Below are positions 1-64,000 of a stretch of 64,000 nucleotides of DNA, one piece after another. The stretch lies in the NCBI GenBank assembly GCA_965261735.1, contig OZ253470.1, forward strand, positions 4,320,001 to 4,384,000. The letters run 5' to 3'. The notes beneath the pieces were generated by a model. That model did no database searches. It worked only from the letters and a program-made list of their open reading frames with translations, and was not told the origin of the DNA. The translations under genes were made by a program, and so were the position numbers. Within the stretch, counting starts at the first letter, position 1; each line of letters opens with the position of its first letter. The stretch is from Alphaproteobacteria bacterium (GTDB taxonomy: Bacteria > Pseudomonadota > Alphaproteobacteria > SHVV01).

Positions 1-183
1 TGGACAGCCCAAGAACCATGTTGAGGTGGACGAAACCTGGGTTGGCGGGCGAACGCGTGGGGAAGGCCGTGGTGTTCACCACAAGGTTCCCGTCTCCTGT
101 GCCATCGAGGTGCGTCATCGAAAGCCGGGCACCAAGCTCGACAACCGGAAAGACGGACGCTATGCCGGACGCGTTCGGCTCGA
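1..183 (+). pseudogene. IS1595-family transposase, internal fragment truncated at ~183
   Basis: Same sequence as the middle of the 48984-50003 transposase (VEVDETWVGG...RYAGRVRL), then diverges abruptly. Confidence 0.85.
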
Positions 184-474
184 CCGCCAGTCGAGGATGC
201 TCCGGTGTGCTTGCCGGATCGTCTCTTCGACCGCGCCTGGCGCGTTGCCTTGCGCCCGTGCGAGGCTCGCGGCTTGGTGCATGGCCTCGTCCCACGCCTG
301 CTCCTCGGCGGGTGTGTCCAGAGGCGATTCGCCGGACTGGCCGGTGGCATCGTCGCGGCGTTCGTCCGCGTCCATGACCTCGCCGGCCCTGGGGGCCTCG
401 TCGCTACGCTCCTCGGCCCCCAGGGCCGGAACGGAAACCTCATTCAATGTCATCGAGTCTCTCTCTGCGGTCAT
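184..474 (-). pseudogene. Fragment resembling a DUF2201/VWA-like metallopeptidase linker region
   Basis: EQAWDEAMHQAASLARAQGNAPGAVEETIRQAHRSILDWR resembles the pre-VWA segment of DUF2201 proteins; cut by the IS1595 piece. Confidence 0.4.
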
Positions 475-566
475 CGGTTTTCACCTCCACCGCCCTACAG
501 AAATTCCAAAGGTTGCTGGTGTCTCAGTGATGTTGGCAGAGAGGGCGGGTCCACGAGACGATCCGC

Positions 567-640
567 ATGACGCCGGCGATGATGCTTGGCGTGGCCGATC
601 ATATTTGGAGCGTGGGCGAGTTGATCGAGGTCGCTGCGAG
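567..640 (+). pseudogene. C-terminal remnant of an IS1-like transposase
   Basis: TPAMMLGVADHIWSVGELI matches the TPAMxxGxxDHxW tail of this family. Confidence 0.45.
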
Positions 641-778
641 CTCGGATTTCCTAAATAGGACAGCGCCATCGCTTGGGCGGGTTGACTATGATCGGGGACA
701 AGGAGGAGGTTGCCGCGCCGGCAAACTCCCGGGTAATGACTGTGCTGCAAAGGCGCAGTGCAGATAGGGAGCAGTCCA

Positions 779-1780
779 ATGTCGAAACTGACCATGCCAC
801 TGGCGGCGGCACTGATGGTTGCCGGTGCCCTTGTCCTTGCGCGGGGCGCAGATGCGGCCTGCGGCAAGGTGACGATCGCGGAGATGACCTGGGCCTCGGC
901 TGGGGTGGCGGCCCATGTCGAGGACATCATCCTCAAGGAGGGCTACGGTTGCGATACCGAGGTGGTGCCGGGCGACACGGTGCCCACCGTCACCTCTATG
1001 ACGGAGAAGGGCGAGCCAGACATCGCGCCCGAGGTCTGGATCAACTCCGCGCGCGAGGTCGTCGAGGCGGCGGTGGCGGAGGGCCGGCTCACGATCGCCG
1101 GCGAGATCCTCTCCGACGGCGGCGAGGAAGGCTGGTGGGTGCCCACCTATGTGGTGGAGCAGAATCCGGAACTCACCACCCTGCAGGAAGTCATCAAGCG
1201 GCCCGACCTCTTCCCCGACAAGGAAGAGCCGGGCAAGGGGCGCTTCTACGGCTGCCCGCCGGGCTGGGCCTGCGAGATCGTCAACCGCAACCTCTACATG
1301 GCCTATGGCCTGGACGACGCCGGGTTCACGCTGTTCAACCCCGGCTCGGGCGAGGGGCTGGCGGGTGCCATCGCCAGCGCCTATGAACGCGGCAACCCGA
1401 TCTTCGCGTACTACTGGGCGCCGACCGCGCTGCTCGGCAACTACCCGATGGTCAAGCTCGGCGGGATGGAGCACGACCCCGCGACGTGGCCGTGCATCAT
1501 CGACAAGGATTGCGCCGACCCGCAGCCCAACATGTATGCTAAATCGGTGGTGATCACGGTGGTGACCTCGAGCTTCGCCGAGAGCGCACCCGAGGCCTTC
1601 GAGTTCGTTTCCAACGTCTCCTGGTCCAATTCCTTCCTTAACGGCCTGCTCGCATGGAAGGACGAAAATCAGGCGACCACGCGGGAAGCGGCGGAGCACT
1701 TCCTCAAGAACAATGAGGACGTGTGGGGCGCCTGGGTGCCTGCCGAGGTCGCGGCGAAGGTCAAGGCGGCTCTGATGTAG
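779..1780 (+). CDS. Glycine betaine/proline-type ABC transporter substrate-binding protein (ProX/OpuAC family)
   Basis: Signal peptide; CGKVTIAEMTWAS, PEVW, CPPGWAC and YYWAP motifs; AGGGAG RBS before ATG 779. No permease or ATPase alongside. Confidence 0.9.
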   Translation: MSKLTMPLAAALMVAGALVLARGADAACGKVTIAEMTWASAGVAAHVEDIILKEGYGCDTEVVPGDTVPTVTSMTEKGEPDIAPEVWINSAREVVEAAVAEGRLTIAGEILSDGGEEGWWVPTYVVEQNPELTTLQEVIKRPDLFPDKEEPGKGRFYGCPPGWACEIVNRNLYMAYGLDDAGFTLFNPGSGEGLAGAIASAYERGNPIFAYYWAPTALLGNYPMVKLGGMEHDPATWPCIIDKDCADPQPNMYAKSVVITVVTSSFAESAPEAFEFVSNVSWSNSFLNGLLAWKDENQATTREAAEHFLKNNEDVWGAWVPAEVAAKVKAALM

Positions 1781-2176
1781 CCTGGCGGCTGGTCAGTCGC
1801 CGATCGGAAGAGGCCGCGCGGCCCTCTCCCCCGCCCCGTCCCGGCACGAGTGGGAACGGCATGTCCTCGGGGGTGAACCGTGACCGACTGGGTCCTGAAT
1901 TTTCCTACTCTCGACATTGACCGCCGCCCGGCAGCGCGGAGCGGCCGATCAACAGCCTACTGATTGTGCGCATTCAAGATCAGGCCCTTCGCGCGTTTCG
2001 CCAGTCGCGAGGGGATATCCGGCAAGCAGGCCACCCGCAATGCTTTCGGATATCCGCACCGCGGACTGGCGCAGCGAATCCTTCGCCAGATGCGCGTAGC
2101 GCGCCGTCGTCTCGACCTGCGTGTGTCCGGGTAGGTGTTATTCGGCGCCGAACCTTGGCCCGTCAGACTCTGGCAA

Positions 2177-2982
2177 GGTGCTGTCAACTTAACGAAGGCA
2201 GGTCGCAGTTGAACGTCTGAACTGAGCGGCTCAAGCAGCAGCGGTCACGGTCCGCCACGTGTTCATCGCGTCACCGCGGAATTGGCGCATTGTCTTGCGA
2301 GTGATCAGATGACGTTGGACATTGAAGGTGTTGTAGATGGCGGCGTGGGTGGAGAGAAACCTTTGCGCCGATCCTGATGACTTGAAGCCCTGCATCCTGC
2401 GTTCTCGTTGTCGAACCGGCAGGTGCGAATTCTCCGCCCGATTATTGCTCCGTCCGCCGGTAACGTGTTTCCCCGTCATGTTGAGATCACGCAATGCTGC
2501 CCCGTAAGATGGCAGTTTATCGGTCACCACCTTATTCGGCGCATACCCCTGCTTCTTGAGCAGTTTGCGCATCAGCTTGAGTGCTGCTTTCTTGTTCCTC
2601 CGGGACTGAACCAAGATAGCCAGCACCTCACCCTCGCTGTCCACCGCCCGCCATAGATACATCCGTTTTCCGTTGATGGAGGAAAACACCTCATCAAGGT
2701 GCCACCGGTCGTCTGGTCGAGGGCGTGATTGTCTCAGTTTTCGGGCATAGGCCTGCCCAAACTTTAAAGACCAGCGCCGTATCGTCTCGTAAGAAACATC
2801 GACACCACGTTCAGCGAGCAGATCCTCCACATCGCGGTAACTGAGCGGAAACCGGAAACACAGCCAGACGGCGCGCTGGATTATCTCTGCAGGAAACCGA
2901 TGTCGGCGGTAGCTGATCTTGTTCATAACAGGAAGCTACTCGCCACCCGCAGCTGACACCAGCCAGTTACCGTGACAGCACC
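2177..2982 (-). mobile_element. IS6-family element, copy 1 (transposase 2231-2926)
   Basis: GGTGCTGTCA...TGACAGCACC terminal IRs; 231-aa DDE transposase (WHLDE, YLWRAVD, VTDKL, NNRAENSH); no TSD. Confidence 0.95.
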
Positions 2983-3259
2983 TTGGGGCGGAGCTACAGA
3001 GCTCACGGTGGCGCCTAAGCGCACTGACCTAGGCGACTTTCCGAACTACCGGACGCACCGCCACCGCCTCTACGGCGAACAGGAAGGCGTGTGTGTCGGC
3101 TGCGACACGCACTTCCCGTTCCGGGTGATGGACGTTGACCACATGCTGCCCCGCTCCAAGGGCGGGACCGACCATACCGACAACCTGCAACTGCTCTGCT
3201 CTGGCTGTAATCGCAGCAAGGGCGGGCGCACAATGGCCGAATGGAGGGCAGCACAATGA
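2983..3259 (+). pseudogene. HNH endonuclease domain, 5'-truncated by IS6 (probably C-terminus of a methyltransferase-HNH fusion)
   Basis: CxxC...VDHMLPRSKGGTDHTDNLQLLCSGCNRSKG; begins right at the IS6 IR. Confidence 0.75.
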
Positions 3260-3453
3260 GACCGATGCTCGACCCGACCCGCGACTTGGTGGGCGCGACG
3301 CCTGAAACGCTGGCAAAAGCGTTGTTCCGCCGCACGGAGCCTTTACGCCCCGGAACCCGACGAAAGCCCGTTGTCCGCGACCAAGTCCCGGTAGAGAAGG
3401 TTGCGTCCGACCAGCCGGGCGACGGTGTCCCGCATCTGCGCAAGCGTTCCTGA
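3256..3453 (+). CDS. Small hypothetical protein overlapping the IS1595 transposase 3' end
   Basis: ATGA overlap with the HNH stop; contains ATPETLAKALFR. Confidence 0.45.
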   Translation: MRPMLDPTRDLVGATPETLAKALFRRTEPLRPGTRRKPVVRDQVPVEKVASDQPGDGVPHLRKRS

Positions 3454-4219
3454 GTCGCGGATGTTGTGCTTGCCGGCAAACTCGGAGACGTAGCGTTGCA
3501 GATGCTTCGGGCTCATCTTGTGGAACGTGCCTTTGTGTGCCCGTTTCAGCATCGACCAGAACGACTCGATTCCGTTGGTGTGAGCCATGCCCTTGACGTA
3601 TTCGCTGACCGAGTGCTTGACGCTCTCGTGCGGATTTGGGATGCCCTCATAGGCAGCCGCGTCGTCGGTATAGACCACCGCGTGCGGATCAGCATTCTCG
3701 GCCACGAAGTCTTGCAACGTATCTTTGTCGGTATTCTCGACCACCCTGGCGTTGACCTTCTTGGTCGCCCGGTCCTTCGCGCCGACGACTGCCACCATGT
3801 CCACCGGGCCGCGCCCCGTCGCGGCCTTGCGCTTGGCGTTCGACATGTTCTTGCGCTTGCCCCCGACATAGGTTTCATCGAACTCGACCGGCCCGTCAAA
3901 GGGGCCTTCGCCGTCGCCGACCCAGGCTTGGCGGATGCGATGCAACATGAACCACGCCGTCGGTTGCGAGACGCCAATGTCCCGCTGCAACTTCATGGAC
4001 GAAACCGACTTGAGAGAGGTCAGGCAAAGGTAGATCGCGATGGCCCATTTGCGCAGCGGGACCTTCGACCGCTGCATTGCCGTGCCGGTCTTGACGCTGA
4101 AGTAGGAACGGCAGTCCGTGCACCAGTAGGGCATCTTCGCATGAGAGGCTTCTCGGGTACGGACCGATCCGCATTTCGGGCAAGGGCGACCGTCCGGCCA
4201 GATGATGGATTCAAACCAC
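3343..4219 (-). mobile_element. IS1595-family (ISXO2-like) transposase, second type, N-terminus truncated
   Basis: Zn ribbon (CPKC...CTDC), VEFDETYVGG, YTDD, HTNGIESFW, HLQRYVSEF. Confidence 0.9.
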
Positions 4220-4674
4220 GGTGAAGGCGCGCGCCCTCAACAGAGTGGACGAATGGGGTCCGAGCGACCATTGCCGGCTGCTGATCGAGATTGCAACGGA
4301 ATGAGACGCCTCACCGCCAGGAATGGCGCACGCCGCCGGAATTGCGGTGCGAGTTACAACTCGTCCGATATCGGAGAGTCGCCATGATGACACCCAAGCA
4401 CGAAGACATCTTGAACATGCTCAAACGTCGGTACGACGGGCCGAGCATGAACAACGTCTATCGCGGCGACTATGTCGAGTGCATGATTGAATCCGTGCTT
4501 GGACCCGACTGGAGGCTCACATGGGCATATCAAAAGGCTCTTGTATCGGCCTCCCCTGCTCATGGGAACAATTTAGGAACATAGAGGGCCCCTGGGAAGG
4601 CCATAGAAGGGTCTAGAATTACAATCTTGGGGTGGCGCGGTGCCCTTTGCCGTACTCGACATGCGCGACGAGTG

Positions 4675-4860
4675 TCGTGGTACGACATCTCCGGCAGCGC
4701 GCATTGGGTGAACAAGGCCGACATCGGGGTTGTCGTGCATCGCAACCCGAGCGTGATGCCGCCAAAGACGGAAATCCACGTGCGCAAGGTCCGGTTCAAG
4801 TCGGGCGGCCAATCGGTTCCGTGACGCTGCGGTACGACCGCTTGACGGCGAGTTCGTGCC
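4675..4860 (+). pseudogene. C-terminal remnant of a phage T7 gp4/Twinkle-like primase-helicase
   Basis: YDISGSAHWVNKADIGVVVHR...EIHVRKVRFK, then frameshifted IGSVTLRYDR. Confidence 0.65.
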
Positions 4861-4918
4861 GCCTTGGGACTGGCGCCGAGGGGACCGCCTCTCGCTGCCG
4901 GCCCGGCTCAAGAACTGA

Positions 4919-6004
<1,086 letters not shown>

Positions 6005-6226
6005 CTACTTCAGCCTGCCGTAGCGCTTGGCGAGTCCTTCGCGAACCAGGCGCTCGATGGCGCCACCGACGAGATCGAATTCGACCTGCCCGGCGGGAAA
6101 GAAGACGTGCTCGGTGGCGCCGTCCTCGCCGAATGTGACGATGCCGTGTCCCTCCGGCAGATCGACGACGGCACCGCCGACGGTGGCAGCCTTGGCGGTC
6201 TCGAAATAGTAGTTCCACCTCTTCAT
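6005..6226 (-). CDS. Hypothetical 73-aa protein upstream of mreB
   Basis: Protein-like composition (MKRWNYYFE...); co-oriented and ~40 bp from mreB. Confidence 0.5.
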   Translation of the reverse strand: MKRWNYYFETAKAATVGGAVVDLPEGHGIVTFGEDGATEHVFFPAGQVEFDLVGGAIERLVREGLAKRYGRLK

Positions 6227-6748
6227 GGGCGGCCCTTGCGCTGGTTCGCTCAGCCTCAACCTTGACACAAATATCCAGCACCTGACCACCGGCGCCGTAG
6301 CCGGGTCAGTAGGCCAGCGAGGCGTGTCCAGAGCGTTCGCATGGGCCCAGCGTAGCGCCCTCACGAGGGCCTGCCAACGGGACGCTGCACGGCGCGTCGA
6401 GCTTGCCGCACAATCGTGACGGGACTGAAAATCGATTGACGTCCGCCGCGAGGCCGATTTCGGGATCTTCGGGCTCTCGGGCGCCAGCTACGACCGCCTG
6501 AGAAGCCCGATAGCGCGTTTCTCGGGGGCGGCCGGTAGGATTTTTGCCCTGAGAAACCGCGCAACATTCTTTCAACACCCCGCGTGGCCCGCTGGGCGCT
6601 TTTCCTTGGCGCTGACGTGGCGTACTGTCGGCGCTGGCGATACATCCACCGCTGTTCACACTTTGAGCTGGCCGCGCGCATAGTTTCGGGCACATCACAC
6701 CCCATGACGGCACCTCGTCCTACGACAACGCCAGGGGGGCTGCGCGCT

Positions 6749-7160
6749 ATGCCGATCAGGCGGATTTCGATTGAAAATATTCGGTACAAGCGTCGATTGC
6801 GCGAGGTCAACAACGAGCGGGTTTAGCTCTCGCGAACAGTATAGATGCTATCGGTCTCCAAGTTCCTGTCACGGTTTATAAGGAGGAGGACGGAGAATAT
6901 GTGCTCGTCGCTGGACTTCACCGTTTAAAAGCGGCTCAGCGGCTTGGGTGGGATTATGTCAGCGCGGAAATCACGTCTTTAGATGAGCTGGACCGCAAAC
7001 TCTGGGGAATTGGCGAGAATCTTTGCCGCGCCGAATTAACCGCGCTGGAACGAGCCCAGCATTTGCAACTCCGGCAAGAAATCTGGTCGGCGAGGCGGAG
7101 TTCCGGGCAGACTTCGCCCGAAACTGCCCCCGGCGTAGGGCGACCGAAAGGCTTCGCCAC
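6749..7160 (+). pseudogene. ParB N-terminal domain protein, frameshifted and truncated
   Basis: RRLREVN, frameshift, LANSIDAIGLQVPVTV...LVAGLHRLKAAQRLGW...ENLCRAELTALERA. Confidence 0.75.
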
Positions 7161-9512
7161 GTTGATGGCGACGGCGACGCGATGCGCGAGGCGTCGGCGG
7201 ACATGCAACGCCTGCGGCTCTCGATCGAGGCCGAGTACAAGTACCTGATCCCCTATGTCGGGTTGCTCACCCCCTGGGGCGAGGTGGGATTGCGCCACGA
7301 CGGCGGCGACGGAGAGACCGGCGCCAGCGCGGAAGTCGGCGGCGGCCTCAGCTTCGGCGCGGCGGTCGAGCAGGGCTCGAAGTCGCACATCTGGGCGCTG
7401 CTCGGGGTGACCGGAGGCACAGTGAAGGCGATCCGCCGCAAGGACGACCGGCTCGACCAGTGGCGGATCAAGATTCAGCCCTCCTCGCACGAGGCGGTGA
7501 CGGTGACGCTGTCGCCGTCCCCGGCCTGCGGGGCGACGGGCGCGGTATGCACGGAGGACGGGCGCACGTTCACGACCGCCCTCGCGACGCAAATCCAGGG
7601 CCCGCCGGGCCTCGCGGTCGCGGATGCGGAGGTCGAGGAAGCGCCGGGCGCGCGGCTGGTGTTCACGGTCACGCTGAACCGGGCGGCATCGGGGACGGTG
7701 ACGGTGACGGCGGCGACCTCGGACGGCACGGCGGTGGCAGGCGAGGACTATGTCGCGAAGACGAAGACGGTGACCTTCGCCGCGGGCGAGACCTCGCAGA
7801 TCGTCCGGGTGCGGGTGCTCGACGATGCGCATGACGAGGGGGCGGAGACGATGACGCTCACGCTCTCGAGCCCGTCGGGGGCGTATCTCGCCGACGGCAC
7901 GGCGACGGGGACGATCACCAACACGGACCACATGCCGCAGGCGTGGATGGCGCGGTTCGGGCGCACGGTGGCGGACCAGGTTCTGGATGCAGTGGAAGGC
8001 CGCATGACGGCGCCGAGGGCTCCGGGGACGGAGCTGAGCGTTGCGGGGCAGCGGGTCGGCGGCGGCAGCGCCGCCGCGCCCGTGGCGGTCGATACGGGCG
8101 AGGCGGAGGCCGGTCTCGAAGTGCTTGCGGAGTGGCTGCGCGACGAGGAGGACGAGGACCGCACGGGCTTCGAATCGCGACCGGTGGCAGGCCGCGACAT
8201 CCTGACCGGCAGCTCCTTCGCATTCACCGAGGGCTCGGCCGAGGGCGGCTTCGGCGCGGTGTGGGGCCGGGGCGCGATCTCGCGCTTCGACGGGCGCGAG
8301 GGCGACCTCACCCTCGACGGCGAGGTCGCGAGCGCGATGGTGGGCGCCGACTGGACGGGCGGTCGCGGCAGTGCGGGGCTGGCGGTGGCGCATTCGCGCG
8401 GCGAGGGCGACTATCGCTCGCCGGCCGGCGGCGGCGCGGTGGAGAGCACGCTCACCGGCGTCTATCCCTACGGCCGCTATGACGTGAGCGAGCGGCTGTC
8501 GTTATGGGGCGTTGTGGGCTACGGCACGGGCACGCTCACGCTGACGCCGGAGGGCCAGGCGCCGATCGAGACCGACATGGACCTCAGCATGGCAGCCGTG
8601 GGCGGGCGCAGCGTGGTGGTGAGGTCGCCCGCCGACGGCGGGCTCGAGCTCGCGGCGACCGCGGACGCGATGGTTGTACAGACCGCGTCCGACGAGGTGC
8701 GTGGGAGCGCGGGCAGAAGCCTCGCGGCCTCGGAGGCGGAGGTCACAAGGGTCCGCTTCGGTTTCGATGGGACGTGGCGCGGGATCGAGACGGAGGGCGG
8801 CGGTTCGCTCGTGCCGGGCTTCGAGATCGGGGTACGCCAGGCCGGCGGCGACGCGGAGACCGGCTTCGGGGCCGATATCGGCGCAGGCCTCGCCTGGTCG
8901 GACCCCGCGCATGGGATCGCAGCGGATGTGATAGCCAGGGGCCTGCTGACCCATGAGGACGGAAGCTTCCGCGAGCACGGCTTCGCGGGCTCCTTCGCCT
9001 GGGATCCGGCCCCGTCCTCGGATCGAGGGCCGAGGTTCACGCTGAGCCAGACGGTGGGGGCGTCTGCGACGGGCGGCATGGACGCGCTGTTCGGGCCCGA
9101 GACCGCGCCGGCGCTGGATACGGCGAACGACGAGGGCGACGATCTGCTGCAGCGCCGGCTCGAGACGCGGTTCGGCTACGGGTTCCCGCTGTTCGGCGGT
9201 CGCTACACGGGCACGCCGGAGATCGGCTTTGGCCTTACGGAGACCGGCCGCGAATACATCCACAAGTGGCGTCTTGCAGAGGCGCGGAGCGAAGGCTTCG
9301 TGTTCGGCCTCGATGTAGAGGGCACGCGGCGCGAGAGCGTGACGGACAACAGCGGGACGGAGCACGTGATCGGGTTCGGGCTCGGCTGGCGGCTCGAAGG
9401 CGCGCGGCGCGAGGGCTTCGAGCTCAGGCTGGAGGGATCGCGGCTCGATGCCGCGAACGACGACCGCGCGCCTGAGGACCGGATCGGGTTGAGGATGTCA
9501 GCGCGCTGGTAG
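7157..9512 (+). pseudogene. Calx-beta domain autotransporter, 5'-truncated or chimeric
   Basis: Calx-beta (ATSDGTAVAGEDY...TFAAGET...DDAHDEGAET), AWMARFGRTVA linker, C-terminal beta-barrel ending in W; no signal peptide, and a separate barrel fragment is fused at the 5' end. Confidence 0.8.
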
Positions 9513-9819
9513 GGCGTGCTGCGGTGGGTTTCCGTTCGGGGACCGGCGGCGGGGACGGACGGCCCCGTGTCTAGAGTCGCAACGCGATGAATGGGCGAAG
9601 CTTGCTGGCGACAGGAACCGCGTTCCGGGCGCAAAGCCAGTCTTGGACTCACGCATCTTTGGCTGCCTGGGGCCGGGGGTGGCGGTCGCCTGTTGTTAAG
9701 CGTCGAAGGCTGACCCCTCAGAGTCTAGCTTACTCAATAGGTTATCGCGCCGATCGGCGTCATTCCACCGTGCCGAACAACAAATAGTTAGAACCGAAGG
9801 TGCGTGGAGTGGTGTAAGC

Positions 9820-10165
9820 TGTCCCTCCCATTTATTCCATCTATCGCAGAAACCTTGGAATTTTGCATCACCACCGGATACCCTTTCCGGCATTCATAAG
9901 ATCATCGAAATCTTCGCGGACCGCGCGGCGCTCCACACAGAAATACTTGCCCTGCGACAGCAGGTAGCTGTCCTGAAACGGCAAAGGCCCCGGCCATCGC
10001 TTCGGAAGGCAGATAGGGTTTTCTGGGTCATCCTGTCTTGCCTATGGCCTGGCTGGCGCCACGCCCTGGTAATCGTCAGGCCCGAGACCGTCATCGGTTG
10101 GCACCGCAAGGGGTTCAGGCTTTTCTGGACATGGAAGTCGCGGCGGGGAAAGCCGGGCCGACCAC
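9820..10165 (+). mobile_element. Left end and N-terminus of an integrase-core (IS481-like) element
   Basis: TGTCCCTCCCATTTATTCCATC is the inverse of 48680-48701; EILALRQQVAVLKR...VRPETVIGWHR. Confidence 0.75.
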
Positions 10166-10786
10166 TCGATATGTTCCAACGCTTAAACCGCGGAGGCGCC
10201 ATCGCAAATGAACAGGAGGTTCGCACCTGCTCAATGGTCTTGGCCAATGCTGAATTCACTCAGGAAATTCGAAGGTTCGCACGGCGCGACGATTTCCAGA
10301 AGATATGTCAGGTGACACAGGAACAACGAGACAAGCAGCGCGACGTCGAGTACGTGGTGCGTATCATCGCCCACACTTTCGTTGATTTTCTCCGCGGCCT
10401 TGATGTCGAGGAATTTCTTGACTATGCGGTACTCCAAATACTGGCTGAACACAGTCCCGACGAAGTTTTGGAGACGGTAAGTTGGTCGGTAGAGTCTCTA
10501 GTTTAGACTTTTTGGCGAGCGGGCACTTTTCCCTCCCGATAACGCGCCCGAGGGAATCGCTGCACGATTTTCACTCCGAGCACTTGAAGCCATCGTAGTT
10601 GGATTGGCTCGAAATCGCATGGCTTTGATGGGTCGAGGTAACCGTGATTATTTCATAAGGGATAGGGTGAAGGCATTTTGGCTGCAAGCGGAAGTCCGGG
10701 AAATGAGCGCGTCGGGATTGCGTGGGACAGTTCGAATACAGAGGACCGTTCCATTCGGAGATAGCTGGTTTAAACCCGATGCTTGA
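10166..10786 (+). pseudogene. DUF262 (GmrS-like) protein C-terminal part, frameshifted
   Basis: MFQRLNRGGAIANEQEVR motif; lower GC; overlaps the start of the HEPN gene. Confidence 0.7.
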
Positions 10787-11407
10787 TATTAATATATATT
10801 TCGACGAAATCGATATTGCACGTGTCCGTCGGGCGAAAGAGCTATCTGAAATCAAGCGATCCTTCGGTGCTCTCTTATCCTCCGATCCTCTTGGAATTGC
10901 ATCCAAAGCAGTCGTTGTCTCGACTTATGCCAACTGGGAAGGCTTCTACAATGAATGCGTTCGGACCTATCTCAATTTCCTTCGCGAGAAGGGCGGGCGA
11001 GTGCGCGACAGCGATTGGATGCTCCTGCTCAGTGCCTTTCACGCAGACTTTGAGAGTATGCGTGATCGGACCATTCGTTCGAATCTAGGCAACAGTTCGT
11101 TGAAAACCTTAAGGAACGATTGGATTGTGGATTTGATGCACTTGACTCTACTGTCGTTGAAGCGCGTACCAATTTAGATTTTGCCCGCCTAACGCAAAAC
11201 TATCTCCTGCTGAATTTTGACCCTACGAGTATCGAGAGCTCGCGAAACCGGCTAGACAAGGAACTGGTCGGCTGGCGCCACGCCGTTGCGCATGGTGACT
11301 CCCCTGACCTAACAGCCATGGACGTGGGTGCTCATGTCGAATTCGTGTCGAAACTTTTAATATTGGTCTCAGACCGTTTCCAATGTTCAATGTTGGATCG
11401 CGTTTAG
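10779..11407 (+). pseudogene. HEPN-like nuclease (MAE_28990/MAE_18760 type), frameshifted
   Basis: YANWEGF and RHAVAHG (RxxxxH) motifs split across two frames. Confidence 0.75.
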
Positions 11408-11444
11408 GTAGTGACCGGTTGCCGGCTTTCTGTGATCCAGAGGC

Positions 11445-11869
11445 TACGCTGGGAGCATGTCGATCTCGACGCGGAAGAGCTTCGGCTCCCAGACACCAAG
11501 ACTGGCGGGCGAGCGGTTCCGCTGGCCCCTCCGCCGTACGGTTGTTGACCTCCCTGCCCCACGATGAGGACAATCCGTGGGTGATCGCAGGCCGCAAGCC
11601 GGGGTGGTACCTCACTGACCTGCGGCACCCTTGGCGACGCATCCGAGCCCGCGCCGGGCTCGACGGGGTGAGAATTCATGACTCGCGCCATTCGTTCGCT
11701 TCTCGCGCGCTGGCGCTCGGCAAGGGCTTGCCCGATGATCGGCAAATTGCTTGGACACATGCAGGTCCAGACGACGGCTCGCTATGCCCATCCTGCCCGC
11801 GACACCGTCAAGGCATCCGCCGCGCGCATCGGAGACAGCATCGACCGAGACCTCGATGCCGCGGAATAG
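11445..11869 (+). pseudogene. Tyrosine recombinase/integrase C-terminal remnant
   Basis: LRWEHVDL, VRIHDSRHSFAS, IGKLLGH...TTARYAH across frameshifts. Confidence 0.85.
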
Positions 11870-12162
11870 AGCAGCACCCGAGACCCCACAGATCGGAACG
11901 GCCTTTGTCCGCCAGTCCGAAGATCCAAGAAACCCGCTGTCAACGCCGGTTGGAGATTCAGCCAAAGGGCGGGGCAAAAGAGTGCCACCTGGGCTGGTGG
12001 GCTGAGCTTGGCGTGAGACTGGGATTCGGAGATGCGGTGCGAGGATTTTTCGGCGGGAGCGGGCAGCGGAGCCATGCAGAACTCAAGCGGTTCGCGCCCG
12101 CCTGCCGCCCGCGGGGCGGCATGGTTTGCCGGGTTGGGGTTAGTCTCGCCACCCGGGCCTTA

Positions 12163-13084
12163 GCAGCCCGTTGATTAAGTCGGCGCCGTCTGATTCTCTG
12201 GTTCCCTGATTTGCAGGGGGATTTGCCGATGGCGATGGGACGGCAGAAGGATGGTCAGGGGGACCTGATGGTGAGCTGGTCGGAGATGCCGCGCTCTCCG
12301 GGTCATGTGTTTTATGACCGCTTGCAGTCGGTGCTGATCGAGGGCGGCTTCGACGCCTTTGCCGAGGCGAGCTGCCGGCCTTATTACGCGGCCCGGATGG
12401 GCGCGCCCTCGGTGCCGTCCGGGCGCTATTTCCGGATGCACCTGGTGGGCTACTTCGAGGGCATCGACAGCGAGCGCGGTCTGGAGTGGCGCTGCTCGGA
12501 CTCGCTTTCGCTGCGGGCTGGGGAGCCGTGATCGGGTACCGGACCATTCCTGGCTGTCACGGAGCCGCACGCGCCTGCCCCATGAAGTCCACGCGGCGGT
12601 CTTCGACTGGGTTCTGGTGCTGATCGCCGAGGCGGGGCTGATCAAGGGCGAGCGCATCGGCGTCGATGCCTCGACCATGGAGGCCAACGCGGCGCTGCGG
12701 AACATCGTGCGGCGCGACAACGGCGAAGGCTACCGGGAGATGCAGGAGCGCCTGGCCCGGGAAAGCGGGGTCGAGACACCCACGGCCGAGGACCTGGCGC
12801 GTCTGGACCGGAAGCGCAAGGGCAAGAAGCTTTCCAACACGGATTGGGTTTCGAAGAGCGACCCCGAGGCCAAGATCGCCAAGATAAAGGACGGCACGAC
12901 GCATCTGGCCTACAAGCCCGAGCACGCGGTGGATCTGGACACCGGCGCGGTGGTGGCGGCCGAGCTGCACCCGGCCGATGAGGGCGACACCACGACGCTT
13001 TCCAAGACCCTGGCGAAGGCCGAGGCAAACCTCGAGGCGGTGGATGCGGCACCGACGTCGGAGGACCCGGCCGAATGCGTCGCC
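12163..13084 (+). mobile_element. IS1182/IS5-like transposase, frameshifted and 3'-truncated
   Basis: YFEGIDSERG, VPDHSWLSR, IGVDASTMEANA, HLAYKPEHAVD. Confidence 0.85.
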
Positions 13085-13165
13085 GGTGTTGTCACGTTAT
13101 TGAACGGTCGTGCCGCGAATTGGCATAGAACTCAAGCTCAAGCGGCAGCAGTGGCGGTTTGTTAG
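13085..13165 (-). mobile_element. IS6-family right-end remnant
   Basis: GGTGTTGTCAC IR plus the reverse-strand tail ...TATAAA* (protein). Confidence 0.5.
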
Positions 13166-13251
13166 TCGGCGCCGAACTTTGACCCTCCGACTCTAACGAA
13201 GTCAATGGGTTAGCACGCTGATCGGTGCCGAATACACACGCCGAGCGACAG

Positions 13252-13437
13252 TCCTTGACCACATCGTGATATTCATAGTCGATGCTGGCCTGTTTCAAAT
13301 ATCCCTTGGCACGGACGCAGTGGGGGCAGGTGGCCTTGTCGAACAAATGATTACCCTCAACCGATGATCGCCTGGCATGGGCATCGATGATGGCTTCTGT
13401 CAGCACGCCGCGGTTAAGGGCATGGCCCTGGCTTACC
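13252..13437 (-). pseudogene. Internal fragment of the glutaredoxin gene at 62717-63358
   Basis: Near-identical DNA to about 62918-63103. Confidence 0.85.
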
Positions 13438-14209
13438 TCCCGAAGCCGATATGGGAGAGGCGCGCGGGCATGAGAAGCCCCGCTTCTATCAGTTGCGGCG
13501 CTGTCGTCAGCCGCGAATCGACATTCACCGTGATCTCCGCTTTCCCATCCAGCGGGGAGACAAGTGTGCGGCCTGCGAGCGCTTGTTCCCCCGATGGACT
13601 CGAAAAAACGAGTTTTACGTTGACCGACGAGGTGTCCTTAAGCTCCTTGACGCTTTCCGGATAGGTGGCCAGCGGCGGCCAGGTTCCGATCTTTCTGCCT
13701 GCGTCATCGTACACGGGTTTCCTGACACCGCTTTCCAAGTCGAGGCCATCATGTTCGCGCAGCCGGTAGCCAGTCAGGGTCCAAATGATCGCACTTGCGA
13801 GCAAGGTTTTCCCTGACCCGTTGCTACCTTCTAGACACCAGTCTTCGCCCCCGAGTTCCAGAGCGAAGACGGGACCGCCATAGGTGTTGAGCCCGCCGAA
13901 ATTTGTCGTTTCAATCCCATGGAGACGCCATGGACCATCGTTTGCATCGGGACCAGTGTCCGAAACGTCGGGAATTGGATCGGAGTCTTCATCTCTCCAA
14001 GTAGTTGTCAGGCCGTCAAAAAGGGTATCGGAAGCCTCGGCAACATCTTGAGGATCCGCGCCTAATAGGTAGCTAAAGAGCCGCCGTTGGCCGGGTTCCG
14101 CAAGCGTGATGGAACCGGAGCGGGCCGCACTAGAAGCCAACCATGAAAGCTCGCCCCCCGAGAGGAAGCGTTCAGTTGCCTGACCGAATGAAATCGACTT
14201 GCCATTCAT
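13433..14209 (-). pseudogene. SMC/SbcC-like AAA ATPase, N-terminal part only
   Basis: WRLHGIETTNFGG and Walker A GSNGSGKT; truncated. Confidence 0.7.
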
Positions 14210-14257
14210 TGCGTTGTTGTTACCGTTTCACACCATTCTTGGGACGCCCATTTGTTA

Positions 14258-15206
14258 GGGGCTTACAAAGGAAGCTTGACAGAGCGTAATTACAACAACC
14301 ACACGAGGTGAAAATATGACTAGTCCTGTTCTTCCAGTAGCTTCCGAATCTTCTCAAGAACCTGCTCATTCGTCACCTGGTCAAGCGTGCGCAGAATCTC
14401 GCGCTAAATTCAGAAGATCATCCCGATCAGCGAGAAACGCAAAGCCCGGACCTGGATCGTAATCAGCCTTCGAATGAAGGATCAGGGCCAAAACTTGCTT
14501 TTGGTCCTCTTCGGGCCAGATCACCGCGCTCTCTCTCAGAGAGTGAACGTTGTCGTATTTCTCTCGCAATTTCGCGCGTATCTGAGATTTGGACACATCG
14601 CGAGTACCCATGACGGAGTCCTCCTTCTCGTGGGCGCGCGTCTGGCGTTGTCAACGGCATGCAGCGCATCACCATATCCCCAACCAAACCCCTAACCCAT
14701 GAACGATTGCTATCGGGAAAAATATCGCTCCTGCAATAAGGACCCCCCAACGCTCATCAGAAAAGCAGGTGTACAGGTGCTGGAACCACGCTCCAAACGC
14801 TAGTAATCCAAGAAGGAGGCTAAAGAAATTTGCCATGTCTATTATCGAGCTAGAGCATTCTCAGCGAGATATAGGTATCGCTGTAGAAGTAACAGTGTCT
14901 CTATCGCCTCATCGTCCACTGGCTGTCTCTGTGAACTGTGACGAAGCTCCGAAATCATGTTCTCAACCAAGACTGGGAAACTTCGAGAGGGCTGACAGAG
15001 CCTATCGAATGTGGGTGCTAGCAAGGCAACAAGGGCTGCCGCTCCTGACAGCGGAAGAGATGTTTGGTGATCCATGAGAACTCTCCTTCTCGTGGGTTGG
15101 CCTCGCCCGCTGGCACGGGCGGCGGGGCACTCATGCTAGCTGTGGCGGGGTGCCTGGACCAGCGCGTAATGCTGCAGGTTTCTGTCAAGCTTCCTTTGTA
15201 AGCCCC
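14258..15206. mobile_element. Non-autonomous cassette bounded by perfect 26-bp terminal inverted repeats
   Basis: GGGGCTTACAAAGGAAGCTTGACAGA (14258-14283) and its exact reverse complement (15181-15206); no recognisable transposase inside. Confidence 0.8.
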
Positions 15207-15430
15207 CATTTTTTCATTCCGCCCTGCCGCCTCCGAATACGCGGCGCCACCAGGACGGCCGCGGTTCGGCCCGGACCTCCAGCAGCGTCATGAGCCGGTC
15301 GCGGTGCTGCCTGGCGTCGTCGAGATCCGCCCTGAGACGCGCATTTCTCCGAAAAGCACATGAGCCAATATGTGGACGGGTTCACCAGTCGACACAACCG
15401 CGCCGGTTGAGACACCATGGCCCATATCGA

Positions 15431-15907
15431 CTAGTCACCTGAATCTAAAGTTCGTGGCATAAGTTTTGATCGACCCGGAGACAGAAGCGTTTGACGGCGG
15501 CGAGGATGTCGTCGGCGGATTTGTTCCACTTGAAGGGCTTCGGGTCTTCGTTGTGTTGTTCGATGAAGGCGCGGATGTCGGCTTCGAGCTGGCGGGTCGA
15601 GGTGCACACACCGCGCTGCAGCTGTTTGCGCGTCAGTTTGGCGAACCAGCGTTCGACCTGATTGATCCAGGAAGCGGAGGTCGGCGTGAAGTGGACGTGC
15701 CAGTGCTGACGCCGCGCCAGCCAGGCCTTGACCGGCGCGGTCTTGTGAGTGGCGTAGTTGTCCATGACGATGTGGATGTCCAGCCCCTCCGGGACACGCC
15801 GGTCGATCTCCTTCAGGAAGTCGAGGAACTCCCTGGCCAGGTGGCGCCTGTAGCACTTACCGATGACGCGGCCCGTGGCGACATCGAGGGCTGCGAACAG
15901 CGAGGTC
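15431..15907 (-). mobile_element. IS630-family transposase, C-terminal half
   Basis: MDNYATHK, HFTPTSASWINQVERWF, PKPFKW; ends at CTAG. Confidence 0.85.
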
Positions 15908-16330
15908 TGTTAACGGCGGAGGAATAATGCTCCACGCGAGGCGGCCGGGCGGTCTGGTCGCGGCGGCGCAAAATTGTGCCACTCATGGTCCCTTGTCGGT
16001 TGCGACGAGGGGCAGGAGATGTACGGCGTGGAGCTCTATGCGGCGGTTCGACTGGCGGTTGTCGACGAGGGTCTGAGTCATCACGAGGCGGGCCGGCGGT
16101 TCGGCATCGACCGTCGCACGGTGAAGAAGATGCTGACCTACTCGGCGCCACCGGGCTACCGCCGGACGAAGCCGGTCCGGCGGCCCAAGCTGGACGGGTT
16201 CACCGGCATCGTCGACGCGATCCTGGAGGCGGACACGGATCCGGACGTGCCGCGCAAGCAGCGCCACACGGCGCACCGGATATTCGAGCGGCTACGGGAC
16301 GAGCACGGGTTCACCGGCGGCTATACCATC
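15908..16330 (+). mobile_element. IS21-family left end plus istA N-terminus
   Basis: TGT start with internal repeats (CGGCGGCGCAAAATTGTGCCAC); HTH and KQRHTAHRIFERLRDEHGFTGGY. Confidence 0.85.
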
Positions 16331-17363
16331 ATGGATGTTCTCGACCGCGCCGATCTCCCATTCCCGCATTCGCTACCCGAGTTCCAGCGACTTTTCCCCG
16401 ATGATGCGGCCTGCGCCGCCTACCTGGAGAAAGCCCGCTGGGGAGACGGCTTTGCCTGCCCGCACTGCGGCACGGCGGGAGAGCCGTTCCACTTTGAAAA
16501 CCGCCCTGGCGTCCTGCGCTGCCGCAAGTGCCGCCAGAACACCGGGCTGACGGTGGGAACAGTGATGGAGCGTAGCCACACTCCGCTGAACGTCTGGTTC
16601 TGGGCCGCTTATCTGGTCGCCAGTCAGACGCCCGGCATGTCCGCCGTGCAGTTTCAGCGGCAACTTGGTCTTTCGCGCTACGAGACGGCCTTTCAAATTC
16701 TCCACAAGCTCCGCTCGGGCATGGTGCGGCCCAACCAAGACAGGATCGGTGGACAGCCCAAGAACCATGTTGAGGTGGACGAAACCTGGGTTGGCGGGCG
16801 AACGCGTGGGGAAGGCCGTGGTGTTCACCACAAGGTTCCCGTCTCCTGTGCCATCGAGGTGCGTCATCGAAAGCCGGGCACCAAGCTCGACAACCGGAAA
16901 GACGGACGCTATGCCGGATGCGTTCGGCTCGCCGTCGTGCTCGACCGTAGCGCCGAGTCGCTCTGTGGGTTCGTCGAGAGCACCGTCGCGCCGCGATCGC
17001 TGATCGTTACTGACGATTGGAGCGGCTATGCTGGCCTCGGTAAGCGCGGCTATGAGCACTTCGCTGTTGCCGAGTGTGGTGATCCAGAGGTTGCCGAGCA
17101 ATACCTGCCGATCATCCATCTGGTTTTCGCCAACCTGAAGACGTGGCTGATCGGTATCCACCACGGCGTTAGCCACCAGCACCTACAAGCCTACCTCAAC
17201 GAGTTCACCTTCCGCTTCAACAGGCGGTTCTACCCGTTCAACGCCTTCCGCTCATTGCTCGGCATCGCGGGCGACACCTCTGCTCCAACCTATGCCGAGC
17301 TTTACTCGGGAGAGTGGTGGCACCCTACATGTAGCGGTCATGGGCGTTAACCGGATAGGCAAG
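16331..17363 (+). mobile_element. IS1595-family element lacking its left end
   Basis: Transposase nearly identical to 48984-50003; right IR AACCGGATAGGCAAG. Confidence 0.9.
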
Positions 17364-17890
17364 CATCGATCGTATCGGACGCATCAGGACGATGTGCCGG
17401 ATGTTGAGCGCGTCCACCCCGGTGGAGAGCTTCTGCGATGTGGTGAGGACAGTGGGAACCGTCTTCTCGTTGTCCTGAAAGTTGCGGAGGTGCTGGTCGC
17501 CAACCGCGCCGTCATTCGCCGTCACCCGATGGCAGTAGTTCGGATCGCTGCTGTCCTTGACCTGGTTGATCAGTTCCCGCACCAGCGCGGCGTGGTCCTG
17601 GGTGGCGCAGAAGACGAGCGTCTTCTGGCGTTGGTCGGTCTGGTCCATGAACTCCCGCACACGGCTCTGCTCGCGCTCCCGGATGATGATCTTGGTGTTG
17701 AAGTCCTCCTCGGTGAAGCGCTGGCCCACCTCGGCCTCGCCCTGGAGGACATCGTCCTCCGGGACGTAGACATACTCGTCGATGGTGCTGGCCATCTGGC
17801 GGACCTTGAAGGGTGTCAGGTAGCCGTCCTCGATCCCGTCCCGCAGCGCGTAGATGTAGACCGGCTCACCGAAGTAGGCGTAGGTGTCGG
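17364..17890 (-). pseudogene. Type I restriction enzyme R subunit (EcoAI-like), internal fragment
   Basis: YFGEPVY...GIEDGYL, KTLVFCATQDHA, LSTGVDA...IVLMRPIRSM. Confidence 0.8.
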
Positions 17891-17904
17891 CATTGTGTCG
17901 GCGT

Positions 17905-18079
17905 CAGCCGTATACTGCTTGCGTGTCTTGCGCCGAATATCCCGAACCGTTCTCTCCGCCGGGTCGTTCTTGCTCATTGATTTCTGTCTCATCTTCGTTC
18001 CCTTCGGTCACTACGATGAGCCAGAAATCCTCCGTTATGCAATTACCTCAATTTGTCCCAAAGGCGCTGATGTCAGACA
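17905..18079 (-). mobile_element. IS3-family left end and orfA start
   Basis: TGTCTGACATC... end; MRQKSMSKNDPAERTVRDIRRKTRKQY. Confidence 0.65.
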
Positions 18080-18097
18080 CTCATAGGCGCTGACGGG

Positions 18098-19491
18098 GGT
18101 TGTGTCTCGAAAGTGGTGGAAATTGGTTTTGGCGCCTCTCCGAGCGGGTTGAGTTTTGCGGCGGTCAGGCTGCGCGGTCAAGGGTTTCGTCGGCGATTAG
18201 CTGATCGAGGGTTTCCCATCCATCGACTTTGCGCATCTGGATTTGGCCGGAAGCGAGGAGTGCCCAGAGGAGCATCGGCACTGTTTCGGGACACGGCAGC
18301 ACGGTCTGTGTTTTGATCCGGCGCTTGAACTCCTCGTTGAGACGCTCAATGGCGTTGGTCGTTCGGGCTGATTTCCATTGGCTCTTGGACAGGCGCGTGA
18401 AGGTAAAGAGCTTGTCGCCCGCTTCTGCGAGGCTGTCCGCGACGGCCCTGCATTTCAGCCGCCACTTGCGGACAAACGCCTTGCGGCGGGTTTCCACCTC
18501 GGAGGCAGTGTCGGCATAGATCATATCGCGGTAATCTTCGCTCAGCTCGTCATGCATGTGTTTGGGAGCATGACCCAGAAGGTTGCGGTGCTTGTGCACG
18601 GTGCAGCGTTGAACGGGAAGGTCATCGCCCCAAAGCGCCGACAGAGCCGCCTCCAGTCCCGGCGCGCCATCGACGATGACAAACCCGGGCCGTTTCAGTC
18701 CACGCGCATCAAGGTCGTCGAGGAACTGGCGCCACGCCGCCTGGCTTTCTCCGCCCATATTCCCGATCGAAAGCAAGACCTTCTGGCCATCCCGGCGCAC
18801 CCCTATAGCCGCGAGAACCGAGATGTTGGTGGCCTTGCGGTCCAGTCGGGTCTTGATCACAGTGCCGTCAAGGATCAGCCGAACGATATCCTCATCCGCG
18901 AGGCCACGGCTGCACCAGGCGTCCCAATCGACCTTCACCTTGCGCCACGCCCGGCTCACAACGTCCTTGCTCACAGCACCCCGGAAGAGCCCGAACAGCG
19001 CGCGTTTCACCCGCCGCGTGTTGGTTCCGGACAGATACACCGAAGCGATCAGCGCCTCGGCCTTTCTGGTCAGCCGCTGGTAGCGCGGCAGCGCCCGCGA
19101 ACGCCATTCCGACGCCCGACCGTCTTCCTCAACGATCCGCGCACGCGGCACGCTCACCCTCTCGGTCCCGAATGTCCCCGTCAGTTGCCGCTCCCGGTGC
19201 CCGTTCCGATACCCTTGCCGAAGCGCGTCCTCTCGACCGTATCGGCAGCGCCCGAGAAACTGCGCAAGTTCCTCCTCAAAAACGGCCTCGATCGTGGATC
19301 TGATGTTCTCCCGCAGCCGGTCCTCGAGCGGATCATAGCCGGCGTCATTGGCCAGTAGCGAAAGCGCGGAAGTCTCGGTAGTGTTCTTCATGGCGTGATC
19401 TCCTTGGCGGTGCTAGCCGCCGATTGGGTGGTTGTCTTGTCACCCGGAGATTACGCCATCCTCAAATTTCCACCACTTTCGAGACACAGCC
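18098..19491 (-). mobile_element. IS256-family element, copy 1 (transposase 18165-19391)
   Basis: Long imperfect IRs, 8-bp TSD CTGACGGG, 408-aa transposase (LILDG, QRCTVH, TTNAIERLN). Confidence 0.95.
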
Positions 19492-19605
19492 CTGACGGGG
19501 GACACGACATTTTCAAACAAGACCGAGCCACCGCCTTGGCCGAGTGGCGTCAACCCGCAGCCTGAGAGCCCGGGATCGTAGGTTCTATAGCCCCGACCCA
19601 GTTAG

Positions 19606-19887
19606 TCTGATGGTATGGACGCCCCCTACGGCTTCACGATGAGCCATACTGGAGTGTGTTGAACAACCCCGAACGACGGCAACTCTGCCGGTCCGCCCAG
19701 GGAGAGGACCGCCGTCCATGCGACCGTCTACAACCTCTTCAACGTCCAACGCCATCTGGTCTCCCGCCGAACACTCCGCCAATTCCGCGGCGACGCGATG
19801 AGACAGTGGCGGCAAGTGACGACCGTTGCATAATCTCCGGCGTCGGCGCCCACAAGCTGGTTACACGGTGGTTAACGTGACAACGCC
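19606..19887 (+). mobile_element. IS110 left-end remnant followed by an IS6 3' remnant
   Basis: ATGGTATGGACGCCCC end motif; then YNLFNVQRHL...* and a GTGACAACGCC IR. Confidence 0.6.
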
Positions 19888-20299
19888 GCTGCAAGCCCTC
19901 GTGGACCGATACTGGCCCAAGCCGCGGATCCGACACCCGTGGCCGGAACAGCGGTTCGACGTCAAATACCCGAGGTAGGAGCCGGATGGTTTAACGACCA
20001 CGTCCGGTTCTGTGCGGGGGGCGCCGGGAAACCGGCGTCCCTACCGCGACCGCACAAACGCCCATTTGGTGGCGCGCGATTCATGCGATTTCTGTTAGGA
20101 TTAGTCCATTCGGTCCGTGGCATCAGTGACTTACTGAGTAGCACCTCGGTGCTGTCGACGCGAACTCCCCTTACGCAACCTGCTATTGTGCGCCAGTGGT
20201 GCCAAAGGGCCAACTGTGACCGTATAAAACCGACGCTCAAGATGTGTGACAAAGATACTCTTTCCTTGAAGGCTGCAATGGGCAGATTTCTTGGACAAG

Positions 20300-22405
20300 T
20301 CAGTCACCACCTGCCCGATAATCTGGTTCCTCCAGAGATTCAACAGACTGCCTTGAAAGGTTCTCCAAACGCACGCCGTTCCTCTCCATCCAACGCCTCG
20401 CAGCTGCGCGGTTTTCCGAATGCGGTGAGTGTTTTGTCAAGACCTCGAACATGCACCGCGAATCGGCGGCTTCCGAATTCAAGAAAAATTTCGGAAACTT
20501 CTTGGCGCCCAAATCCAGCAGCCGCATGATCATTTGGGCATTGTTTTCTTTCCTGGTTGCCCAGCATACCGGTTCTCCGCAATGTACACTCTTCTTGAGC
20601 TTGAAACACGTCTCATGATTCTTGCGGAACTTGGACAGCAAGACAGCCGCGGCCACATTCTTTTCAGTAGCTGCATAATGTAGAGGGGTAGCAAAATATT
20701 GTGCGCTCGCCCTTAAATTCGCACCACGCTCTAGAAGTATTTTTGCAACAGCGATATTTCCGGTTCCCACCGCGCTGTGCAAAGGAGTGAGGCCAATATT
20801 GCTGCTCCCGTCTATGTGCGCGCCGTGGTCTATCAATAATTTCGCAATATCCACATTTTTGTTCTGCGCCGCAGAATGCAAAGGCGTGAACAGATTCTTG
20901 TCTCGGGTGTTCACGTTTGCTCCACGTTCAATCAATCGCTTTGCCAGCTCGGGGCTCTTGTTGCCCGCTGCCCAATGTATCGGAGCGTGCCCGTATTTGG
21001 TTTGAGCGTTGAGGCCACCAGCACGGTTAATGAGCAACATCGCGACGTCGACACTCTCATTCATGGAAGCGGCCAAGGCCCACGCGGTGGTTCCATTCCC
21101 CTTGGGAGGTTCATCTCCGTACTTGGCCTCGACTTCGGCATCAGCCCGACCCCCCCGATCCAGCAAGAGCGAGATCACGTCAGGTCTCGTGCTGTGTTTC
21201 GCCGCCGTGTGCAGCGGCGTATAGAATTCGGGGTACTGCGGATGATCTTCATTTATGACCCTTGTTCTTGCAGAGATGTCGGCGCCGTCGTTGAGCAGCG
21301 CCGCAATTACGGCGGAGCTCTCGTTTGCCTGCAACGCCTCGTGCAGGGCATTGGGCCGACCACCGTATTTCTCTTGGACGATTCTTGCGGCGATCAATCT
21401 TTCCGCCGTCATTCCCCTTGGCCCTTCGATGGACGGATCGGCCCCCGCCGCAGTCAACGCTTCGATGATCTTCGAATGGCCATGCACAGCTGCCATGAAG
21501 AGCGCCGTCGCACCGTCGGACGCGCGGATGTTGGGGTCCGCCCCGGCCTTCAGGAGCGGTGGGACCAGCAGTGTGTGCCCCTTGTCTGCGGCGTGCATCA
21601 GGGCCGTCCGGCCCTTACCGTCCCGGACGTTCGCGTCCCCGCCTGTTGCCAAAGCCGTCTTCAGGCCGTCGATGTCGCCGGCCGCCACTAGCCGGTGCAG
21701 GTTAACGGGCGAACGGGCAGGGTTCCGTCGCGTCGGCGGTTCCTGACGTGGAGACGCCGCCGATACCGCCACATTTCTTCCCTTGGCTGCGGCGCGCATC
21801 GCGCGCAGGCCATCCGGGGTCAACATCTGCGTCCGAGGCAGGCCCGCGTCGCGCAGGAACGTCGCATACGCCCTCCCGGGGCGGGGCCCCCAGCGCCCGT
21901 CCGCCGGCCCGGGCTCGTAACCGAGCGCCGTCATCAGCGCCTGCGCCTCCCGGATCGCGCGCGGGGGTGGCGGGCTTGCCGGCGCAGTCGGTGCGGCGGC
22001 GCGCTGAACCACCTCGGCTTTAGGCGCGTTGGCCCCGCGTCCCGACAGCCATGCCCGGGCGAGCTCCTGCGCCGATGCAATGTGCTGCGGAATCATGTTC
22101 GCGGCCAGTCCATCACGCTCTCTCGCCGCCTCGGCGCTCCCGCGCCCGGCCGCCAGGTTGAGCCACATATGCGCGAGAATGTAGTCCTGCGGAACGCCCA
22201 GGCCCCTCGCGAACGCCTGGCCGAGCGCCAGCATCGCCTTGCCGTCGCCGGTCCGAGCCGCCGCCTGCCATTGCGTCAGGGCCTCGGCGTGCAGTCCCGC
22301 CGTCCACGCTGTCTGTCCCGCCTCGTAATCCGCACGCGCGGGGGACGCGCACGACAAAATTGCCGCGAGGCACAGGGCAATTCTCAGTGTCGGATTGCGA
22401 TACAT
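20300..22405 (-). CDS. Secreted Sel1-repeat, peptidoglycan-binding and ankyrin-repeat protein
   Basis: Signal peptide; GLGVPQDYILAHMW (Sel1); LGYEPGPADGRWG (PG-binding); multiple TPLH/TALM ankyrin repeats. Confidence 0.9.
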   Translation of the reverse strand: MYRNPTLRIALCLAAILSCASPARADYEAGQTAWTAGLHAEALTQWQAAARTGDGKAMLALGQAFARGLGVPQDYILAHMWLNLAAGRGSAEAARERDGLAANMIPQHIASAQELARAWLSGRGANAPKAEVVQRAAAPTAPASPPPPRAIREAQALMTALGYEPGPADGRWGPRPGRAYATFLRDAGLPRTQMLTPDGLRAMRAAAKGRNVAVSAASPRQEPPTRRNPARSPVNLHRLVAAGDIDGLKTALATGGDANVRDGKGRTALMHAADKGHTLLVPPLLKAGADPNIRASDGATALFMAAVHGHSKIIEALTAAGADPSIEGPRGMTAERLIAARIVQEKYGGRPNALHEALQANESSAVIAALLNDGADISARTRVINEDHPQYPEFYTPLHTAAKHSTRPDVISLLLDRGGRADAEVEAKYGDEPPKGNGTTAWALAASMNESVDVAMLLINRAGGLNAQTKYGHAPIHWAAGNKSPELAKRLIERGANVNTRDKNLFTPLHSAAQNKNVDIAKLLIDHGAHIDGSSNIGLTPLHSAVGTGNIAVAKILLERGANLRASAQYFATPLHYAATEKNVAAAVLLSKFRKNHETCFKLKKSVHCGEPVCWATRKENNAQMIMRLLDLGAKKFPKFFLNSEAADSRCMFEVLTKHSPHSENRAAARRWMERNGVRLENLSRQSVESLEEPDYRAGGD

Positions 22406-22452
22406 GCCTTGAACACCCTTCTGGAAATCACTCGGACAGGGACTAATCCCAT

Positions 22453-23846
22453 GGTTGTGTCTCGAAAGTGGTGGAAATTGGTTTTGGCGCCTCTCCGAGC
22501 GGGTTGAGTTTTGCGGCGGTCAGGCTGCGCGGTCAAGGGTTTCGTCGGCGATTAGCTGATCGAGGGTTTCCCATCCATCGACTTTGCGCATCTGGATTTG
22601 GCCGGAAGCGAGGAGTGCCCAGAGGAGCATCGGCACTGTTTCGGGACACGGCAGCACGGTCTGTGTTTTGATCCGGCGCTTGAACTCCTCGTTGAGACGC
22701 TCAATGGCGTTGGTCGTTCGGGCTGATTTCCATTGGCTCTTGGACAGGCGCGTGAAGGTAAAGAGCTTGTCGCCCGCTTCTGCGAGGCTGTCCGCGACGG
22801 CCCTGCATTTCAGCCGCCACTTGCGGACAAACGCCTTGCGGCGGGTTTCCACCTCGGAGGCAGTGTCGGCATAGATCATATCGCGGTAATCTTCGCTCAG
22901 CTCGTCATGCATGTGTTTGGGAGCATGACCCAGAAGGTTGCGGTGCTTGTGCACGGTGCAGCGTTGAACGGGAAGGTCATCGCCCCAAAGCGCCGACAGA
23001 GCCGCCTCCAGTCCCGGCGCGCCATCGACGATGACAAACCCGGGCCGTTTCAGTCCACGCGCATCAAGGTCGTCGAGGAACTGGCGCCACGCCGCCTGGC
23101 TTTCTCCGCCCATATTCCCGATCGAAAGCAAGACCTTCTGGCCATCCCGGCGCACCCCTATAGCCGCGAGAACCGAGATGTTGGTGGCCTTGCGGTCCAG
23201 TCGGGTCTTGATCACAGTGCCGTCAAGGATCAGCCGAACGATATCCTCATCCGCGAGGCCACGGCTGCACCAGGCGTCCCAATCGACCTTCACCTTGCGC
23301 CACGCCCGGCTCACAACGTCCTTGCTCACAGCACCCCGGAAGAGCCCGAACAGCGCGCGTTTCACCCGCCGCGTGTTGGTTCCGGACAGATACACCGAAG
23401 CGATCAGCGCCTCGGCCTTTCTGGTCAGCCGCTGGTAGCGCGGCAGCGCCCGCGAACGCCATTCCGACGCCCGACCGTCTTCCTCAACGATCCGCGCACG
23501 CGGCACGCTCACCCTCTCGGTCCCGAATGTCCCCGTCAGTTGCCGCTCCCGGTGCCCGTTCCGATACCCTTGCCGAAGCGCGTCCTCTCGACCGTATCGG
23601 CAGCGCCCGAGAAACTGCGCAAGTTCCTCCTCAAAAACGGCCTCGATCGTGGATCTGATGTTCTCCCGCAGCCGGTCCTCGAGCGGATCATAGCCGGCGT
23701 CATTGGCCAGTAGCGAAAGCGCGGAAGTCTCGGTAGTGTTCTTCATGGCGTGATCTCCTTGGCGGTGCTAGCCGCCGATTGGGTGGTTGTCTTGTCACCC
23801 GGAGATTACGCCATCCTCAAATTTCCACCACTTTCGAGACACAGCC
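22453..23846 (-). mobile_element. IS256-family element, copy 2 (transposase 22520-23746)
   Basis: Protein identical to copy 1; own 8-bp TSD AATCCCAT. Confidence 0.95.
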
Positions 23847-23936
23847 AATCCCATCCGGACTTCAATGCTCAGATCGTTCATCAGCCTCGTGTGGCAGACT
23901 CGCCGAATGTGAATTCAGGTGACGGCGCGCAGTCAA

Positions 23937-25343
23937 TTACTTGTAACAGATGCGCTTCCAAAGACTGCCGTCAGCATTGTAAAAGTTCTGGCATCTCTGT
24001 TCCCGCGCCGCTGGCGCGGCATAACACGCGGTCGAAACCACGCGTCCGTCATGGGTGTATTTTACGCATTTCTTTTGCTGGGTCTTGCCATAGGTCTGCC
24101 GCTCGAGCTTCCGCTGTTGCTCGTAGACTTGCTGTCTGCGCGCCTGCTCCAGCCGTTGCTGGTGCTGGCGCTGAAGGTCCCGGGCCTTCTGCCGTTGGTA
24201 GGCTCGCTGCTGTTGTTGCCGGGTCTGCTGCAACATCTGCAAATTCCGGTTCAGTTGCTGCCGGCTGTTGTTGTAGCTGCGCCTGCTGTACTCGCGTTGC
24301 TGCCGGCGAGCGCGTTCCAGAGCCTGCTGCGTGTCCCTCTCCCGAGCGGCGGCGGCCCGGCGCGCCGCCGCGTCGCGTGCCGCCTGGTTTCTACGCGCTT
24401 CCGCCGCGCGCGCCGCCTGGCGTTGCCGCGCGGCTTGGGCTGCGGCCTCCCTCCGGGCCTGTTCAGCGCGCCGGTCGGCCTCCAGCCTTTCCAGCGCCCC
24501 CTTGTAGCCGGCCGATCGCGTGCCGCCTCCCTGCAGGGAGTTCAGGGCCTTCTCGTAGTTGGAAGGGCTTGTCTCGACGTCCTTGACCGGCGCGGGCGCC
24601 GTCTTCACCGCAACGGGCCGCGGGAACCGGACGTCCGGGCTCTCAGCGGCCCAGGGATCCTTGCCGGCGGCGGGGGTCTCGGCATCCCATGCGCTCTTGC
24701 CGGATCCGGCGGGGGTAGAGTCCTCCGCGGTGTCCTGCGCCCAGGGGCCCCGCCCGTCCTCCGTCAGTTTTCGTACCGCGATCGCCCCGGCGATGAGGCT
24801 CGCGAATTCGTTCTTGCGTTCCCGCCACTGCCGTCGGTCCTCCCCGCGGCTTCTGAGATCGGCGATCTCCCGGCTGAGCTCGGCTTGCTGCTTCTCCCAC
24901 TTGCTGTCGAAATGCCGGTCGATCAGCGGGATGGCGATGTACGGGGCGATCACCTTGTCCCCGGCCTGGTATGCGACTTCCCAGGTTGTTCCGGCGGGAC
25001 CCGAAAAGCGCAACCCCTTCGCGACAATCGGCCCGTACCGCATGGCAATTTTCTTCGCCAATGGGCCGAACTTCTTCGTCTTCTCCAGCCAGCCCCAGGC
25101 CTTCTTGCCGGCCTTGATGGTGTACTCCTCGATCTTGTCGGCCGCCTTGTCCACCAACTTTCCGGAAGCCCGGTCGACTTCCTCTTCAAATCCCTGCCAT
25201 GCGCCCGCTTTCTTGTTTCCGTCCCCATCCTCCGCCGCACTGGCGGCTGGCGCGGCGACGGATTGCAGCCCGAACCCGTGCGCCGGGCCGGACGTGAACG
25301 AAACCGCCGCCAGGACCAGGACAGCCGCGCAAACAGCGGACAA
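23937..25343 (-). CDS. Secreted hypothetical protein with long Q/R/A-rich coiled coil and Cys-containing C-terminus
   Basis: Signal-peptide-like N-terminus; 468-aa ORF; start codon uncertain. Confidence 0.7.
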   Translation of the reverse strand: MSAVCAAVLVLAAVSFTSGPAHGFGLQSVAAPAASAAEDGDGNKKAGAWQGFEEEVDRASGKLVDKAADKIEEYTIKAGKKAWGWLEKTKKFGPLAKKIAMRYGPIVAKGLRFSGPAGTTWEVAYQAGDKVIAPYIAIPLIDRHFDSKWEKQQAELSREIADLRSRGEDRRQWRERKNEFASLIAGAIAVRKLTEDGRGPWAQDTAEDSTPAGSGKSAWDAETPAAGKDPWAAESPDVRFPRPVAVKTAPAPVKDVETSPSNYEKALNSLQGGGTRSAGYKGALERLEADRRAEQARREAAAQAARQRQAARAAEARRNQAARDAAARRAAAARERDTQQALERARRQQREYSRRSYNNSRQQLNRNLQMLQQTRQQQQRAYQRQKARDLQRQHQQRLEQARRQQVYEQQRKLERQTYGKTQQKKCVKYTHDGRVVSTACYAAPAAREQRCQNFYNADGSLWKRICYK

Positions 25344-25387
25344 GTTCCAAGGGATGCCAGGGTCTCGTGCGAAAATGACGCTATCCC

Positions 25388-26389
25388 CTATTTACGGGTT
25401 GCCTTCCCGAACGCCTCGGCGCCGTCGAGAAGCGACACCATCATAATGCGGCGCAGCCCGCAAGCCGCGCCGTCCAGCCGGCAGAGGACGAGGAAATACA
25501 TCTCGCCATCGTCGGGCAGCGATCCGATCAACAGCCGCTCGTCCTCGCCGGCGGAAAGAACCATGTCGAGAACGAGCCGCTTCGCAAACCCGGCCGGCAG
25601 CCCGGCGATTGCCTCCGCCGTCGCCGCGTCGGTGGCCGGCGCCGCCGCCATCACCGCCTTCGCGTCGCCCGCCGAAAGGGTCTCTGTGATATTGGCCAGC
25701 GTCGGGTGCAGCCAGGGCTCGGCTCCGGAATTCCAGCGCGCGCGTTGACGGGCATTCCACATCAGGCGCGGCCCTGTGGCCCGCGCATCGGCGGCATCGC
25801 CGGCGAAGGTCGTGGCGATCCGCGCGGCCTCTTCCGCCTTCGGGGGATGCGCGCGGTGAAAAGCCGCGAGGCGGGCCGCGGCGGTGGCGGCCAGAGCTTC
25901 GACCGGCCTCTCGTCCGCCTTCAGCCAGGACGGGCGCGACGACACTTTACCCGGCGGGCCGGTCAAGCGTTCGCCCGGAAGCGCGCGTATGACGGTCAGG
26001 CGCCAGCTGCCCTCCCGTTTCTCCCATACCGTCGAGACCGCGACGTCCAGCAGCGGGTTGTAATAGAGCGCCCTGGGGGCCGGCGAGCGGAGCCGGCCGA
26101 GCGCAACCATCGTGTTCTCGAAGAACGGCGGCCACAGCTCCGCAAGGGAGCCCTGCGCAAGGCCGCCCGGGATGTGCGAGAGCACCGGCGCGCCCCTGCC
26201 ATCGACGATCTCCGCGCGCAGCGTCAGCGCATGCGCGGCGAAACTTCGGGTTTTGGCATCGGCCCTGGCGGGCTCCGAGAGGGACATCGCGGACAGGAAT
26301 GCGGCGACAAGCCAGGCGAGCACGCAAATCGGATGAATCGTTCCACCATGCCGTGGTGCCGCTGTCTCTCCAAGCCCCAAGCCGATCAT
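25388..26389 (-). CDS. Putative exported hypothetical protein
   Basis: 3' part of the 729-aa ORF; hydrophobic stretch plus ARA signal cleavage motif; start uncertain. Confidence 0.65.
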   Translation of the reverse strand: MIGLGLGETAAPRHGGTIHPICVLAWLVAAFLSAMSLSEPARADAKTRSFAAHALTLRAEIVDGRGAPVLSHIPGGLAQGSLAELWPPFFENTMVALGRLRSPAPRALYYNPLLDVAVSTVWEKREGSWRLTVIRALPGERLTGPPGKVSSRPSWLKADERPVEALAATAAARLAAFHRAHPPKAEEAARIATTFAGDAADARATGPRLMWNARQRARWNSGAEPWLHPTLANITETLSAGDAKAVMAAAPATDAATAEAIAGLPAGFAKRLVLDMVLSAGEDERLLIGSLPDDGEMYFLVLCRLDGAACGLRRIMMVSLLDGAEAFGKATRK

Positions 26390-26436
26390 TGGCCAGTGAC
26401 TCCGACCGTAAATCGCGGCCGTAATGAGACAAGGAT

Positions 26437-27153
26437 TCATGGGCTGAGCGTCCGCGCAACACGGAAACCAATATTGCTGCTGCGGTTCCCGGCCGAGTTC
26501 CTTATGCGGGAAGCGGAGCGGAGGCGCTGCGGGCTGTTGTGCCAGGCACCGCCACGCAAAACGCGCATGCGACAATTGATCCTCGACCCACTCCCGAACA
26601 TTTCCGTGAACATCGTGCAATCCGAAAGCGTTCGGCGGAAACGAACCAATCGGAACCGTCTTACCTCGATCCAACCCCTTGCGGCCCGAGTTGTATGTGT
26701 AGTCCCCATCGTAGTTTGCCTGGTCCGTCGAGATCGTCGACCCGAAGTAGAACGCTTCCGTCGTTCCAGCCCGCGTCGCATATTCCCATTCCGCCTCCGA
26801 CAATAGCCGATAACGCTTCCCGGTCTTCCGCGACAGCCAGCGCACATAGGTCCGCGCCTCCCACCAGCTCACATCGATCACTGGAAGTCGCCCCCGACCC
26901 CAACCCTCGTCATGAGGGTGGTGTTCACGGCAGCCGCCTGCCGCCACGCAGGCGTCCCACTGAGCAAACGTGACCTCGTATTTACCGATCGCATACGGCT
27001 CTAGAATCGTCACTCGGTGCGCGGGGCCCTCATGATCTTCCCGGCCCAGTTGCGACAATCGCGAGCCCATCATGAACGAACCCGACGGAACCACAACCAT
27101 TTCCGGACACTCCTTGCAGTCACGGAATTCCTTTTTTTCAAGCAAGCGTAATT
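26437..27153 (-). pseudogene. Formylglycine-generating enzyme (FGE/SUMF1, C-type lectin fold) domain protein, truncated with an internal deletion
   Basis: FRDCKECPEMV, YRLLSEAEWEY, PNAFGLHDVHGNVREWVED, frameshift, RVLRGGAW...GFRVAR. Confidence 0.85.
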
Positions 27154-27154
27154 C

Positions 27155-27247
27155 CTTGCCTATCCGGTTTACACCCACACCCACTAGGGCTAGAATGGGC
27201 GCAAACCGGATATAGGGGAGCGCGCCATGGATGTTCTCGACCGCGCC
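27155..27247 (+). mobile_element. IS1595 left-end fragment
   Basis: CTTGCCTATCCGGTTTAC... matching 48912 onward. Confidence 0.85.
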
Positions 27248-27359
27248 AGGTCGGGAACCGCCACCCCCGCTCGGCTGCCCGCGCGCGGGTCCCTCCCATG
27301 GACTACGAGGACAAGCTACCACCGAGCCCGTGGTACATCTGTGGACGCCTCCGTTGATG

Positions 27360-27590
27360 CAAGCCTTTCTTCGGACGGTTCGGCACATGCGGTCAGGTGC
27401 AGTCATCTGTCCGGCCTCATGATGCGGCTGGTTTGACGCCGCGGGCCTGTATGGAGATGCGCGGACCGGGTCCAAGATCATTTTTGCGGGCTTGAAAGCT
27501 CCGTGTACCACGACTGGTTTTCCCGATCCCGTCTCGATTGACCGTTTGCCCTTACCTGTCCTCCGACCTGCCCACATCCCCGACGGCTCT
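27360..27590 (-). ncRNA. Predicted bridge/seekRNA of the IS1111 element (boundaries approximate)
   Basis: Contains segments matching both target flanks and both element ends (see findings). Confidence 0.8.
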
Positions 27591-27608
27591 CCGCCTTTCG
27601 CCGTCCTC

Positions 27609-28631
27609 TCAGGCGGCGGCGGGAGCCCGGTAGCTCTCCTTCTTCGTTGTCAGCGCCCAGATGATGCGTGCCATCCGGTTGGCCAGCGCCACCGCGACCA
27701 GCATTCTCGGCTTGCGGGCCAGCATCCTGGCCAGCCAGGGGTCGTTCGTCGCGCCACGCCGAGCCGCCCAGCTGACCACAGCCATGGCGCCCGTGATCAA
27801 CAGCCGCCGCAGATCGCGTTGGCCCATCTTCGATATCCTGCCAAGCCTTGGCTTGCCGCCGGTCGTGTGCTGTCGCGGCACGAGCCCGAGCCAGGCCGCG
27901 AAGTCGCGGCCGCGTCGGAAGCTCTCCATCGGCGGTGCGAAGGCCTGGATTGCCATTGCGGTGATCGGCCCAATGCCGGGGATCGTCATGAGCCGTGCCG
28001 CCTCTTCGTCCTGACACGCGCGGGCGCGGAGCTCCCTCCTCAATCCGTCGATCTTCGCATCGAGGTCCTCGATCCGATCGAGCAGAAGGGCGCCCAGCTC
28101 ACGGACCGATCCTGGCAGCCCTGAACCTGGACCCTGGAGGGCCGATGCCAGCCGATCGACATGAGCCGGTCCCTGCGGCGCGACAACGCCAAACTCCGCC
28201 AGGTGGCCCCGCAACGCGTTGATCGTCTGCGTGCGCTGGCGCACCAGAAGGTCGCGCGTGTGGAACAGCATTCCCCTGGCCTGCTGTTCTTTCGTCTTCA
28301 CCGCCACGAAGCGCATCGTCGGGCGCTGCGCCGCCTCGCAGATCGCCTCTGCATCCGCCATGTCGTTCTTATGCCGCTTCACGAACGGCTTGACGTAGAC
28401 CGGCGGGAGCAACCTCACCTCGTGGCCGAGCTCTCCGATCTCGCGGCCCCATTGGTGAGCGCCCGCGCAAGCCTCCATCGCGACCACGCAGCGCGGCTGA
28501 GAAGCGAGAAAGTCCAGCAATCTCTCCCGGCTCAGCTTCCTGCGGAACACGACAGAGCCGTCCGCCCCAGCACCATGAAGCTGAAAGCTGCGCTTCGCCA
28601 AATCAATCCCGACGATGGTAACCTGTTCCAC
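27609..28631 (-). CDS. IS110-family DEDD recombinase
   Basis: GIDLAK, AMEAC, KNDMADAEAI, IPGIGP, AAWLGLVPRQHTTGG; 340 aa. Confidence 0.95.
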   Translation of the reverse strand: MEQVTIVGIDLAKRSFQLHGAGADGSVVFRRKLSRERLLDFLASQPRCVVAMEACAGAHQWGREIGELGHEVRLLPPVYVKPFVKRHKNDMADAEAICEAAQRPTMRFVAVKTKEQQARGMLFHTRDLLVRQRTQTINALRGHLAEFGVVAPQGPAHVDRLASALQGPGSGLPGSVRELGALLLDRIEDLDAKIDGLRRELRARACQDEEAARLMTIPGIGPITAMAIQAFAPPMESFRRGRDFAAWLGLVPRQHTTGGKPRLGRISKMGQRDLRRLLITGAMAVVSWAARRGATNDPWLARMLARKPRMLVAVALANRMARIIWALTTKKESYRAPAAA

Positions 28632-29129
28632 GGATGCCTCCTCCTTCAGGGGGTCGAACTACAACACCACCTTGGCACATGCAGATGCCGTCGGGAGGAG
28701 GCGTCCACTCCATCATTTTTGCGCCGCCGCGCCGGTACATATTCCCGCCGCCGCAAACAGTTCATATTTTTAGAGAAAATCTGTAACTGATTGTAAAATA
28801 ATAATAATTACTAGATCAAGAAGGGCGTACACCGAGTTTTCTCGAATCCCGTCATCAAACAGAATGCAGATTTTTTCTATAATCTGACCGTCTTTGACTT
28901 CCTTCGGCGCCGCTTGGCAATTCCGGACCGAGCCCCGACCACAGACAGATGGAAGCGGAATTCGGGCAACAGGCGCGCGTTTCCCGCAACCGCGGCAGCG
29001 AAACGAACGCCTGGGCCAGCCCGCGCTGTCGGACGACGCGGCTGACGAGTTCCACCTTCATCCTCCGATCCGCAGCTGAGGTGCCCCTACATCGGGCGCT
29101 TCGAGCGTCCGCAACCCTGATCTCAGTTA

Positions 29130-29330
29130 TACCTTCGCTTCCCGGGCACTGGCTCTCGGAGAGAGTCTCACGATGATCGGCAAGCTCCTCGGACACACCC
29201 AAGTCCAGACGACCGCGCGCTACGCTCACCTCGCCCGCGATTCTATCCAGAATGCCGCCGCGCGGATCACGGGAAGCATCGGCAGTAACTTGATGACAGA
29301 GACGAACGCCGATCAGGCCGGTCGATAGTG
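29130..29330 (+). pseudogene. Tyrosine integrase C-terminal remnant
   Basis: FASRALALGESLTMIGKLLGHTQVQTTARYAHLARD. Confidence 0.8.
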
Positions 29331-29429
29331 CTTGAGACCGCCCAAGGCCGCGGAACCGCGCTTGCACTTGACATACCAGGTGCCAGCACCCTAGTTTCCG
29401 GTAACGTAACCGGAAACTAGGGTGCTGCT

Positions 29430-29714
29430 TTGGAACCTGCAAATCCTAAGACTCAAGAGGCGTCACGTGTCTCCCGACACCGCAAGAGGGTCGCAACCAG
29501 CGGCGCCCAGCGTGTCGAAGTCACGGTTCCCTCTCGGGACGCGCCCCTCGTCAAAGCGATCGCCGGCGCTCTCCGCTCGGGTGGGGAAGAAGCCGAAGTC
29601 ATTCGCCGGTCGCTGGAACCGGTACTGACCGCCCCAAGAGCACGCACAGGCGCCGAACTGGTCGCCTTCCTCCGTACCTCGCGTCTGACCGCTGCGCGGA
29701 CGCGGGCGATTTGA
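29430..29714 (+). CDS. Putative antitoxin-like small protein, 3' end disrupted
   Basis: RVSRHRKRVATSGAQRVEVTVP resembles RHH/MazE-like antitoxins. Confidence 0.45.
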   Translation: MEPANPKTQEASRVSRHRKRVATSGAQRVEVTVPSRDAPLVKAIAGALRSGGEEAEVIRRSLEPVLTAPRARTGAELVAFLRTSRLTAARTRAI

Positions 29715-30116
29715 ACCGCTGCATCTTTCGCTCTCGTCGTCGCACCGGCTGATGTGAATTTTCTGCCCGATTGTTCTTTCGCAGGCCTTGCTCATGCTGA
29801 GCCGAGAGGGCAAGCAAACGGATCGCGGTGCCGTAGGAGCGGAGTTTATCGGTTACAATCGTCGCCGGCGCGAAGCCCTGCTTCTTCAAGAGTTTCCGCA
29901 TCAGCCGAATTGCCGCCCGAGCGTTCCTGCGGGATTGAACCAGGAAATCCAGGACTTCGCCCTCACTGTCCACGGCACGCCAGAGATAGAACTGCCTCCC
30001 TCGAATTACGACGACCATCTCGTCCAGGTGCCAGCGTTCGGTCGGTCGTGGCCGCCGACGTTGAATCCGCCGCGCATAGGCCCGACCGAATTTCAAGACC
30101 CATCTTCGAACTGTCT
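29708..30116 (-). pseudogene. IS6-family transposase internal fragment (different allele)
   Basis: ETVRRWVLKFG, WHLDEM, YLWRAVD, NNRAENSH. Confidence 0.85.
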
Positions 30117-30395
30117 CGCTGATCGCCGAGGCGGGGCTGATCAAGGGCGAGCGCATCGGCGTCGATGCCTCGACCATGGAGGCCAACGCGGCGCTGAGGA
30201 ACATCGTGCGGCGCGACAATGGCGAAGGCTACCGGGAGATGCTGGAGCGCCTGGCCCCGTGCTCGGGCTTGTAGGCCAGATGCGTCGTGCCGTCCTTCAT
30301 CTTGGCGATCTTGGCCTCGGGGTCGCTCTTCGAAACCCAATCCGTGTTGGAAAGCTTCTTGCCCTTGCGCTTCCGCTCCAGACGCGCCAGGTCGC
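30117..30395. pseudogene. Two IS1182 fragments joined in opposite orientation
   Basis: 30117-30257 matches ~12619-12757; 30258-30395 is the reverse complement of ~12790-12926. Confidence 0.8.
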
Positions 30396-30517
30396 CGAGT
30401 CGTGCAAGAGCACTGGACTTGCCGGCGCAAAGGAGCGTCAGTGCGACCACGCCCGGCCACCCCGGGCTTGCCCCGGTAGCGGCGCCGATCTGCGCCGCAA
30501 TATCGGAGGAGAACACC

Positions 30518-30814
30518 ATGACCATCAAATCATCGAGGAAAAAGTCGGGATCGCGCGCCGCGAAGGCCACCAACCGCAAGAACTCAAAGACGACAGCTCC
30601 GAAGCAGCCGGGGATTACGAAGCTCGCACTTCTCGTCGCCCATCTCAGTGCCCCGGGCGGCGCGACCATCGCCGAACTCTGTAAGGTAACGGGCTGGCTG
30701 CCCCATTCGGTTCGAGGCGGGCTCGCCGGCGCACTGCGACGCAAGGGCCACGTCATCCGGTCCGAGAAAGAAGGGGGCCTGCGGTGCTACCGCATCGAGG
30801 AACCGGTGACATGA
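30518..30814 (+). CDS. DUF3489 domain protein
   Basis: GATIAELCKVTGWLPHSVRG motif; GGAGGAG RBS. Confidence 0.8.
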   Translation: MTIKSSRKKSGSRAAKATNRKNSKTTAPKQPGITKLALLVAHLSAPGGATIAELCKVTGWLPHSVRGGLAGALRRKGHVIRSEKEGGLRCYRIEEPVT

Positions 30815-31224
30815 TCGGCATGGCGCCGCTTGCGGACGAGATCGAGGCGCTCATGCCTCTTGGTCTCGAAGGGCTTCGAGAAGTCTGGCGCAACCGCTAC
30901 GGTGCGCCGCCGAAGCTGCGCTCGGCCGCGCTGTTGCGTCATTGCCTGGCCTGGCGGTTGCAGGCAGAGGCTCTTGGCGGTCTCGATCGTGACACACGGC
31001 GCCAGCTCAAGCGCCGCCAGCGGGTCCAGGCAGAAGGTCTTGAGCTCGGGATTGGGACCACGCTGCGGCGTGAATGGCGGGGGCGGATCGTCCAGGTCAC
31101 GGTCGAAGAAGAGGGGTTTCGCCATAAGGGCCAACTCTTCAAGAGCCTCTCCGCGACCGCGACCGCGATCGCCGGCACGCGCTGGAATGGCCCGCGTTTC
31201 TTCGGTCTCCGATCCGCTAAATGA
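30811..31224 (+). CDS. DUF2924 domain protein
   Basis: [45 protein letters not shown]. Confidence 0.9.
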
Positions 31225-31612
31225 GCCAACCCCGTCTCCACTGCGCCCTCTATACGAGGAAGAGCAGCGAGGAAGGCCTTGAGCAGGCGTTCAACTCCCT
31301 CGATGCGCAGCGCGAAGCCTGCGCGGCGTATGTGAAGAGCCAGGCCGGCGAAGGTTGGAGAGCGGTCCCGACCCGCTACGACGATGGCGGCTTCTCCGGC
31401 GCATCCATGGAGCGCCCGGCGCTCAAGCGGCTTCTCTGCGACATCGAGGCCGGCAAGGTCGACGTCATCGTCGTCTACAAGATTGACCGCCTGACCCGGT
31501 CCTTGGCCGACTTCGCACGCATGATCGAGATCTTCGATCGCCGTCGGGTCAGCTTCGTCAGCGTCACCCAGGCCTTCAACACCACGACCAGCATGGGCCG
31601 CCTGACACTGAA
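31221..31612 (+). pseudogene. Large serine recombinase, catalytic domain only (truncated)
   Basis: [30 protein letters not shown]; breaks after SMGRLTLN. Confidence 0.9.
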
Positions 31613-32029
31613 CTGCCACGAACCGCATGGTGGGGCGCTGTGCCGCCTCGACGATCGCGGCCGCGTCGTTACTGTCATTCTTCTGCCGTTTCAGGAATGG
31701 CTTGACATAGATCGGCGGGATCAGCTTGCACGTGTGGCCAAGAGCGAGAATCTGTCGACCCCAGTAATGCGCGCCGCCGCAGGCCTCCATCACAACCAGG
31801 CACGGCGGCGCTTCGGAGAGGAATACAAGGAACTTTTCTCGCGAAAGCTTTTTGCCGAACACCGGCTTGCCTTCCGCCGTTGCCCCATGGAGTTGGAAAC
31901 TCCTCTTTGATATATCGATGCCAATGATGTTAATCCGGTCCACGGACGCCTCCTTCGTTGATCGAACGCACCCCACGTGCGTTCCTTCCTGGCGCTTATG
32001 ACGCCGTCAGATGGGGGCGTTCACCCCAT
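31613..32029 (-). mobile_element. IS110-family left end and recombinase N-terminus
   Basis: [31 protein letters not shown]; end motif ATGGGGTGAACGCCCC. Confidence 0.85.
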
Positions 32030-32943
32030 CGCTTCAGGAGATGAGCGATGCTCTCTTGCAACACCTTGTTGGCGGGCAGCCGGATGGCGTAGGGCATTCC
32101 TTCGGCTTCGAGGTAGTCGTAGATCTCCGGTGAGGCGAAGGCCGCATCGCCGCGGAAGTAGGGGCGGATGGCTCGTTCCTTGTAACGTTCGACCACCGGT
32201 ACCAGGCATCACGCCATCCGTGGGCGCTGTGCACGTTGCCGGGGCGCAGCGCGCAACGCTCCAGGTCGCCGAACTGGTTGAAAACGAACAGCGGGTGATA
32301 ACAGGTGCAGCCGAAGTGGCCGTTATAGGCCGTGCTCTCCTGCTCACCGAATGTCGGGCTGACGGAGCTGTCCATGTCGAGCACCACGCGCCTCGGCGGA
32401 TCGTGGTCGTGAACCCGGTCGATCCACATCCCCGACAGGTCCGCAAGGGCCGCGAGGTTCTCGTTGTTCGCCAGCAGCTCGGTCTCGAACCGCCCCATCT
32501 GGCTGGTCGATGCCCCGCCGCGCTCGACCGCCTTGCCGCCGACGATCCAGCGCATCGCGGGATCACGCCCGAGCCGGTCGGCGTCGTTGACATCCTCGTA
32601 GCCGGCGAGACGCCCATAGACGGACTGGCGAAGGAGGCTGACGATGCCGTGCCAGCTGTTCCTGCCCGTGCGGCTATCCGCGAGCACGCCGCCCGCCAGT
32701 GCGGTCAGCCCGAGTGCGTCGTCCAGTTCGCGATAAGCGAGCAACCCCGCATCGGAGGTCACCCGCGATCCGTGGAACTCCAGTTTCAGGCGGCGGTCGA
32801 AAAGGGGCCGGAGTGGCCCATGATCCGATTCACCCTCCGGGTTCCGCATCCGGGCCGCCCTCCGACACCCTCAAGCCAGTGATTCTTATAGCAGAATCGT
32901 GCCAATCCGGCATCAGGCGAAGCGGTCACTTGAGAAATGCGGC
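32030..32943 (-). mobile_element. IS1380-family element, 5' part, frameshifted
   Basis: FDRRLKLEFHGSRVTSDAGLL, LDMDSS, YFRGDAAFA. Confidence 0.88.
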
Positions 32944-32944
32944 G

Positions 32945-33080
32945 TTAGTCACCGGTTCGCTTGAGCAGCTGGTGCCCGGGGATCACGTCCTGGCCCGTGT
33001 GGACCGTGTTCTCGATCTGGGCTGGCTGCACGAGGAAGTAGCGGACTGCTATTGTCCGGGCAACGGTCGCCCGGGTATCG
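32945..33080 (+). pseudogene. IS1182/IS5-like transposase N-terminal remnant
   Basis: LEQLVPGDHVLARVDRVLDL...GRPGI. Confidence 0.6.
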
Positions 33081-33087
33081 GACTAGT

Positions 33088-34398
33088 CTACCTTTGAGTG
33101 AGCTTGAACTCGATGCGACGGTTTCGGCGATAAGCTATTTCGTCGCCGCGATCATCGATCGGTTGGAATTCACCAAAGCCGGTCGCAGCTAATCGGGTGG
33201 GCGCGATACCTAGGCCCACCAGGAACTCAACAACCGATACCGCGCGGGCGGTTGACAACTCCCAATTCGATGAAAAATGCTCGGTAACGATGGGAACTCG
33301 GTCAGTGTGGCCATCAACGCGCAGTATCCAATCGACATCTGCAGGAATAAGCGCCGCTAACTGCTTGATCACGAGGGCGAGTTGGGCGAGTTTTCGCGTT
33401 CCGGATTGGCCGATCCGCGCCGAGCCCGACGCAAATAGTATTTCGGACTGGAGCACGAAACGATCGCCTACCACGCGTACATCGCTTTGGTCACCGAGCA
33501 CGTCCTGAAGACGACCGAAGAACTCTGACCGATACTTTTCGAGTTCCCGCACCCTTCCGGCAAGTGCTGCGTTCAACCGCCGGCCAAGCTCATCGTTATT
33601 TTCTTTCTGGGCAGCCTCGCGAATCCGCGCCTGTGCAAGCGCGGCCTTGAATTCCTTAAGGTCGGCGCGGAGCGCCGCAACTTGATTGCTGAGGGTCACA
33701 ATCTCGGCTTGCCGCCGACCGATCTCGCTGGTGCCCAGGTCAATCGCAGCGTGTGCGGATTTTAGATCGGCATTGAGGGCGGAGCGTTCTCGACGGAGCG
33801 CGGACACGGTCTCGGTTAGGGTGTTGCCCTGCCGAGCGAGAGCGTCGCGGACAGCGCGTTCGCTCTCCATCTCAACCGTCAACGCCGCGAGTTGAAGCTG
33901 AAGGTCGTTCAATTGTTGTTTGGTCCGTTGCTCGGCGGATTTGAATTCGTTCTCAAGCGTCGTTCGAGCGCTGGTCATTTTATTGAGCTGTTGCTTGAGC
34001 GCACTGGCCTTGACCACGAGTGCCCCACTGACTCCCCGCTCACTTTTTAGTTCTTCAGTTACTGCAGCGAGTTGCTGCTGCATTTCACGTGTGGCGGCAA
34101 GGGAGGATTTTTCTAGTGCGCGGTGCGCATCGCTGATTTCGCCAAGTTGCCATTGGAGCATAGCGTTCTTTGCTCGTAGCGCTTCGTTTTGCGCTTCGAT
34201 CTCGGTAAGGCGGACGATGGCCCGCTGGACTTGGCTCATTAAATATTCCAGCTCCCCCCGCCTCGCGGTTGTGTTTTCGACAACGGCTCTAGCGCGTTCG
34301 ATTGGTTCTGAAGCCGTGGGTTCCCCGGCCGTGGGAGAGCCGATGGTGGCCAATAGAACTATGGCAAAGAATTTGAATGCATGCCGGGTTTGCATCAT
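33088..34398 (-). CDS. Coiled-coil protein with C-terminal OmpA/MotB peptidoglycan-binding domain
   Basis: YRSEFFGRL, VDGHTD, NWELSTARA, GFGEFQP, RNRRIE. Confidence 0.9.
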   Translation of the reverse strand: MMQTRHAFKFFAIVLLATIGSPTAGEPTASEPIERARAVVENTTARRGELEYLMSQVQRAIVRLTEIEAQNEALRAKNAMLQWQLGEISDAHRALEKSSLAATREMQQQLAAVTEELKSERGVSGALVVKASALKQQLNKMTSARTTLENEFKSAEQRTKQQLNDLQLQLAALTVEMESERAVRDALARQGNTLTETVSALRRERSALNADLKSAHAAIDLGTSEIGRRQAEIVTLSNQVAALRADLKEFKAALAQARIREAAQKENNDELGRRLNAALAGRVRELEKYRSEFFGRLQDVLGDQSDVRVVGDRFVLQSEILFASGSARIGQSGTRKLAQLALVIKQLAALIPADVDWILRVDGHTDRVPIVTEHFSSNWELSTARAVSVVEFLVGLGIAPTRLAATGFGEFQPIDDRGDEIAYRRNRRIEFKLTQR

Positions 34399-34519
34399 CT
34401 GGAATCCACCCCATTCTCTCCGGTTCCTCGAGGGGTCTTGAGATCCTCCCGCTCCTAATTTTCTTGGCTGGGATTTCCCATATAGAACCCTCCAGACCCT
34501 AAACATGTCCCAATTACCT

Positions 34520-34592
34520 TTGCACCGTATTCGCAGCCGTGCCGGGATCAGGGACGTGCAACTCCACGACCTGAGGCACACTTGTGCATCTC
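34520..34592 (+). pseudogene. Tyrosine integrase remnant
   Basis: RIRSRAGIRDVQLHDLRHT. Confidence 0.55.
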
Positions 34593-34788
34593 TACCTTAT
34601 AGCTTGGTTGCTTGAGTGACTGTATCTTACTGTATATATTATATTTATTTCTCCTTTCCGCAGCCTCCCAAAATCGCGGAAGTCCAATCCGTGTACAAGC
34701 GGTCAGCGGATTGGACTCAATGCAGGGGGTGACATGTCCACCCTGGGCTATCATTTTCGGGAATTCGCGACATCGGCGGATCGGCGGG

Positions 34789-56107: not shown

Positions 56108-57919
56108 ATGGCGAAGGCGGAGCCAGTGCATCACCCAGCGCCCGAGCGCAGCGATGCCCGCGATCTCGATCCGGTAACGCTCGAGATCATCCGGCACGGC
56201 CTCGGCTCGATCACCGAGCAGATCGAGACCAACATCATGCGCACCGCCTACAGTCCGCTCGTATACGAGTACAAGGACTACGCCGTCGGCATGGTCGACG
56301 TGGAAGGCCGGCTCATTTCCCAGTCGCGGGGCGGCATCCCCATCTTCGTGGCCAATGCCCTCGGCCGCGCCGTGCAGGACGGTATTCACGTCTACGGGCT
56401 CGACAACATCAACCGTGGCGACATCATCATCAGCAACCACGCCGCGACTCTCGGGCAGCACCTCAACAACATGGCCATGTACACCCCGGTGTTCGCCGAC
56501 GAAGCCGCCGACGAGGTCGTCGCCTTCATGGGGGTGATCGTCCATCACATCGATGTCGCCGGGCGCTACGTCGGATCCTGCCTCGGTAACCGCAGCACCG
56601 ACATATTCCAGGAGGGAGTCCAGTACCGCAGCGTCAAGCTCTATGCCGAGGGGCGGCGGGTCGAGGAGATCTACAGGATCATGCTCGACAACACCCGCTT
56701 TCCCGCGATGTTCGCCGGAGACCTAGAGGCTCAACTCGGCGGCGTGCTCATGGGCCGCGATCTGTTCTCGGAGATGATCGCGCGCTACGGCGCGGCAACG
56801 TTGCAGAGGGCGTTCCTGCGCATCTGGGAGCAGTCCGAGCGCAAGGCGCGGGCGGCGGTACTGGCCATCCCCGACGGGACCTACGGCGCGCGGGCGAGCC
56901 TCGATGACGACGGCATTTCGCTCGGCTCTCCCGTGCCGATCGACGTCAAGGTTGTCGTGTCGGGCGACGAAATGACCGTCGATTTCAGCGATCTTGCGCC
57001 GCAGATGGCCGGCCCCTTCAACTCCGGCCGCTATGGCGGCGGGATCACGGCGGCGCGCATGGCGCTCAAATACCTCACGACCCCGCACGAGACGGCCAAC
57101 GAGGGATGCTTTCGGCCGCTCAAGGTGATCCTGCCCGATGGGACCTTCCTGAGTGCGGGCAAGAACGCGCCGATGGCACTCTTCAGCGCACCGATCGCCT
57201 CGGTGATCGACGTAATCATACGGGCGCTCGAGGAACCCGCCCCCGGACTCGTGACCGGCGGCCACCACGCCACGTTCGGCATACACCTCTTCCATGGCAA
57301 GGACCCCGAAACGGGCGAGCTCTACCAGCATTTCGACGCGGTTTCCGGCGGCTACGGGGCGAGCGAGAGCCAGGATGGCGGCGGGCCGTACAAGACGATG
57401 ATCGATGGCGATACCAAGGATATCCCGGTCGAGATTCAGGAAGCGCTGTATCCGCTGCGCGTCGAGTCCGTGACCTACCGCACCGATTCCGGCGGACCGG
57501 GCACGTTTCGCGGCGGGCTCGGCGTCGACAAGGTCTACCGCACGATCGCGCCGATGAAATTCACGGCAAGCTTCGATCGCACGCTCACGCCGGCATGGGG
57601 CGTCCGCGGCGGAAAGGACGGCGATCCGGGGTGCGCTATCGTAGAGAGGCCCGGCCAGCCGGCGCAGATCGCGTTGAAGGAGGACGACATCGATCTCGTG
57701 CCGGGAGACGTCGTTCGCATCCTGTCTGGCGGCGGCGGCGGATTCGGCCCGCCGCATGAACGCGACCCGGGCCAAGTCGCCGATGACGTCCGGCTCGGCT
57801 TCGTCACGCCCGAGGGTGCGCTTGCCGACTATGCGGTCGCGCTGGACTCCGAGCTGCGCGTTCTCGCCGACGAGACGGCCACGGAACGCCAGCGTCGATC
57901 GACGGCTGAGGTGACGTGA
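56108..57919 (+). CDS. Hydantoinase B/oxoprolinase family protein
   Basis: RTAYSP, HLNN, IFQEG, DSGGPGTFRGG, GGGGGFGPP; the A subunit is not adjacent. Confidence 0.92.
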   Translation: MAKAEPVHHPAPERSDARDLDPVTLEIIRHGLGSITEQIETNIMRTAYSPLVYEYKDYAVGMVDVEGRLISQSRGGIPIFVANALGRAVQDGIHVYGLDNINRGDIIISNHAATLGQHLNNMAMYTPVFADEAADEVVAFMGVIVHHIDVAGRYVGSCLGNRSTDIFQEGVQYRSVKLYAEGRRVEEIYRIMLDNTRFPAMFAGDLEAQLGGVLMGRDLFSEMIARYGAATLQRAFLRIWEQSERKARAAVLAIPDGTYGARASLDDDGISLGSPVPIDVKVVVSGDEMTVDFSDLAPQMAGPFNSGRYGGGITAARMALKYLTTPHETANEGCFRPLKVILPDGTFLSAGKNAPMALFSAPIASVIDVIIRALEEPAPGLVTGGHHATFGIHLFHGKDPETGELYQHFDAVSGGYGASESQDGGGPYKTMIDGDTKDIPVEIQEALYPLRVESVTYRTDSGGPGTFRGGLGVDKVYRTIAPMKFTASFDRTLTPAWGVRGGKDGDPGCAIVERPGQPAQIALKEDDIDLVPGDVVRILSGGGGGFGPPHERDPGQVADDVRLGFVTPEGALADYAVALDSELRVLADETATERQRRSTAEVT

Positions 57920-57955
57920 GCCGGATCGCTTGAAGCCGCGCAGCAGGAGGAACCC

Positions 57956-58351
57956 ATGGAACGCTTTGTGTTCAACCCGAAAACCCTGGGCGAGCCGGTT
58001 GGCTATTTCTCGCGTGCCGTCCGCATCGGCGACACGCTCCACGTCTCCGGAACCTCGGCGATCACCGGCTTTACCGGCGACCTCAACGATCGCCGCATTC
58101 CAAGCGGTATCGAGGAGCAGACCCGCCTTACGCTCGACAACATCAAAAAGGTGCTGGACGACGCGGGCGCCAAAATGGCCGACGTCTTCGAAGTGTTCGT
58201 GATGTTCAAGCGTAAGGAGGACTTCCCCCAGATCGACGCGATCTTCAGGGAGTACTTCCCGGAACCGAGCTTTATCGCTACCGGATTCCAGACCGAGTTG
58301 GTGCGCGAGGACATGCTGGTCGAAGTGGCCGTGAGGGCGCACGTCGCCTGA
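57956..58351 (+). CDS. RidA/YjgF family protein
   Basis: YFSRAVRIGDTLHVSG, IEEQTRLTLDNI, LVEV; AGGAGG RBS. Confidence 0.9.
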   Translation: MERFVFNPKTLGEPVGYFSRAVRIGDTLHVSGTSAITGFTGDLNDRRIPSGIEEQTRLTLDNIKKVLDDAGAKMADVFEVFVMFKRKEDFPQIDAIFREYFPEPSFIATGFQTELVREDMLVEVAVRAHVA

Positions 58352-58440
58352 CGTCGCCCCCGGTGCGCTAGCGGCCGATTCGGTCACGGTCGGTCCGTGC
58401 CCACCTTGAATTTCATTCACATTTGCCGCACGCTCGGACA

Positions 58441-58740
58441 ATGCCGAAGGGCAAGGCCACGCTGCCACCGTTTGCCGCGTTGCGCGCGTTTCACGCCGCG
58501 GCCACGCACGATCGATATCGCGATGCGGCCGAGAGCCTCGGCCTGACGGAATCGGCCATTAGCCATCAGGTCCGACGTCTCGAGGAATTCCTCGCTACCG
58601 CCCTGATCAACCGCTCGGGCAGGCGCCCCAAATTGACCGATACCGGTCGCCGCTACCTCGAGCAAATCGAACCCGCGATACACCAGATCCAACGGGCTAC
58701 CGAAGCCCTGCTGCCGGTCGTGTCCCAGGACGTGGTGTAG
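58441..58740 (+). pseudogene. LysR-family (GcvA-like) regulator, HTH only
   Basis: LPPFAALRAFHAAA...AAESLGLTESAISHQVRRLE; truncated. Confidence 0.85.
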
Positions 58741-59706
58741 GAGTTGTTGGAGCCTCTGGTAGCTGTGGGTAGGCGGCTTGCCGTAGCGACCGCCGAGAGT
58801 CTGGCGTAGGCAAGCCGGCTATCCACAGCGGAGGCCATCGCGGTTCCGGTTTAGGATCACCTTCCAGCGGCGCGGGATCACCTCCAGCGTCTCGGTCACG
58901 TCCTCGCCGATCTTCGACAGCTTCTCCGATCCGCAGCACGCGCAGGCAGTCGGCGCCGGCACCACCACGCGCTCGCGCGGCAGGTGCGCCGGGAACGGCT
59001 TGCGGGCCAGCTTGCGGCGCGCAAACCCCCTGACCTGCGTGGTCCCCGCCGCCGCCAGCTCGTCCTCGGTCGCGCTCGCCTTAAGCTCGTCGAGCTGCAG
59101 CTCCAGCTGGTCGAGAAGCCGCTGCTTGCGCTCCGAGCGCCAGCCGTACATCTCGCGCCTGAGCTTCACGATCGTCAGCTTCAGGAAGGCGATCTCCGCC
59201 TCGGCGCCGGACACCTTCGCCTCGGCGTTAGCAGCCCGCGCCTCGGCCGCCGCGAGGGCCGTCTTCAGGGCTGAGATGTTGGACCCGCCGGTCATCGGCG
59301 GGATCGAATCACATCGACCGATTCGGCGCTACAACATTCCTCCCGCCCGCGTCGTTCCCCCGCCGATCAGCCCGCGCGAGACGGTCGCCAGGTCCGAACC
59401 GGGTTCCGCCAATCGATCCCCTCGAGCAGGTAGCCCAGCTGCGCCGCGCTGATCGACACCGCACCCCCCGGCGTCGTCGGCCACTGGAACCGGCCGCGCT
59501 CAAGCCGCTTGGCGTAGAGCGAGATCCCCACCCCGTCATGCCACAGGCATTTTACGAGGTCGCCTCGACGACCGCGGAAGATATACAAATCCCCCGCATG
59601 CGGGTCGCGCCTGAGATCCTCCTGGGTAACTACCCAGGTCTGATTGGCCCGAGCGTTTGTATGTGAGGGATCGTGGGGGTCCGGGCTGGTAGCGGTGCCG
59701 GTGTTC

Positions 59707-61245
59707 TCAGAGGCGCAGTTGGGGGATTAGTTGCATCGGATCGGGATGCACCAGGGTCTGGAGGACGTTCCAGCCTTGCTTTCGGGCGGTGGCGATGACG
59801 GCACGCATTCTGGCGAAGTTGCAGGCACCCCTCTCGGAGCGGAAGCCACCGGAGATCTTCTGGCGCAGCTTGGCCATTCGGAGGTCACGTTCGGCCTCAT
59901 TGTTCGTAAACGGCGTGCGCGGGTCGGTGAGGAATCGCAGGCATCCCTCCTTGTGCTTGCGGAGGCGGAGCGCGAGGTTATGACCGATGCGGCGTTTCTT
60001 TCGTCCGCGCTTGCCGGTCCGGAGCGGCGGCTGCGCCTCGTGGAAGGCGATGGCGTGGTCGAGGATGCGGGCCCAGGCCCGCGAGATCCGGGCCACCAGG
60101 GAGGCGGGCGCGTCGCGGCCGTTCTCACGGGAGAAGCGGGTAGCCCTGTGTGCGCGCTCAAGGAGGCGGTGCATGCTCTTTGCCCAGTCTTCCTTCTCGA
60201 TGTCGATCAGGGCCTGGAGTTCGCGCAGGTGATGGGCGTTGCAGGCGCCGTGGCGCACGCCCTTGAGGGTGAAGTAGGCGGCGTAATCGTCATGGATGAG
60301 GATGCCTTCGAGGTCCTTTTCGACATCGCCGCGTCCCGCGCCGATGCGCAGGACGGTCAGGAATGGGGTGCACAGCACGTGGAGCCAGCGGGTACGGGCG
60401 GCGATCCGCAGGCCGGTTTCGTCGAGGTGCTTGACCGGGACCGCTGTGCGGATCACGTCTGCGACATGGGCGAGGAAGGGCTCGAAGCGCCTGGCGGTTC
60501 GCCGGCCCATGGCGGTGATCGTGGCTGTGGAGATGGACACTGCGAAGAGGTCGCTCATGAGTTCGGCCAAGCGCTTCTCGGGAACGAACTGGGCGTACAG
60601 CAGGTAGCTCACCCAGGCGGTGATGCGTGGCCCGTACTGGACCGGGGCGGTCACGCCGTCCGCGAAGACGGCTCCTGTCACGGTGGCGCAGGCGCCGCAG
60701 AGGCAGCGATGGGCGCGGTGTTCGGTGACCTCCAGGGGGCGTGGCTCGGGCACATCGAAGACCTGTCGACAGACGGGCGCGCGGTGACGGTCGGCGTCCG
60801 ACAGCGGTGCGCCGCAGCCCGAACAGGCGGAGGGGTCATGATCCACAACATGGTCCGGGCTCTCGGTCCGCGCCAGCGTCGTTCCCTTGTGGCCCGGCTG
60901 GCCGCCGCTTGGCCTGCCGGACTTGCCGCGCTGGCTTCGGGTGCGCCTCTGGGTTCCGCTCTTCTTGCGCAGGCCGTCGCTGGCGGGCGGCTTGCTGCTG
61001 GTGGTGCTGTCAAGCGCCGCGCTCCGCTCGAGCTCGGCGATGCGGTCCCGCAGGGTCGCGTTCTCCCGCTCGAGCGCGGCATTCTCCCGGACGAGCGCCG
61101 TGGCCAGGCGCAACAGCCCCTGGCCCCATTCCCCGAAGGCCTTGACGACTGTGGTTGCGAAGGATGAGGGGTCAAGAAGATCTTGCAGGCACGCGAAGGC
61201 CTCGTCATGGGCGGCGAGGTCCTCGTGCCAGCGCGACAGCGTCAC
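59707..61245 (-). CDS. IS66-family transposase TnpC
   Basis: DSTTSSKPPASD, GGQPGHKG, HLDETG, CNAHHLREL, FTNNEAERDLR. Confidence 0.93.
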   Translation of the reverse strand: MTLSRWHEDLAAHDEAFACLQDLLDPSSFATTVVKAFGEWGQGLLRLATALVRENAALERENATLRDRIAELERSAALDSTTSSKPPASDGLRKKSGTQRRTRSQRGKSGRPSGGQPGHKGTTLARTESPDHVVDHDPSACSGCGAPLSDADRHRAPVCRQVFDVPEPRPLEVTEHRAHRCLCGACATVTGAVFADGVTAPVQYGPRITAWVSYLLYAQFVPEKRLAELMSDLFAVSISTATITAMGRRTARRFEPFLAHVADVIRTAVPVKHLDETGLRIAARTRWLHVLCTPFLTVLRIGAGRGDVEKDLEGILIHDDYAAYFTLKGVRHGACNAHHLRELQALIDIEKEDWAKSMHRLLERAHRATRFSRENGRDAPASLVARISRAWARILDHAIAFHEAQPPLRTGKRGRKKRRIGHNLALRLRKHKEGCLRFLTDPRTPFTNNEAERDLRMAKLRQKISGGFRSERGACNFARMRAVIATARKQGWNVLQTLVHPDPMQLIPQLRL

Positions 61246-61907
61246 GGGTCCTCGGCATCGACGGCCATCATGGCGGCCAGCACCGCGAGGCGTTCGCCCG
61301 CCGGCAAGGCCTTGTAACGCCGGCCCCAGTTGGCCGCCTTACGCTTGATGCGCTGGCGGTCGGTGAAGTTCCGGCCTGCGTAGCTCGCCCAATGCACCCG
61401 GTCGGGCGCGAAGTTGAACCACACGACCTCGGTCCGCACCTGGGCCTGGGTCGTCACCTGCAGCGCCAGACTGCGCCAGCCCGCCAGCATCTCGTCATAG
61501 AGCGCCGAGGGATGGCCCGAGACCATCACCTGGCAGGGCAGATCCTTGAGCAGGTCCAGGAGCGCGACATGGTCGACCTCCTCGAAGTCGAAGCGATAGC
61601 GCCGTGCCGAACGGCGGGTCGCGTGCAGATAGGGGGGATCGCTGTAGACCAGCTCCGGGCCCAGAAACGGGAACGAGGCCAAAAAGGCATGGGCACAGCC
61701 ATGCACCAACTCGACCGGGTAGTCACAGGCAAAGGCCTCGAGCGCCTGCGCATCGCGGTCGATGCCGATCGAGCGCACGCCCGTTGGCTTGCGCTTCATC
61801 AGCGCACCGCCCCCCAGGTGGCTCTCGATGTAAACGCTGTGCGGCGGCATCAGCGCAATCAGCGCCTGGCACAGACCGCTCGTCGCCTTCGACCCGAAAT
61901 ATCCCAC
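61242..61907 (-). CDS. Dam/D12-class N6-adenine DNA methyltransferase (short form)
   Basis: YFGSK, YIESHLGGGA (motif I), VYSDPPY, VMVSG, EVVWFNF; GTGA overlap with tnpC. Confidence 0.88.
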   Translation of the reverse strand: MGYFGSKATSGLCQALIALMPPHSVYIESHLGGGALMKRKPTGVRSIGIDRDAQALEAFACDYPVELVHGCAHAFLASFPFLGPELVYSDPPYLHATRRSARRYRFDFEEVDHVALLDLLKDLPCQVMVSGHPSALYDEMLAGWRSLALQVTTQAQVRTEVVWFNFAPDRVHWASYAGRNFTDRQRIKRKAANWGRRYKALPAGERLAVLAAMMAVDAEDP

Positions 61908-62716
61908 GCGCCGCTCCCGTCACACGAGAGCGCAACCCATAGACGCCCGATTCTATGGAGTCAAGAGACGATCAACGACGCGGCGGCGGAAACCCGGCCC
62001 CGGCGACCACCTACATCATCCTCTCGCGGTCAGGAGCGGGGTACCTGGGTAGTTACCCTCCTGGACCTGAAGCGCCAGGGTGTTCATGCCGCGCCGCATG
62101 TCGGTCACGCCACTCGCCAGCCAGACACGAGCACCTCCCGGAACCGGGATCATCGGCGTGCCAGAACCGCCAGCACCCGCGCCAGCGCCGAACCGTCCAC
62201 CTCCCGGTCGACGATCACCCGCGAGCCATCGGCCAGCGCGATCTCCATCCGTCCCGCCGCCGGCGCATCCCCCGGGGCAGCATCCAACGGTGGCGGCTCC
62301 ACAACCACCGGCACCAAGCCGCCGGCCCCGCCAGCCTGCTCGCGAAACCGGCGCCGCCAGTTGAACACCAGGTCGGCGTTCACGTCGTTGCGCCGCGCCA
62401 CAACCGACACAGAAACCCCGGGCTGGTAGCTCTACGCTACGATCCGGCGCTTCTCGGCATCGCTCCAGCGACGACGAAGGGCACCCGGGCCTTCCCGCCC
62501 GGACCCCGGATTCTCCACTGCTTCCGACATTTGCGATCGTGTCCACTTAGACCTTGGTGGACACCAAACAGGTGTCCACTCCCGATCGCACAACCTCGCC
62601 TGATTACACTAATCCGAGAAGGCGGCCCACTCCGGAGGCTTACCCGGAAGCAAACGCATGTCACAAATCGTGGAGCCGCACTTCCTAATGGTCGGCGCCG
62701 CCTGACCATCAATTGT

Positions 62717-63358
62717 CTACGCGGCAGCGACGCTTATCGGCGACAGGGAACACTGGCCACGATCGCGGTTGGGCTCAACCTCGCAGTCCAGAATCCGGCT
62801 GAGTTGGTCCGCGCCACCAACATAATCGCCATCGATCCAAATTTGCGGCACCGTAATAGGGGTCTTGGGACCAACGATGGGTTTGACCCGGGCAAGCATT
62901 TCGTACAGTGCCCGAGGGTCCTTGACCACATCGTGATATTCATAGTCGATGCTGGCCTGTTTCAAATATCCCTTGGCACGGACGCAGTGGGGGCAGGTGG
63001 CCTTGCCGAACAAATGATTACCCTCAACCGATGATCGCCTGGCATGGGCATCGATGATGGCTTCTGTCAGCACGCCGCGGTTAAGGGCATGACCCTGGCT
63101 TACCACCCGGCCTTCAACCATGACGATGGGCGCGTGCCAGCCGCGCTTGAGCAACGGCTTCCACCATTCGCTCAGCCATTCGCGGACATCGAGCGCCACC
63201 GGAACGCCGGCAAGCTCGGTTTCGAACGTGTCGGTGATGACATCGAGGGTCAGCGAACACTCGCCGCAGGGGATATTGACTTTGAATGGACCCCACGTGC
63301 CGGCCCAACGATATAAGACAATTTGGACATCTTTTGCTGTAGTTCCAGGATCCGACAT
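62717..63358 (-). CDS. Two-domain thioredoxin-fold/glutaredoxin protein
   Basis: CGEC...HAP domain plus CPHC...TVPQIW...VGG domain. Confidence 0.85.
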   Translation of the reverse strand: MSDPGTTAKDVQIVLYRWAGTWGPFKVNIPCGECSLTLDVITDTFETELAGVPVALDVREWLSEWWKPLLKRGWHAPIVMVEGRVVSQGHALNRGVLTEAIIDAHARRSSVEGNHLFGKATCPHCVRAKGYLKQASIDYEYHDVVKDPRALYEMLARVKPIVGPKTPITVPQIWIDGDYVGGADQLSRILDCEVEPNRDRGQCSLSPISVAAA

Positions 63359-63562
63359 GATGTGAAGCTTTACTCCTTCCCTACGGCACTGTTTGTTCGG
63401 CACATGGTCCGTTGTGGTAAAACGATGCCGTCGCAGGGCAATGGTTTATTTGCTCAAGCGCGCACGCCATTGCCCGTAAACTGCTGCGGAACAGTGGCAA
63501 TCGGTTATATCAAAGCCGCGCTACTCTAGGGTGAAAGAAGTTGGAAGTGAGAGGTTCAAGAA

Positions 63563-63856
63563 ATGGATATCGATGAAACCGGGCTCACCAAAGGTCTAAT
63601 GAGAAAATTGAACGCACTTCGGAAATCTGTTGGCGCCGACCTCGCCGAAGAGGTTTTCGCAAAGTGGTTGGAGCGCCAGGCTGCCTCGCAAGCCAAAGAA
63701 AACCCCGATCCCGTGGCGATGAAGATCGGAGAGGCTTTCGCGGGCTTTGTGAATGATCCGAAGTTCAATCTCGGCAATCATGGTTACACACTACGCCGCG
63801 CCAAAGGCAAGGGCGCGTCGGGCTTCATCGCATACAAGAATGAAAAGGCGAAATAA
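63563..63856 (+). CDS. Hypothetical 97-aa basic protein
   Basis: RBS-like GAGG; clean ORF (RKLNALRKSVG...GYTLRRAKGKG). Confidence 0.7.
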   Translation: MDIDETGLTKGLMRKLNALRKSVGADLAEEVFAKWLERQAASQAKENPDPVAMKIGEAFAGFVNDPKFNLGNHGYTLRRAKGKGASGFIAYKNEKAK

Positions 63857-64000
63857 GCGCAGCCCTGTCTTCTATGCTCGACGGATCGGCTTGCTATTAT
63901 GTGTGGCATGAACGAACGAGGATCCAACGGGCGCCGCGAATTCGGGCCGTTAGCTGCTGTTGTGGCTGCTGGCGGGGGTCATCGCGACGTCTACATTCCG

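Follow-up and report, generated by a model that had tools for sequence, protein, structure and literature searches.

Anatomy and classification of the element

The stretch of DNA analyzed here (the window, 64,000 nt) comprises positions 4,320,001–4,384,000 of contig OZ253470.1 from the genome of an Alphaproteobacteria bacterium (assembly GCA_965261735.1). It carries an IS1111-group insertion sequence of 1378 bp on the minus strand (27336–28713), and the ends, flanks, and guides described below are given as read on that strand. The left end (82 nt, 28632–28713) opens with ATGGAG at 28713 and includes the ATGGA extension, the 12-bp subterminal inverted repeat GTGGACGCCTCC (28708–28697), a GGAGG ribosome-binding site, and then the GTG start of the transposase (bridge recombinase) gene, which was identified from its open reading frame and profile matches (27609–28631, 340 aa). 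The start codon of the sibling elements is ATG. The right end (27338–27352) consists of the 12-bp subterminal inverted repeat GGAGGCGTCCAC (27352–27341) and the AGA extension, and closes with ...ACAGA at 27338. The TG core is present in two copies, one on the left (28714–28715) and one on the right (27336–27337).

The IS1111 family membership proposed in a preliminary reading of the letters (the sequence-only reading) was borne out by profile searches: the transposase matches the Pfam families PF01548 (DEDD_Tnp_IS110, 1.7e-14, 54 bits) and PF02371 (Transposase_20, 1.1e-24, 87 bits), and reaches 322 bits, the cut-off being 140, with the NCBIfam model NF033542, "IS110 family RNA-guided transposase". 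ISCro4 (9t56, 2.8e-11) and IS621 (8wt6, 1.3e-8) were retrieved by phmmer, and the residues D10, E53, D90, and D93 and the pair T257-G258 align to the equivalent residues of both these proteins. The length of 340 aa lies inside the range of 330–350 aa, and the motif G249-L-V-P-R-Q-H-T-T257-G258 corresponds to the GL-P----S(T)G motif, given for the transposases of the IS1111 group (PMC11187229). The other features of the group were found as well: the non-coding region measures 271 nt downstream of the transposase gene (tnp) vs. 82 nt upstream, the 12-bp subterminal repeats with their short terminal extensions (ATGGA/AGA) fall within the 7–17 bp typical of the group, and all four genome copies have entered one target in a single orientation and are flanked by TG at either end. 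Since the mechanism has been known from papers published in 2024 and the NCBI family model already designates an RNA-guided transposase, an element of this kind was an expected find.

Four copies of the element were identified in the genome, showing identities of 100, 100, 100, and 97%. The fact that three of them are 100% identical over 1394–1395 bp points to recent movement, and the transposase open reading frame is full length in comparison with all the relatives. Every string listed in the sequence-only reading was found on the minus strand where it had been placed, and the view that the element is intact agrees with the alignment of the catalytic residues and the identity of the three copies. 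It is highly probable that positions 27336–28713 hold an intact, recently active IS1111-group element combining a DEDD/Thr recombinase with a predicted structured RNA of the seekRNA or bridge type, encoded downstream.

The target site in an IS21-family right end

The left target flank, CGCAAAAA (28716–28723), lies within the right end of an IS21-family element; it is common to three of the four genome copies, the other one having a T at position -8. The right flank, TACCACG (27329–27335), was defined from the minus-strand read and the comparison of the genome copies. The element is inserted 45–46 nt inside the right terminus of the IS21-family element, between two copies of the motif ATGTACC. 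In the window, about 60 nt of the right-end remainder are retained to the right of the insertion (27278–27335, minus strand), and the outer right end lies to its left (28716–28753, minus strand), the outermost bases having diverged in this copy. At site 2, an intact IS21-like element gave matches to IstB_IS21 (1.1e-74) and to rve and Mu-transpos_C_2; its genes follow the order istA (rve integrase core) and then istB (IstB ATPase) characteristic of the IS21 family, and its inverted termini, which start with TG as is usual in that family, are TGTCAACGGCGG... and TGTTAACGGCGG.... No target-site duplication was found around this intact copy. The IS21-family right end is a new target, and no report of IS1111 elements in IS21 ends was found in a limited literature search.

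Three other identities of the target were considered and dropped in favor of the IS21-end reading. A tRNA 3' fragment beside site 4 suggested a tRNA-linked island end, but ARAGORN finds no tRNA at the five loci and the fragment is absent at the other sites. The positions of integrase fragments (window 29173–29328; locus L111) are inconsistent between sites, and a small opposite-strand open reading frame (MDY.DKLPP...) shows changes across the five copies that are not clearly synonymous.

The sequence-only reading had also implied that copies of the element should not occur at unrelated sites, and all four copies do occupy the same site, with matches to the guides at 17/17, 16/17, 16/17 (the mismatch being a possible rU:dG wobble), and 17/17 positions, that is, at least 16/17 in each case. 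The IS21-family right-end repeat is present in five genome copies, 4/5 of which are occupied by the element, whereby one insertion sequence appears to prey on another. The sole free copy carries an A-to-T change adjoining the core, and no exact 17-mer or 13-mer free target is left in the genome. Since no perfect free target remains, present activity cannot be deduced from new insertions. This situation would also suit a copy with an intact anatomy which has ceased to move, either through a defect that is invisible in the sequence or for lack of targets, and the GTG start and the A.C mismatch in the hairpin described below could be taken in the same sense. The identity of the three copies, the full-length open reading frame, and the presence of the catalytic residues argue against such a stranded element, which we regard as very unlikely, and the reading of a recently active element is retained in what follows.

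Guide segments in the 3' non-coding region

Four segments matching the element's own target and ends had been proposed, and all four were found at the claimed positions of the 3' non-coding region, on the minus strand. Target guide T (CGTGGTACA, a 9-mer, 27504–27512) is complementary to the top strand of the core plus right flank, and target guide B (CGCAAAAATG, a 10-mer, 27479–27488) is identical to the left flank plus core and thus complementary to the bottom strand. The top-strand match precedes the bottom-strand match in the 5' to 3' direction, as it does in the published IS1111 seekRNAs, which are encoded 3' of tnp and are naturally reprogrammed among relatives (PMC11187229). Farther downstream, the segment CTCCAT (27451–27456), a tentative left-donor guide candidate, reads as the reverse complement of ATGGAG, with which the left end starts, and the donor guide ACAGATGA (27403–27410) reproduces the final 5 nt of the right end, the core, and the first nucleotide of the left end.

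Chance matches were estimated by shuffling the non-coding region 20000 times with its dinucleotide composition preserved; the terminal 20 nt were excluded because the end would otherwise have matched itself. A core-anchored match of at least 9 nt to the reverse complement of the core plus right flank was reached in 4/20000 shuffles and a match of at least 10 nt to the left flank plus core in 18/20000, so that the target guide matches are far beyond chance. The left end was matched by a 6-mer in 668 of the 20000 shuffles, and the right end plus core by a 7-mer in 397, which places both donor matches, taken on their own, at a chance level of 2–3%.

Covariation of guides, flanks, and ends

To the four segments of this copy we added those of its relatives, which come from the same genome and from metagenome-assembled genomes belonging to several phyla. 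Among 80 related loci fetched, the ends were located in 61 and no pair of ends was found in 19; the 61 loci and 19 copies from the element's own genome yielded 55 distinct non-coding regions, 52 of which were retained. Loci L040, L058/L060, and L092 were left out because their cores mismatch, the ends being therefore judged to be wrongly paired, and L106 was left out because it has too little flank. In 73/80 elements with paired ends, both core copies agree; they differ in seven, four of which are explained by wrongly paired ends.

Among the 52 distinct relatives, the target guides change together with the flanks. When each of 40 distinct guide pairs was compared with its own flanks, the exact run anchored at the core averaged 3.8 for T and 4.35 for B, vs. 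0.82 and 0.64, respectively, in mismatched pairings (n = 1560). The guide reading is borne out by this covariation, which also indicates how far it extends: when the positions were tested singly (34 distinct guide pairs; seven of 51 rows, L069, L070, L083, L087, L088, L109, and L110, were dropped as they have no regular-expression anchors), only positions -5 to -1, the core, and positions +1 to +5/+6 rose above the mismatched-pair control, while positions -8 to -6 of the own match coincide with conserved scaffold bases. On this comparative evidence, the positions read in this clade would amount to about 5 + 2 + 5–6 bp. The specificity of 17 bp attributed to the element is consequently to be taken as an upper bound, the family covariation supporting some 12–13 bp. 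These approximately 40 distinct guide/target pairs from several phyla thus bear on which positions are actually read in the clade.

The two donor segments fared differently. The right-end donor guide equals the right end, core, and first left-end base at 8/8 positions in 49/52 distinct relatives, and seven different guide/end sequences matching perfectly were encountered among them; the right-end donor match, weak as it was in the shuffles, is rescued by this covariation, which bears on whether the IS1111 RNAs read the donor as that of IS621 does. The CTCCAT segment is not rescued: it shows no covariation with the left end and matches perfectly (6/6) in only 12/52 distinct relatives. The claim that all four guides can be read from the sequence therefore holds for both target guides and for the right-end donor guide, and is tentative for CTCCAT as a left-end guide.

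Within the genome itself, siblings of the element were identified, one at 86% identity and another at 81–82% in 14 copies. The three sibling elements carry CGTGGTACA, GGTGGGTCA, and ATCCGAACG, respectively, as guide T and CGCAAAAATG, CGCAAAATTG, and CGCGTAACCG as guide B, and the right-end donor guide is either ACAGATGA or ACACACGA. The siblings diverge exactly at the guide segments, and their flanks and ends differ correspondingly. Three siblings with different guides, flanks, and cores in one genome form a clean natural retargeting series.

Predicted fold of the RNA

Within the 3' non-coding region, a structured and conserved stretch (27356–27578, minus strand) is predicted to form a long seekRNA or bridge RNA with nine helices. 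Folded singly, the sequence of this copy shows no significant gain in stability over its shuffles (z = -1.49), and its minimum-energy fold pairs 3/9, 5/10, 3/6, and 3/8 bases of T, B, CTCCAT, and ACAGATGA, respectively. Because this z score is uninformative, the consensus fold was adopted. It is based on an alignment (A1) of 35 selected rows, in which each distinct type is represented once; four rows are own copies, and 31 were taken from the 61 loci whose ends had been located. The consensus comprises 40 pairs, with 96.1% of the cells paired vs. 26–41% when the partners are slid; compensatory changes occur at 13 pairs, and none of 500 shuffles reached the observed pairing or covariation score. 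G-U pairs are frequent in the sense-strand alignment, as is to be expected of an RNA made from that strand.

A long-range helix closes the whole module. The short hairpin between the target guides (27488–27501, minus strand; GAGC/GCCC with one A.C mismatch), which closes the target-binding internal loop, is helix 7 of the consensus (columns 96–99 with 110–113), and 16 sequences have changed on both sides at one of its pairs. When the consensus was mapped on this copy, T was unpaired at 9/9 positions, B at 9/10, the left-donor segment at 6/6, and the right-donor segment at 8/8, which answers the concern that the guides might be buried in stems as far as the consensus fold goes, although they are partly paired in the single-sequence fold. 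The sequence-only reading had raised the question of whether all four segments lie in internal loops: the two target guides do lie in one, but ACAGATGA and CTCCAT occupy a multiloop, a three-way junction.

The matches could, in principle, be due to chance, or else reflect a DNA-level copy of the target and ends inside the element, serving as a site for protein binding or recombination and involving no RNA. The RNA was not observed here, and no curated Rfam family covers it: a search of window positions 27000–29000 with E up to 1 gave only the chance match Ms_AS-4 (E 0.59), inside the tnp gene, and no match was obtained around the free target site. However, the target matches exceed those in the shuffles and the covariation excludes chance, while, in the sense-strand alignment, the helices stay paired through compensatory changes and G-U intermediates, and homologous elements co-purify with an RNA of this kind (PMC11187229). 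An explanation dispensing with RNA can hardly be credited, and the segments are treated below as parts of a guide RNA.

A more serious question is whether this RNA reads the target only. In a target-only seekRNA, the RNA would read the target flanks and the protein would recognize the ends via the 12-bp subterminal repeats, ACAGATGA and CTCCAT having no function as guides. The 82-nt ISEc11 seekRNA, carrying target matches alone, outdid the 154-nt form in transposition, and since it sufficed without the donor part, donor reading may be unnecessary (PMC11187229); the lack of covariation of CTCCAT and the chance level of the isolated donor matches are consistent with this view. On the other hand, ACAGATGA follows the right-end and core sequences through all seven of their perfectly matching variants and is unpaired within a conserved junction, and IS1111 RNAs are described as having donor-complementary bases in multiloops: 93% of the IS1111 elements had a predicted bridge RNA, located in the right end, whose multiloop carried the donor-binding bases (PMC11208160). 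The target-only scheme seems improbable in view of these data.

We lean moderately toward the idea that the long 3' RNA of the IS1111 clade is a two-substrate bridge RNA which reads the joint formed by the right end, core, and left end from a three-way junction, that the present element is a specialized hunter of IS21 ends which has filled all the well-matching right ends (4/5) and has probably disabled the terminus in so doing, and that its siblings have been retargeted by guide replacement alone. If this is true, two-substrate reading would settle the role of the "long seekRNA".

Evidence on the transcript, promoter, and circle

The hexamer TTGCAT (27357–27362, minus strand), which is conserved in the alignment and also forms the 3' strand of the long-range helix, resembles a -35 element. 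In a joined circle, a spacer of 17 nt would separate it from GATGAT downstream, across the right end, core, and left end (TTGCAT-N17-GATGAT), and it may therefore belong to a junction promoter. A promoter scan of the minus strand inside the integrated element showed no sigma-70-like site.

The sequencing runs take the form of contigs, which give no information on depth, strand, or RNA ends and cannot show transcription. In two RNA-library runs from one study, contigs pass directly from 27335 to 28714 and omit exactly 1378 bp; as the two sides of this joint have only 30 and 27 letters and the threshold is 31, the support that it lends to the reading of the element is weak. In three RNA libraries, likewise from one study, contigs span 27309–27543 and end at 27543, a stop that is not evidence of an RNA 5' end because it comes from one study and from unitig-like contigs; the bin 27592–27647 is uncovered in these contigs, to which no interpretation is attached. 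The joint between the right and left ends was present in no contig, and since contigs drop rare forms, they are silent on circles. Run X14 showed joints from 27337 to 28717 and from 27338 to 28722, with 1 and 4 other letters between them, respectively; they probably stem from other organisms in which a variant of the site is free.

Proposed mechanism and comparison with known systems

By analogy with ISEc11 and IS621, the element would first leave as a circle in which the right end is joined to the left end over a single TG core. The junction promoter thus formed would drive the expression of the transposase and the RNA, the latter perhaps being processed. In the predicted RNA, the internal loop closed by the short hairpin would present the two target guides, T pairing with the top strand of the core plus right flank and B with the bottom strand of the left flank plus core, while the three-way junction would present the segment identical to the right end, core, and first base of the left end, possibly together with a short stretch able to pair with the left end. 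The RNA-protein complex might then pair with the donor and the target, and strand exchange at the TG core, catalyzed presumably by the DEDD and Thr residues, would result in insertion in one orientation.

The element resembles ISEc11, ISPa11, ISKpn4, and ISPst6 (Siddiquee et al., 2024, PMC11187229) in its published features: the transposase of about 340 aa with the motif GL-P----(S/T)G, the subterminal repeats, the long 3' non-coding region, the order of the matches and their overlap at the insertion point, and the retargeting of close relatives by guide replacement. It differs from them in that its target is an IS21-family end and its RNA is a predicted one; moreover, covariation supports a right-end donor segment here, a role which that paper left open for the long form of the ISEc11 seekRNA. 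IS621 and ISCro4 (Durrant et al., 2024, PMC11208160; 8wt6, 9t56) belong to the same protein family, with the DEDD and Ser/Thr-Gly residues aligned, and likewise have one RNA reading target and donor around a 2-nt core, the RNA being predicted in the present case. Compared with what is described there, the present element has its predicted RNA in the right end and not the left, the opposite guide order, long subterminal repeats, donor bases in a three-way junction instead of an internal loop, and Thr instead of Ser at the nucleophile position.

The choice of another mobile element as the target has a parallel. Partridge and Hall reportedly described, in 2003, an IS1111-group element whose specific target, entered in one orientation, is located within a terminal repeat belonging to a different mobile element; the host element is not the same in the present case, being an IS21-family insertion sequence with the site 45–46 nt inside its right terminus.

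In ISPpu9 of Pseudomonas putida, also of the IS110 family, a small RNA gene (Ssr9) is described downstream of tnp, and the target is a REP sequence (PMC12288879). Separate copies of ssr9 are described in that organism, with which an orphan RNA module found in the window at positions 48704–48911 may be compared.

Element structure and protein family

Read on the minus strand, element A, the insertion sequence located at 27336-28713 (1378 bp, one core copy included), is preceded by the left flank CGCAAAAA (28723-28716) and a left copy of the core TG (28715-28714). The left end begins at 28713 with ATGGA and the repeat GTGGACGCCTCC; the right end consists of the repeat GGAGGCGTCCAC and AGA, ending at 27338, and is followed by the right core copy TG (27337-27336) and the right flank TACCACG (27335-27329). 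A minus-strand ORF (27609-28631) encodes a 340-aa transposase carrying the PF01548 and PF02371 domains. The 271-nt region 3' of its stop codon harbors, on the same strand, the top-strand target guide T, CGTGGTACA (27512-27504), the bottom-strand guide B, CGCAAAAATG (27488-27479), the left-end segment CTCCAT (27456-27451), and the right-end donor segment ACAGATGA (27410-27403). All the strings and positions in the sequence-only reading were confirmed on this strand.

The protein matches NCBIfam NF033542, "IS110 family RNA-guided transposase", with 322 bits, and the solved structures of ISCro4 (9t56, 2.8e-11) and IS621 (8wt6, 1.3e-8). Residues D10, E53, D90, and D93 align with those of the ISCro4/IS621 recombinases, and T257-G258 lies opposite their Ser-Gly. 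The four IS1111 features listed in PMC11187229 (length, GLVPRQHTTG motif, subterminal repeats of 12 bp, and non-coding regions that are long on the 3' side and short on the 5' side) are all present. The domain, family, and structural matches, along with these four features, bear out the assignment to IS1111, and the 340-aa ORF with its aligned catalytic residues bears out the claim that the recombinase is intact.

Guide segments and predicted RNA structure

In 20000 dinucleotide shuffles of the 271-nt region, matches of equal or greater length were obtained 4 times for T, 18 times for B, 668 times for CTCCAT, and 397 times for the 7-mer composed of the right end and core. Both target-guide matches are far beyond chance, and both end matches (CTCCAT and ACAGATGA) require support beyond this test.

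The consensus fold obtained with RNAalifold on 35 chosen rows and 283 columns comprises 40 pairs in nine helices. Standard pairs occupy 96.1% of the cells, vs. 26-41% when the partners are slid by 1-3 columns, and both partners have changed in 13 pairs; none of 500 shuffles attained the pairing, the compensatory counts, or the covariation score of the real alignment. In the fold, columns 11-19 pair with 254-262 to form a long-range closing helix; there follow a GGUCA/UGACC helix, an 8-bp stem whose internal loop carries T on its 5' side and B on its 3' side, a 4-bp hairpin closing this target loop, in which one pair is changed on both sides in 16 sequences, and a GCGGC/GCCGC hairpin borne by a GGCC/GGCC stem. 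CTCCAT and ACAGATGA flank the GGCC/GGCC stem within a three-helix junction. Mapped on this copy, the unpaired positions amount to 9/9 in T, 9/10 in B, 6/6 in CTCCAT, and 8/8 in ACAGATGA. The structural case rests on the comparative fold, since energy-based folding of this copy by itself yields an undistinctive structure (z = -1.49) in which each guide segment is partly paired. The expectation that all four segments would lie in internal loops thus holds for T and B in the consensus, whereas the two donor segments lie in the junction. The top-strand match of IS1111 seekRNAs is said to lie 5' of the bottom-strand match (PMC11187229), and IS1111 bridge RNAs to be located in the right end with donor-binding bases often in a multiloop (PMC11208160); the layout of element A is consistent with both descriptions.

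Covariation of guides among relatives

When one genome was scanned for each species, 80 loci with 66-86% protein identity were obtained in MAGs labeled Alphaproteobacteria, Binatia, Vicinamibacterales, Longimicrobiales, Gemmatimonadetes, Chloroflexota, and others. Both ends were placed in 61 of them, giving, with the 19 copies from the present genome, 55 distinct non-coding regions, of which 52 were kept and three, with wrongly paired ends, were left out. For T and B, core-anchored exact runs of the guide against its own flank average 3.8 and 4.35, respectively, in a set of 40 distinct guide pairs, vs. 0.82 and 0.64 in mismatched pairings (n=1560). The right-end donor segment equals the last five right-end bases, the core, and the first left-end base in 49/52 regions and agrees at 7/8 positions or more in all 52; there are 10 distinct guide 8-mers, and seven different guide/end sequences match perfectly. 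CTCCAT is a perfect left-end complement in only 12/52 and does not change in step with the left end, only CCAT/ATGG being constant. The claim of four readable guides therefore stands for T and B, by shuffles and covariation, and for ACAGATGA, with CTCCAT as a tentative candidate.

The behavior of CTCCAT is what might be expected if only the target loop were functional and the element ends were read by the protein, an explanation which we consider improbable, given the agreement of the right-end segment with its own ends. It is very probable that element A moves by an RNA-guided mechanism in which both target and donor are read, the following steps being modeled on characterized relatives. Excision would yield a circle joining the right end, one core, and the left end. 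A promoter might be formed at the junction by TTGCAT (27362-27357), a 17-nt spacer, and GATGAT across the joint, and would be weak, since these match the consensus at 3/6 and 4/6 positions. Transcription would proceed through the transposase gene into the 3' RNA, to be processed into long and short forms, and the protein-RNA complex would then pair with both target strands and the donor joint before strand exchange at TG.

Per-position agreement was assessed on 34 distinct guide pairs carrying our anchors. B agrees with its own flank at 0.79-1.00 over positions -5 to -1 and the core, vs. 0.24-0.30 at -5 to -1 in mismatched pairs, the core being largely invariant (0.79-1.00 in the control as well); from -6 outward, agreement is at the control level. 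T agrees at 0.68-0.91 over +1 to +5, vs. about 0.35 in the control, and weakly at +6/+7. The footprint in the clade is therefore about 12-13 bp. In element A, complementarity extends to -8 and +7, but positions -8 to -6 (CGC) coincide with conserved scaffold bases, and one copy is mismatched at -8. The proposed figure of 17 bp thus describes how far complementarity extends rather than a demonstrated specificity.

Among the same relatives (L031-L110), the fact that the RNA modules are alignable in MAGs labeled as several phyla suggests that this clade has spread recently across phyla. Downstream of one relative (L089:2785-3964), the right-end repeat motif occurs ten times with 131-nt spacing, in what looks like a tandem array derived from the right end.

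Copies and siblings in the genome

The assembly is a single 5.03-Mb contig carrying four copies of element A, three at 100% identity and one at 97%, along with several fragments. The three identical copies point to recent movement. All four share the same site and orientation and match the guides at 17/17, 16/17, 16/17, and 17/17 positions, one mismatch being a possible rU:dG wobble; no copy at an unrelated site, which would have spoken against the sequence-only reading, was found among them. Sibling B (one copy, 86% identity to A) has the site CCCAAAAT-TG-ACCCC.., and sibling C (14 copies, L006-L019, e.g., G000:C1 656364-657734; 81-82%) has ..GyAAC-CG-TTCG... The scaffolds of A, B, and C are near-identical, the differences being concentrated in the guide segments, and flanks and core vary in step; ACAGATGA becomes ACACACGA in C, exactly following its right end and core. 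Since the C copies match their guides near the core only (..AAC-CG-TTCG..; 6-9/10 and 4-7/9 positions), C is looser than A. Several C right flanks show no guide match; three C copies have one left flank in common and two of these also one right flank, a pattern suggesting that they entered another repeat or were rearranged afterwards.

An orphan RNA module at 48704-48911 (+), 89% identical to the query, lacks the transposase gene and the right terminus. In addition to the donor segment, it carries GGTGGGTCA and CGCAATATTG, which are guides of the sibling-B type; the sequence beyond GACGTTCAAAG is unrelated. It is comparable to the stand-alone ssr9 copies of ISPpu9.

Target site

All four A copies are flanked by parts of a repeat of ~100-125 bp present five times in the genome. 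In the only intact copy (L112, G000:C1:4173193-4177120), it is followed by intact istB (IstB_IS21, 1.1e-74) and istA (rve, Mu-transpos_C_2) genes, both read towards the repeat, and the far end carries an inverted counterpart of its outer bases; these features identify the repeat as an IS21-family right end. Only remnants are left at the other four copies: two consist of the end by itself, one retains 40 codons of istB, and one has an internal deletion. Counted from the terminus, the TG core occupies nt 45-46 and is bracketed by two ATGTACC motifs; at this position in L112, element A probably cuts off the outer terminal repeat from the remainder of the IS21-family element. IS4321/IS5075 reportedly target Tn21 terminal repeats in a parallel manner.

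Element A occupies 4/5 repeat copies. The fifth (G000:C1:2249732-2249825; L111, L115) has T for A at -1, adjoining the core, and no free exact 17-mer or 13-mer target was found anywhere in the genome. A similar motif, differing at 2/13 positions, is present in the IS21-like left ends, and none of the four A copies is located there. In its left half, the free copy is identical to sibling B's bottom-strand guide; in its right half, it does not fit the other B guide.

In metatranscriptome and other runs, up to 50-71% of the sampled words of the element were present. Contigs joining 27335 to 28714, skipping 1378 bp, occurred once each in two RNA-library runs of one study and correspond to an uninterrupted site whose boundaries are precisely those predicted; their shorter sides being 30 and 27 letters, they were counted as weak support. 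The runs gave no evidence of transcription, RNA ends, or a circle.

This kind of system is already established (PMC11187229, PMC11208160, and the review PMC13604230), and routine annotation gives the protein the corresponding name: element A is a new member, correctly and unusually completely read, with no new mechanism. What goes beyond textbook accounts is the retargeting series within one genome, the covariation supporting donor reading from the multiloop, the short effective footprint, and the near-saturated IS21-end target.

Neighboring repeats and fragments

A 77%-identical fragment at 41881-42342 (L023) comprises the left end and the 5' part of the transposase gene, and an N-terminal istA fragment (15974-16351, residues 1-126, 95%) belongs to the same IS21-like element as the target. 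A short repeat, ..GGGCTAGAATGGGCG..CCGGATATAGGGGAGCGCGCCATGGATGT.., separate from element A, occurs at 27200-27255 and just after 48911; it shows very high summed contig depth in 4/4 runs and lies upstream of the listed ORF 25388-27577, which encodes an FGE-sulfatase domain (PF03781, 7e-44). A short ORF at 29173-29328 (+) with the C-terminal tyrosine-recombinase motif LLGHTQVQTTARYAHL is likely to be an integrase fragment, and its neighborhood looks like a mobile-element graveyard.

Follow-up and report, generated by a model that had tools for sequence, protein, structure and literature searches.

The window analysed here, a stretch of 64,000 nucleotides of alphaproteobacterial DNA, contains a mobile insertion sequence of the IS66 family in which a methylase-like gene is joined to the transposase gene tnpC. 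Our analysis leans towards this methylase-like protein being the element's own on/off autoregulator, controlling both itself and tnpC, rather than a general DNA methylase. This view draws on the anatomy of the element, on the kinship of the protein to the Upf31 autorepressor of IncP-1β plasmids and on a palindrome conserved in the putative shared promoter.

A two-gene element that moves as one piece

The element spans positions 59626-62056 (2431 bp) and, as read from the sequence, is bounded by perfect 14-bp inverted repeats and flanked by an 8-bp target duplication. Its tnpC-side end is GTAACTACCCAGGT (59626-59639, plus strand), and the methylase-side end (62043-62056, minus strand) is the exact reverse complement. 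The duplication, CCTCCTGG, lies as a direct repeat at 59618-59625 and 62057-62064. The uninterrupted target was found in one contig of a sponge-metagenome DNA run, which joins position 59617 directly to 62057. Three complete copies are present in the organism's own genome, 100% identical to one another and each with a different duplication (CCTCCTGG, GATAATTC and ACTCGAAC), together with a fourth, truncated copy from which the final 56 bp at the methylase-side end are missing. Among related genome loci, both ends were present in 62 of 80, at 62 distinct sites, with a perfect 8-bp duplication at 46 of these 62 insertions. The repeats, duplications, multiple copies and empty site bear out the earlier sequence-only reading that a Dam-like DPPY gene coupled to tnpC moves as one piece; the unit is a real, active insertion sequence of the IS66 family.

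By the list of open reading frames and profile matches, only two ORFs lie inside 59626-62056, and the accessory genes tnpA and tnpB are absent from the unit. Both ORFs are on the minus strand. A 221-aa methyltransferase-like protein is encoded at 61242-61907, followed at 59707-61245 by tnpC, a 512-aa IS66-family DDE transposase with a GTG start. TnpC matched PF03050 (DDE_Tnp_IS66; E 2.1e-41) and the IS66 transposase model NF033517 (285.7 bits, cut-off 180), with DUF6444 matched in its N-terminal part. At 61242-61245, in the motif GTGA, the stop codon of the first ORF overlaps the start codon of tnpC. This overlap couples tnpC translation to the methylase-like gene, so the promoter upstream of that gene most likely drives both.

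In profile searches, matches to TnpA and TnpB were confined to an outer IS66 that the unit has interrupted. The N-terminal part of the outer tnpB (62058-62153, minus strand) matched PF05717 (TnpB_IS66) at profile positions 2-25, and the C-terminal part (59367-59624, minus strand; matched over 59370-59624) at positions 24-99 (E 5.9e-26). Since the PF05717 match is divided between the two flanks, a single tnpB was split exactly at the duplication, in agreement with the insertion into another IS66 that had been recognised from the sequence. Further remnants of the outer element are a TnpA-like ORF at 62150-62410 and an N-terminal fragment of TnpC at 58819-59295.

The nearest relatives of TnpC (43-57% identity) are found in elements of 1.55-1.78 kb that carry tnpC alone, which we take to be the ISBst12 group. 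Our element resembles them in having an IS66 DDE transposase with DUF6444, an 8-bp duplication and neither TnpA nor TnpB, but to their length of about 1.6 kb it adds a module of ~0.8 kb upstream of tnpC, translationally coupled to it. Of four gene-less relatives that we examined, two (L173, of 1583 bp, and L045, of 1639 bp) have near-identical end repeats, GTAACTGCCCAGGT, the shared ends reading GTAACT(A/G)CCCAGGT; in L174 and L175 the ends differ after GTAACT. As the nearest relatives are TnpC-only, and two of them have almost the same ends, the methylase-like gene was added and not swapped for TnpA and TnpB. On the strength of the same relatives we reject the proposal that it stands in place of TnpA/TnpB in a canonical IS66. 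As part of the explanation that we favour, the unit is probably a TnpC-only, ISBst12-like element that acquired the ~0.8-kb module of promoter, palindrome, hairpin and gene.

A Dam-like core without the recognition domain

The 221-aa protein carries motif I (HLGGGA, residues 30-35) and a DPPY motif (residues 90-93, in the context VYSDPPYL). Across 46 homologs, with identities as low as 38%, residues G5, H23, G32 and D90-P91-P92 were invariant. The protein matched no Pfam family at E ≤ 0.01, PF02086 included, and scored 25.3 bits against TIGR00571, below the cut-off of 114.85. A profile of the 46 members matched DpnM (1.4e-8) and E. coli Dam (2.4e-5), each in two pieces, with residues 62-81 of our protein corresponding to residues 73-184 of DpnM. 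The Dam target-recognition domain, about 110 residues, is therefore missing, and the reduction of this domain that had been suspected from the protein's length turns out to be its absence. An AlphaFold2 model (pLDDT 89.4) placed two helices at the C-terminus (181-200 and 203-218), forming a domain at residues 181-218, and in Foldseek searches with this model DpnM and Dam ranked first, with a TM of about 0.5. Prediction of a two-copy complex with the family alignment gave a score of 0.23 against a mark of 0.42, to which we give no weight for or against a homodimer. The protein thus shares the Rossmann core, motif I, DPPY and its top structural and profile matches with Dam and DpnM, D12-class N6-adenine methyltransferases, but differs from them in the absent DNA-recognition domain, the extra C-terminal helical domain and scores short of the curated thresholds.

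With its Dam-like core, no Dam recognition domain and a C-terminal helical domain, the protein belongs to the Upf31 family (upf31.0 of the IncP-1β plasmids pBP136, R751, pW2 and others). It is 43% identical to the Upf31 homolog of the IncP-1 plasmid pW2 over residues 1-218 (E 3e-63), an alignment that spans the full length and takes in the C-terminal domain, and has the same motifs. Upf31 of pBP136 is the only family member studied experimentally, in one preprint, and the 43% identity refers to the pW2 homolog, not to that protein. In this preprint, Upf31 of the IncP-1β plasmid pBP136 is an autorepressor that lowers XylE activity from its own 68-bp promoter from 4.76 to 0.09, and this repression requires its C-terminal domain (bioRxiv 10.1101/2024.02.05.579024). 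The same text describes no GATC methylation in digests and no genome-wide SMRT kinetic signal in methylase-free E. coli, names a CAGCATCG repeat as the likely Upf31 operator and proposes that Upf31 acts on KorB and repeated CAGCATCG sites (bioRxiv 10.1101/2024.02.05.579024). Upf31 is a stand-alone gene of the plasmid backbone, whereas the protein described here is encoded by the first gene of a transposase operon.

One conserved gene ahead of diverse transposases

The pairing of the methylase-like gene with tnpC, sought in other genomes, recurred widely: tnpC lies directly downstream in 78 of the 80 genome loci, and 2-2.5 kb further on in the remaining two (L049 and L080). We also sampled 80 metagenome loci around a homolog 71% identical to our protein, 20 of which had under 500 bp of room downstream. 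An IS66 TnpC-like gene followed in 50 of the 80, and none was detected by tblastn in 10; five of these 10 contained a DUF4277 ORF, two of the five being full-length IS1634 transposases. Among the loci with room, a transposase followed the gene in at least 55 of 60. In 1337 of 2346 pairs, methylase-like proteins 65-91% identical accompanied transposases less than 35% identical to each other, and overall the conserved protein (≥ 65% identity) goes with transposases down to about 30% identity, or with those of IS1634. In all lineages seen, the gene immediately precedes the transposase gene, with its orientation unchanged.

The methylase-like gene is under purifying selection and is retained in many lineages. 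Its dN/dS of 0.16-0.30 (0.19-0.28 for tnpC) and this retention therefore tell against the two ways in which the sequence-only reading might have failed, namely a gene mostly lacking from homologous elements or one free of purifying selection. A one-off capture is ruled out on the same grounds.

The distribution of the element is patchy. Environmental matches to the protein numbered 3790 clusters (E ≤ 0.001), and in a phylum-wide sample it was matched in three of 401 genomes (E ≤ 1e-20), two of the three at 43% identity. RNA libraries made up eight of the 20 sequencing runs containing the element. Contigs from three of them cover 59626-62056, some bridging the gene junction, and such contigs cannot show transcription, strand or start; RNA-run contigs that do not cover the flanks carry no evidential weight.

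A palindrome in the putative shared promoter

Upstream of the methylase-like gene, on the minus strand, the palindrome CATAG-N10-CTATG (61938-61957) lies between a putative -35 box, TTGACT (61959-61964), and a putative -10 box, TATGGG (61936-61941; TATGCT in most relatives). It is the single match in the window, with 0.01 expected. The TTGAC of the -35 box was invariant in 50 sequences and is placed like the TTGACA of the upf31 promoter; the -10 box was assigned by position only. A sigma-70 scan of 59500-62200 returned no promoter, the pair TTGACT-17-TATGGG itself failing. Of 154 insertion sequence loci, 145 have the arrangement TTGAC-N-(C/T)ATAG-N10-CTAT(G/A) some 58 bp ahead of the start codon, always with a spacer of 10 nt. 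Across 50 distinct promoter sequences the ATAG and CTAT arms were invariant and the spacer variable. Since the palindrome adjoins the -35 box and runs into the -10 box, the invariance of its arms may partly be promoter conservation.

The 5-Mb genome contains seven CATAG-N10-CTATG sites, four of them in copies of the element, compared with one for a control pattern; the three extra sites are inside long ORFs and look like chance. Plasmid homologs have the same 5-N10-5 layout upstream, with CATAG in L186 and L193 and with CATCG in L188 and L195, where the CATCG arm forms part of the CAGCATCG repeat. The palindrome was absent from three of the seven non-IS homolog loci examined (L187, L189 and L194). 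The upf31 promoter itself combines TTGACA with a 5-N10-5 palindrome, as in the insertion sequence copies, the half-site being CATCG for Upf31 and CATAG here. This likeness suggests that the inverted repeat in the gene's own promoter serves as its operator, as for the Upf31 family. Dimeric repressors do not usually have half-sites whose centres are 15 bp apart, as they are here.

The transcript leader is predicted to fold into a hairpin that reaches from the -10 box to the ribosome-binding site (61905-61941, minus strand; MFE -18.1 kcal/mol, z -2.78). Folded singly, 11 of 12 lineages gave z ≤ -2.0, with arm sequences that differ among lineages. In the promoter-leader alignment the lineages are shifted against each other by one column, so that RNAalifold did not detect the hairpin there and recovered the CATAG/CTATG pairing alone.

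Proposed regulation of the element

In the explanation that we prefer, the Upf31-family protein would bind the palindrome, probably as a dimer, and once bound would repress transcription of its own gene and of the transposase. An element entering a cell that lacks the protein would then produce a burst of transposase, later shut off. The leader hairpin may in addition block translation of transcripts reading in from outside the element. Control of transposase by DNA methylation is known from IS10, IS50 and IS903, where the host Dam methylase acts at GATC sites. The likeness lies in a methylation-type protein tied to the transposase promoter and in a fold-back hairpin with the potential to silence transcripts that enter from outside, whereas here the methylase-like protein and the palindrome are both provided by the element. 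Pure repression leaves unexplained why the SAM-binding and DPPY motifs are invariant throughout the family.

That invariance, maintained under purifying selection, is what an alternative with perhaps one chance in a few would account for: a self-contained epigenetic switch, with the protein a putative active and highly site-specific N6-adenine methyltransferase that targets the CATAG half-sites of the element's own operator. Full methylation or binding would keep the promoter off, and passage of the replication fork would leave it hemimethylated and allow a pulse of transposase. IS10 and IS50 are known to be controlled by Dam in a comparable way, but here the element itself would supply the methylase. 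CATAG and CATCG half-sites both have A as their second base, as such a switch would have it, but no target-recognition domain is recognisable in the protein. The negative SMRT result for Upf31 need not count against it, in our view: the Methods describe a test strain that carried the expression vector only (bioRxiv 10.1101/2024.02.05.579024), and a bipartite target of 20 bp would go unseen if the strain did not contain it. At the same tentative level, we can envisage a widespread class of insertion sequences with their own epigenetic controller, in which a Dam-like enzyme devoid of the recognition domain binds and methylates a bipartite palindrome in the promoter that it shares with the transposase. 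Replication, through hemimethylation, or entry into a naive cell might then license transposition, with no need for a host methylase, and the module of promoter, operator and gene might have been exchanged among several IS66 clades and IS1634.

We consider it unlikely that the protein is an orphan adenine methyltransferase whose specificity is short or relaxed and which, by methylating host and co-resident mobile DNA, either alters the host methylome or shields from restriction the element or the vectors that carry it. The Dam-like fold and motifs would suit such an enzyme, as would matches to the Type II methyltransferase model PADLOC PDLC03244 (9.2e-22) and to a PHROG "DNA methyltransferase" family, and homologs occur on plasmids (134 of 191 typed conjugative) and P2-like phages, both of them frequent carriers of orphan methylases. 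Enzymes related to Dam may lack specificity when their recognition region is divergent: the phage enzymes Hia5, Hin1523 and Nma1821 are of ~281 aa, keep the region at residues ~80-170 and are active on most adenines, Hia5 having ~90 residues in place of the Dam recognition domain (PMC3299994). Like our protein they are Dam-related and carried on mobile elements, but the Upf31-type family does not have that region, and its studied member, which showed no activity, was negative for GATC and for genome-wide kinetics. Moreover, since an insertion sequence does not pass between cells on its own, any protection of itself would be indirect, and neither the strict conservation of the palindrome nor the tight coupling to the transposase would be expected of a simple protective passenger. 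The sequence-only reading had suggested, among other roles, a methylase of this general kind, shielding the element or changing the host methylome; an autorepressor with no methylation detected, as Upf31 is described, and a similar palindrome in the insertion sequence, argue otherwise. Still less probable, in our estimate, is a hitch-hiking gene with no role in transposition, trapped by nested insertions and deletions among insertion sequences and persisting through benefit to the host or the youth of the element. IS1634-type elements retain, ahead of the gene, the relic of an IS66-type end, GTAACTACTCACCCC, as nested insertion predicts, the TnpC tree requires at least three gains or losses of the gene, and close TnpC relatives dispense with it. 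A mere passenger would, however, hardly show the constant placement and orientation described above, a dN/dS as low as that of tnpC, a start/stop overlap that makes tnpC translation dependent on it, or retention in two lineages of IS1634 type that share only 65-70% DNA identity in their transposase genes.

Implications

Our literature search found no paper describing this arrangement; ISfinder, TnPedia and REBASE were outside the search and may already catalogue it. Insertion sequences are usually seen as a transposase and its ends. Here a gene of methyltransferase fold with a conserved promoter palindrome precedes unrelated transposases and is better conserved than they are. A "DNA adenine methylase" annotation on a mobile element does not, by itself, establish a change in the methylome or an anti-restriction function. 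The two-gene system is well suited to asking whether Upf31-type proteins do no more than bind DNA or methylate it at specific sites. If autoregulation by the methylase-like protein is correct, control of transposase operons would be a second, and very common, setting for the uncharacterised Upf31 family.

Results

The window element is bounded by the terminal inverted repeat GTAACTACCCAGGT (59626-59639, with its exact reverse complement at 62043-62056), and the target duplication CCTCCTGG flanks both repeats (59618-59625 and 62057-62064). It holds two minus-strand ORFs: a methylase-like ORF of 221 aa (61242-61907, DPPY at residues 90-93) and the tnpC ORF of 512 aa (59707-61245), the IS66 transposase, with the stop of the former overlapping the start of the latter in GTGA. 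The 14-bp repeats, 8-bp duplication and coupled two-ORF unit described in the sequence-only reading are thus confirmed. In profile searches the 512-aa protein matched PF03050 (2.1e-41), NF033517 (285.7 bits; cut-off 180) and, in its N-terminal part, DUF6444. Insertion into tnpB of another IS66 was also borne out, since a single TnpB_IS66 profile is split across the two flanks (positions 2-25 at 62058-62153 and 24-99 at 59370-59624), beyond which the outer IS66 continues with a TnpA-like ORF and an N-terminal piece of TnpC. This outer IS66 (58819-59295, 59367-59624, 62058-62593) is also decayed: its TnpC ORF ends after 158 aa and comprises the LZ and zinc-finger N-terminal parts only, and its TnpA-like region is split, with an 86-aa ORF at 62150-62410 and a stop codon further upstream.

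That the unit moved as one piece, as had been proposed, is supported by its own genome (a single contig of 5.03 Mb), which contains three complete and 100% identical copies, each with a different 8-bp duplication, and by a contig from a sponge-metagenome DNA run that joins 59617 to 62057, the unoccupied target. A fourth copy in this genome is 56 bp short at its methylase-side end. RNA-library cover of the element comes from contigs only. A scan of species-representative genomes yielded 462 stretches encoding a relative, of which the best 80 were retained; most of these were in MAGs of Alphaproteobacteria, and some in MAGs that carry the labels Dehalococcoidia, Longimicrobiales or Tectimicrobiota. 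Among these best 80 of 462, both ends were present 2.3-2.6 kb apart in 62 loci, at 62 distinct sites, and 46 of the 62 had a perfect 8-bp duplication. The duplications (insertion sites of loci L006-L085) are 64% A+T although the loci are 64% G+C. Some MAGs in this set carry a dozen or more copies, and MAGs with the labels of four different phyla share near-identical copies, reflecting either horizontal spread or binning error.

The methylase-like gene is firmly linked to transposases. When the pairing with tnpC was sought in other genomes, tnpC directly followed the gene in 78 of the 80 genome loci (best 80 of 462); in the other two, L049 and L080, 2-2.5 kb lie between them. Metagenome contigs scanned with a 71%-identical homolog of the protein gave 80 further loci. 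In 50 of these, an IS66 TnpC-like gene lies downstream and shares only about 25-34% identity with the TnpC of the window; in 20 there is less than 500 bp of room, and 10 are without a downstream tblastn match to TnpC. Five of these 10 have a DUF4277 ORF, the two complete ones being IS1634-family transposases (NF033559, 8e-74 and 2e-73), and two, L160 and L151, show weak matches of IS66 type; the others are L097, L113 and L134. In L097 (1792-5307) the gene has no adjoining IS66 tnpC; upstream of it is a fragment of an IS66 TnpC, and 1.6 kb downstream there is an IS91-family transposase (Y2_Tnp plus Zn_Tnp_IS91). One-off capture of the gene, the outcome that the sequence-only reading had set against its own proposal, is rejected in view of the linkage in the 78 genome loci and in the metagenome.

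We found that the gene is an addition to its element. It was absent within 1.3-1.5 kb upstream of TnpC relatives at 43-57% identity, and four of these relatives examined for ends proved to be 1553-1775 bp long with tnpC alone. The ends of two, L173 and L045, GTAACTGCCCAGGT(A), are close to those of the window element; L174 and L175 have only GTAACT in common with them. These relatives, two with almost the same ends, show the window element to be a TnpC-only element into which a module was inserted. A canonical IS66 in which a methylase gene was exchanged for tnpA/tnpB, the arrangement first proposed, is rejected in view of these close relatives.

The gene also crosses transposase lineages. Among 2346 element pairs compared, the methylase-like proteins were 65-91% identical wherever the transposases were less than 35% identical. 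The protein tree has two well-supported clades matching two TnpC clusters; nested in one clade are the genes linked to IS1634 and to two further TnpC types. On a TnpC tree built by a quick method, with several rows on long branches, gene presence needs four changes, at least three of them forced by well-supported branches. Loci L118, L122 and L128 share a left boundary, at L118:16, and within the L118 IS1634-type unit (16-3192) the methylase-like gene comes after a relic IS66-type end. Such a structure argues that the module passes from one transposase lineage to another and is kept thereafter. Between lineages, dN/dS was 0.16-0.30 for the gene and 0.19-0.28 for tnpC. The IS1634-family elements L118, L122, L128, L153 and L166 are ~3.2 kb, with the same gene and relic IS66-type end GTAACTACTCACCCC; in L128 the gene and the transposase are separated by an additional 380-bp insert. 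The genome locus L022 (4001-6204) is a chimeric copy, its gene ~1 residue from the window's (pN 0.002, pS 0) and its TnpC only 85.7% identical, a mismatch that suggests recombination between element lineages.

The 221-aa protein matched no Pfam family at E <= 0.01 and TIGR00571 (dam) weakly (25.3 bits; cut-off 114.85). Its family is large (5608 clusters of 50% identity at E <= 0.001, 530 at 1e-30), and a 46-member alignment shows no variation in the SAM-binding and DPPY motifs. The 46-member profile matches DpnM (1.4e-8) and E. coli Dam (2.4e-5), each in two pieces; the DNA-recognition domain of DpnM, ~110 residues, is without counterpart in the family. An AlphaFold2 model (pLDDT 89.4) has a Rossmann core, then two long helices at 181-218, and Foldseek ranked DpnM and Dam first (TM about 0.5). 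Homologs at 43-55% identity, annotated "DNA adenine methylase", occur on plasmids (conjugative by type in 134/191) and include upf31.0 of IncP-1 plasmids; others are on P2-like Salmonella phages. The window protein is 43% identical to the Upf31 homolog of plasmid pW2 over residues 1-218, C-terminal domain included.

Of 154 loci with sufficient sequence upstream of the gene, 145 have TTGAC-N-(C/T)ATAG-N10-CTAT(G/A) ~58 bp ahead of the start codon, always with a 10-nt spacer; the nine misses are near-variants or interrupted copies. TTGAC, ATAG and CTAT are invariant in 50 distinct sequences and the intervening 10 bases vary. The palindrome at 61938-61957 is the only site in the window (0.01 expected). 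The own genome has seven sites, four in IS copies, against one for a control pattern. The remaining three (G000:C1:1264474, 3507165, 4918441; L190-L192), CATAG-N10-CTATG within long ORFs, are probably there by chance, because the control pattern also gives one. Two plasmid homologs have the same regulatory layout in their promoters, with TTGACAGCATCG-N10-CGATGCTG in pW2 and ACATAG-N10-CTATGCTG in a Xanthomonas plasmid. Among seven non-IS homolog loci examined, four have a 5-N10-5 palindrome (CATAG twice, CATCG twice) and three do not.

Downstream of the palindrome a leader hairpin of 10-15 bp extends from the -10 box to the ribosome-binding site (z <= -2.0 in 11/12 lineages folded), its arm sequences varying by lineage. 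Since its 5' arm begins in the -10 box, transcripts initiated at the element's promoter would not include that arm. In IS10 and IS50, a leader hairpin silences read-in transcripts, and by analogy the predicted hairpin may do the same here.

Discussion

Upf31 of plasmid pBP136 (25.4 kDa) provides an experimental precedent. As the preprint describes it, Upf31 represses its own 68-bp promoter (XylE 4.76 to 0.09) and requires its C-terminal domain, with an inverted CAGCATCG repeat as likely operator; in the assays reported, GATC methylation was not detected and methylase-free ER2796 with the expression vector gave no SMRT kinetic signal (bioRxiv 10.1101/2024.02.05.579024). The plasmid homologs L186 (3800-4000) and L188 (1300-1500) have at least two half-site repeats, then GCTGCAGG, upstream of the gene, resembling the clustered IncP-1β repeats described there.

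Our best-supported reading is that the methylase-like protein is the element's autoregulator. The protein would be made first, with tnpC translated by coupling, and would then bind the putative operator palindrome and shut the shared promoter. Autoregulation leaves the invariant SAM-binding and DPPY motifs unexplained, and the protein may additionally methylate operator adenines, which would be compatible with the negative Upf31 assay in that the strain, as described, lacks the plasmid's repeats. The general methylase of relaxed specificity favored by the sequence-only reading suits the plasmid and phage setting of the homologs and has a precedent in Hia5-type enzymes, as presented in PMC3299994, but of these readings it is the one that the Upf31 data, as reported, contradict most directly. 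The earlier observation stands, as do the element and its linkage; its interpretation holds in part, replacement of TnpA/TnpB and general methylation being unsupported. The element is an insertion sequence that probably carries a regulator as an accessory gene, and the module is notable for being widespread, better conserved than the transposases that accompany it, and exchanged between IS families.
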